The notes beneath the pieces were generated by a model. That model searched no databases, was not told the origin of the DNA, and saw nothing but the letters and a program-made list of their open reading frames with translations. The position numbers and the translations under genes are program-made. A stretch of DNA of 46,706 nucleotides from a bacterium (GTDB lineage Bacteria > Patescibacteriota > Minisyncoccia > Phycocordibacterales > UBA9973): positions 1-46,706 of the forward strand of contig JAIXRY010000009.1 of the NCBI GenBank assembly GCA_027484965.1, in the 5' to 3' direction. Shown here piece after piece: positions 1-46,706 of the stretch (position 1 is the stretch's first letter; the number at the start of each line of letters is the position of its first letter).

Positions 1-879
1 CAATCAGGTGTAAAACTCCTTGCAGTTAACACAGCAAGAACAGCAACAACAATAACTTCTGATTTTGCAATCCTCACAAACAATGCTGGTACGATAAGTG
101 AGAAGATGAGAGTTAGGGCAAATGGTAATGTAAGTATTGGAAATACAAACTCTACATACAGACTAGAAGTTGGTAGTTCTGGTGTAACTGGTATAGTATC
201 AAGATTTGTTAATTCTACAGGAACCTGTGACATCAACCCAACAACAACATCACTCTCATGTAGTTCAGATATTAACCTCAAGAAGAACATCACAACTCTA
301 AAAGATAATCAACCTTTCGTACTAAACTCTCAAACTCCAGATACAAGTGTCCTTAAGAATCTAAATAAAATAACACCAGTTATCTACAACTGGACTACAG
401 AACAAGACACAGCTACAAAACAAACAGGTTTCATCGCACAAGACGTAGAACAAATCTTCCCATCTCTTGTATCTACAGACCCTACAACAAACCTCAAGTC
501 TCTTAACTACATAGGTCTCATCCCTTATGCTATAGAGGGGATTAGAGAACTTGATATTAAGGTTAATCAGTTGAGTTCTTTGGATGATACGGTTGAAGGA
601 AGTTTTGGGTATTTGGCAAAAGAGTTATTAAATACTGTTAATACTTACATTAAAGATTTGACTGTTGGAAAACTAAAAGTAGATGGAGATGTTTGTGTAG
701 ATAATGTATGTATTTCAAAGGAACAATTCAAACAAATATTGATAGATCAACAAAACAAAACAGTACAAGTAAATAATGTTGTTCCAGAAAATAATCCTGA
801 AATTATTCCAGAAAATCAAAATAATGAACAAGAACCACTTCCAGACAATCAAGAAACATTTGTACCTCCAGTAGAATAA
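1..879 (+). CDS. C-terminal part of a large tail-fibre-like/surface protein with a peptidase S74 intramolecular chaperone domain (5'-truncated by window edge)
   Basis: Frame is open from base 1 (QSGVKLLAVN...SEKMRVRANGNVSIG). It has the S74 autocleavage motif CSSDINLKKNI and GFIAQDVEQIFPSLV...LNYIGLIPYAIEGIREL. Confidence 0.85.
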   Translation, partial: QSGVKLLAVNTARTATTITSDFAILTNNAGTISEKMRVRANGNVSIGNTNSTYRLEVGSSGVTGIVSRFVNSTGTCDINPTTTSLSCSSDINLKKNITTLKDNQPFVLNSQTPDTSVLKNLNKITPVIYNWTTEQDTATKQTGFIAQDVEQIFPSLVSTDPTTNLKSLNYIGLIPYAIEGIRELDIKVNQLSSLDDTVEGSFGYLAKELLNTVNTYIKDLTVGKLKVDGDVCVDNVCISKEQFKQILIDQQNKTVQVNNVVPENNPEIIPENQNNEQEPLPDNQETFVPPVE

Positions 880-892
880 TAAATTGATTTTA

Positions 893-930
893 AATTAAAA
901 ACTGCTATAGTTATAGCGGTTTTTAATTTT
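893..930 (+). terminator. Intrinsic terminator
   Basis: Inverted repeat aattaaaaactgctata / tatagcggtttttaatt followed by Ts. Confidence 0.65.
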
Positions 931-952
931 TTACAACTAAATAAAATTACAC

Positions 953-1252
953 ATGGAAAGTGCTGTACAAGAATCAGTAGAACTAAGTTCTGAAAATTTT
1001 TCTTTCGAAAATTTGATCAAATATTTTGATCAAAGAAAAATAAAATTTAATCACAATGGAAATGTATTTATTTCCCAGCAGGAAGGATTTAATTCTAAAG
1101 GTAAAAAGTATTATTTAAAATTAACTATTAGAGTTCTAGATAAAACTTTTACAGGAACAGTAGATGGTTGTGGGTCTAGAATGCCACAAGTGTGTGCTAT
1201 TAAAGCTGTAAAAGCCTTTTTCAAAAGACTAGATTCTACCAAGAGTAAGTAA
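953..1252 (+). CDS. Hypothetical protein, 99 aa
   Basis: ATG-started ORF bounded by hairpins on both sides; no recognised motif. Confidence 0.6.
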   Translation: MESAVQESVELSSENFSFENLIKYFDQRKIKFNHNGNVFISQQEGFNSKGKKYYLKLTIRVLDKTFTGTVDGCGSRMPQVCAIKAVKAFFKRLDSTKSK

Positions 1253-1347
1253 CCTTATATTTATATAAGGTTTTTATTTTGGCTGAATATTTTAAAAATG
1301 TTTTAAAAAAAAAAAAAAAAATGATTGATAGGGTAGTATAGATATAT

Positions 1348-1554
1348 AAGCAATGAACGAGCTATCACTCGGGAGCTTTGGGAAGAAACCTTTAAAAGGG
1401 AAGTAGAACCCATAAATGAGAAAGGCTGGAAAATTTTTTCAAAAATTTTCCAGCCTCAAAACTAAGGTGGTACCGCGAATTATTTATATACAAAAAATAA
1501 ATCGCCCTTGGAATAATAATCAGAAATGATTGTTATTCGAGGGCGATTTTGTTT
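1348..1554 (+). promoter_or_regulatory. Ile T-box riboswitch with ultrashort stem I and intrinsic terminator
   Basis: Stem I AAGC-AAUGAA-CGAG-CUAUCA-CUCG-GGA-GCUU has AUC at 1364-1366. Stem II is GGG-AAGAA...AGUAGAA-CCC and stem III lies at 1423-1456. T-box AAGGTGGTACCGCG at 1464-1477 pairs with CGCCCTT. Terminator at 1499-1554, upstream of ileS. Confidence 0.93.
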
Positions 1555-1705
1555 ACTCTAGCTGTAAGTTTTTCCAGGGAGTAAAGAACCATATTTTGAG
1601 ATTTTTTTTCAGTTCACTTTTTTTGCCAGTAAGAGCAAGAACAAATAAACCAATATTTGCATATAGTAAAATTAATCCTCCAAACAGATAAATGAGTTTT
1701 TCCAT
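1553..1705 (-). CDS. Small single-pass membrane protein, 50 aa, antisense within the ileS leader
   Basis: Manual translation MEKLIYLFGGLILLYANIGLFVLALTGKKSELKKNLKIWFFTPWKNLQLE*. ATG start, TM helix then basic tail; the stop abuts the T-box terminator hairpin. Confidence 0.6.
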   Translation of the reverse strand: MEKLIYLFGGLILLYANIGLFVLALTGKKSELKKNLKIWFFTPWKNLQLE

Positions 1706-1759
1706 AAATTATTAAATTTTATTATCAATACTATATATTATTAAAATAACTTGTCAACT

Positions 1760-4700
1760 ATGTCCCAATCAAACGAAAATAAAAATAAATCTGCAAATGC
1801 ACTTCGTGAAGAAGAAGTTTTAAAATTCTGGAAAGAAAATCAGATTTTTGAAAAGTCTGTAGAGAATCCTGCTGATGGTAAGCCTCGCGCTGACTACGTC
1901 TTTTATGATGGACCTCCATTTGGTACAGGACTCCCACACTACGGACACTTGCTCGCAGGTACTATCAAAGATGCTTTTCCACGTTATCACACAATGAGAG
2001 GTGAGTCTGTTCGTCGTACTTGGGGATGGGATTGTCATGGGCTTCCTGTTGAGAATCTTATTGAAAAGAAATTGGGATTAAATACTAAGAAAGATATTGA
2101 AGAATATGGTGTAGATAAATTCAACACTGAAGCATGTAATAGTGTTCTAGAATTCCGTGAAGATTGGGAGAAGATTGTACCTATGACAGGACGCTTTGTA
2201 GATATGGAGCAAGATTACAAGACAATGGACGCCACCTATACTGAGAGTATTTGGTGGATATTTTCTGAACTCGACAAAAAAGGACTAATCTATCAAGGTT
2301 ACAAACCAATGCACCTATGTCCACGCTGTGAGACAACACTTTCAAACTTTGAAGTGACACAAGGGTACAAAGATATTACAGATATTTCTGTGTATGTAAA
2401 AATGCAAATCAAGAATGAAAATACATACTTCTTGGCTTGGACTACGACACCTTGGACTCTTCCAGGGAACGTTGCTCTTGCTGTCGGAAAAGATATTACG
2501 TATGCATATATAAAAATAAAAAATACAGACGCAGGTGATGCTCAATTTATTCTTGCAAAAGATAGAATTGAAAATGTTCTAAAAGGAAAAGAATATGAAA
2601 TAATAAAAGAAGTAAAAGGAGAAGATCTTGTTGGTATATCTTACGATGCGCCTTTTGATTATTACCAAAAAGATGATTCTCTAGAAAATCATGAAAGAGG
2701 CTGGAAGGTGTGTGCAGGAGAATTTGTAACGCTCGACGCTGGTACTGGTATTGTGCATATTGCACCAGCTTTTGGTGAAGACGATATGAAGCTTGGTCAA
2801 TCAGAAAAGCTTCCGTTCGTTCAGCATGTGAAGACAGACGGACACTTTAAAGAAGGGGTGACTCATTTTGCGGGAATGCAAGTGAAGCCAAAAGATAACC
2901 ACCAAGCGACTGATATTGAAATTATAAAATATCTTGCACACAATCATTATCTTTTTGAAAAAGAAAAAATTATTCACTCATATCCACATTGTTGGCGTTG
3001 TGATACTCCACTTCTTAACTATGCTTCAACATCATGGTTTGTTGAAACTACAAAATTGAAAGATAAGCTTATTGCTGCAAATCAAGAAGTGACTTGGATT
3101 CCAGAACATGTGAAGGATGGACGTTTTGGAAATTGGCTTGAGAATGTTCGTGACTGGGCGATATCTCGTAGTCGTTATTGGGGTGCACCGCTACCTGTAT
3201 GGTTTGGTGAAGAATCAAAGAAAAAGTACGTTATAGAAAGTGTTGAAGAACTAAAGAAATATACAAAGAAATCAGGGAATAAATATTTTGTTGTACGACA
3301 TGGGCAAAGTGAAGCAAATGTTGATCATACTATTAGTTCTCAAGATATCAGCATACATCCACTAACAGAACAAGGTAGAGAAGAAGCAAAGAACGCTGCT
3401 CACAAAATTGAAAAACCAGATATAATTATTGCTTCTGATTTTTTGCGTACAAAACAAACAGCTGAAATAATAGCTGAACATTTTGGTATAGATAAAAGTG
3501 AAATCAAGTTTGATCAAAGGCTTCGTGAAATCAATGCTGGAGATTTTAATGGAAAAACTTGGGAAGACTATGATCAATACTTTTCAGATACAGAAGACCA
3601 TCTAACAAAGACTCTTCCAAATGGTGAAAATTCGATGATGGTAAAACAAAGAGTAATGTCTTTATTGTTGGAAGTTGATAGTGAATATAAAGATAAGACA
3701 ATTTGTATTGTAAGTCATGGTTTGCCTTTGTATATGATGTGGTTGGGTAAAGACGGTTTAAACAATCAACAAATAATAGATAAAGATTGGGAAGACCACT
3801 TTGAACAAACAGGTGAGGTTAGAAATTTTGAATTTATTCCATTTTCTCATAATGTAAATTACGAACTCGATCTACACCTTCCATATATCGACAGGGTAGA
3901 GCTTGTAGATAATGGAGAAAAACTCGTTCGTACAAAAGAAGTCTTTGATTGTTGGTTTGAATCAGGAGCTATGCCTTATGCTTCAATCCATTATCCATTT
4001 GAGAATAAAGAATTATTTGAAACACAATTCCCAGCAGACTTTATTGCAGAGGGAATGGATCAGACACGTGGGTGGTTCTACAGCCTACTCATTCTTGGTG
4101 TAGCGCTCTTTGATAAGAGTCCTTATAAGAGAGTTGTAGTAAACGGAATTATCCTTGCAGAAGATGGGCAAAAAATGTCTAAGAAACTCAAAAATTATCC
4201 AGACGTTACTGAAGTATTGGAGAAATATGGAGCAGACGCACTTCGTTACTATATTCTTTCATCACCTGCAGTAAAAGGAGAAGAGCTTCGTTTTTCTGAA
4301 AAAGATTTGGCTCAAATATCAAGTCGTGTTGTAGGTAGACTTCTCAATGTATTTTCTTTCTATGAGCTCTATAAGAAAGACGGTATTAATTTAGAAATAG
4401 AAAGTACTCATGTGCTTGATCAATGGATACTTGCTCGTCTCTATCAACTTCTTTCTGAGATAGAAAACGGAATGGAGATGTATGAATTAGACAAAGCTGT
4501 GCGCCCGATAGATTTGTTTGTAGATGATTTGTCTACATGGTATCTTCGTCGCTCACGTGATCGTCTGAAAGATGGAGATGGTGAAGCAATTGCTACTTTG
4601 TACAGAGTACTTAAAACTCTCTCTCAAATGATTGCGCCGTTTATGCCTTTCACAGCTGAGTATATTTGGTTAAGATTGAAATCTAAAAATTCAGCAGAAT

Positions 4701-5212
4701 CAGTACATCTGTCAGCTTGGCCAATAAAAGGCACTGTTGATGAAAAATTGATTGAAGAAATGGTAAATGTACGCGAAATAGTAACCACAGGTCTAAAAGA
4801 AAGACAAAAGGTAAATATTCCTGTAAGACAACCACTCTCTAAGATAAAAATTAAAACGGAAAATCTAAAGAATGAATATCAAGAAATCATAAAAGATGAG
4901 CTCAATATAAAAGAAATTTGTATTGAAAAAGATATTGAAAATGAGATAGAAATAGATACAGTAATAACTCCCGAACTAAAGAAAGAGGGTATGTATCGTG
5001 AACTTGTCCGCTCTATTCAAGATATGAGAAAAGAAAAAGGTTTGAATCCAAGCGACATAATCAAGCTCTCTATGAGTGAAAATGCAAAAGAAATTGTAGA
5101 ACCATTTTTGGAAGATTTACAAAAAACAGTTGGAGCAGAAAATGTAGCATTCAATGCGACAGAAGGAAAAGAAATTAAAATTGATGAAGAAATATATTTT
5201 GTAAACTTTTAA
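1760..5212 (+). CDS. ileS: Isoleucine--tRNA ligase (type 2) with inserted histidine-phosphatase domain
   Basis: Motifs FYDGPP, HYGH, GWDCHGLP, WTTTPWTLP, DWAISRSRYWG, EGMDQTRGWFY and KMSKK. The insert has RHGQS...SHG. ATG at 1760 preferred over TTG at 1751. Confidence 0.97.
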   Translation: MSQSNENKNKSANALREEEVLKFWKENQIFEKSVENPADGKPRADYVFYDGPPFGTGLPHYGHLLAGTIKDAFPRYHTMRGESVRRTWGWDCHGLPVENLIEKKLGLNTKKDIEEYGVDKFNTEACNSVLEFREDWEKIVPMTGRFVDMEQDYKTMDATYTESIWWIFSELDKKGLIYQGYKPMHLCPRCETTLSNFEVTQGYKDITDISVYVKMQIKNENTYFLAWTTTPWTLPGNVALAVGKDITYAYIKIKNTDAGDAQFILAKDRIENVLKGKEYEIIKEVKGEDLVGISYDAPFDYYQKDDSLENHERGWKVCAGEFVTLDAGTGIVHIAPAFGEDDMKLGQSEKLPFVQHVKTDGHFKEGVTHFAGMQVKPKDNHQATDIEIIKYLAHNHYLFEKEKIIHSYPHCWRCDTPLLNYASTSWFVETTKLKDKLIAANQEVTWIPEHVKDGRFGNWLENVRDWAISRSRYWGAPLPVWFGEESKKKYVIESVEELKKYTKKSGNKYFVVRHGQSEANVDHTISSQDISIHPLTEQGREEAKNAAHKIEKPDIIIASDFLRTKQTAEIIAEHFGIDKSEIKFDQRLREINAGDFNGKTWEDYDQYFSDTEDHLTKTLPNGENSMMVKQRVMSLLLEVDSEYKDKTICIVSHGLPLYMMWLGKDGLNNQQIIDKDWEDHFEQTGEVRNFEFIPFSHNVNYELDLHLPYIDRVELVDNGEKLVRTKEVFDCWFESGAMPYASIHYPFENKELFETQFPADFIAEGMDQTRGWFYSLLILGVALFDKSPYKRVVVNGIILAEDGQKMSKKLKNYPDVTEVLEKYGADALRYYILSSPAVKGEELRFSEKDLAQISSRVVGRLLNVFSFYELYKKDGINLEIESTHVLDQWILARLYQLLSEIENGMEMYELDKAVRPIDLFVDDLSTWYLRRSRDRLKDGDGEAIATLYRVLKTLSQMIAPFMPFTAEYIWLRLKSKNSAESVHLSAWPIKGTVDEKLIEEMVNVREIVTTGLKERQKVNIPVRQPLSKIKIKTENLKNEYQEIIKDELNIKEICIEKDIENEIEIDTVITPELKKEGMYRELVRSIQDMRKEKGLNPSDIIKLSMSENAKEIVEPFLEDLQKTVGAENVAFNATEGKEIKIDEEIYFVNF

Positions 5213-5218
5213 AATAAT

Positions 5219-5244
5219 AAAAATCACCCTTTGGGTGATTTTTT
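5219..5244. terminator. Bidirectional terminator between ileS and convergent ORF
   Basis: aaaaatcaccc-ttt-gggtgattttt. Confidence 0.75.
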
Positions 5245-5616
5245 GTTGTTTGCATAACCTCTCTTCTTTAATTCAAAAGGGAAGCAAAAAACTTCAATTA
5301 ATGTCTTTCTCATTTCATTTTCCAAAAACTCTTTTAGATAATGATTTGTTATTGTTTCAACAATTTCTTTTGCAACACCGTCCATAACCTTCTTTGTACT
5401 TCTTGGTTTTAAATCATGAATTACTTCAACGATAATACTATTATCATACGGTTCTTGTACTTGAATGAATATAATTGATAGTTGTTTTGCCGATCTTAAT
5501 TGCAAAGATCTGTTCTCTAAAAAAATTCTTTTTATACAATCTTTTAGATCTAAATCTCCTCGAATGCCGCAAGCATTATCAAATTTCTTGTGTCTGTAGA
5601 TTTTTATTAATGGCAT
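5224..5616 (-). CDS. Hypothetical protein, possibly tautomerase-superfamily fold (N-terminal Pro)
   Basis: Likely ATG at 5616 gives MPLIKIY...; beta-alpha-beta-like pattern twice. A minus-strand TTGACA-17-TATTGT promoter lies at 5665-5637. Confidence 0.6.
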   Translation of the reverse strand: MPLIKIYRHKKFDNACGIRGDLDLKDCIKRIFLENRSLQLRSAKQLSIIFIQVQEPYDNSIIVEVIHDLKPRSTKKVMDGVAKEIVETITNHYLKEFLENEMRKTLIEVFCFPFELKKRGYANNKKSPKG

Positions 5617-5690
5617 ATTTGTACATATTTGTATGAACAATAGATAATTTTATATGTTTTGTCAAATAATTTATCTGCTATACTAATAAA

Positions 5691-6950
5691 ATGATAGACC
5701 GATTAAAGCATCAAACTATTTTTCTAGAAAACAATATTACAGTTCATTATCTTCCTGATTCTGACGCTGGATATGGTGAAGCACGTATAATTGTACCTTT
5801 TGGACACGCGTATAATACAGGAGATATTCCACAAGGCTCATTTCATTTTCTTGAACATATGGTTCTTAATCGTTCAAAACGTTATCCAGAAAAAGATGCC
5901 TTTGAAAAATTTATAGCTGATAATGGTGGATATATTAATGGTGGTACAGGTCTCAATCTAACTTCTTATGAAATATCTACTCCTACAGATTGTTTTGATG
6001 AAGCATTTAAGGGTCTAGTAAGTCATGTCTTTGAACCTATTTTTACAGAAGAAGATTTAGAAAGTCATAAACAAATAGTTCGTAATGAACGTATCCGCTC
6101 GACTCCATTTTATCCAGGTAAGACAGAGCTTGGTGAATACATTAAAAAATATTGGCTTGATGTTGAGGAAATTTCACTTAACCAAAGGCTTGGAAGTGAT
6201 GAAGATTTGAATAATTTCTCTATACATTTCATTGAAACTTTGCATAAATATTATTTTACAAAACCTATAACTGTTATTGTAGGGGGAATGATTAATATTG
6301 ATGAGGTTTTGAATACTTTAAGAAATATTTCTATGGAAAAGCAAGAAGATGAGCTTCCTACCTCTGTAAAACCTATCTCTATAGTAAATAAAGAATTTCA
6401 TGAAAAAGGTTTTAAAGAAGTTGAAAGATATGAATATAGATTCGCTTATCTTTTAGACGAATATTCTTATGATATTCATTTTGGAGTAAGGTTTTTGAAA
6501 GGGTATTTATTGAATGTTGTTGGTCCAATATATAAATGGCTTCGAGACGAAAAGTCTTGGGTATATGATGTTGGTACTATTTCTTTCTCTTCTCCTAATT
6601 CAAACAAAACAATTTTTGGTATCAAAGCTCCATTATCTGAAAGATATCAAGTTGATATTGTACGCGAAGAATTAGACAAAAGAATTATTGAAGGGTTGAA
6701 GGATAATGAACGAATTGGGAGATATTTTGAAACGCTTATAAAAAAAGAGGTTTTTATTAATGAAACAGTAAGTGACAGAATCGGAACTCTTGAAAATTAT
6801 TATTGGGATTATAAAAAAACTTATACAGGAGAAGATTGGCTAAAGGTTGTAGAAAAATACAGACAAGAAAATGCACTCCTTGATCTATATAATTACACAA
6901 AAGAAAAAGGGGAGTTTACAGAGTTTTTGGCCAAGCCCTTGGATAAATAA
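5691..6950 (+). CDS. M16 (insulinase/pitrilysin family) zinc peptidase
   Basis: Inverted zinc motif HFLEH within GSFHFLEHMV; NGGT; downstream E in VRNER. Confidence 0.88.
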   Translation: MIDRLKHQTIFLENNITVHYLPDSDAGYGEARIIVPFGHAYNTGDIPQGSFHFLEHMVLNRSKRYPEKDAFEKFIADNGGYINGGTGLNLTSYEISTPTDCFDEAFKGLVSHVFEPIFTEEDLESHKQIVRNERIRSTPFYPGKTELGEYIKKYWLDVEEISLNQRLGSDEDLNNFSIHFIETLHKYYFTKPITVIVGGMINIDEVLNTLRNISMEKQEDELPTSVKPISIVNKEFHEKGFKEVERYEYRFAYLLDEYSYDIHFGVRFLKGYLLNVVGPIYKWLRDEKSWVYDVGTISFSSPNSNKTIFGIKAPLSERYQVDIVREELDKRIIEGLKDNERIGRYFETLIKKEVFINETVSDRIGTLENYYWDYKKTYTGEDWLKVVEKYRQENALLDLYNYTKEKGEFTEFLAKPLDK

Positions 6951-6967
6951 TGTGTTACCATGTTTGT

Positions 6968-7369
6968 ATGAATCCTAAAGTAATATATACGGCATATTTT
7001 GTTGTTGACCCAAAAAAGCTTTTGGAAGAATTTCCACCTAAACATAAAAATGTTTTTGCACATCATTCAACAATTGAATTTAGACCAAAAAATGGTTTAG
7101 AAGGAATAAGTGTTGGAGAAAAGAAATATATAGAAATTTTAGGTAGGGTTTTTGATGAAAAAGGAGACGCTCTTTTGGTTGATAATGATAAATCAAAAAA
7201 AGAAAATCCACACATTACTCTTTCGTGTGCAGAAAATATTCCGCCAGTATATTCTGATGAAATGATACAAAAAGCAATTAAATATGGAAAAGTTGAAATA
7301 TTTTCTGAACCAATTTTTGTAGAAATTATTGAGGGTTATTTTGATGGTATTAATGATATTATAAAATAA
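6968..7369 (+). CDS. 2H phosphoesterase-family protein
   Basis: Two HxT motifs (AHHSTIEF, NPHITLS) about 50 aa apart; ATG at 6968. Confidence 0.7.
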   Translation: MNPKVIYTAYFVVDPKKLLEEFPPKHKNVFAHHSTIEFRPKNGLEGISVGEKKYIEILGRVFDEKGDALLVDNDKSKKENPHITLSCAENIPPVYSDEMIQKAIKYGKVEIFSEPIFVEIIEGYFDGINDIIK

Positions 7370-7408
7370 AAAAACACCCCTGTGGTTAAGGGGTGTGTGA
7401 GAATATTG

Positions 7409-8005
7409 CTATTCTACAAATTTTTGTTTTAATTTCAGTAACTGGCTGTTGTCAGCAAAGACCCGATCTCCTGTTGGGGTGAGTTGGTTGTACTTAATGT
7501 CAACCTGTACAGCAACTTTTTTTGCTTCAATTGCACAATCGATAAGTTTGTCATGTTTGGCGGCAATCTTTTCTCTTGATTTTTTTGAAATTTCATCCTT
7601 TAAAATTTGCTCTCCTTTCGTGTATACCGGCTTACGGAATTTGACTGTGATTTTCTTCTGTTCCCATTTTGGGAGTTCTAGAATTCTTTGTTTTTTTAGT
7701 GTGTCAAATACATAATAAGTGCAATAGTCTGAACCATGCCTTTGATTTAAATCTGTGATAATTTCGTAAAATTCTTTTACTTCTTTAAATAAATGACTAG
7801 GTATTCGATCTAATTTTGTTTTACCCATTTTTTCTGCAATGCCATCAACAATAATGGATCCAGCTGGATTTAAAGGAATAAATACACCTTTATGCCATGC
7901 TGCAAAAAATGATACTCCGTTGTACTGGAATAGATATGATTCCAGTATTTTGTTGTCTGTTCTTAGACACCCATTCTCCCTTAGAGGTTTTTTGTTTAAA
8001 CTCAT
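7409..8005 (-). CDS. Hypothetical protein, 198 aa
   Basis: Long ATG ORF with normal composition; no motif recognised. Confidence 0.65.
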   Translation of the reverse strand: MSLNKKPLRENGCLRTDNKILESYLFQYNGVSFFAAWHKGVFIPLNPAGSIIVDGIAEKMGKTKLDRIPSHLFKEVKEFYEIITDLNQRHGSDYCTYYVFDTLKKQRILELPKWEQKKITVKFRKPVYTKGEQILKDEISKKSREKIAAKHDKLIDCAIEAKKVAVQVDIKYNQLTPTGDRVFADNSQLLKLKQKFVE

Positions 8006-8105
8006 TTTATTTTATTTTTAACTGTTCTTATATATTATATACTATTTAATATAAATTGTCAATATTATAAAAGCCCTTATATTTTATGATATAATTTAAT
8101 TCTTA

Positions 8106-8678
8106 ATGTCTTCCGAAATAATAAAAAAAGCAAAAAAGGTATTTTCTGGCGTTGTCTGGGATATTTATCAGTGGGAGCAAGAAATGTTTGATGGAAGTTT
8201 CAAAACATTTGAAATGGCTTATAGACACAATGCTGTGGCAATAATTCCAATTGTTGGAGATAAGATATTGATGCAAAAAGAAAGACATCCTCACTGGACT
8301 GAAGTAAAACTCGCAATACCGGCAGGAGAGTCAGATCATCCAGGTATTCCTCCTATTGATGACGCAAAAAGAGAGCTTCTCGAAGAAACTGGTTATATTT
8401 CAGATAACTGGATCTTATGGAAAGAAACCACAGAAAGTCAAAAATTGCACTGGCCAATACGTGTGTTTATTGCTCGTGATTGTGTTGATACAGGTGAAAC
8501 AAATCCAGACATTGGAGGTGAACAAATAGAAACAATGCTTGTTAGTTTTGATGATTTTTTAAAGCTCGTTGTTTTTGATAAGAGTTTTAGAAATAAAGAA
8601 ATCGTTCCTGACTGTATTCATGCTTTTTACAATAAAGAAAAATACGACGAACTGAAAGAAATATTTTTTGGAAAATAA
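8106..8678 (+). CDS. NUDIX hydrolase (ADP-ribose pyrophosphatase-like)
   Basis: Nudix box PAGESD...AKRELLEETGY. Confidence 0.9.
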   Translation: MSSEIIKKAKKVFSGVVWDIYQWEQEMFDGSFKTFEMAYRHNAVAIIPIVGDKILMQKERHPHWTEVKLAIPAGESDHPGIPPIDDAKRELLEETGYISDNWILWKETTESQKLHWPIRVFIARDCVDTGETNPDIGGEQIETMLVSFDDFLKLVVFDKSFRNKEIVPDCIHAFYNKEKYDELKEIFFGK

Positions 8679-9250
8679 TGCATCATATTCATCATACACA
8701 CGCATTTGTTATTTCTCACAAAGATTTGGGTGAAGCAAATCGTCTTTATACTATCTTTACAAAAGAACTTGGAATGGTGACAGCAACCGCACAAGGTGTA
8801 AGAAAGATGTCTTCTAAACTTCGCTTTACTCTACAGAGCGGCACTTACATAAAAGTTGATTTTGTTAGGGGAAAAGAAATGTGGAGAATCACCAGCGCTT
8901 CTCCTCTCGAATCTTTTGATTCTCGTGATACAGCTCGTAATATTGTTTGGTTAAGAATACTTGGATTACTCGCACGTCTGACACAAGGAGAAGAATCTCA
9001 TCCTCAAGTTTTTTCTCATGTCTTTACCGTTTTTGAAACAATTAAAAATGTTCCAGAAGAAGAGCTAGCAAATTTTGAAATCATCTGTTTTATAAAACTC
9101 CTTTTTTCTTTTGGTTATTGGGAAATTATAGAAGGAGATGAGTCTATTGTTGCCGGCTCTTACAATAAAGAAATGTTTGATTTTATAAGTGGAAGAAGAA
9201 CTGTCCTTGTTTCGCGTATTAATAATTCACTTAGTGCTTCGCAGCTCTAA
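8678..9250 (+). CDS. recO: DNA repair protein RecO (short form)
   Basis: GEANRLYTIFTKELGMVTATAQGVRKMSSKL N-terminal OB-fold signature. Confidence 0.88.
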   Translation: MHHIHHTHAFVISHKDLGEANRLYTIFTKELGMVTATAQGVRKMSSKLRFTLQSGTYIKVDFVRGKEMWRITSASPLESFDSRDTARNIVWLRILGLLARLTQGEESHPQVFSHVFTVFETIKNVPEEELANFEIICFIKLLFSFGYWEIIEGDESIVAGSYNKEMFDFISGRRTVLVSRINNSLSASQL

Positions 9251-9287
9251 CATTTTACTTTTCTGCCGTGCTATAATTTATAGTATT

Positions 9288-11156
9288 ATGGCAGACAATT
9301 TAGATCATATCGAAGAATTAAAAAAGCGCCTTTTTATGGCGAAAGATGAAAAATCTATTCCAGAACTTCGCGAGCACACATTGCATAATCCGAGGTATCA
9401 GGTTGCCAAAAAATGGACCAAAGAAACTATTAATACTACAACAAAAATTATGTCTCACGGATCATTGTTTAAGAAATTTTTTATTGGATCACTACTATTA
9501 CTTCTCGGATCTTTTGGGTTTTTTGCATATATGTTTTTGCAAGGTAATAATACTGTATCAAATGATAATATTGATATTGCTATATTAGGTAATGCTTTTG
9601 CAAAAGGTGGAGAACAATTACCAATACAGGTTTCTATTGCTAATAAAAACAAATCGTCTATTTCTAGTGTTGATCTCGTATTATCGTATCCAAAAGGAAG
9701 CGGCACTGACGCTACTTCAGAATATATTCGCTTACGCAAAACTGTAGGCACTATAGAGTCAGGCCAAACCAAGACCGAGCCATACAATCTCGTCTTATAC
9801 GGTGAACAAGGAACAATTAAAAATATTACAGCTTCAGTTGAATATAGAGTTTCTGGTTCAAATGCACTTTTTGTAAAAGATTCATCATTTATAGTGACAT
9901 TATCTGAGGCGCCTATTTCACTTGTTGTTGATGCTCCAGAAATGATTGGTTCAAATCAAGAATACAATCTTTCTATAAAGACAACTCTTAATGCTGAGAG
10001 TGCAAACAAAAACATGGTTCTCGTCCTCGCGTATCCTCCTGGATTTTCTTATATCGCTTCAAGTCAGAATCCGATGGTAGGAAACACTGTTTTTGATTTG
10101 GGGGATTTGCGCCAAGGCGTTCCAAAAACTATAACTATAAAAGGAAGTCTTGTTGGTCTCGACAAAGAAGAACGTTCGTTCCAAATATATGTAGGTGAAC
10201 AAAACAAAGATAAGCAATCAAGTATTGGTGTTATTTACAATTCACTACTTCAGAATGTAATGATTACAAGACCTTTCCTTGATGCACATCTTATAATTGG
10301 CGGAGAAGATAAACCAGTATATTCAGTGAGTGGTTCTACACCTATTAATGCGAAGATTATTTGGTCAAATAATGCTATTACTCGCATTGCTAACGCTCAA
10401 GTAACTTTGCAATTTGAAGGGCAGGCTCTCGATAAGGAATCTGTTATTGTTCCAAATGGTCGCTATGATGCACGTAACAATCTGATTGTATGGGATCAAG
10501 ACACTACACCAGAATTCGCATCGCTCGAGCCAGGAGCAACTGGTGATCTTGATTTTACAATTACAGCCAAGAATATTTCTGGAACTTCTTCTAATTCTGA
10601 TATCCAAATGAATGTTGGAATAAGAGGAGAACAATCAGGTGATGGGCTTGGACAACAAACTATTTCAAGTGTAGACAAAAAAACTCTTCGCTTTGGTGTT
10701 GATTTCCAAATCGCCCAAAGTGCGAGCTTCTTGCAAGGTCCATTCAAAAACTCTGGAACAAATCCACCTAAGAAAGGCTCCGAAACAACATATACAATCA
10801 ACTGGACACTTTCTCCAGTCCAAAATGTTGTTACAGGAGGAGTAGCAAAAGCCGTGCTTCCAATTGGAGTAAGATGGGTTGGTAAGACCTCTCCTGACCT
10901 TGAAAGAGTTTCTTTTAATTCAGCTACTAGAGAAATTACTTGGGATATCGGCACTATAAAACGCAGTACAAGCAATCTTGTGCGCCAAGTATCTTTCCAA
11001 GTTGGTGTTACTCCTTCAGCTTTTGATACAGAAACAACAACACTTTTGATGGGGGAGCTCAATGCGACAGGAACAGATACCTATACAGGTTCACCTGTGA
11101 AGGACACCAAAAGAGAATTAAATACTCGTATTGTCGATGGAAAATCTGTTAACTAA
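9288..11156 (+). CDS. Membrane-anchored extracellular protein with tandem Ig-like (DUF11-like) domains
   Basis: One N-terminal TM helix followed by repeated beta-rich modules (LAYPPGFSYI, ITWDIGTI). ATG at 9288. Confidence 0.75.
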   Translation: MADNLDHIEELKKRLFMAKDEKSIPELREHTLHNPRYQVAKKWTKETINTTTKIMSHGSLFKKFFIGSLLLLLGSFGFFAYMFLQGNNTVSNDNIDIAILGNAFAKGGEQLPIQVSIANKNKSSISSVDLVLSYPKGSGTDATSEYIRLRKTVGTIESGQTKTEPYNLVLYGEQGTIKNITASVEYRVSGSNALFVKDSSFIVTLSEAPISLVVDAPEMIGSNQEYNLSIKTTLNAESANKNMVLVLAYPPGFSYIASSQNPMVGNTVFDLGDLRQGVPKTITIKGSLVGLDKEERSFQIYVGEQNKDKQSSIGVIYNSLLQNVMITRPFLDAHLIIGGEDKPVYSVSGSTPINAKIIWSNNAITRIANAQVTLQFEGQALDKESVIVPNGRYDARNNLIVWDQDTTPEFASLEPGATGDLDFTITAKNISGTSSNSDIQMNVGIRGEQSGDGLGQQTISSVDKKTLRFGVDFQIAQSASFLQGPFKNSGTNPPKKGSETTYTINWTLSPVQNVVTGGVAKAVLPIGVRWVGKTSPDLERVSFNSATREITWDIGTIKRSTSNLVRQVSFQVGVTPSAFDTETTTLLMGELNATGTDTYTGSPVKDTKRELNTRIVDGKSVN

Positions 11157-11174
11157 ATGGTATAAAAGAAATAT

Positions 11175-12470
11175 ATGGAAAAAGATAGTGTTTTAATGGA
11201 AAAGATTATATCTCTCGCAAAGCGTCGAGGTTTTGTTTATCAAGGTTCAGATATCTACGGAGGACTCGCTGGAACATGGGATTATGGGCATCTTGGAGTT
11301 GCTTTGAAGAATAATATAAAAGGTCTTTGGTGGAAGAAGTTTGTGGATGACCGTCGTGATATGTACGGTATTGATGCGGCAATCTTAATGCATCCAGGTG
11401 TATGGAAGGCAAGTGGTCACGTGGATACATTCACAGATCCTCTTGTGGAATGTACAAAATGTAAAAAACGTTTTCGTGCAGACCAATTAGAAAAAGCAGG
11501 TATTTGCGATTCTTGTGGAGCGCCTACAGGTGAAGCTCGCAATTTCAATATGATGTTTCAAACTCAAGTTGGAGCTGTAGAAGATTCGTCTGCAACAGTG
11601 TACCTTCGTCCAGAAACAGCTCAAGGAATGTTTGTTAACTTCAAAAATGTTGTGGACTCATTCCATCCTAAGCTTCCTTTTGGAACAGCTCAAATAGGTA
11701 AGGCGTTCCGAAATGAAATCACTCCTCGTGACTTTATTTTCCGTGTACGTGAATTCGAGCAAATGGAAATTGAATATTTCATCCGTGAAAATGATTGGGA
11801 AAAACAATTTGAATATTGGAAAGATGAAATGATTGAATGGATGGATATTGTAGGTATTGATCAATCAAAAGTTCATGAACTTGAAGTAGAAAAGGAAGAC
11901 CTGGCTCATTACTCACGTAGAACTGTAGATTTTGAATTCGATTTTCCTTTTGGAAAAAAAGAATTGTATGGTTTAGCATATCGCACAAATTTTGATTTGA
12001 ATATTCATAAGCTTGAATATGTTGATGAAGAAAATGCTCAGAAAATAGTACCTCACGTAATTGAGCCGTCGTTTGGTCTTGATAGAACAGTACTCGCAGT
12101 ATTGCTCAGTGCTTATAATGAAGAAGAAAAAGAAGAAGACACTCGTGTATTTTTGAAACTCAAGCCAAGTGTAGCGCCTGTAATATGTGCTGTATCACCA
12201 TTACTCAAGAATAAGCCTGAGCTCGTAGGAAAAGCTGAAGAAATATTTGGAATGCTCAAAAAAGAATTTGGACGCGTTATGTGGGATGATAATGGAAACA
12301 TAGGAAAGCGCTATCGCAGACAAGATGAGATAGGTACGCCATGGTGTATTGTTATCGACTTCGATACTCTCACAGATAATACAGTAACAATTCGCGATCG
12401 TGACACAGGTTCTCAAATACGCCTCAAAGATTATGAATTGGTAGGGTATATAAAAGATAGATTAAATTAA
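11175..12470 (+). CDS. glyQS: Glycine--tRNA ligase, alpha2 type
   Basis: AKRRGF, IYGG, YLRPETAQG, FRNEITPR, REFEQME, VIEPSFG, IGKRYRRQDEIG. Confidence 0.97.
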   Translation: MEKDSVLMEKIISLAKRRGFVYQGSDIYGGLAGTWDYGHLGVALKNNIKGLWWKKFVDDRRDMYGIDAAILMHPGVWKASGHVDTFTDPLVECTKCKKRFRADQLEKAGICDSCGAPTGEARNFNMMFQTQVGAVEDSSATVYLRPETAQGMFVNFKNVVDSFHPKLPFGTAQIGKAFRNEITPRDFIFRVREFEQMEIEYFIRENDWEKQFEYWKDEMIEWMDIVGIDQSKVHELEVEKEDLAHYSRRTVDFEFDFPFGKKELYGLAYRTNFDLNIHKLEYVDEENAQKIVPHVIEPSFGLDRTVLAVLLSAYNEEEKEEDTRVFLKLKPSVAPVICAVSPLLKNKPELVGKAEEIFGMLKKEFGRVMWDDNGNIGKRYRRQDEIGTPWCIVIDFDTLTDNTVTIRDRDTGSQIRLKDYELVGYIKDRLN

Positions 12471-12505
12471 ACAAAAAACTCCCCAAAAGGGAGTTTTTTG
12501 TTTAA
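12466..12505 (+). terminator. Intrinsic terminator after glyQS
   Basis: ttaaacaaaaaactccc-caaaa-gggagttttttgtttaa. Confidence 0.8.
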
Positions 12506-12529
12506 TAAAGATAATGGTATTATAGATAC

Positions 12530-13594
12530 ATGACAGATCGCCCAATAAATATATCTATTACCACAGGAACAGTTGTAAAAACACTTCTTATTATAGGACT
12601 TTTTGCTGTAGCTTTTCTATTGAAAGATGTTTTGCTTGTAGTTCTTACAGCTATTGTCATTGCTTCTTTTGTGGAGGTGATTTCAAATAAATTAAAGAAA
12701 AAATATAAAATACCAAGACAGATTGTTGTTTCTGTTGTTTTCTCCTTGATGCTTATAATAATAGGTACTCTTGCATATTTTATAGTACCTCTTTTCTTGG
12801 ATCAAGTTTCAACACTACTTAGTCAGATTTCAAAAGCGCTTCCAAATATAGAATTTTTAAAACCATTTCAAAGCAGATCTTTTATTCTTGGAGCACAGCG
12901 TTTTGTTGATGGAATAGGAAGTGATACGCCTATTACTGATGTTATATCTGGTTCAAGAACTTTTATTACATATATTTCAACAACTCTTTTTGATTCTGTA
13001 TCAAGTATTTTTGGAGGGTTGGTAAACTTAGTAATTCTTCTTGTTATATCTTTTTACTTATCTATGCAAGAGAGGGGTGTTGAAAGTTTCCTTCGATTAG
13101 TTACACCATTACAATACGAACCATATGTTCTCGATCTCTGGGAAAGAACAGAAACAAAAATTGCAGGTTGGGTTCAAGGGCAGTTAGTTCTTGGTCTTAT
13201 AATTGGGGTACTAACTTTTATAGGTTTGTCTATTATAGGAGTTCCGTACTCTCTTCTACTTGCTCTTATTGCTGCGGTAATGGAACTCGTTCCTTTTGGT
13301 CTTATATTTGCTGTTATACCAGCTGTTGCAGTTGCTGCCATTAATGGAGGATTCTCTAGTGGGCTTATAGTTTTATTGTTTTATATTATTATTCAACAAT
13401 TGGAAAATTATTTAATTGCTCCAATGCTTACAAAAAAGACAACAGGAGTATCTCCACTGGTTGTCATTATTTCTCTTTTGATAGGAGCTCAGCTTGCTGG
13501 ATTTTGGGGGTTAATTCTTGCTGTTCCTGGAGCTGTGCTTGTTCTTGAAATTCTAGAAGATTACGAAAAGAAAAAGCTTCCTAATAGATCATAA
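12530..13594 (+). CDS. AI-2E family transporter
   Basis: Multi-TM protein with QQLENYLIAP and GFWGLILAVP motifs. Confidence 0.9.
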   Translation: MTDRPINISITTGTVVKTLLIIGLFAVAFLLKDVLLVVLTAIVIASFVEVISNKLKKKYKIPRQIVVSVVFSLMLIIIGTLAYFIVPLFLDQVSTLLSQISKALPNIEFLKPFQSRSFILGAQRFVDGIGSDTPITDVISGSRTFITYISTTLFDSVSSIFGGLVNLVILLVISFYLSMQERGVESFLRLVTPLQYEPYVLDLWERTETKIAGWVQGQLVLGLIIGVLTFIGLSIIGVPYSLLLALIAAVMELVPFGLIFAVIPAVAVAAINGGFSSGLIVLLFYIIIQQLENYLIAPMLTKKTTGVSPLVVIISLLIGAQLAGFWGLILAVPGAVLVLEILEDYEKKKLPNRS

Positions 13595-13599
13595 TTTGT

Positions 13600-15051
13600 A
13601 TGACTGAAAAAAATAAAAATTTCTATATTACCACAACTTTGCCGTACGTGAATGCTGATCCACACGTGGGATTTGCTATGGAATTTGTGCGTGCAGATGT
13701 GATTGCAAGATGGAAAAAATCACAAGGATATAATGTATTCTTCAATACAGGTACAGACGAGCATGGGCAAAAGCTTTTTACTGCAGCTGAAAAAGAGGGG
13801 GTAGATGTACAAGATTACGTTGATGGATATGCAGAAAAATTCCGCGGATTAAAAGATCTTCTTGGTATAACGCAAGATGTTCACTTCATAAGAACAACAG
13901 ATGAAAATCATATTAAAGCAGCTCAAACATTTTGGAGACTTTGTAATCAAAATGGATATATCTATAAGAAAACATATCAAGCAAAATATTGTGTAGGGTG
14001 TGAACTTGAAAAAACAGACAGTGAACTCGATGATGATGGCGAATGTCCTATACACAAAGGCAGACCGATCGAACTTATTGACGAAGAAAACTATTTCTTT
14101 AAATGGAGTGCCTTCCAAAAACCACTTCTTGCTTTCTATGAAGAAAATCCAAACTTTGTAATTCCAGATTTTCGTTTCAACGAAATAAAAGCTTTCGTAG
14201 AAAGAGGACTCGAAGACTTTTCTATTTCTCGTTTGAAATCAAAAATGTCTTGGGGTATTCCTGTTCCAGATGATGAAGATCAAGTTATGTATGTTTGGTT
14301 TGACGCATTGGTAAACTACATATCAACTCTTGGGTGGCCAACTGAGTCAGAATTCAAAGACTTTTGGATATACGGAACACCTACCCAATATTGTGGTAAG
14401 GACAATCTTCGTCAGCAGTCAGCAATGTGGCAATCAATGCTTATGGCTGCAGGTATTTCAAATTCGCACAAGATTATTGTAGATGGATTTATAACAGGTG
14501 ATGGAGGGATTAAGATGTCTAAATCGATAGGTAATGTTATTAATCCATATGATGTGGTGAGTGGATACGGTACAGACGCACTTAGATTCTTCTTACTAAA
14601 AGAAGTATCCTCTTTTGAGGATTCTCCATTTACAATGGATAGATTTAAAGCGTCTTATAATGCAAATCTTGCAAACGGTCTTGGTAATCTTACTTCACGC
14701 CTTCTTAATATGACTGTGTCTTATGGTGTGTCTTTTGACCATATTACTTTCGAACCTCTTGCAAATGACGAAATAGAAAAAGCCTACAACGAATTTGATA
14801 TTGCAAAGGTGATGAATATTGTATGGGCTGAAATAAATGGACTTGATAAGTTCATTCAGGAAACAGAACCATTCAAGACTATAAAGACAAATGAAGTAAA
14901 AGCTCATAGCGATCTCAAATATGCAATTCTTCGCTTGTCTCATATTGCAACAACACTCGCTCCACTTCTTCCAGAAACATCAGAAAAAATAATTTCTTTA
15001 ATTAAAGAAAACAAAAAACCAGAACAACCATTATTTTTGAGAAAGGAATAG
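13600..15051 (+). CDS. metG: Methionine--tRNA ligase (short form)
   Basis: TTTLPYVNADPHVG, GTDEHGQK, YVWFDAL, KMSKS. Confidence 0.97.
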   Translation: MTEKNKNFYITTTLPYVNADPHVGFAMEFVRADVIARWKKSQGYNVFFNTGTDEHGQKLFTAAEKEGVDVQDYVDGYAEKFRGLKDLLGITQDVHFIRTTDENHIKAAQTFWRLCNQNGYIYKKTYQAKYCVGCELEKTDSELDDDGECPIHKGRPIELIDEENYFFKWSAFQKPLLAFYEENPNFVIPDFRFNEIKAFVERGLEDFSISRLKSKMSWGIPVPDDEDQVMYVWFDALVNYISTLGWPTESEFKDFWIYGTPTQYCGKDNLRQQSAMWQSMLMAAGISNSHKIIVDGFITGDGGIKMSKSIGNVINPYDVVSGYGTDALRFFLLKEVSSFEDSPFTMDRFKASYNANLANGLGNLTSRLLNMTVSYGVSFDHITFEPLANDEIEKAYNEFDIAKVMNIVWAEINGLDKFIQETEPFKTIKTNEVKAHSDLKYAILRLSHIATTLAPLLPETSEKIISLIKENKKPEQPLFLRKE

Positions 15052-15052
15052 T

Positions 15053-15844
15053 ATGAATTTTAGCTATATAGATATTCACTCACATTTGAACTTCAAAGAC
15101 TTTGATGAAGATAGAGAGAGTGTAATACAACAAATGAAAGATGAGGGAATTGCGACAATATCTGTCGGTACAGACCTGGCTTCATCTATAGAAGTAATAA
15201 GACTTTCAGAAATACACGATAATCTTTTTGCTTGTGTTGGCGTGCATCCCACCGATGTCCTTGAGTCATCTTTTGATTATGAAGAATTTTTGGAATTAGC
15301 AAAACATCCGAAAGTTGTTGCGATAGGTGAGTGTGGTTTTGATTATTTTCGTGACCAGAGCGATGAGTTAAAAAATAAACAAAAAGAAATTTTTGAAGCA
15401 CATATAAAACTTGCAATAGAAGTAGGAAAACCCCTCATGATTCACGCCCGCGCAAGTAAAGGTACGCAGGATGCATATCATGATACCCTTGATATTCTAA
15501 AATATTACCAAAAAGAACATCCAGAACTCCTGGCAAATTTCCACTTCTTTGCAGGTGATATTGGTGTACTTGAGAGAATACTTGATATTGGCTGTACAGT
15601 GTCTTTTGATGGGCCTATTACATTTGCTAGAGATTATGACGAAGTTATACAAAAATGCTCTTATATGAGTATTATGGCTGAAACTGATAGCCCTTTCGCA
15701 GCACCGAACCCATATAGAGGTAAAAGAAACAGTCCTTTGTATGTAAAAGAGATATATAATAAAATAGCTGAAATTAGAGGTGAAAATGAAGAAGAAGTGA
15801 GACTCCAAATTAATCAAAATGCTCAAAATTTCTTTAACTTATAA
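15053..15844 (+). CDS. tatD: TatD family hydrolase
   Basis: DIHSHL, GVHP, AIGECGFDY, ETDSPF. Confidence 0.93.
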   Translation: MNFSYIDIHSHLNFKDFDEDRESVIQQMKDEGIATISVGTDLASSIEVIRLSEIHDNLFACVGVHPTDVLESSFDYEEFLELAKHPKVVAIGECGFDYFRDQSDELKNKQKEIFEAHIKLAIEVGKPLMIHARASKGTQDAYHDTLDILKYYQKEHPELLANFHFFAGDIGVLERILDIGCTVSFDGPITFARDYDEVIQKCSYMSIMAETDSPFAAPNPYRGKRNSPLYVKEIYNKIAEIRGENEEEVRLQINQNAQNFFNL

Positions 15845-15883
15845 CAACAAGACACTTATATTTAATGGGTGTATAATTGTATT

Positions 15884-17212
15884 ATGAACTTAGAAAGAAA
15901 ATTTTCGAAAGAGTTGGCGCCAGATTTACGTAAGGAAACGGCTGATAAAATAAGAGAGGCTCGAAATAAGCCTTCCAATTTTGATGAATTAAAAAAATAT
16001 AACAAGAATGTAAGAGAGTTGCCTGAAGAATATGAATCATGGGCTCCAATCAAGGAAAGTTTTGAATCTTTAAAAAAAGACATTTGGGGAAAAATATTTA
16101 AAACTGAAAAATATCGAGAACGAGAACTTTTCTTGAATGAGGTATTAAGTCTTAAAAAAGAAGGTGATATAACTCGAGCTAAAATGGAATATGAGGAAAA
16201 ACTGAACGAAATTATAAAAAATTGCCCACTATCAATAGAAGAAAGAGAAAAATATTTATCGACTGAAGCCATGGAAAAAATGCCTTTGGAAGATTACTTA
16301 ACTTTACTTAAAAGATTATCTGGTGAAGCTTTTTACCATGTCACAAGATATGGAGTTCGCGAAAATACCTTTATGTCTACTGGTGGTGGACATACTCTCG
16401 GAAAAGGCACTTTCATTAATAGCCTAAATCAGTTATTAGAAGATGGAAATATTAATTCGCTTGTTGCTAGAGAAATTAAAAATGATGGTAGTTATATTTT
16501 AAAATCACATGAAAATGAAATTAAAGAAGAAATAAAAAAAGGAACACCTATCAAAGAAATAGTTGATCATTTAATGAAACAATACGATACGGAATATTTT
16601 CTAGATAGAGAGTCAGCACATTTTTCATATGGTCAAGATAAGCATAGTATGTATGGCGCTGAAAAAGGATATAAATTCTATGTATACTATCCTGTTGAAT
16701 ACATATTACAAAATGATTTTTTTCATAAAAATAGAGAAGTGCAAATAAAAATAGGTGAAAGTCAGTTTTTTAATCGAGGCGGAATAGACCAACAATATAA
16801 TGATGTTGAAATATTTAATTTTGGAAAAGGAGTACCTGTTAATGCAGGGATTCTCTGTATTACAGGTGATGTAGATGTTGACCCAAAAACAGGGTCACAG
16901 TATTTAATAGAAAATGGAGAACCTGTTGTTGATAAGAATGGTGAATTTAAAAAACCAGATCAAACAATAACAAGTCAAGAATATTGGGAAAATTATTTTA
17001 AAATTAATCCAGAACTAAGACCAAGTAAAATTATATATAGTGATTTTGGTACATCATCAAATAAATTAGATCATGTATTAAGTGTGTGGGCCGAAAGTAA
17101 GAAGATATTAAATCAAGATCCAGACAAAAAGGAAGCCTTCGATAATTATGTAAAATTTACTCAGGATGCACTACGAAAAATCTATACAGATATAATTACA
17201 GAGGATTTTTGA
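15884..17212 (+). CDS. Hypothetical protein with N-terminal coiled coil and possible ADP-ribosyltransferase-like C-terminal domain
   Basis: Long ORF with FYHVT...LNQLLEDG...HFSYG spacing reminiscent of H-x-T ART folds (inference). Confidence 0.6.
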   Translation: MNLERKFSKELAPDLRKETADKIREARNKPSNFDELKKYNKNVRELPEEYESWAPIKESFESLKKDIWGKIFKTEKYRERELFLNEVLSLKKEGDITRAKMEYEEKLNEIIKNCPLSIEEREKYLSTEAMEKMPLEDYLTLLKRLSGEAFYHVTRYGVRENTFMSTGGGHTLGKGTFINSLNQLLEDGNINSLVAREIKNDGSYILKSHENEIKEEIKKGTPIKEIVDHLMKQYDTEYFLDRESAHFSYGQDKHSMYGAEKGYKFYVYYPVEYILQNDFFHKNREVQIKIGESQFFNRGGIDQQYNDVEIFNFGKGVPVNAGILCITGDVDVDPKTGSQYLIENGEPVVDKNGEFKKPDQTITSQEYWENYFKINPELRPSKIIYSDFGTSSNKLDHVLSVWAESKKILNQDPDKKEAFDNYVKFTQDALRKIYTDIITEDF

Positions 17213-17306
17213 CAAAATCATTGTTTTTCTATATTATATCCATGTAGCCCCGTTCGATATACCTCCCACAAATATAGGTATATTGCATTAGTCCGAAACG
17301 TGGGTC
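17209..17306 (+). promoter_or_regulatory. Sigma70 promoter and structured rpsF leader (candidate S6:S18 autoregulatory element)
   Basis: TTGACA(17209)-17 nt-TATTAT(17232). Nested helices gccccgttcg/cgaaacgtgggt and atatacct/aggtatat. Confidence 0.55.
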
Positions 17307-17325
17307 TTAAAAATTAATATTATTT

Positions 17326-17820
17326 ATGCAAGAATTTGACAAAGCACTCCGTGTTTATGAATTTTCTTACTTGCTTGTACCTTCAATTCCTGAGGAAGCT
17401 CTAGAAAAAAAGGTAGAAAGTATGAAAGAAAAAATCTTAGCACAAGGTGGAGAACTTATAGCAGAAGAGTCACCAAAATTTATGACTCTTGCGTACGAAA
17501 TGTCACGCACAATTACAAACAAGAAAACTCCTTTTGCAAACGCATACTTCGGTTGGATCAAATTTGAAACAACTCCAGAAGTAGGAGAATCTCTCACAGC
17601 AATGTTTGAAAGAGATGAAGAAATAATTCGTTTCCTCAATATTAAAACAATTCGTGAAAGTACTCTCGCTCCAAAAAAGTTTACTGAAAAGGGAAGTCCT
17701 CGTAAAAAAGAACAAACATCAGTTGAACAAGTAGCTGAAGTACCAACAGAAACAACAGAAGAAGCTCCTTCACAAGAAGAAGTTTCAGTAGAAGAAACAT
17801 TACCAACAGTAGAAGAATAA
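17326..17820 (+). CDS. rpsF: 30S ribosomal protein S6 with acidic C-terminal tail
   Basis: YEFSYLL, LAYEM, AYFGW, IIRFL motifs; rpsF-ssb-rpsR order. Confidence 0.92.
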   Translation: MQEFDKALRVYEFSYLLVPSIPEEALEKKVESMKEKILAQGGELIAEESPKFMTLAYEMSRTITNKKTPFANAYFGWIKFETTPEVGESLTAMFERDEEIIRFLNIKTIRESTLAPKKFTEKGSPRKKEQTSVEQVAEVPTETTEEAPSQEEVSVEETLPTVEE

Positions 17821-17832
17821 TTATTACTCTAT

Positions 17833-18291
17833 ATGTACATCAACAAAGCAACAATTCTAGGTAATCTCACTCGTGATCCTGAAGTAAAATCAATTCCAAC
17901 AGGCACAAAAGTAGCAACATTTTCTCTAGCGACTAATCGTTCATGGAAAGATGCAAACGGTGCAAGAAAGGATGCTTCTGAATACCACAATGTTGTAGCA
18001 TTCGGACGTCAAGCAGAATTGATTGGTCAATATGCAAAAAAGGGAAGCTCTCTTTTTGTAGAAGGACGCTTACAGACACGAAGTTGGGATGATCCGTCTG
18101 GTCAAAAGAAATACCGTACAGAAATAATACTAGAAAACTTCCAATTTGGTCCAAAACCTCAAGCTGGAGGAATGACTGAAATGAGTGCAAGACCTGCACA
18201 AAAAGAAGCTCCTAGTCCTGAAAACGATGATTCATTTGATGCTATAGAATATCCAAACGAAGATATTAATGTTGATGATATTCCATTTTAA
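17833..18291 (+). CDS. ssb: Single-stranded DNA-binding protein
   Basis: [25 protein letters not shown]-terminal DDIPF. Confidence 0.97.
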
Positions 18292-18296
18292 TTTAT

Positions 18297-18497
18297 ATGA
18301 AACAAGACTTTTTCTCTTCAAACAATATAAAGCACATAGACTATAAGGATACTGAAATTCTAAAGAAATTCATTGGTCCTTCAGCAAAGATACTGTCACG
18401 TCGCCGTACAGGTCTTACTGCAAAAAATCAAAGAGCGCTTACAGCTGCTGTAAAACGTTCAAGATTTATGGGTCTTCTACCATACGTTGCTAAGTAA
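18297..18497 (+). CDS. rpsR: 30S ribosomal protein S18 (no zinc-binding Cys)
   Basis: [16 protein letters not shown]...[13 protein letters not shown]. Confidence 0.96.
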
Positions 18498-18509
18498 TTG
18501 TTTAGAAAT

Positions 18510-18560
18510 AAAACACAAATAAAAGCGGAACCCAAATGGGTTCCGCTTTTATTTGTGTTT
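18510..18560. terminator. Bidirectional terminator rpsR/efp
   Basis: Long perfect inverted repeat aaaacacaaataaaagcggaaccc / gggttccgcttttatttgtgtttt. Confidence 0.85.
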
Positions 18561-19144
18561 TATTTTGCTCGCTCTACGTATTCAGCACTCTCAGTATTAA
18601 CAACAATTGTTTCTCCTGCATTAATGAAAAGGGGAACGTTGATACTTGTACCATTTTCAAGAACAACTTGTTTGTTTCCTCCTGTAGCAGAGTCGCCTTT
18701 GATTGATGGTGGAGCTTCTTTAACTACGAAGTTTACTTTGATAGGGAGTTTAACTCCTATAATTTGTTCTTCGTCATCGTATTCAAACATCAAAGCAATG
18801 GCAGTGCAGTTATCCTTTAGGAATTTTTTGGTATTTCCATCCATAAGGCTGTCTTTTACCACGAAGCGATTCTTTGGATCTGTTGGATCGCAGAACCAGT
18901 ATTCACCTTTGTTTGCGTATAGAAATTTGATATCTTTCTTAGACACTTCCGCTTCTTCAATCTGATCTGATGCATGGAATGTTGTAGTAACAGCACGACC
19001 TGATATTAGGTTGCGCATCTTTACTTGGTTTTGAGGTTTTCTTTGTTGAGTGCGGGCTACATGAGAATCTGTTACTTCATAAGGCTCTCCCTCATAAACA
19101 ACATATTTTCCGATCTTAATTTCGTTGTAATCTAACAATGACAT
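18560..19144 (-). CDS. efp: Elongation factor P
   Basis: KMRNLISG, FLY, PSIKGDSA, VPLFINAGE...Y.ER motifs; non-canonical tip loop RTQQRKP. Confidence 0.93.
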   Translation of the reverse strand: MSLLDYNEIKIGKYVVYEGEPYEVTDSHVARTQQRKPQNQVKMRNLISGRAVTTTFHASDQIEEAEVSKKDIKFLYANKGEYWFCDPTDPKNRFVVKDSLMDGNTKKFLKDNCTAIALMFEYDDEEQIIGVKLPIKVNFVVKEAPPSIKGDSATGGNKQVVLENGTSINVPLFINAGETIVVNTESAEYVERAK

Positions 19145-19216
19145 ATAAATAATTTATAAATTTGGTAATAATATAAAAACACTATAGCAAAATAAACTTA
19201 TTTTGCAAGGTATTTT

Positions 19217-19909
19217 TTAAGCAGCCTTATCTTGCTCTGATTCTATTTTATTTAGTTCTTCTTTTGTAATAACTCCTTTTGTTATTTTTTCTAGATTTTC
19301 ATCTTTATCATCTTCCATAAATTCATTAAAAGAAGGATATTCTTCTTCTGTAATGCGTTCCGGTTCTGTTTTGAATAGTTTTCTGATTAGACCTCTAAGG
19401 CCGCGCCGCTTCTTATTTTCAGGAATTGTTTTTAGATTGTCTTTTCCAGCGTATCCACCGTATACTGTTCGGTCTATATCTTTTGTTTGAAATGGTGTAC
19501 CTAAATATGACTTGTCTTTGTATTGTTGGTTTATTGATTCGTGGTATCTGTATTCACCTGATTCTTGTTGTTCATATGCTCTTCCAATGGCATTACGTAA
19601 ACCTTCCATGTCTGGATTTAGATGTTCAGGATATTGGTCAGGGTATTGAGATTTTAGTTGTTCGTGGATTTGTTCATCAATTTCTTCTGCGCTCATACCG
19701 TCGTATTTATATGCTTCTGGTCCAACGTGTTCGTAATCTACATTGTTGTTTTCTTCTACTTCAATATTTTTTTTATCAATTAATTCATCAATAGAAGGTG
19801 ACTGATCAACAATTTCTTTTTTTATTTTTCCATCTACAGAGTCTTCATATTTGTTGTAACTGTCTGCTTGGTTTTTAATTACTCCTTTTATAAAGTGTTC
19901 TTCTTTCAT
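19217..19909 (-). CDS. Hypothetical acidic protein, 230 aa
   Basis: ATG ORF co-oriented between recA and efp; no motif recognised. Confidence 0.65.
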   Translation of the reverse strand: MKEEHFIKGVIKNQADSYNKYEDSVDGKIKKEIVDQSPSIDELIDKKNIEVEENNNVDYEHVGPEAYKYDGMSAEEIDEQIHEQLKSQYPDQYPEHLNPDMEGLRNAIGRAYEQQESGEYRYHESINQQYKDKSYLGTPFQTKDIDRTVYGGYAGKDNLKTIPENKKRRGLRGLIRKLFKTEPERITEEEYPSFNEFMEDDKDENLEKITKGVITKEELNKIESEQDKAA

Positions 19910-19932
19910 AAAAATTTAGGTTAGATAGTTTG

Positions 19933-21090
19933 CTATTCACCAGAACTTTCCATTACAACTTCTTTCATGCGATTGCGTACATTTTTCAATATTTCATCGC
20001 GAAGTTTTGGATTATCTTTCATAAATGTACGAGTTGCGTCATATCCACGCCCAAGCTTCACTTCTTTTTGTGTTTCAAAAGAATCTGCTTTGTCTTCAGT
20101 ATCTTCTGCCTTTTCAGCTTTAGATTTCTTTCCAGATTCTTTTGGAATTATTTTGATATCTTCGTCTGGGCGAGTGTATGTATAACTCACACCTCCAGCC
20201 TTTGATATGATTCCAAGTTTTTCACCTAGTGCTATAAGTTCACCTTCGAGTGATATTCCTTCACCATAAATAATATCGAACTCTGTTTGTTTGAATGGGG
20301 CAGCGACCTTATTTTTTACAACTTTCACACGAGTGCGACTTCCTACCACTTCTTCACCCTTTTTTATTTGTGCAATACGGCGAATATCGAGACGAATAGA
20401 AGTGTAGAATTTTAGAGCTTTTCCTCCTGGGGTTGTTTCTGGATTACCAAACATAACACCAATTTGCATACGGATTTGGTTGATGAAAATAACAACAGTG
20501 TTTGAACGAGCAACAATTGCTGTTAGTTTACGAAGAGCTTGAGACATAAGACGAGCTTGTTTTCCTACATGTTGAGCACCCATATCTCCTTCGATTTCAT
20601 CTTTTGGAGTAAGAGCTGCAACAGAATCAACAACTACAACGTCTATTTTTCCAGAACGAACAAGACTCTCTGTTATTTCAAGTCCTTGCTCTCCTGTATC
20701 TGGTTGTGAAATGAGAAGGTCGTTAATTTTAACACCAAGATTTTTTGCATATTCAGGATCCATTGCATGTTCAGCATCTATATATGCACATACACCGCCT
20801 TTCTTTTGAGCTTCTGCGACTATATGTAGAGCTAGAGTACTTTTACCTGAAGATTCAGGTCCATATATTTCAATCATTCTTCCGCGAGGCATTCCTCCTA
20901 CACCAAGCGCAATATCAAGACCAATAGATCCTGTTGGAATAACATCGACATTTACTTTTGGAGTTTGACCAAGTTTCATAATTGCTCCTTCACCAAATTT
21001 TGTTTGGATTGAACGAATTGTATCGTCAATACCGGCAGTTCCTACTGCTTCTTTCATTACTTTTACTTTTGTAGATTTTTTGAGGGCCAT
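19933..21090 (-). CDS. recA: Recombinase A
   Basis: [48 protein letters not shown]. Confidence 0.99.
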
Positions 21091-21118
21091 ATATGTAGAT
21101 AGTTAATTAATATACTGT

Positions 21119-21562
21119 TTATATTTTACTTGCACTCGGCGGACCATCGAGTGAGTCATTCTGAATAATTTTTGTTTCTATGTTTGCCCCAATTGGTGGA
21201 GAGATTGTTTCTTTTTCCACGAGAAGTTGATAAGTTTTTTTGTTTGCTTTGCCAAACCTATCATATGCTTTTACTGTGAGTACTGTGTATCCTGAGGGGA
21301 GTCCTAGAGATGCTTGCCAGTTTCCTTTTTGATCGATAGGTATAGGATTGTCATTTATATATAGTTCTTTTGTGTTTTTTGTTGTTCCAGAAAGATTGAA
21401 CGCTCCACCATTAATAGTAGTCCCGTTCTCTAAATCATCAGATGAAAAACGAGCACCTTCTATAAGAGGGAAGAATCTAGACACAGTAAAGGTAATAATA
21501 ATACTAAAGAGTACTATTAAACCTTTTTTCTCTGTACTTGATTTTTTCCACCACGATATCAT
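21119..21562 (-). CDS. Membrane-anchored protein with one Ig-like domain
   Basis: N-terminal TM; LSGT...LYIND...GYTVLTVKAYDRFG Ig-fold pattern. Confidence 0.7.
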   Translation of the reverse strand: MISWWKKSSTEKKGLIVLFSIIITFTVSRFFPLIEGARFSSDDLENGTTINGGAFNLSGTTKNTKELYINDNPIPIDQKGNWQASLGLPSGYTVLTVKAYDRFGKANKKTYQLLVEKETISPPIGANIETKIIQNDSLDGPPSASKI

Positions 21563-21564
21563 AA

Positions 21565-23805
21565 TTATATTTCAGGTTCATTTACTGGTTCATTTTCACG
21601 ACCACCAAGCACATCACGAGGTTTTGCACCATTTCCTGGTCCTACAATACCGCGTTCTTCAAGAATATCTATTAGACGCGCCGCGCGAGCATAGCCAATA
21701 GAAAGTTTTCTTTGTAAGAATGATGTTGAAGCTTTTCCACTCTCAATAACTATTTGCTTTGCTGTTTCGTAGAGATCGTCATCATCATTATCTCCTTCGA
21801 TACTACTTTCAAATATAGATTTATCACTAGAAATGTTTGTTCCTGAAATATCAATAAGATTTGGGATTTCGTCCTTGTATGCTTCACTTAGATATTTTAC
21901 AACTTTCTTTACTTCTTCTTCTGTAATATATGCAGATTGTAGACGGTTTGGCTGACCTTCACCTCCAGAATAGAGCATGTCTCCAGCTCCTAGAAGTTTT
22001 TCAGCTCCGACAGTATCAAGAATTGTGCGAGAGTCTATACCTGTAGGAACACGAAGAGCAATACGAGTAGGAACGTTTGCTTTAATAAGACCTGTAATAA
22101 CGTTTACTTCAGGGCGTTGTGTTGAAAGAATAAGGTGGATACCGACAGCTCGAGACATTTGAGCAAGGCGAACAATAGCCGCTTCAAGCTCTCTTGGATA
22201 TGCCTGCATAATATCTGCGAGCTCATCGATGATAATCACAATATAAGGCATTTTGTCTGGACCTGTACCTTCAATAGCGTCTTTTGGTGCTTTGTATGTT
22301 TTTACAATGTTGTCGTGATAAGACTCGATATCACGAACACTTTCTGACTGAAGGATATCGTATCTTCTTTCCATCTCTTTTGCTGCCCATTTAAGCGCAA
22401 GAATAGCTTTCTTGGCATCTATAATTACAGGTGTGAGTAGGTGAGGAATTTTATTATAAAGAGTGAGCTCAACACGCTTAGGGTCCACCATGATAAGCTT
22501 CAATGCTTCTGGTCCATTTCTATACAGAAGTGACGCCACGATAGAGTGGATAGTTACAGATTTACCAGATCCAGTTGTACCTGCAATCAATGCATGAGGG
22601 GCTTTCGCCATGTTTACATAGTGAGGTTTACCGGCAACGTCACGACCAAGAGCGACAGTGAGAGGTTTTGGTGCACTTTGGAATCTTTCATCAGAAAGAA
22701 GAGCTCCAAGTCCAACCATGGCTTTTGTCTTGTTTGGAATTTCTATACCCACGAGAGACTTTCCTGGGATAGGTGCTTCGATACGAACAGGGTGAGCGGC
22801 AAGTGCAAGAGCGAGGTCGTTTTGAAGACCTACGATACGAGAAAGTTTTACTCCAACAGCAGGCTTCAGAGCATAGCGAGTGAATGTTGGTCCAATAGTA
22901 ATTTCATCCATCTCGACTTCAATACCGAAGTTGAGTAGTGTTCGTTTTATGATATTTGCATTTGCTTTGATGTCTCCAACATTTGCCTTACCTTTGTCTG
23001 CTTCAAGAAGATTGAGTGGTGGAGGAACATAAGTTGCGTGTTTTGTGAATGCATTTTTTTGAATTTTAAAATCACCAACTTCATCACTAAAATCTGAAAT
23101 TTTTGTCTCACGTGTCTTCGCTTCGCTTTGAGAATTTTCGACAGCTTTATTTTCTTTTGCGTCGACTGCCATCCCTTCGATAACTTCTGGAACTTTGTTT
23201 GGATCAAAAGTCTGCCCTGCGACAAATTCTTCGAATTCTTCACCCTCGTCTTTTTTGTGTAGTTTGTTTTTTATCCATTCAATGAGAGGGGTGATGTGTG
23301 GACGTCTATCGAAGAGTACAAAGAGTGACCCTACAAGTATTGCTGAAAGGAAGATAACAGAAACATAAACATCAAAAAGTTTTATGAATGGCCATGATAC
23401 AAACGATCCTATATATCCAGCAGATTGCTTACTTGCAATATCAAGAAGTCCAAGTGATGTTAAGAAGAAAAGAGAAGCGCTCGCTGTATGAATTTTTGCA
23501 AGGTGAGGTCTCTCGGGTTTCAAAAAAGAGATACCTAAAATTGTCCCCAAAATAGGCAGAAGAAAGTATCCATAACCAAAAAGTGAGTATAATCCTTTGT
23601 ATGTATAAGAACCCACAACACCTGCTTTTTTGAGGGCTGCAAGTGTGAAGAAGAGCACTAAAACAAAAGTGATCAATGCGTATATTCCGTGTCTTGTTTC
23701 ATCCTTTAAAAAACTTTCTTTTGGTTCAATTTGGTTGTTTTTTGAACCTCTTACCTTTGATGATTCAGTGTCATCTTTTTTTGTTTGTGTGTTCTTTTTA
23801 GCCAT
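21565..23805 (-). CDS. ftsK: DNA translocase FtsK/SpoIIIE
   Basis: N-terminal TMs, RIEAPIPGK, GTTGSGKS, IIDELAD, C-terminal gamma domain LQRKLSIGYARAARLID. Confidence 0.97.
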   Translation of the reverse strand: MAKKNTQTKKDDTESSKVRGSKNNQIEPKESFLKDETRHGIYALITFVLVLFFTLAALKKAGVVGSYTYKGLYSLFGYGYFLLPILGTILGISFLKPERPHLAKIHTASASLFFLTSLGLLDIASKQSAGYIGSFVSWPFIKLFDVYVSVIFLSAILVGSLFVLFDRRPHITPLIEWIKNKLHKKDEGEEFEEFVAGQTFDPNKVPEVIEGMAVDAKENKAVENSQSEAKTRETKISDFSDEVGDFKIQKNAFTKHATYVPPPLNLLEADKGKANVGDIKANANIIKRTLLNFGIEVEMDEITIGPTFTRYALKPAVGVKLSRIVGLQNDLALALAAHPVRIEAPIPGKSLVGIEIPNKTKAMVGLGALLSDERFQSAPKPLTVALGRDVAGKPHYVNMAKAPHALIAGTTGSGKSVTIHSIVASLLYRNGPEALKLIMVDPKRVELTLYNKIPHLLTPVIIDAKKAILALKWAAKEMERRYDILQSESVRDIESYHDNIVKTYKAPKDAIEGTGPDKMPYIVIIIDELADIMQAYPRELEAAIVRLAQMSRAVGIHLILSTQRPEVNVITGLIKANVPTRIALRVPTGIDSRTILDTVGAEKLLGAGDMLYSGGEGQPNRLQSAYITEEEVKKVVKYLSEAYKDEIPNLIDISGTNISSDKSIFESSIEGDNDDDDLYETAKQIVIESGKASTSFLQRKLSIGYARAARLIDILEERGIVGPGNGAKPRDVLGGRENEPVNEPEI

Positions 23806-23830
23806 AGAAATATAGACTAATTATATCATG

Positions 23831-24835
23831 TAAGACATATGAAATCATAGAAAAAACCTTATAAAACAAGAATAAAAAGTCCGCAAGTTGTGCAATGTCT
23901 TTTTGAGCGTATAATAAAGACATCAAATTTTTATCAACTGTCCAATACTCATAAAAGACAAATTAACAGACAATATGGAACACTTAAAAGACATACAAAA
24001 AAAGACACAAAGTATAGTCACTGCGCTGTACATGGTTTCTGATTTTATGAATGATAATGAGCCTGTTAAACTAGAACTCAGAAGTATTGGTGTGTCCTTG
24101 ATTAAAGATGTACTCTCTCTCCAAATGTCTGATAGAGGTGAGCACTACAAGAGAGTCTCAATTGTTCGTTACAAGATTGCAGAACTTCAAACTCTGATAA
24201 GTCTAGGACGAACTCTCGGAATGGTGTCCATGATGAATTCAAAACTTTTAGATGACGAGCTTGTGAGTCTTTCTCATGCATTAGAACATGTAAGACCTAT
24301 TGAAAATATAAAATCAAAATCATTCATTCTTCCAGAAAATCTTTTTAAAGAAGAATTTAAAAAAGAAACTGTTCTAGCTGATCGAGATACGACATCGATT
24401 CATGCAGAAAAGAGTGTCAGAGATTATAGTGTCGCCAGTCCTGTTAATATTGGAAATAGTTCATTTCAAAAATTCTCTTTTGAAAAAAATAGTACAGGAA
24501 GTGACATGTCTCACACCAACACTCTTCCTAAAAGGACAGATGAAAATGTAATCATAAAGACAGAAATAAAAGACAATAGAAAAAAAGAAATAATGGACAC
24601 AATTAAAAGACAAGGAGGAGTGTCAGGTGTAACTATAAAAGACATTACAAAATTGTTTACAGATGTAAGTGAGAAAACAATACAAAGAGAACTAACAGAA
24701 ATGCTTCAAAAAGGACAAATTAAAAAGACAGGTGAAAAACGCTGGAGTAGATATTACCCTCTATAAAATTCTTTAAGAATTTATTAAAAGACATTAATTT
24801 TAAAATTAGGGATTTATTAAAATTACTATAGGACA
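23831..24835. repeat. Dense array of short (A/T)A(A/G)GACA / TGTC motifs across promoter, CDS and 3' flank
   Basis: By hand count about 28 GACA/TGTC in about 1.07 kb (23769-24835), 11 of them AAAGACA/TGTCTTT. They occur in all three codon phases and in non-coding DNA. Confidence 0.75.
23975..24766 (+). CDS. Four-helix-bundle (Avd/23S-IVP-like) domain, linker and C-terminal DeoR-like winged HTH protein
   Basis: N-terminal KKTQSIVTALYMVSDFMNDNEP..ELRSIGVSL...IAELQTLISLGRTLGMVS; C-terminal TIKDITKLFTDVSEKTIQRELTEMLQKGQIKKTGEKRWSRY. Confidence 0.8.
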   Translation: MEHLKDIQKKTQSIVTALYMVSDFMNDNEPVKLELRSIGVSLIKDVLSLQMSDRGEHYKRVSIVRYKIAELQTLISLGRTLGMVSMMNSKLLDDELVSLSHALEHVRPIENIKSKSFILPENLFKEEFKKETVLADRDTTSIHAEKSVRDYSVASPVNIGNSSFQKFSFEKNSTGSDMSHTNTLPKRTDENVIIKTEIKDNRKKEIMDTIKRQGGVSGVTIKDITKLFTDVSEKTIQRELTEMLQKGQIKKTGEKRWSRYYPL

Positions 24836-24845
24836 GATTTAATCA

Positions 24846-24886
24846 AAAAAAGGAGCGGGACCCAACAGGGTCCCGCTCCATTTTTT
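24846..24886. terminator. Strong intrinsic terminator
   Basis: ggagcgggaccc-aaca-gggtcccgctcc flanked by A and T tracts. Confidence 0.85.
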
Positions 24887-25102
24887 ACCAATCACGACTC
24901 TTACATACTACACCTTACAACTACCAAAAAGTGACCATCCAGAAACCTTTGAATTAATGTCTCTAGTATTTTTATAAAAGTAGAGAAAAATTATTTTTCA
25001 ACGTTTTCCACATTGATTTTTATTTCTTATTCATCTTCATTTAGGTATACTTATCTTTGTATATATTACGTGCATTTTTTTATGTATTGTGGTAATATAC
25101 AA

Positions 25103-25500
25103 GTATCCCTCCAAGGAGTGAGCTATCGACACAACTTGGTTCCCGAGCGGTTTTACGTAAGGGTAAAAGGGGATATATCGAAGCGGAACGATCATTGACA
25201 AATGAATAGGAAATACAAAGTGATGCCGACTGCGTATTTTCGCTCGTTCGTTTATCAATATCTTCCGTGTATCGGCCATGTCGACACGGCAGATTCAATC
25301 TTTCCAAACCCACATTGTGAATTTGAATTAATCGCATAATTCTCTAATTAAAATAATTTTGATTTTTGACTTATAACTTTTGATTTGAATCTACGGTGTG
25401 GGTTTGGAGAACCCTAACCGCATACATCTTAGTTTGTCGAAACTAACTATCAAGTATGCAGTATTACAAAATTGGTAACTCATTTAAAAGTGTTATCAAA
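25103..25500 (+). ncRNA. Long structured 5' leader (or ncRNA) upstream of the S-layer-like gene
   Basis: TGG-TAATAT -10 at 25090-25098. Helices gtatccct/ggggatat, ccgtgt/acacgg, tccaaacccaca(25303)/tgtgggtttgga(25397) and gcatac/gtatgc. Confidence 0.55.
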
Positions 25501-25527
25501 TAATACAAAAGTTTTTTAAATTTAATT

Positions 25528-28500
25528 ATGAATAAATTCTCATCAACAACTTTGAAAGTTGTTGCTGCTGGAGTATTCGCTTTTGCTATGGCGTTCGCGT
25601 CAACAGCAAGTGCTTACACTTTCACAACAACACTTAGACAAGGTTCAAGAGGAGTAGCTGTTCAAGAACTACAAAAGTTTTTGAATGCTTACTCTTCAGA
25701 AACAGTAGTTGCTACTTCTGGCGCAGGTTCAGCAGGTAAAGAAACTACATCTTTCGGTCCAGCTACTAGAAGAGCAGTTATCGCTTTCCAAAAGAAAAAC
25801 GGTCTTGCTCAAGTAGGACAAGTTGGTCCAGCTACTCGTGCTCTTCTTAACGGAACAAGTACAGGTGGTGGTTCAAATCCAGTAACAAATACTAATGGTG
25901 TTTCAAGAGCTACAACAAGTCCAGCTTCAGGAACTCTTATTGCTACACAAGCTAATGCAAAACTTCTTGATATGACTTTTGCTGGTAACTACACAGTTAC
26001 TAATGTAAAACTTATGAAAGGAGGTATCTCAACAAACTCAGCACTTTCAAACATTTACTTGTTTGATGGCGCAACACGTTTGACAGATGCTGCAACAGTT
26101 AACTCAATGGGAGAAATCTCATTCAACGCTCCATCAGGTCTATTTATGGTAAATGGTTCAAAAACTATTTCTGTAATGGCTGATGTTGCTTCAGGTACAT
26201 CAGGACAAACAGTTTCTGTTAGCTTTGCTTCTGCTATGGCAGGAACAACAGCTGTTACAGGATCTGCAGAAGGTAGTACATTTACTATAGCTGCAAATCC
26301 TTCTAACATGTCAACAGTTTCATTTACATCTTCAACTGTTACTCCTTCAGGAGCAACATTGAACACAGGTTCAAATGTAACTCTATGGCAATCATCAGCA
26401 ACTATTGGAAACAATGATGTTTTCTTTGATCGCGTTGCTTTCCGTCAAGTTGGTTCAGCTCCAGCTTCAGCATTTGCAAACTTCAAACTCTATGTAAATG
26501 GAACACAAGTTGCATCAGCTGCTGGTCTTGACTCAAACGGTTATGTAACATTCGTTCCTACATCTCCTGTTCGTCTTCTTTCAGGGACTCGTATAATGCG
26601 TGTTGACGCAGACGTTGTTTCAGGAGCATCACGTACAGTACAGCTTTCTCTTAGAACAGCTGCAGATGCAGGATTCCGTGATTCACAACTTGGTGTTAAT
26701 GTAACTGCTGCAGGTCTTCCTGAAGTAGCAACAACAGCAAGTACAATCGCAGGATCAACAGGTGGTACTATTACTATCGAAAAAGATGTAACATCACCTT
26801 CACAAAACGTTGCTCTTTCAAGTAACGATGCAGTGCTAGGTATCTTCAAAGCAACTGTATACGGTGAACCTGTAAAAGTTGAAACTCTTACAGTTGGAGG
26901 AACATACTCTGTTACTTCTACTATCCGTAACGGACGTCTTTTGATTAACGGTACACAATATGGTTCTACAGCAACTCTAGTTCCAGCAGGTACATCATTT
27001 ACTACAAACTACACAATCTACCCAGGTACTCCTGTTATGATTGAAGTTCGTGGAGATATATTTGACAATGACGGAACACAAAGTTTTGTTGGTGGAAGTA
27101 CAATACTTACAACAATCGTTGCAGGTTCAGCTAATGGTCAAAAAATGGATTCACTTGGATCAGTAGATGTTCCAGCTGCAAACGTAAGTTCAAATACATT
27201 GACTGTTGGTACAACAGCAATGACTTTGTCTAGAAATGCAACATACACAAACCAAACAGTAGTTCTTCCACAAACAGCTTACAAAGTTGGTTCATGGAAT
27301 CTAGTTGGTTCTTCAATCGAAGATATTCTTTTGACAACATTGTCATTTGATATTGATTCAGTAACAAACACTACATTTAGTGCAGCTGACATGACAAATG
27401 TTTACGCTGTTATTAAGTCAGGTGGCGCAACAGTTCTTACAACTTCACCAGTTGGAACAGCTACTGCAGCTGATAACAATGTTTCTGTTAACTACACTCT
27501 TGCTAAAAACGCAAGTATCACAGTAGAGTTCTTTGCAACTCTTGGTTCAACAGTAACAGCGGCTGACTCAGTTAAAACAGACCTTACTGTAACAGGACAA
27601 TCACTAACAAGTGGAAGTTCAATTACAGCAACATCTGCTGATACTGATGGACAAACATTGACAGCAGGTGCAGGATCATTGACTATTACAGCTGATGCTT
27701 CAACACCTACAAGTCCAATCGTTTACTCTGATAACCAAACAGTTCGTACAGCAGCATTCAAATTTGCTTCTGTAAACACTGGTTACAAAGTTACAGACAT
27801 TACTTTGACAATCCCTGCAGCTGGTGCAACTATTGCTAATACAGTAAATATTTCATCAACAACAGGATCATTCTCAGCTTCAATGACTGCAGGTGCAACA
27901 ATGACATTCTCTGGTCTTAACTGGAATATTCCAGCTAACACAAATGCAGTATTGAATGTAGACCTAGTTCTTGGATCTGTTGGATTCTCAGCAGGTACAT
28001 CAGGAGCAAGTCTTGCAACTGCTTTGACAGACGTAACAGCAACTTCTGCAGCTACAGGTGTATCTGCAGCAGCGACAGAATCAAATCCAGCAGGAACAAC
28101 ATTCTACGCTTACGCAGCAACTCCAACAATCACTCAAACAGAACTTTCTAGTTCAGAAAGTTTGCTTGGAACAGGTACAAAGAATGTTGCTAAATTCGCT
28201 GTTTCTTCAAATGGAGGTGAAATCTCTTGGAAGAAATTGATCTTCACTGTAACTCGTGCAATCTCAGGTACTGATACTCTTGCAACACCAACACTTTGGG
28301 ATGCAGATACTAATACTCAAATTGCAGGAACACCAGCATTCACAGGATCTGTGGAAGCTGATGGCGGAACAGCAGGTACAATTACTTTTGTTGCTACTAA
28401 CGAACAACAAATTAATGGTACAAAGAACTACATATTGAAAGTAGTTGTTGCAGGTACAATTACAGATGGGGATAACCTAAACGTAAGTATCGCACAACCT

Positions 28501-28665
28501 TCTTCATACGTAGCTCCTGCAGCTTACGCTACAGTAGCTGGCACAACATCATCATTCACATGGTCTGATATGTCAGCTTCAAGTCACTCAGAGTCAACTA
28601 CTGACTGGAGTAACGGTTTTGGAATCAAGAATCTTCCAACAAATACTTGGACTCTTTCAAAATAG
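25528..28665 (+). CDS. Large secreted S-layer-like protein with N-terminal peptidoglycan-binding domain
   Basis: Signal peptide (...TASA|Y); PG-binding motif LRQGSRGVAVQELQKFL...FGPATRRAVIAFQ...GQVGPATRALLN. Thr/Ser/Ala/Gly-rich and Cys-free, with codon usage like highly expressed genes. Confidence 0.85.
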   Translation: MNKFSSTTLKVVAAGVFAFAMAFASTASAYTFTTTLRQGSRGVAVQELQKFLNAYSSETVVATSGAGSAGKETTSFGPATRRAVIAFQKKNGLAQVGQVGPATRALLNGTSTGGGSNPVTNTNGVSRATTSPASGTLIATQANAKLLDMTFAGNYTVTNVKLMKGGISTNSALSNIYLFDGATRLTDAATVNSMGEISFNAPSGLFMVNGSKTISVMADVASGTSGQTVSVSFASAMAGTTAVTGSAEGSTFTIAANPSNMSTVSFTSSTVTPSGATLNTGSNVTLWQSSATIGNNDVFFDRVAFRQVGSAPASAFANFKLYVNGTQVASAAGLDSNGYVTFVPTSPVRLLSGTRIMRVDADVVSGASRTVQLSLRTAADAGFRDSQLGVNVTAAGLPEVATTASTIAGSTGGTITIEKDVTSPSQNVALSSNDAVLGIFKATVYGEPVKVETLTVGGTYSVTSTIRNGRLLINGTQYGSTATLVPAGTSFTTNYTIYPGTPVMIEVRGDIFDNDGTQSFVGGSTILTTIVAGSANGQKMDSLGSVDVPAANVSSNTLTVGTTAMTLSRNATYTNQTVVLPQTAYKVGSWNLVGSSIEDILLTTLSFDIDSVTNTTFSAADMTNVYAVIKSGGATVLTTSPVGTATAADNNVSVNYTLAKNASITVEFFATLGSTVTAADSVKTDLTVTGQSLTSGSSITATSADTDGQTLTAGAGSLTITADASTPTSPIVYSDNQTVRTAAFKFASVNTGYKVTDITLTIPAAGATIANTVNISSTTGSFSASMTAGATMTFSGLNWNIPANTNAVLNVDLVLGSVGFSAGTSGASLATALTDVTATSAATGVSAAATESNPAGTTFYAYAATPTITQTELSSSESLLGTGTKNVAKFAVSSNGGEISWKKLIFTVTRAISGTDTLATPTLWDADTNTQIAGTPAFTGSVEADGGTAGTITFVATNEQQINGTKNYILKVVVAGTITDGDNLNVSIAQPSSYVAPAAYATVAGTTSSFTWSDMSASSHSESTTDWSNGFGIKNLPTNTWTLSK

Positions 28666-28698
28666 TCTAACGTAAATCTTGGTCAGGTAACTTAAACC

Positions 28699-28734
28699 AA
28701 AAAAGAAAAACCCCGTAAGGGGTTTTTCTTTTTG
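28699..28734 (+). terminator. Intrinsic terminator
   Basis: aaaaagaaaaacccc-gtaa-ggggtttttcttttt. Confidence 0.85.
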
Positions 28735-28750
28735 TGATATACTATAAAAT

Positions 28751-29407
28751 ATGGAAAATAAGAAAAAAATAATCATAACAATATTATCTTTATTAATAGT
28801 TGCGGTATTAGTTTTTTTGTATACAAAAAACAATAAAAAAGAAAATATAACCCAAGAAGATAATTCAAAAAATGAAGAATTAAATTTGGAAAAAACAGAT
28901 AAAGAAGATGTTGTTGAAAGTGTTGAAAAGCAAGTAAGCACAAAAAAATACCAAGAATTTATGGATTTAGGTGATAGTTCTGTTAATAAAAAAGACTATA
29001 GCAGTGCTATATCTTATTACAAAAAAGCGCTTTCTTTTGGTGAGAAAGATGTTGTTTATGCAAAGATTTATAACGCCTATCTTGCTAGTAAGGATATAAA
29101 AAACGCCACAATAGCCTTAAATAAGGCAATTACAATAAATCCAGAATATACTCTATATCACATATGGTCTCTTGAACTCCAAAGATCTGTTGTTTCTTAT
29201 GACAAATTGGTTGAAATTTATAAAGACGGATATTTAAAATCAATAAAAGAATCTAAAGTTAATCTAATTACATCTTTTGCTAGAATTTCAGAAGAATTAG
29301 GTAAAAACGATGAAGCTATAAATCTTTGGAAAGACGCTCAAATTGTAAGTCCAGACAAAAAAGATATGTATCAAGCAGAAATTGATCGTATATCTTCAAA
29401 AAAATAA
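28751..29407 (+). CDS. Membrane-anchored TPR protein
   Basis: N-terminal TM; TPR patterns LGD...KDYSSAISYYKKAL and AITINP. Confidence 0.8.
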   Translation: MENKKKIIITILSLLIVAVLVFLYTKNNKKENITQEDNSKNEELNLEKTDKEDVVESVEKQVSTKKYQEFMDLGDSSVNKKDYSSAISYYKKALSFGEKDVVYAKIYNAYLASKDIKNATIALNKAITINPEYTLYHIWSLELQRSVVSYDKLVEIYKDGYLKSIKESKVNLITSFARISEELGKNDEAINLWKDAQIVSPDKKDMYQAEIDRISSKK

Positions 29408-29449
29408 TTTAATTTAACAAAAAAACTACTTAACGAGTAGTTTTTTGTT

Positions 29450-29469
29450 TGTGGAAAAACTGTGGATAA
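29450..29469 (-). promoter_or_regulatory. Tandem DnaA-box-like pair
   Basis: TGTGGAAAA (29450) and perfect TGTGGATAA (29461), reverse complement of TTATCCACA. Confidence 0.45.
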
Positions 29470-29516
29470 ATCTCTTTTTGCAAGAGATGTAAAGACAATG
29501 ATATAATAAGCCTATT

Positions 29517-30026
29517 ATGAAACAGATATTCGATAAAATTGTTGCATGGGTGAAAAAGTATAAAGATAATATAATCCCTATCTTGGTACTCGTTCTCGTA
29601 TTTATTGTTGGTGCTATGGCTATTCGTCATGATTTTTCAAAAGAAAATTCATACGAACCAAAAAATCCAGAAGAGGTAAGTCTAGATGCGGAATCAAGTC
29701 TTTTTTTGGAAGCAGGGTCACCTGAATTAAAAGATAGTGAAATAAGTAGTGCAAATGTGGAAGTTGTAAAAGTATCAGATCCTATAGAAAGTATTACTAA
29801 AATGACTTTTAATGCGCTCTGTGTTAGTCCTGAAAAAGAAATCTCTGTATCAACTGGTACAAAGGTAAAATTTGAAAACATTCAAGGAGAAACAAAAAGT
29901 ATTAAAATTCTAGAAACTGTATACTCTATTCCACAATACAAATACCGTACATACACATTCAATACTGCTGGTAGTTTTGAAGTTTCTTGTGATAGTACTG
30001 TTGTAGGTACTGTTGTGGTAAAATAG
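29517..30026 (+). CDS. Membrane-anchored protein with cupredoxin-like C-terminal domain
   Basis: TM helix; SPEKEISVSTGTKVKFEN...YTFNTAGSFEVSC...GTVVVK. The copper-binding His residues are not evident. Confidence 0.7.
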   Translation: MKQIFDKIVAWVKKYKDNIIPILVLVLVFIVGAMAIRHDFSKENSYEPKNPEEVSLDAESSLFLEAGSPELKDSEISSANVEVVKVSDPIESITKMTFNALCVSPEKEISVSTGTKVKFENIQGETKSIKILETVYSIPQYKYRTYTFNTAGSFEVSCDSTVVGTVVVK

Positions 30027-30030
30027 ATAC

Positions 30031-30156
30031 ATGAATAATCGCCTTTTAAAAATTCTGGCTGGTTTTATAGGAATGATTTTAATAGGGCTTACATCACTTT
30101 ATTTTGTTCAATATTTTAATCAAGATAAGACAAAAAATGTTGTTATAAGAAACTAA
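30031..30156 (+). CDS. Small membrane protein, 41 aa
   Basis: Manual translation MNNRLLKILAGFIGMILIGLTSLYFVQYFNQDKTKNVVIRN*, starting 4 nt after the previous stop. Confidence 0.55.
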   Translation: MNNRLLKILAGFIGMILIGLTSLYFVQYFNQDKTKNVVIRN

Positions 30157-30203
30157 AAATTAACAGAAGTTTATTTAAAAAACACATAAATTCATTGAGT
30201 TTA

Positions 30204-30527
30204 TGTGTTTTTTTGTATTTTATATTAAGCGAGGATATTACTTTCCAGAAGCCCCACTGAGATACTTTTGGTATCGATTGGACGATCAGTATATTCGTGT
30301 CGAGAGGTTTAAGAAAAACGAGCACGATTTACGTGTGTTTTGTACTTAATTACCAAGCGAGGATGTGTGTTCCACTGTGTTTTTTGTATTTTATACTAAG
30401 CGAGGGTGTCACTCGTAAAAGACCTCTGAAAGCGCGACTGGCGCTGTAAGGAGGAAATGTTCATCAGGACATTTCCGTGTCTTTTTCGAGTGACACCCGA
30501 GCGCCTTTGACTAGGCGCACTTTTTTT
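30204..30527. repeat. Triplicated TGTGTTTTTTGTATTTTATAyTAAGCGAGG motif with associated multi-stem element
   Basis: Copies at 30204-30234, 30334-30362 and 30376-30405. A 12-bp stem gggtgtcactcg/cgagtgacaccc (30404/30487) encloses two hairpins. Confidence 0.7.
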
Positions 30528-30535
30528 GTTACTAT
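30507..30535 (+). promoter_or_regulatory. Sigma70 promoter of rplJ-rplL
   Basis: TTGACT(30507)-17 nt-TACTAT(30530) with extended TG. Confidence 0.7.
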
Positions 30536-30546
30536 ACAAGAACTTG

Positions 30547-30620
30547 CCGTAGACAGAGGGTTGTCCCAAAAGACATAAAACCTTCCGAGGTATCTCATCC
30601 AATATTTGTTGGAGATACGG
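30547..30620 (+). promoter_or_regulatory. L10 leader (ribosomal protein autoregulatory RNA)
   Basis: CCGUAGACAGAGGG...UAAAACCUUCCGAGG pattern matches the L10-leader consensus and lies directly upstream of rplJ. Confidence 0.8.
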
Positions 30621-30655
30621 TAAAAGTATGGTCGAAGCTAAAAAACAAAAAAATT

Positions 30656-31138
30656 ATGATCACAAAAGATAAAAAGAGTCTTATCATTAAAGAACTTGAA
30701 AGTTCTTTAAAAGATACAAATTCTATCGTTTTTGTAAATTTCCATAAAATTACTGTTGCTCAAGTAAACAAACTCCGTCGCACACTAGGTGAAGAAGGAA
30801 CAGGATACAAGGTAGCAAAAAAGACTCTTCTCAAGAGAGTTCTTGATGGAAAATACGAAGGTGAATTACCTGTACTCGATGGCGAAATCGCTATTGCTTA
30901 CGGTGCTGATTTGATTGCTCCAGCTCGTGGTGTAAATCAATTTGAAAAAGAAAACAAAGGTTCTCTTAAAATAGTTGGTGGTGTTTTTGAAGGTAAATAC
31001 ATGAACGCACAAGAAATGCTTGCTATTGCAACTATTCCTTCTCGTGAAGTACTTCTTTCACAAATCGCATACCTCCTCAAGAGTCCTATGCAAAGACTTG
31101 CTATCGGCGTTAAAGCTGTAGCGGAAAAGAAAGCTTAA
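30656..31138 (+). CDS. rplJ: 50S ribosomal protein L10
   Basis: LRR...KVAKKTLL, LATIPSREVLL-type motifs; followed by rplL. Confidence 0.96.
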   Translation: MITKDKKSLIIKELESSLKDTNSIVFVNFHKITVAQVNKLRRTLGEEGTGYKVAKKTLLKRVLDGKYEGELPVLDGEIAIAYGADLIAPARGVNQFEKENKGSLKIVGGVFEGKYMNAQEMLAIATIPSREVLLSQIAYLLKSPMQRLAIGVKAVAEKKA

Positions 31139-31215
31139 TCGCTTTAAATGGTTAGTTAAGTTATTAAATTAATATTTCTAGAAACTATAATAAGTATCTA
31201 GAACCTAATAAAATT

Positions 31216-31578
31216 ATGTCAAAATTCGATTCATTCCTCTCAGAACTTGAAAACGCTTCAGTTCTAGAACTCAATGACCTTGTAAAGGCTATTGAAGAAA
31301 AATTCGGTGTTTCTGCAGCAGCTGTTGCAAGCGCTCCAGCAGCAGCCGGTGCAGCAGAAGAAGTAAAAGATTCATTTACAGTTGTTCTTGCAAGTGCAGG
31401 TGAACAAAAAATTGCTGTTATGAAAGTAGTTAAAGAAGCTCTTGGTCTCGGTCTTAAAGAAGCAAAAGATTTGGTTGATGGTGCACCAGCAACAATCAAA
31501 GAAGGTGCTAAGAAAGACGAAGCAGAAGCAATGAAAAAAGCTATTGAAGAGGCAGGAGGAAAGGTTGAGTTAAAGTAA
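31216..31578 (+). CDS. rplL: 50S ribosomal protein L7/L12
   Basis: [43 protein letters not shown]. Confidence 0.98.
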
Positions 31579-31594
31579 TTTTACTTTAACTAAA

Positions 31595-31911
31595 ACTTTC
31601 CGGAAGTACTCGAATTTCTTTTCTTAGAGAAATTCAGAGTGCAAGGAGGAAATTAGAAAGAAAACCCGCTTAAAGCGGGTTTTCTTTCTAATTTAAGTCG
31701 TGCCCATTTGTGCGCCTCTAAAGCGCACAGGGACTCAGAGGAAAAGTAGAACTTAAATAAGCTAGCTTGTTTAAGGAGACTTTTCCGGAAACACTCAATT
31801 TTTCTTTCTTAGGAAAAATTAGAGTGTAAGGAGGTATACAAAAAGAAAATCGCCTATAGGCGATTTTCTTTTTGTATTGAAAGATGTCTTTTTGTATTTT
31901 TACCTCGCTTG
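31595..31911. repeat. Two imperfect tandem copies of a structured element of about 100 nt with compensatory base changes
   Basis: ACTTT(T)CCGGAA-[hairpin]-AAGGAGG-[long hairpin] at 31595-31694 and 31779-31877. Confidence 0.75.
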
Positions 31912-31985
31912 CCCCTTTTTCTATAAAAAGAGTATAATATACACATTATTCAGTCCGACTGTTCGGAATTAACTTTTCTTTAACG

Positions 31986-32582
31986 ATGGAAATCCTTTCA
32001 AAACTCTTTGGTAGTAGTGTGCGAGTAAAAATAATGAGACTTTTTATTTTGAATACTGATACAGTGTTTGATATTAAGATGCTTACATCAAAAGCTCGTG
32101 TACCAAAAACATCTCTGAGAAAAGATTTAAATATTCTTGTTGCTATTGGTTTTATAAAAAGAAAAAATTCAAAAGGGAAGTTAATTGGATTTATATTTAA
32201 TCCTGATTTTGCTTTTATTGGTCCAATAAAAGAACTTCTTTTAAATCCTGAATTTATGAAAAAGGACGAAATTGCTAGTCGTTTTAAACAAGTTGGTAAA
32301 GTAAAACTTCTTGCAGTTTCGGGTATATTTATCGACAGTAATCAGTCTCGTCTCGATATATTACTTGTTGCAGATAAGATTAAGCGTCCAGTTTTTGATC
32401 AAATTATAAAGACATTGGAAGCTGAACTTGGAAAAGAGCTTGCTTATGCAATCTTTACACCAGATGAATTCTTTTATCGTCTTGATATGTATGACAAGCT
32501 TTTGTCAGATATGCTTGATTTCCCTCATGAGAAATTAATAGCTACTCCAGAGTTTTCCACATTTACCCTGAAGAAAACTTAA
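31986..32582 (+). CDS. wHTH + nucleotidyltransferase-fold (MNT-like) protein
   Basis: LFGSSVRVKIMRLF HTH start; LAVSGIF...RLDILLVAD degenerate NTase motif. Confidence 0.7.
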   Translation: MEILSKLFGSSVRVKIMRLFILNTDTVFDIKMLTSKARVPKTSLRKDLNILVAIGFIKRKNSKGKLIGFIFNPDFAFIGPIKELLLNPEFMKKDEIASRFKQVGKVKLLAVSGIFIDSNQSRLDILLVADKIKRPVFDQIIKTLEAELGKELAYAIFTPDEFFYRLDMYDKLLSDMLDFPHEKLIATPEFSTFTLKKT

Positions 32583-32662
32583 AAAGTGATATAATAGATA
32601 TGTCTGCAGGTGTCGAACCTGTCAGGTCTTTTAATAAGATTTTTTTAGATATAAATTTCCAT

Positions 32663-33343
32663 ATGTTGATTCAAACATGGGGTGAGGTGTTCACAGCATC
32701 TCTACAAGGACTCTGGATCGGATTTATTCAATTCGTTCCAATGCTCCTTCTCGCAATTATAATTTTTATTGTTGGTTGGGTAGTTGCTTCTGTTGTAGGT
32801 AAAGCATTCTCTCAAGTTATCGGTGCTTTGAAATTAGACAAACTTCTGTCATCAGCTGGTGCAGATCATATGTTTGATAGAGCTGGTATCAAACTTGATG
32901 TTGGTGGATTTATTGGATGGCTTGTAAAATGGTTTATTATACTTGCATTCCTAGTTGCTTCACTTAATCTTATTGGTTTGAATGTAATCAATGAATTCAT
33001 CCGTGATGTTGTTCTTGCTTATATTCCACAAGTAATCATCGCAGCTCTTGTACTTATGGTTGCAGCTGTTGTTTCAAATGGCGCAAGAAAAGTTATTATA
33101 AGTTCAGCAAGAGCAGCTAATGTTCCTTCAGCAGGAATGCTTGGAACTATCTCTTACTATGCTATCTGGATATTTGGATTTATCATTGCGCTTTCACATC
33201 TTGGAATCGCAGAAGGATACATGCAATCACTCTTCACTGCAATCGTAGCAATGCTCGCACTTGCAGGAGGACTCGCATTTGGTCTTGGTGGACGCGATGC
33301 AGCAGCACGTGCAATCGACCACTTCCGTTCAGATCTTAAATAA
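32663..33343 (+). CDS. CmpX-like / MscS-associated TM-helix-repeat membrane protein
   Basis: Repeats FVPMLLLAIIIFIVGW and YIPQVIIAALVL; C-terminal GLAFGLGGRDAA. Start may alternatively be 32600. Confidence 0.8.
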   Translation: MLIQTWGEVFTASLQGLWIGFIQFVPMLLLAIIIFIVGWVVASVVGKAFSQVIGALKLDKLLSSAGADHMFDRAGIKLDVGGFIGWLVKWFIILAFLVASLNLIGLNVINEFIRDVVLAYIPQVIIAALVLMVAAVVSNGARKVIISSARAANVPSAGMLGTISYYAIWIFGFIIALSHLGIAEGYMQSLFTAIVAMLALAGGLAFGLGGRDAAARAIDHFRSDLK

Positions 33344-33496
33344 TTAAATTATTTAAATATAAAAAAGCCTCGTAATTACGAGGCTTTTTTATTTGAATTT
33401 CTTTACTATTTTATGTCCTAATTTTATTTTTTTCCTTACAAAATAAGGCTTTTTATTTATAGGTAAAAACAACATGTAAAAGGATGTAATTTCCCC

Positions 33497-33546
33497 TTGA
33501 CTCAATAATTACTTTGGTATATACTCCCTCTTGTATTCTTTGATAA
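33497..33546 (+). promoter_or_regulatory. rRNA promoter and boxA-like element
   Basis: TTGACT(33497)-17 nt-TATACT(33520); ATTCTTTGATAA at about 33535. Confidence 0.75.
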
Positions 33547-33667
33547 AAAAATTACCGCCCGGACGCCCAATTTTGGGGTCTTTTATGTCCGAGGCGGGAG
33601 TGGTTTGCATACAGAGGAAGCGGTTCCCGAGTATGAGCCACGACAGTAGTTTTTAAATTTCCTGATA

Positions 33668-37080
<3,413 letters not shown>

Positions 37081-37121
37081 ATTAGGAAATTTGAAAACTA
37101 CGTTTATATTACGAATGCTCT

Positions 37122-37232
<111 letters not shown>

Positions 37233-37395
37233 AGAGCATTCGTTACATCAAAGAATACAATACAATACCCACCAAAGTTTTATTACTGAGGTGGGTTTTG
37301 TATTTGTATGTATACTTTTAAAAAATAAAAAACCATTATCTATAAATAATGGTTTTTTATTTTTTATTAATCCTATTTCCTTGTATAATACTTGT

Positions 37396-38184
37396 ATGTC
37401 AATCTGGTCTCTAAAACGTCAATTCACTTACGCTTCATTATTTTTTGTTGTGGTCTTTGGATTGCTTGCGATTATTCTAAAGCCACTATATATCAAGACT
37501 CCTACGTGTTTTGATCAAAAGAAAAATGGAGATGAGTCTGGAATCGATTGTGGGGGGTCTTGCATGCTTATGTGTGTATCAGATACAATTCCCCCTCTCG
37601 TGCTCTGGGCACGTGCATATCCAGCTACAGAAGCTATCTGGAATGCTGCTGCATATATAGAAAACCAAAATTCTTCATCTTATGGATTCAACGCTTCGTA
37701 TGAATTTCGTTTGTATGACAAAGATAATTTACTCATTGCAAAAACAGAAGGACAAACGTTTGTTAATCCAAATGGTCGTCAAACAATATTTTATCCAGGT
37801 ATAGAAGTAGGGAATAGAATCCCAGTACGTACAGTTTTTACTTTTACAGAACAACCTACATGGTATAAGAGTGTGTTTAAAATGTCAGAATTAAAGCTCA
37901 CAGTTTCTGATATTAGAAAAGGAGATATTAATGGTAAGCCATATATCACAACTATGATAAAAAATAATAGTGAAATGGTTATACCAAAATTTGATGTTTT
38001 TGTTCTTGTGTATGATGAGAATAATAATGTGAGAGCTGTTTCAAAAACAGTTGTTGATGGTCTACAAAAAGATGAAGAGACTATAGCTTCATTTACTTGG
38101 AATAGTTCATTTGGAGATGGAATCTTGAGATATATAATTGAACCTGTTGTTGATACAGCGATGCTTTCGTATGCAAATAAGTAG
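37396..38184 (+). CDS. Membrane-anchored protein with Cys/Asp-rich motif and two FxLYD-like Ig domains
   Basis: TM helix; TCFDQKKNGDESGIDCGGSC; FRLYD and VLVYD strands. Confidence 0.75.
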   Translation: MSIWSLKRQFTYASLFFVVVFGLLAIILKPLYIKTPTCFDQKKNGDESGIDCGGSCMLMCVSDTIPPLVLWARAYPATEAIWNAAAYIENQNSSSYGFNASYEFRLYDKDNLLIAKTEGQTFVNPNGRQTIFYPGIEVGNRIPVRTVFTFTEQPTWYKSVFKMSELKLTVSDIRKGDINGKPYITTMIKNNSEMVIPKFDVFVLVYDENNNVRAVSKTVVDGLQKDEETIASFTWNSSFGDGILRYIIEPVVDTAMLSYANK

Positions 38185-39307
38185 TCTTAAAAAATATTTA
38201 AGTCATATTGATTGGACTCTTGTACTTGTACTCATTCCTATTCTTTGTGCAGGACTTGTAACTATGAGTTCTTTTGTTGGTGAGTCATCATTCTTTTGGA
38301 GACAATTTATTTTTATAATTATTGGATTTGTATTCTTTTTTATTTTCTCGAATTCTGATATTAGATTTTTGAAAAAGAGTAGGTTACTTTTTGGTTTATT
38401 TATATTTTTCCTTGGAATATTAATAACTCTTTTTGCTGTTGGATATACATCAAATGGTGCAAAGAGTTGGTTTAATTTTGGCTTCTTTTCTTTTCAACCT
38501 GTAGACATGGTGAAGGTTATAGTAGTTTTAATGCTAGCAAAGTATTTTTCTCGACGTCATGTTGAGATTGCGCAGACTCGCCATTTGTTAATATCAGGAT
38601 TATATGCTTTTATTCCTTTTATTCTTGTTTTTTTACAACCAGACTTTGGAAGTGCGATGATTATTCTTCTTGTATGGTTTGGTATGGCACTTATTTCAGG
38701 GCTTGGAAGAAAACAGCTTCTTATTCTTTCTTCTATTGGACTTATAGCTTTCTTGAGTCTATGGTTCTTTGTTTTCAAACCATATCAAAAAGCGAGAATC
38801 ATAAACTTTGTAAATCCGACTTCAGATATTAAAGGAACAGGGTATAATGCGTATCAATCTACAATTGCTGTAGGATCAGGTAAGCTTATTGGTAAGGGTG
38901 TTGGTTTTGGGACTCAATCACGCCTAGAATTTTTACCAGAATATCAAACAGACTTTATATTTGCTGCTTATTCTGAAGAGTGGGGATTTTTAGGTTCATT
39001 TATTATTTTAATTCTATACTGTATTTTAATTTGGAGAATTATTAAAACGTCTCTAATTGGTGCGACTAATTTTGAAATGCTTTATGGTGTCGGTATTGCG
39101 ATATTATTTTTCTCTCACGCAATGATTAATATAGGAATGAATATTGGAGTTTTACCTGTAACAGGAATTCCTCTTCCATTTATGAGTTATGGTGGTTCAC
39201 ATATTGTGACAGAACTTGCGGCTCTCGGGCTCCTGATGAGTACGCGTAAATATTCACGAGCAACGCACAGAGATAGAATGAAAAATGAATTTTTAGGAAT
39301 TGCTTAA
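38171..39307 (+). CDS. rodA: Rod shape-determining SEDS protein RodA
   Basis: GAKSW, FQP, LQPDFGSA, QSTIAVGSG, LPEYQTDFIFA, PVTGIPLPFMSYGGS. Confidence 0.93.
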   Translation: MQISSLKKYLSHIDWTLVLVLIPILCAGLVTMSSFVGESSFFWRQFIFIIIGFVFFFIFSNSDIRFLKKSRLLFGLFIFFLGILITLFAVGYTSNGAKSWFNFGFFSFQPVDMVKVIVVLMLAKYFSRRHVEIAQTRHLLISGLYAFIPFILVFLQPDFGSAMIILLVWFGMALISGLGRKQLLILSSIGLIAFLSLWFFVFKPYQKARIINFVNPTSDIKGTGYNAYQSTIAVGSGKLIGKGVGFGTQSRLEFLPEYQTDFIFAAYSEEWGFLGSFIILILYCILIWRIIKTSLIGATNFEMLYGVGIAILFFSHAMINIGMNIGVLPVTGIPLPFMSYGGSHIVTELAALGLLMSTRKYSRATHRDRMKNEFLGIA

Positions 39308-39433
39308 GTATACAAAAATAATATATGAATCCCGATAGAAATTTAACACACAGGTAAAATAATGATATATTTTTTATAGTATTATATGAAAAACAAATTA
39401 ACTAACTTATTAATAAAATAAATTTCGCACGGG

Positions 39434-40012
39434 ATGAATATAGAAATATTTAATTTTTTACATAGTTTTGCAGGAAAGTCACAATTTTTTGACTCGCTTG
39501 TTGTTTTTATTGCGAATCCTTTCGGATACATTTTAATAGGTATTTCATATTTGTATCTTATTTTTTATACTATTGAAGATACTTATGTATTCAAGAAAAT
39601 TGGTTCAAGAATTACTCAAATAACTATTTTGTCACTTTCTGTTGGTCTTGCACTTCTTTTTTCTCATATAATAAAAATATTAGTTCAAGCTCCTAGGCCA
39701 TTTATTGTTTTGTCTGATATTAATGAACTTTTCTTGTATGGTTCATACGACTCTTTTCCTTCAGGACATGCGACTCTTTTTTCTGCTTTAGCAGTAGCTA
39801 TTTTTATGTATCACAGAAAAATGGGCATGTTTTTTATTTGCGGAGCAATACTTATTGGTCTTTCAAGAATTATTGTGGGGATTCATTTTCCTATAGATAT
39901 TTTAGCTGGCTTTATTCTTGGAGGAACACTTTCTTGGGCTACGTATTACACAACAAATATATTTATAAGTAAATTTTTCCCAAAGATTGATTTTTTATCA
40001 AAAAAGCCTTAG
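39434..40012 (+). CDS. PAP2 family phosphatase (undecaprenyl-diphosphatase-like)
   Basis: K...PRP, SFPSGH, SRIIVGIHFPIDI. Confidence 0.92.
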   Translation: MNIEIFNFLHSFAGKSQFFDSLVVFIANPFGYILIGISYLYLIFYTIEDTYVFKKIGSRITQITILSLSVGLALLFSHIIKILVQAPRPFIVLSDINELFLYGSYDSFPSGHATLFSALAVAIFMYHRKMGMFFICGAILIGLSRIIVGIHFPIDILAGFILGGTLSWATYYTTNIFISKFFPKIDFLSKKP

Positions 40013-40025
40013 AATTACAAGTATT

Positions 40026-41381
40026 ATGTGGAAAACAAGAATATTTGCATTGGTTTTATTGATTGCCGCTTTCGGACTTGGGTGGTTTGTATACAAAACT
40101 GAAAATAATGCAGCGAACGACAGTGCGAAGTCAAAATACGCTTTTAAGTTGGGTCTTGATTTGAAAGGAGGGACAACTCTTACATATCGTGCCGACGTAT
40201 CAAAGGTTCCTTCAGGTTCTGTGGGGCAGTCTATGGATTCTCTTCGTGATGTTATTGAAAGAAGAGTTAATCTCTTCGGTGTTTCAGAGCCAAGTGTTCA
40301 AGTTGAACAAGCAGGGTTTTCTAATGGAAATGAAGAGCGTCTCATAGTAGATCTTCCAGGTGTTAGTGATATTGATAAAGCAGTTCAAATGATTGGTCAA
40401 ACACCTCTTCTTGAATTCCGTACAGAAGGTACTTCTGATGAACCAATACCTGTTACTGTTGGAAAAGATGGAAACGTTGTTATTCCAGAAATTGATATTA
40501 ATTCAAAATACAAAGAAACAGAACTTACAGGTCGTTTCTTGAAGCGTGCTACTGTTGAATTTGATCAAACAACAATGCAACCAAAAGTATCTCTTCAGTT
40601 TAATGAAGAAGGTTCAAAACTTTTTGAAGATATTACTCGTGCAAATGTTGGGAAGACTGTTGCAATATATTTGGATGGTTCACCAATCTCAACACCTCGT
40701 GTTAATGAAGCTATTACAGGTGGACAAGCCGTTATTTCTGGAAACTTCACTCCTCAAGAAGCAAAGCTTCTTGTAGGTCGTCTAAATTCTGGAGCCCTTC
40801 CTGTACCAATCGAACTCATTTCAACACAAACAATAGGAGCATCTTTGGGTGATATTGCTGTAAAAGACGGTGTTAAGGCTGGAGTTATTGGATTTATTCT
40901 TGTAGCACTATTTTTGATTGTTTGGTATCGTTTGCCAGGTATTATTGCTGCTGTCGCGCTTTTGATTTATGTAATAATAATGTTTTCATTATTTAAAATT
41001 ATTCCAATCACTCTTACTGCTGCAGGTATTGCCGGATTTATTATCTCTATAGGTACTGCTGTTGACGGTAATATTCTTATTTTTGAAAGAATTAAAGAAG
41101 AGCTTCGTGGCGGAAAGACAATCAAAGAAGCAATTGAAGCTGGATATGCTCGTGCGTGGTTCTCTATTCGTGATGCAAACATTGCAAGTATTATTTCTGG
41201 AGTAGTGCTTTATGCTGTAGGAACAAGTCTTATGAAAGGTTTTGCTCTAACACTTGTTGTTGGTATGGTAGTGTCTCTTACTTCAATTCTTATTATCTCA
41301 AGAATATTAATTTTCTCACTCTCAACAACAAATAATAGTAAAATCGTAAGATTCTTATTTAGTTCAGGTATTTCAAAATAA
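40026..41381 (+). CDS. secD: Protein translocase subunit SecD
   Basis: LGLDLKGG, RRVNLFGVSEP, LNSGALP, GTAVDGNILIFERIKEE. Confidence 0.96.
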   Translation: MWKTRIFALVLLIAAFGLGWFVYKTENNAANDSAKSKYAFKLGLDLKGGTTLTYRADVSKVPSGSVGQSMDSLRDVIERRVNLFGVSEPSVQVEQAGFSNGNEERLIVDLPGVSDIDKAVQMIGQTPLLEFRTEGTSDEPIPVTVGKDGNVVIPEIDINSKYKETELTGRFLKRATVEFDQTTMQPKVSLQFNEEGSKLFEDITRANVGKTVAIYLDGSPISTPRVNEAITGGQAVISGNFTPQEAKLLVGRLNSGALPVPIELISTQTIGASLGDIAVKDGVKAGVIGFILVALFLIVWYRLPGIIAAVALLIYVIIMFSLFKIIPITLTAAGIAGFIISIGTAVDGNILIFERIKEELRGGKTIKEAIEAGYARAWFSIRDANIASIISGVVLYAVGTSLMKGFALTLVVGMVVSLTSILIISRILIFSLSTTNNSKIVRFLFSSGISK

Positions 41382-41398
41382 CTTTAAGAATTATATAT

Positions 41399-42280
41399 AT
41401 GTTTATCATCAATCACAAAAAAATATTTATCGGAATCTCAAGTCTTCTAGTTCTCTTGTCTATCGGATCAATCGTATTCTTTGGACTTCCTTTGAGTATT
41501 GATTTCAAAGGGGGAGCAATGACTCAAGTTTCTTATACTGATGTTCGTCCTGATGTTTCTGTTATCAATGAATCTCTGTCTGGTCTTGATTTGGGACAAA
41601 CTCTAGTACAGCCAGTAGGTGAAAAAGATTTTAGTATTAAGACAAAACATCTTACTGAACAAGAAAGAATGAGTCTTATTGAAACTCTCAAATCAAAAGG
41701 AACTCTCGAAGAAAAAGGATTCACTTCTATTGGTCCCTCTGTTGGGAAAGGGTTAGTAAGGAAAGTGGCACTTGCAACTATTTTAGTTTCTCTTATTATA
41801 ATTTTATTTATCGCTTATGCTTTCCGTGGAGTATCATATCCTGTAAAAGCTTGGAAATATGGAGTTGTTGCTATTGGTACACTTCTTCATGATGCGATTA
41901 TTCCTGTAGGTATTTTTGCAATCCTTGCAAAAACCCTTGGAGCAGAAGTTGATACATTGTTTGTTGTAGCGCTACTTACAATTCTTGGTCTATCTATCTC
42001 AGATACAATCGTTATATTTGACCGTGTTCGTGAAAATTTGAAATTGAAAAAGTATGCAACTTTCCAAGAAACTGTCGGACAAAGTATTGATCAATCATTT
42101 ACACGCTCTATCAATACAGGATTTTCAGTTATTGTTGTGTTGGTGATCCTCACTATTTTTGGACCATCAACGACTAGAGTCTTTGCTATGATGCTTGCTG
42201 CTGGAATGATATTCGGTACATACTCATCTATATTCCTTGCTTCACCACTTTTGGTAGCTTGGTTTGAAAAACAAAAATAA
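41399..42280 (+). CDS. secF: Protein translocase subunit SecF
   Basis: SIDFKGG, SIGPSVG, LLHD, DTIVIFDRVRE, GTYSSIFLASP. Confidence 0.96.
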   Translation: MFIINHKKIFIGISSLLVLLSIGSIVFFGLPLSIDFKGGAMTQVSYTDVRPDVSVINESLSGLDLGQTLVQPVGEKDFSIKTKHLTEQERMSLIETLKSKGTLEEKGFTSIGPSVGKGLVRKVALATILVSLIIILFIAYAFRGVSYPVKAWKYGVVAIGTLLHDAIIPVGIFAILAKTLGAEVDTLFVVALLTILGLSISDTIVIFDRVRENLKLKKYATFQETVGQSIDQSFTRSINTGFSVIVVLVILTIFGPSTTRVFAMMLAAGMIFGTYSSIFLASPLLVAWFEKQK

Positions 42281-42287
42281 AAATATT

Positions 42288-42316
42288 AAAGCGGTTCATT
42301 TCTGAACCGCTTTTTT
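42288..42316. terminator. Bidirectional terminator
   Basis: aaagcggttca-tttc-tgaaccgcttt. Confidence 0.8.
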
Positions 42317-42331
42317 GATCTTTTTGCAATA

Positions 42332-42655
42332 TTAATTGACTGTAAAGGTCTCACTATATGAGCCTGTTTCATCTGTTAGGATTGCGGTATGTTCACCTTG
42401 ATCAAATCCAGAAGTCGAAACTTCTGTACCGTTTGCAACATTTGTAAGTGTTTGCACTAAATCACCGGATGGAGAAAAAATGTCAATCTTTTGCCACTGA
42501 ATACCCCAACTGTTCCTTACTTTCCAGTAAGAACCTGAAGTGTTTGTATTTGTTGATTCATAATTTTTTGCTTCCGGCTCAGGAGCAGCAGAAACAAATT
42601 GTGTTGTGCTTAGTGTTGCAACCAATAACAACATAATTAAAAAGAACTTTTTCAT
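42332..42655 (-). CDS. Small secreted beta-sandwich protein
   Basis: Signal peptide MKKFFLIMLLLVATLSTTQFVSA; C-terminal IDIFSPSGDLVQTL...SGFDQGEHTAIL...ETFTVN. Confidence 0.7.
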   Translation of the reverse strand: MKKFFLIMLLLVATLSTTQFVSAAPEPEAKNYESTNTNTSGSYWKVRNSWGIQWQKIDIFSPSGDLVQTLTNVANGTEVSTSGFDQGEHTAILTDETGSYSETFTVN

Positions 42656-42777
42656 GATTTACCTTTGTTTAGAGGTATATCTATAATAACACACATATAC
42701 AACAAAATCAACACTTTCCTTTTGATTTTAGATAATAGATTGTTATACTATAGTAGTTATTACTTAACGTATTTTTT

Positions 42778-43323
42778 ATGATTTTTATATTTATAATCTT
42801 AGGAATTATCGTCCTTTGGGCAATAGTTTCATACAATGGCTTTATTACTCTCAAAAACCGTGCACAAGAAGCATGGTCTGATATTGATGTTCAGCTCAAA
42901 CGTCGTTATGACCTTATTCCAAATCTTGTTGAAACTGTAAAAGGTTATGCAACACATGAACAGACTGCGTTTGAAAAGGTGACAGAGGCTCGAAGTCGTG
43001 CAATGCAAGCAAGTGGCGCAGAAGACAAAGGTCAGGCAGAGAACATGCTCTCAGGTACACTCAAATCTCTTTTTGCAATATCTGAAGCTTATCCAGACTT
43101 GAAAGCGAATACAAATTTCCTTCAATTACAAAACGAACTTTCTGACACAGAAAACAAAATTCAAGCTTCACGCAGATTCTATAATGCAAACGTTCGCGAC
43201 CTTAATACTAAGATAGAACACTTCCCAGGAAATCTCATTGCAAAAATGTTTTCATTTATGAAGATGGAATTCTTTGAAATTGAAAATCAAGAAAAAGAAC
43301 CAGTAAAAGTTTCTTTTAATTAA
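42778..43323 (+). CDS. lemA: LemA family protein
   Basis: AWSDIDVQLKRRYDLIPNLVETVKGY, EAYPDLKAN, RRFYN. Confidence 0.96.
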   Translation: MIFIFIILGIIVLWAIVSYNGFITLKNRAQEAWSDIDVQLKRRYDLIPNLVETVKGYATHEQTAFEKVTEARSRAMQASGAEDKGQAENMLSGTLKSLFAISEAYPDLKANTNFLQLQNELSDTENKIQASRRFYNANVRDLNTKIEHFPGNLIAKMFSFMKMEFFEIENQEKEPVKVSFN

Positions 43324-43333
43324 TAAATTGTAA

Positions 43334-45076
43334 ATGAAGAAAACACTCATCGTAATTGGAATTTTATCATCTCTGGTATTTTCTCCGGTGGGTGTTTTTG
43401 CTGAGAAAATTGATGATTATAATATTGATCTTCAGATTCAACAAAATGGAAATGTTTCTGTTGTTGAAAGAATAACTTATAACTTTGAGAATGTTGTTGA
43501 TAAGCATGGTATTTATAGAAAAATTCCTTTAGAAAAAAAGGGTGGATTTTTAAGCATTAAAGATATATATACTTCAGTAGATACTGGGATTACAGATACA
43601 AAAATTGACACACAAAATAATCAACTTCTAATAAAAATAGGTAACCCTACAGAAACTATTTCAGGAATTCGTAAATATTCCATAGCTTATAATATAGAAA
43701 GACCTTTTGTAAGTAAGAATAATAAAGAAAATTTATTTTTCAATGTTGTTGGTACTGATTGGGATGTGTCTATTAATAATGGTTCTTTTTTGGTGACACT
43801 CCCTCTACCTTTATCAGAAAATGAAATAGAAATTAGTTGTTTTGTTGGAGAAAATTTAAGTACAAATTCTTGTCCTTCACCTAAATTATCATTTGATAAA
43901 CATGGTCTGGTTAATGCATTTCTTATTGATTCTATAAATCTTAAACCTCACGAAGGTATCACACTCAAACTTTCAATACCAAAATCATCACTCACTCCAA
44001 CCTCTCTAATCGATAGATGTATTAATTTTTTGAGATTGTTTTGGCCATTTTTGATTGTTGGAATCTTGGGAATAATATTTTTAATTATTTGGTATAAAAA
44101 GGGGAGAGACACAAAAGGAACAGGGGTTGTCGTACCGGAATATGAAGTGCCAGAAAAAATGCATCCATTAATGGTTGCTGGAATAATAAGACAAGGAAGG
44201 CTTAGTCAAAAAGATTTTGTTGCAAGTATTATAAACCTTGCTCACTTAGGTTTTATTTCTATTGAAATTAAGAAAGCAAAAAAGATTTTAAATGTAAAAA
44301 CAGGTAATGATGTTTATACTTTAAAACTAGAAAAACCGTATAGTAATGTGGACTCTCTAGATAAAGAATTGTTGGACGGAATTTTTGTTGAAGGGAATAG
44401 AATGCCGGGTGACAGTGTAGATCTGTCAGATAATTTAGGTATTAATGAGTTGTGGAAGAAAATTAAAGATAAGGTAAAAACTAGGTTAGTAGAAGAAGAA
44501 TATTTTACAAAAAGTCTAAAGAGATTTGATTTGAATTATCATATACAGTTTTCTAAAAAATTAAATATTGGTATAGTCTTGATTTTTGTTATAGTTTTTT
44601 TAACTAAAATTTTTGAAGTATTGTTTATTCCTTTGATTTTTAATCTAACATATATATCTATTGCTGTAATTATTTTGGCTATATTTTATTTTTTCTTTAT
44701 TTATAATTATCCAGCCAAAACAAAAAAAGGTTCACTTATAGAAGAAAAAATAAAGGGTTTTAAAATGTATTTATCTATTGCAGAAAAACATAGAATTCAT
44801 TTTGAAAATCCTCCAGAAGTTACTACAGAAAAGTTTTCAGAATATTTGTCATATGCAATCGTTCTTGGTGTTGAGAATTATTGGGCAAAAGCATTCAATA
44901 TGAATGATGATTACAAGCCTATTTGGTGGCACGGAAGTGATTTTACTATGTATAATATTACAACTAATATGATTGCAACGACGAGTGTAAATGGTGTATT
45001 CTCTAGCTCATCTGGAGATTTTGATGGAGGCTCTGTCGGTAGTGGAGTTGGCGGTGGTGAAGGTGGAAGTTGGTAG
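43334..45076 (+). CDS. DUF2207 family membrane protein
   Basis: VVERITYNF...HGIYRKIP; GFKMYL; YLSYAIVLGV; Gly-rich GGGEGGSW terminus; lemA-htpX context. Confidence 0.88.
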   Translation: MKKTLIVIGILSSLVFSPVGVFAEKIDDYNIDLQIQQNGNVSVVERITYNFENVVDKHGIYRKIPLEKKGGFLSIKDIYTSVDTGITDTKIDTQNNQLLIKIGNPTETISGIRKYSIAYNIERPFVSKNNKENLFFNVVGTDWDVSINNGSFLVTLPLPLSENEIEISCFVGENLSTNSCPSPKLSFDKHGLVNAFLIDSINLKPHEGITLKLSIPKSSLTPTSLIDRCINFLRLFWPFLIVGILGIIFLIIWYKKGRDTKGTGVVVPEYEVPEKMHPLMVAGIIRQGRLSQKDFVASIINLAHLGFISIEIKKAKKILNVKTGNDVYTLKLEKPYSNVDSLDKELLDGIFVEGNRMPGDSVDLSDNLGINELWKKIKDKVKTRLVEEEYFTKSLKRFDLNYHIQFSKKLNIGIVLIFVIVFLTKIFEVLFIPLIFNLTYISIAVIILAIFYFFFIYNYPAKTKKGSLIEEKIKGFKMYLSIAEKHRIHFENPPEVTTEKFSEYLSYAIVLGVENYWAKAFNMNDDYKPIWWHGSDFTMYNITTNMIATTSVNGVFSSSSGDFDGGSVGSGVGGGEGGSW

Positions 45077-45100
45077 AATAATCATGTAATATATACATAT

Positions 45101-45991
45101 ATGGCAACACTATATACACAACAATCTAATAATGTTTCGAAGACTTGGTTATTAATGACTGTATTTTTTGTTATCATAACGTTGCTCGGGTTCTTTTTTT
45201 CACAAAGATACGGAAATCCAAATTTGCTATATTTATTTTTTGGAATAAGTTTGATAATGAATATTGGAGCTTATTGGTTTTCTGACAAAGTAGTCTTGTC
45301 TCTCTCTGGTGCAAAACTTGCGTCACGCGAAGAATATTTTGACCTATATACTACAGTCGAAAATCTTTCTATTACTGCAGGTCTGCCTATGCCAAAAGTT
45401 TATGTTATAGAAGATTCTGCTCCAAATGCTTTTGCAACAGGTAGAGATAAAGATCATGCTGTCGTTGCTTTCAGTACGGGTCTTCTTTCTGTTATGAATA
45501 AAACAGAGTTAGAAGGTGTTGTTGCTCACGAACTGTCTCACATTGGAAATCGAGACATACTTCTATCTACTGTTATTGTTGTCTTGGTAGGACTCGTGTC
45601 TATTGTCTCAGATATGATGATCAGAATGTCTATTTTTGGTGGTAGAGATAGGGAAGATAGGCAAGGTGGGGGTGCTATAGCTATTATCGCAATTGTTTTT
45701 TCTATTCTTGCACCAATTTTTGCAATACTCATACAGTTGGCTATTTCTAGAAAACGTGAATTTTTGGCTGACGCTTCAGCATCTCTACTTACACGTTATC
45801 CAGAAGGTCTTGCTTCAGCTTTAGAAAAACTCCAAAACTACAGCGCTCCAATGAATCATCAATCAAGCGCTATCTCGCATCTATATATTTCTGACCCACA
45901 AGGTGTTAGTTTGAATAAAAAGATTTCTGGATTATTTTCTACACACCCACCTCTTGAAGATAGAATTAGAATACTTAGAGAAATGAAATAA
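45101..45991 (+). CDS. htpX: Zinc metalloprotease HtpX (M48)
   Basis: PNAFATG, VAHELSH, ISRKREFLAD, FSTHPP. Confidence 0.95.
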   Translation: MATLYTQQSNNVSKTWLLMTVFFVIITLLGFFFSQRYGNPNLLYLFFGISLIMNIGAYWFSDKVVLSLSGAKLASREEYFDLYTTVENLSITAGLPMPKVYVIEDSAPNAFATGRDKDHAVVAFSTGLLSVMNKTELEGVVAHELSHIGNRDILLSTVIVVLVGLVSIVSDMMIRMSIFGGRDREDRQGGGAIAIIAIVFSILAPIFAILIQLAISRKREFLADASASLLTRYPEGLASALEKLQNYSAPMNHQSSAISHLYISDPQGVSLNKKISGLFSTHPPLEDRIRILREMK

Positions 45992-45992
45992 T

Positions 45993-46304
45993 ATGAAAGA
46001 ACAAGAAAATTTTATAAATAAAAAATCAGAAATTTTAAAATCTTTAGAAGAAGAACTTTTGACTTCTGATTTTCAATACGCAATTTTTATATCAACAAAT
46101 GAACTTTCAAAAGATGATAAGAATATTTGGTCTGATATAGAAAAGGGAAATCTTCCGACAATAGAGCAATTTCAAGAATATAAAGAGAAAGCATTAAAAA
46201 ATAATCCTACAGGATCGACAACATATTTTGTAGATTATCTTTCAAATAAATTAACTCCGTACTTTTTAAAAGAACAGTATAAAAATCTGAAAAAAGTCGC
46301 TTAG
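45993..46304 (+). CDS. Hypothetical protein, 103 aa
   Basis: ATG ORF starting 1 nt after the htpX stop. Confidence 0.55.
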   Translation: MKEQENFINKKSEILKSLEEELLTSDFQYAIFISTNELSKDDKNIWSDIEKGNLPTIEQFQEYKEKALKNNPTGSTTYFVDYLSNKLTPYFLKEQYKNLKKVA

Positions 46305-46433
46305 TCTAAAATGTGTTATTATTGTGTATGAGTAGTTCTTTAAATGCAAAAAAGATAGGTATTATCATCTTTTTTGCTCGGTATTCTTTTTAGGAAGAAT
46401 ATCCGTCCTTCTTTTTATACAAGAGAAGGAGAA

Positions 46434-46523
46434 GGAGAATTCGCATAGTGGCCGAGTGCACTCGCTTGGAAAGTGAGCAAGGTGTTAAAGCCTTCGTGAG
46501 TTCGAATCTCACATTCTCCGCCA
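46434..46523 (+). tRNA. tRNA-Ser(GGA)
   Basis: Acceptor GGAGAAT/ATTCTCC-G-CCA; anticodon arm CTCGC-TTGGAAA-GTGAG; long variable arm; GTTCGAATC T-loop. Confidence 0.96.
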
Positions 46524-46706
46524 AAATTGGAAATCGGAATCAGAAATGTTATTATTTATATATCTAAAATATGGAACAAATTACGTCATTTTTTAATCAA
46601 ATAGAAGCAATTATAATTATGTGTTTAGACTTGATACAATCAATTATAAATTCTTTAATCGGTTTAATATTATAAATTAATTAATATAAAAATATGAAAT
46701 GTCCAA

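Follow-up and report, generated by a model that had tools for sequence, protein, structure and literature searches.

A dense array of a nine-base-pair motif around and within the gene of a winged-helix protein beside ftsK: a candidate autoregulatory system in an order of Parcubacteria

The window, a stretch of 46,706 nucleotides that was analysed as a whole, contains a gene encoding a protein of the winged-helix type (here gene X and protein X) which, as a preliminary description of this DNA had stated, lies beside ftsK and is transcribed divergently from it (Table 1). On the far side of ftsK, an ORF and recA follow in the same leftward run, and the ftsK-orf-recA order is identical in another genome, G008. 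Divergent ftsK is found upstream of gene X in all 26 loci compared (20/20 in the main homologous set and 6/6 further loci), while downstream a homologous ORF of the PG_binding_1 protein is present in 18/20. Every exact copy of the motif in the array falls between the putative -10 element of gene X and the terminator, and the final two GACA/TGTC cores (24790 and 24832) precede the terminator hairpin. The conserved RNA-like element further downstream is part of the context and lies outside the motif array.

Table 1. Features at the gene X locus (window positions; R is a purine)
Feature	Position	Strand	Basis or remark
recA	19933–21090	-	Pfam RecA, E 7.3e-137; final gene of leftward ftsK-orf-recA run
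ORF, 147 aa	21119–21562	-	ORF list; flanked by ftsK and recA; Glucodextran_B match sub-threshold
ftsK	21565–23805	-	Pfam FtsK_SpoIIIE (E 1.9e-58), FtsK_alpha, FtsK_gamma, FtsK_4TM
Array, 28 GACA/TGTC cores	23769–24835	both	Sequence scan
Putative ftsK promoter element	23820–23837	-	TGTCT box, 7 nt, TATAAT; pattern match
Putative gene X promoter	23888–23922	+	Sequence; arrangement recurs in homologous loci
-35-like TTGTGC	23888–23893		
TGTCT box in spacer	23896–23900		
TATAAT	23910–23915		
AAAGACA	23916–23922		
Exact TAAARGACA boxes	23952, 23985, 24567, 24604, 24636, 24785 (starts)	+	
Gene X, 263 aa	23975–24766	+	ORF list
Four-helix bundle of X	23975–24304		aa 1–110
Linker of X	24305–24544		~aa 111–190
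DeoR-type winged helix of X	24545–24763		aa 191–263
Intrinsic terminator hairpin	24852–24879	+	Predicted; 12 pairs and T run, closing gene X transcript
DnaA-box-like TTTTCCACA	25004–25012	+	Sequence; 1 mismatch to TTATCCACA
RNA-like element, ~185 nt	25121–25310	+	Conserved
Large secreted protein	25528–28665	+	Pfam; N-terminal PG_binding_1

The 28 GACA/TGTC starts that had been listed for the array were all recovered, none being missing and none extra, and they comprise 18 GACA and 10 TGTC on the forward strand. When the genome (G000; 796,455 bp in 17 contigs) was scanned in sliding windows of 1067 bp, the array proved to be its maximum (28 against a mean of 5.3), with 18 cores in the next-best non-overlapping window and a share of 5e-6 of all such windows reaching 28. 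The contig has a GC content of 35.2%, not the ~32% assumed earlier. The longer form AARGACA occurs 14 times in the array and six times in the next-best window, and six of the 35 genomic copies of TAAAAGACA lie in the array. Among the 28 cores, 22 extend to RGACA, 16 to ARGACA and 14 to AARGACA, so that the extension to AAAGACA or AAGGACA claimed for most of them applies to half. Within the gene X ORF, GACA occupies all three codon phases as described (five in frame 0, two in frame 1 and five in frame 2). The reported pairs at 12–14 bp and the 37-bp spacing are likewise present in the window, with a stretch of 21 nt at 24555 that recurs at 24592; a 37-nt spacing is not general, since it accounts for 2 of 73 adjacent same-strand pairs in 20 homologous loci, where spacings of 24 (seven pairs), 23 (six) and 13, 14, 18 and 32 nt (four each) are the commonest. 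The motif array is thus genuine and stronger than first described. Small AARGACA clusters are also seen elsewhere in this genome, with three copies in fmt (C1:97124-97178) and three in tuf (C10:22835-22893), because of lysine-rich peptides in an AT-rich genome.

Conservation was followed in 20 homologous loci from the order to which this genome belongs, whose X proteins are 28–59% identical. Exact TAAARGACA sites number 87 in the region from 250 nt upstream to 100 nt downstream of the gene (21.2 kb in total) and none in 49.1 kb of flanks, where the TAAAR context is absent around GACA sites; the refined motif T-A-A-A-R-G-A-C-A is derived from 359 sites of these loci. In the six extra loci of the same order, the motif arises de novo as the top 7-mer. 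The array accompanies full-length X in 26/26 loci, no TAAARGACA array is found at 23 loci of distant proteins sharing the winged helix only, and gene X carries the densest array in each genome examined. X appears to be universal within this one order, the few apparent absences, where examined, being contig breaks or a missing ftsK locus. Synonymous-codon shuffles of the coding sequences yield 11.1 ± 2.8 exact sites, whereas the real sequences contain 52 (0/300 shuffles reach this number), and therefore selection acts on the nucleic acid and not on the protein, as had been proposed from the codon phases; conservation of the array at synonymous sites is borne out as well. Boxes are also present in the non-coding flanks, in both orientations, while the sense strand of gene X carries 77 of the 87 exact sites and 22 of the 23 upstream ones. 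Between this genome and a genome of the same genus (G001), 11 of 28 GACA/TGTC cores are kept against 32% of other 4-mers, and 6 of 12 AARGACA copies against 17.5%. Box positions turn over between relatives, which counts against the reading of X as a self-regulator.

The boxes are closely associated with predicted promoters. On the ftsK side, the TATAAT following a TGTCT box ends 14 nt ahead of the ftsK ATG, and the putative -10 of gene X is bordered by boxes on both sides. An antisense TGTCY box stands just 5' of a TATAAT-like hexamer, in the non-transcribed spacer, in 11/20 loci, and RGACA follows a -10-like hexamer immediately in 8/20, with shuffle expectations of 0.34 and 0.14 loci, respectively. 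A box adjoins the hexamer on either side in 14/20 loci (on both sides in five) and in 0/74 control segments. Candidate operator sites thus overlap the predicted core promoter of gene X. Against this stands a simple sigma-70 scan, which did not pick up the proposed gene X promoter, whose -35 agrees with TTGACA at only three of six positions.

Protein X belongs to a family of at least 1878 proteins, the named ones of which are all "hypothetical" except for one with an automatic ArsR-family label. The encoded winged helix reported earlier is supported by HTH_DeoR (PF08220), which matches 33/39 family members at E≤1 (best 4e-07), X of the window scoring 18.7 bits, under the 21-bit cut-off. The AlphaFold2 model of the C-terminal domain shows a three-helix bundle with a beta wing (helices 190–213, 221–227 and 233–245; strands 249–252 and 259–262), and superposes on winged-helix domains with Z of 9.4–10.6 and rmsd of 1.3–2.1. 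The recognition helix and the wing are the best-conserved part of X in 39 sequences (invariant S232-R238, K251, G253, R256, W257 and Y260), and this invariance is matched by a motif unchanged across the order. The N-terminal domain (pLDDT >90 for residues 1–110) has the fold of Avd and the 23S rRNA IVS protein ('S23p', PF05635), with VIA Z of 16.4, 15.7, 15.4 and 15.3 to 2rld, 2gsc, 8ub7_B and 4dwl and rmsd of 1.9–2.5 Å over 103–108 residues, against Z≤13.0 for unrelated helical bundles; Foldseek gives E 4.7e-4 to 2gsc. By sequence, PF05635 matches 2/39 members weakly (best E 0.0044) and X of the window not at all. Entries of solved Avd/23S-IVS structures each contain five chains, and a pentameric barrel has been described for Avd (PMC6182149), so that X may be oligomeric by analogy with its solved relatives. 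The N-terminal domain of X contains 14 K+R and 15 D+E and is not basic, unlike the positively charged Avd barrel; this and the weak PF05635 matches likewise count against the self-regulator reading. The linker is predicted to be disordered (pLDDT <50 for residues 129–190) and is variable, being rich among the 39 members in IKD, KGQ/KGH and KRT, which correspond to the motif in frames 0, 1 and 2. No prior instance of an Avd/IVS-type bundle fused to a winged helix was found in searches. A LexA/SOS repressor was considered and rejected for X, which has no Peptidase_S24 match in Pfam; S24 proteins are encoded separately in the genome, e.g. at C17:53599-53934.

The motif is not confined to gene X, since a second conserved hotspot is found at yraN/tRNA-cca/xth. 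In 30 cca loci (125 kb), 93 exact TAAARGACA sites are present, sense sites lying at +370 to +525 of cca in 24/30 loci. The cca coding sequences contain 46 exact sites against 8.0 ± 2.5 in shuffles (0/300); all 46 are sense because the sense strand alone was counted in this test, and the strand split of exact sites inside cca is mostly sense. Certain boxes fall between the convergent cca and xth genes, away from promoters, and therefore fit a simple repressor poorly. The second hotspot is also rich in perfect TTATCCACA, which we take to be the DnaA-box consensus: the cca loci have 27 copies in 125 kb and the X loci 12 in 70 kb, against three in 320 kb of sequence elsewhere, an enrichment of ~20-fold at both hotspots. 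At the X locus, the place of the DnaA-box-like sequence of the window has a perfect copy in 10/20 relatives. Perfect copies stand just 5' of promoter-like hexamers, usually one per site, and 16/27 of those at cca loci are within 40 nt of an exact TAAARGACA. The distance between box and DnaA box is constant at 27 nt in nine loci, inverted boxes stand on either side of the DnaA box in three (L082, L084 and L088), and the composite box-N18-DnaA-box occurs in 1/301 genomes of the phylum, that genome bearing X. dnaA is situated between the two hotspots in G008 (X 416 kb, dnaA 492 kb, cca 538 kb), in contig C2 of G040 (cca 96 kb, dnaA 122 kb, X 190 kb) and in contig C2 of G015 (X 22 kb, dnaA 103 kb, cca 138 kb). 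The sole interior GC-skew minimum of any contig in the genome of the window is at the cca locus (C7:23-27 kb), and cca of G008 is inside a skew trough (520–552 kb); in G040 and G015 the minimum is at dnaA, 26–35 kb from cca. No GC-skew inflection was found at the X locus, cumulative skew climbing through its contig (C2) without an interior extreme. An oriC at the X locus was rejected, there being no inflection and a single DnaA-like box with one mismatch.

On balance we lean towards X being a DNA-binding factor that is multivalent, regulates its own gene and has a small regulon, with the boxes as its sites. Its link to the motif is one of co-localisation and co-distribution in sequence data, from which we infer that X binds the boxes, coats its locus and acts as a repressor. 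The DeoR-type winged helix would read the 9-bp TAAARGACA (the TAAAGGACA and TAAAAGACA duplexes) on double-stranded DNA, being carried by an Avd/23S-IVS-like four-helix hub on a predicted disordered tether of ~80 residues. Such a multivalent protein could occupy an irregularly spaced array that runs from around the -10 of its promoter through the 5' UTR, coding sequence and 3' UTR, the coding boxes lying mainly in the linker-coding part, where the linker peptide would be shaped by them. A full array would turn gene X off by cooperative negative autoregulation, through promoter occlusion and intragenic roadblocks, and would probably also set the output of the divergent ftsK-orf-recA run 70 bp away. 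The same boxes at yraN/tRNA-cca/xth, near the replication origin and beside perfect DnaA boxes, would be a second target. Among the roles offered in the preliminary description, the cooperative autoregulatory switch shared with the ftsK promoter fits best, given the boxes at the predicted -10 and the TGTCT at the ftsK-side TATAAT. A bolder extension, to which we give a rather low probability, would make X a cell-cycle factor, possibly pentameric, with its own gene as a high-capacity titration platform and a linker owed largely to the binding array in its coding DNA; the X and cca arrays would bracket oriC and couple replication state (gene dosage, DnaA occupancy) to ftsK/recA expression, as a datA-like or centromere-like nucleoprotein device new in kind.

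Other readings of the boxes differ in what is thought to bind them. It is unlikely, if conceivable, that they are genuine DNA sites of a different regulator, e.g. one partnering DnaA, with X merely its most heavily controlled target: TAAARGACA and DnaA boxes do occur together at three kinds of place, but gene X is the densest array wherever examined, the array follows full-length X and is absent at distant loci with the winged helix only, the composite with the DnaA box marks an X carrier, and an invariant recognition helix pairs with an invariant motif. Recognition could also take place on RNA, where X or another RNA-binding protein would bind UAAARGACA on the X mRNA (5' UTR, coding sequence and 3' UTR) and the cca mRNA and control translation or stability, a quite doubtful reading. 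The sense bias at X loci is equally predicted by an RNA motif, the six exact sites of the window are all inside the predicted transcript, Avd, which shares the fold of the N-terminal domain, acts in an RNA-protein complex, and the winged helix also resembles the RNA-binding C-terminal domain of SelB (Z 9.5). However, the sense bias in coding sequence has a simpler cause, because an antisense box encodes Cys/Leu/Phe-rich or stop-containing peptides, while a sense box encodes K-D, K-G-Q or K-R-T, and the antisense boxes in untranscribed promoter spacers, the inverted pairs flanking DnaA boxes and the fixed 27-nt distance to a DNA element are, as sequence patterns, evidence for recognition at the DNA level. 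That the boxes reflect chance or the composition of lysine-rich proteins in an AT-rich genome, as in fmt and tuf, has hardly any probability left, being refuted by the genome-wide maximum, the empty flanks, the synonymous shuffles and the sites in non-coding DNA.

A further reading retains X as the binder and sees its own gene and cca as anchors flanking the origin, for segregation, folding of the origin domain or datA-like titration of X, with autoregulation as a by-product. It accords with dense arrays that span the whole gene instead of a single operator, with the modelled hub-and-tether build, with hotspots on opposite sides of dnaA, with cca at a skew minimum or trough and with the enrichment of perfect DnaA boxes beside the motif, and it was the leading suggestion of the preliminary description, as a parS/iteron-like or chromosome-anchoring nucleoprotein complex. 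However, a separate ParB_N protein is encoded in 38/41 relatives, this genome included, and a substitute centromere protein is therefore unnecessary; X was rejected as the centromere protein of the genome on this ground. The X locus is without a skew inflection, the minimum in G040 and G015 is off cca, the second hotspot lies at tRNA-cca-xth, and conserved gene order could by itself account for the origin-proximal positions. No ParA-, ParM- or TubZ-type NTPase is encoded beside X, where ftsK (20/20 loci) and the wall-binding protein (18/20) are the neighbours. Because of the ParB proteins and the missing inflection, a centromere role is less likely than self-regulation, and we regard it as improbable.

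Hardly any Parcubacteria (Patescibacteria/CPR) have been brought into culture, and no described regulator or operator for them was found in the literature searched. The X locus provides a defined 9-bp motif and a candidate binder, together with a candidate small regulon connected with cell division and recombination, with tRNA maturation and with the origin region. The array is also an unusually clean case of a DNA-level signal overwriting a coding sequence in three frames, the residues of a disordered linker following from the motif, which bears on the interpretation of disordered stretches and of short "conserved" peptides in such proteins. The joining of a bundle of the Avd/IVS type with a winged helix suggests a hub-and-tether mode of reading irregular arrays of sites.

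Several known systems resemble X in part. In TubR-tubC, a type III plasmid partition system, a winged-helix protein binds iterons upstream of its own operon. X is likewise small and of the winged-helix type, its gene bears an array of short repeats, most of them direct, autoregulation is presumed for it, and TubR (3m8e) is among the weak fold matches of its C-terminal domain (rank 47, E 0.17); unlike TubR-tubC, X is chromosomal and without a TubZ-like partner, its boxes run through the coding sequence, and TubR has neither its Avd-like bundle nor its long linker. The 16-bp palindrome parS of the ParB-parS system is found within or near spo0J/parB, close to the origin. The putative binding site of X is likewise inside the gene of its binder and the hotspots are origin-proximal, whereas the fold is unrelated, no ParA is alongside, ParB is a separate protein, and the box is asymmetric, 9 bp long and present in tens of copies. 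Omega of pSM19035 and ParR-parC are plasmid systems of ribbon-helix-helix proteins with purely upstream arrays. They share with X many short repeats around promoters, in variable number and orientation, whose cooperative filling would lead to autoregulation and higher-order complexes, but X is a chromosomal winged-helix protein with intragenic arrays as well. Residues 1–110 resemble Avd and the 23S-IVS proteins in fold, with a bundle that is not basic, marginal sequence similarity and neither a reverse transcriptase nor an rRNA context. DnaA-box clusters are familiar from datA/DARS-type loci and from DnaA as a transcription factor, and perfect TTATCCACA is enriched at the X and cca hotspots, although a single perfect candidate DnaA box per site is usual and the dense array is built from another motif. 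WhiA, which consists of LAGLIDADG-derived domains and an HTH, binds GACAC and, in Actinobacteria and Firmicutes, controls genes of cell division. X resembles it in the GACA of its box and in its association with a division gene, but LAGLIDADG-derived domains were not found in X by Pfam and fold searches, and a DeoR-type winged helix is joined to an Avd-like bundle instead.

The 28 GACA/TGTC cores counted at 23769-24835 in the preliminary description are all confirmed, with none extra. A 1067-bp window slid over all 17 contigs of the assembly (796,455 bp; contig C2 is the stretch described here) finds its highest core density in this array, with 28 cores against a mean of 5.3 and 18 in the runner-up non-overlapping window. 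Density is thus an outlier genome-wide, contrary to one of the refuting conditions set out in the preliminary description. AARGACA occurs 14 times here against 6 in the next-best window, and 6 of the 35 copies of TAAAAGACA in the genome lie within the array. As described, the cores fall in all three codon phases and form pairs at 12-14 bp. Extension to AAAGACA or AAGGACA, which had been ascribed to most cores, applies to half of them (14/28), and the 37-bp spacing is present locally without being general, since it is seen in 2 of 73 adjacent same-strand pairs over 20 loci. The direct repeats are short and imperfect, the longest three-copy family measuring 21 nt; the stretch is neither a mobile element nor tandemly repeated. 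Further AARGACA clusters of this genome, in fmt and tuf, are by-products of coding.

Homologues of X, the 263-residue protein encoded within the array (23975-24766, forward strand), are present in 34 of 41 related genomes. At 20 retrieved loci, whose X proteins are 28-59% identical, the array reappears: in 19 of them, cores are 2-4 times as dense near the gene as in the flanks. Alignment of the 359 cores around these X genes gives the consensus T-A-A-A-R-G-A-C-A, and the 328 flank cores are without any shared context. Exact TAAARGACA is found 87 times between 250 bp before the gene and 100 bp after it (21.2 kb) versus never in the flanks (49.1 kb), with 77 of the 87 on the sense strand of the gene. 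AAAGACA, AAGGACA and AAAAGAC are also among the top 7-mers at six further loci of the same order in a count made without prior. At 23 loci of other orders, where the proteins share the C-terminal domain only, neither a TAAARGACA array nor an ftsK neighbour is found; what these distant homologues share is the winged helix alone. Between this genome and one of the same genus (G001), 11 of 28 core positions are kept versus 32% of other 4-mers, and 6 of 12 AARGACA positions versus 17.5%. What persists is chiefly how many boxes there are and how densely they lie, their positions not being frozen. X is unmatched in 7 of the 41 relatives, five of which were inspected (all but G007 and G022). In G010, G012 and G029, ftsK lies at a contig edge, at the very start of the contig (L090-L092; G010:C4, G012:C14 and G029:C2), and G010 carries a truncated X, cut off within the linker region; a search for ftsK in G021 and G026 found none. 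Assembly breaks seem to fall at the X locus.

When synonymous codons are shuffled within each of the 20 X genes, keeping the protein and the codon usage of the gene, 11.1 ± 2.8 exact sites are obtained versus 52 observed, and none of 300 shuffles reaches 52; codon choice is thus bent towards the motif. In an alignment of 39 X proteins, the peptides IKD, KGQ/KGH and KRT, which correspond to the motif in frames 0, 1 and 2, respectively, occur throughout the variable middle of X. Boxes in frame 2 are shortened, because a full 9-mer there would hold a TAA stop. The shuffles and the three-frame linker peptides bear out the earlier view that DNA, not protein, is under the constraint, and the peptide sequence of the linker looks like a consequence of the box array.

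The gene for X lies divergent to ftsK in all 20 loci and in all six further loci, and a small ORF and then recA follow beyond ftsK in the window and in G008. A large PG_binding_1 protein is encoded downstream of X in 18 of the 20 loci, past a gap of 500-1000 bp. Of the 20 loci, 11 have an antisense box (TGTCY) 3-14 nt ahead of a TATAAT-like hexamer upstream of X, and 8 have a sense box (RGACA) 0-3 nt past the hexamer; at least one type is found in 14 loci and both in 5, as against 0 of 74 control segments. A simple sigma-70 scan of the sequence did not call the proposed X promoter; the scan picked up the terminator at 24852-24879. As a means of calling a regulon, a loose box/-10 pattern is too unspecific, matching 34 places genome-wide.

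A second cluster lies at the gene for the CCA-adding enzyme (cca). Listing of exact motifs in five relatives gives a cluster at the X locus in all five and at cca in four. The cca locus of the present genome has three exact sites (C7:23777-23818), and 30 cca loci (125 kb) have 93, with sense sites at +370 to +525 of cca in 24 loci and further sites located upstream towards yraN and tRNA genes and downstream towards the convergent xth. Within the cca coding sequences, 46 exact sites are observed versus 8.0 ± 2.5 after synonymous shuffling, 0 of 300 shuffles reaching 46, and one and the same DNA position in cca encodes SKGQ or IKDS, depending on the genome. Both hotspots are about 20-fold enriched in the perfect DnaA box, TTATCCACA: the cca loci (125 kb) have 27 copies and the X loci (70 kb) 12, against 3 in 320 kb of other sequence from the relatives. 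Upstream of tRNA-cca, the conserved composite TGTCYTTTA-N18-TTATCCACA is found at nine loci. It is accompanied by the DnaA-box-like words TATACACA immediately before and AAGGATAA after, and resembles a cluster of DnaA boxes to which a single X box is set at constant spacing. Among 301 genomes sampled across the phylum, the composite occurs in one, which also encodes a full-length X. Downstream of cca, a DnaA box between inverted X sites is seen within the five genomes that have a perfect DnaA box there, most clearly at L082, L084 and L088. At 10 of the 20 X loci, TTATCCACA lies 150-250 bp past the X stop codon in constant orientation, about 31-33 nt ahead of a TATAAT-like hexamer as judged by eye. 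The gap between the convergent cca and xth is 300-380 bp long and relatively GC-rich (L022, 3352-3653; L024, 2498-2874), with neither a long ORF nor an Rfam match; RNase P RNA was guessed for it and found unsupported.

Across all contigs of the present genome, cumulative GC skew has a single interior minimum, at 23-27 kb of C7, which is the cca locus; yraN, tRNA, cca and xth occupy C7:22610-26118 (L058, L060). dnaA is at 60 kb of the same contig, 35 kb from cca, and a terminus-like skew maximum is seen at about 46 kb of C17. In G008, cca lies inside a broad skew trough. Identity of the cca hotspot with oriC holds in the present genome and is compatible with G008, and it fails in G040 and G015; the hotspot is claimed to be origin-proximal only, because the skew minimum is at dnaA in these two genomes. 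A replication origin at the X locus is rejected, as there is no GC-skew inflection.

The best-supported mechanism, to which we give slightly better than an even chance, is that X recognises TAAARGACA through its winged helix, is probably multivalent via its N-terminal bundle, and fills the array across its own promoter and gene. By filling the array, X would cooperatively repress its own gene, in a control shared with the divergent ftsK-recA operon, and, together with DnaA boxes, it would act at a small number of other origin-proximal sites. Within the X family, the part that stays invariant is the recognition helix with its wing, which agrees with a motif unchanged across the order; that the boxes are bound by a protein other than X is considered unlikely. 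Chance as the source of the array is extremely improbable.

The centromere-like system proposed in the preliminary description becomes less likely, because GC skew does not inflect at the X locus, ParB_N proteins are widespread (38 of 41 relatives) and X has no neighbouring gene for a partition NTPase. An organising or titrating role of X on the chromosome is quite unlikely. A motif acting at the RNA level is very unlikely: the sense-strand excess of exact sites notwithstanding, antisense boxes sit in untranscribed promoter spacers, and these argue for duplex DNA as the form that would be recognised.

Features of the X locus, of the related loci and of protein X
Feature	Location	Strand	Remark
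Putative ftsK-side element	23837-23820	-	TGTCT-N7-TATAAT, ends 14 nt before ftsK start
Putative X promoter	23888-23922	+	TTGTGC-N2-TGTCT-N9-TATAAT-AAAGACA
Terminator	24852-24879		closes X transcript just past last two cores
DnaA-box-like TTTTCCACA	25004-25012		1 mismatch
Conserved RNA-like element, ~185 nt	25121-25310	+	between X terminator and PG_binding_1 gene
23S rRNA match	33662-37087		3426 nt against a 2925-position model
5S rRNA	37124-37231		after 23S
DnaA boxes downstream of X	L003-L020, +711 to +1006 from X start		
Composite loci	L064, L067, L070, L071, L074, L076, L077, L080, L086		upstream of cca
Four-helix bundle	X residues 1-110		confident in AlphaFold2 model
Low-confidence stretch	X residues 129-190		taken as disordered, AlphaFold2 model
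Winged helix	X residues 190-263		AlphaFold2 model

At the Rfam gathering level, the known RNAs in the window are 23S, 5S and one tRNA only, with no 16S rRNA found, and a lenient scan of 23600-25600 gives sub-threshold noise only. The 23S rRNA match is longer than its model, so that one or more insertions in the gene are probable. Among metatranscriptome contigs from four runs of four studies, the ~185-nt element is the only part of 23300-25600 that is covered, two of the contigs being 184 and 187 nt long with nearly identical ends; X is uncovered in these libraries, which has no bearing on its expression. The element is found by nhmmer at the equivalent place in L002, L003, L008, L011 and L016. 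It contains the invariant blocks GATCATTGA.AA and CGTATCGGCCATGTCGACACGGCAGAT, shows compensatory changes in 6 of 19 predicted pairs and a folding z-score of -2.6, and matches no Rfam family. A new small RNA is one possibility for the element, a leader of the gene downstream another.

At least 1878 proteins of a large collection belong to the X family, with organism labels of Parcubacteria or Nomurabacteria, or Minisyncoccota in the Atlas. Named members are hypothetical proteins except for one automatic ArsR-family label. No bacterial-regulation paper stands among the matches listed for the motif string TAAAGGACA, by title and start of abstract, and titles or abstracts on Parcubacteria, winged helix, ftsK and DnaA box offer nothing relevant. 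Patescibacteria appear only in the reference lists of PMC8565304 and PMC7739468. The X family and the motif were not found in the titles, abstracts and excerpts searched.

Pfam winged-helix matches to the window protein are all sub-threshold; HTH_DeoR matches 33 of 39 family members, and no solved structure matches X by sequence. The AlphaFold2 model of X (mean pLDDT 74) has three parts. The top structural matches of the bundle are the 'S23p'/23S rRNA IVS proteins (2rld, 2gsc) and the DGR protein Avd (4dwl, 8ub7), with VIA Z of 15.3-16.4 versus at most 13 for generic bundles; Foldseek gives E 4.7e-4, and PF05635 matches weakly in 2 of 39 members. A complex prediction with four copies of residues 1-112 scores 0.20 against a mark of 0.42, which is evidence neither way. 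The bundle may be read as an oligomerisation hub. Avd itself is described as forming a pentameric barrel with a positive charge (PMC6182149), whereas the bundle of X is not basic.
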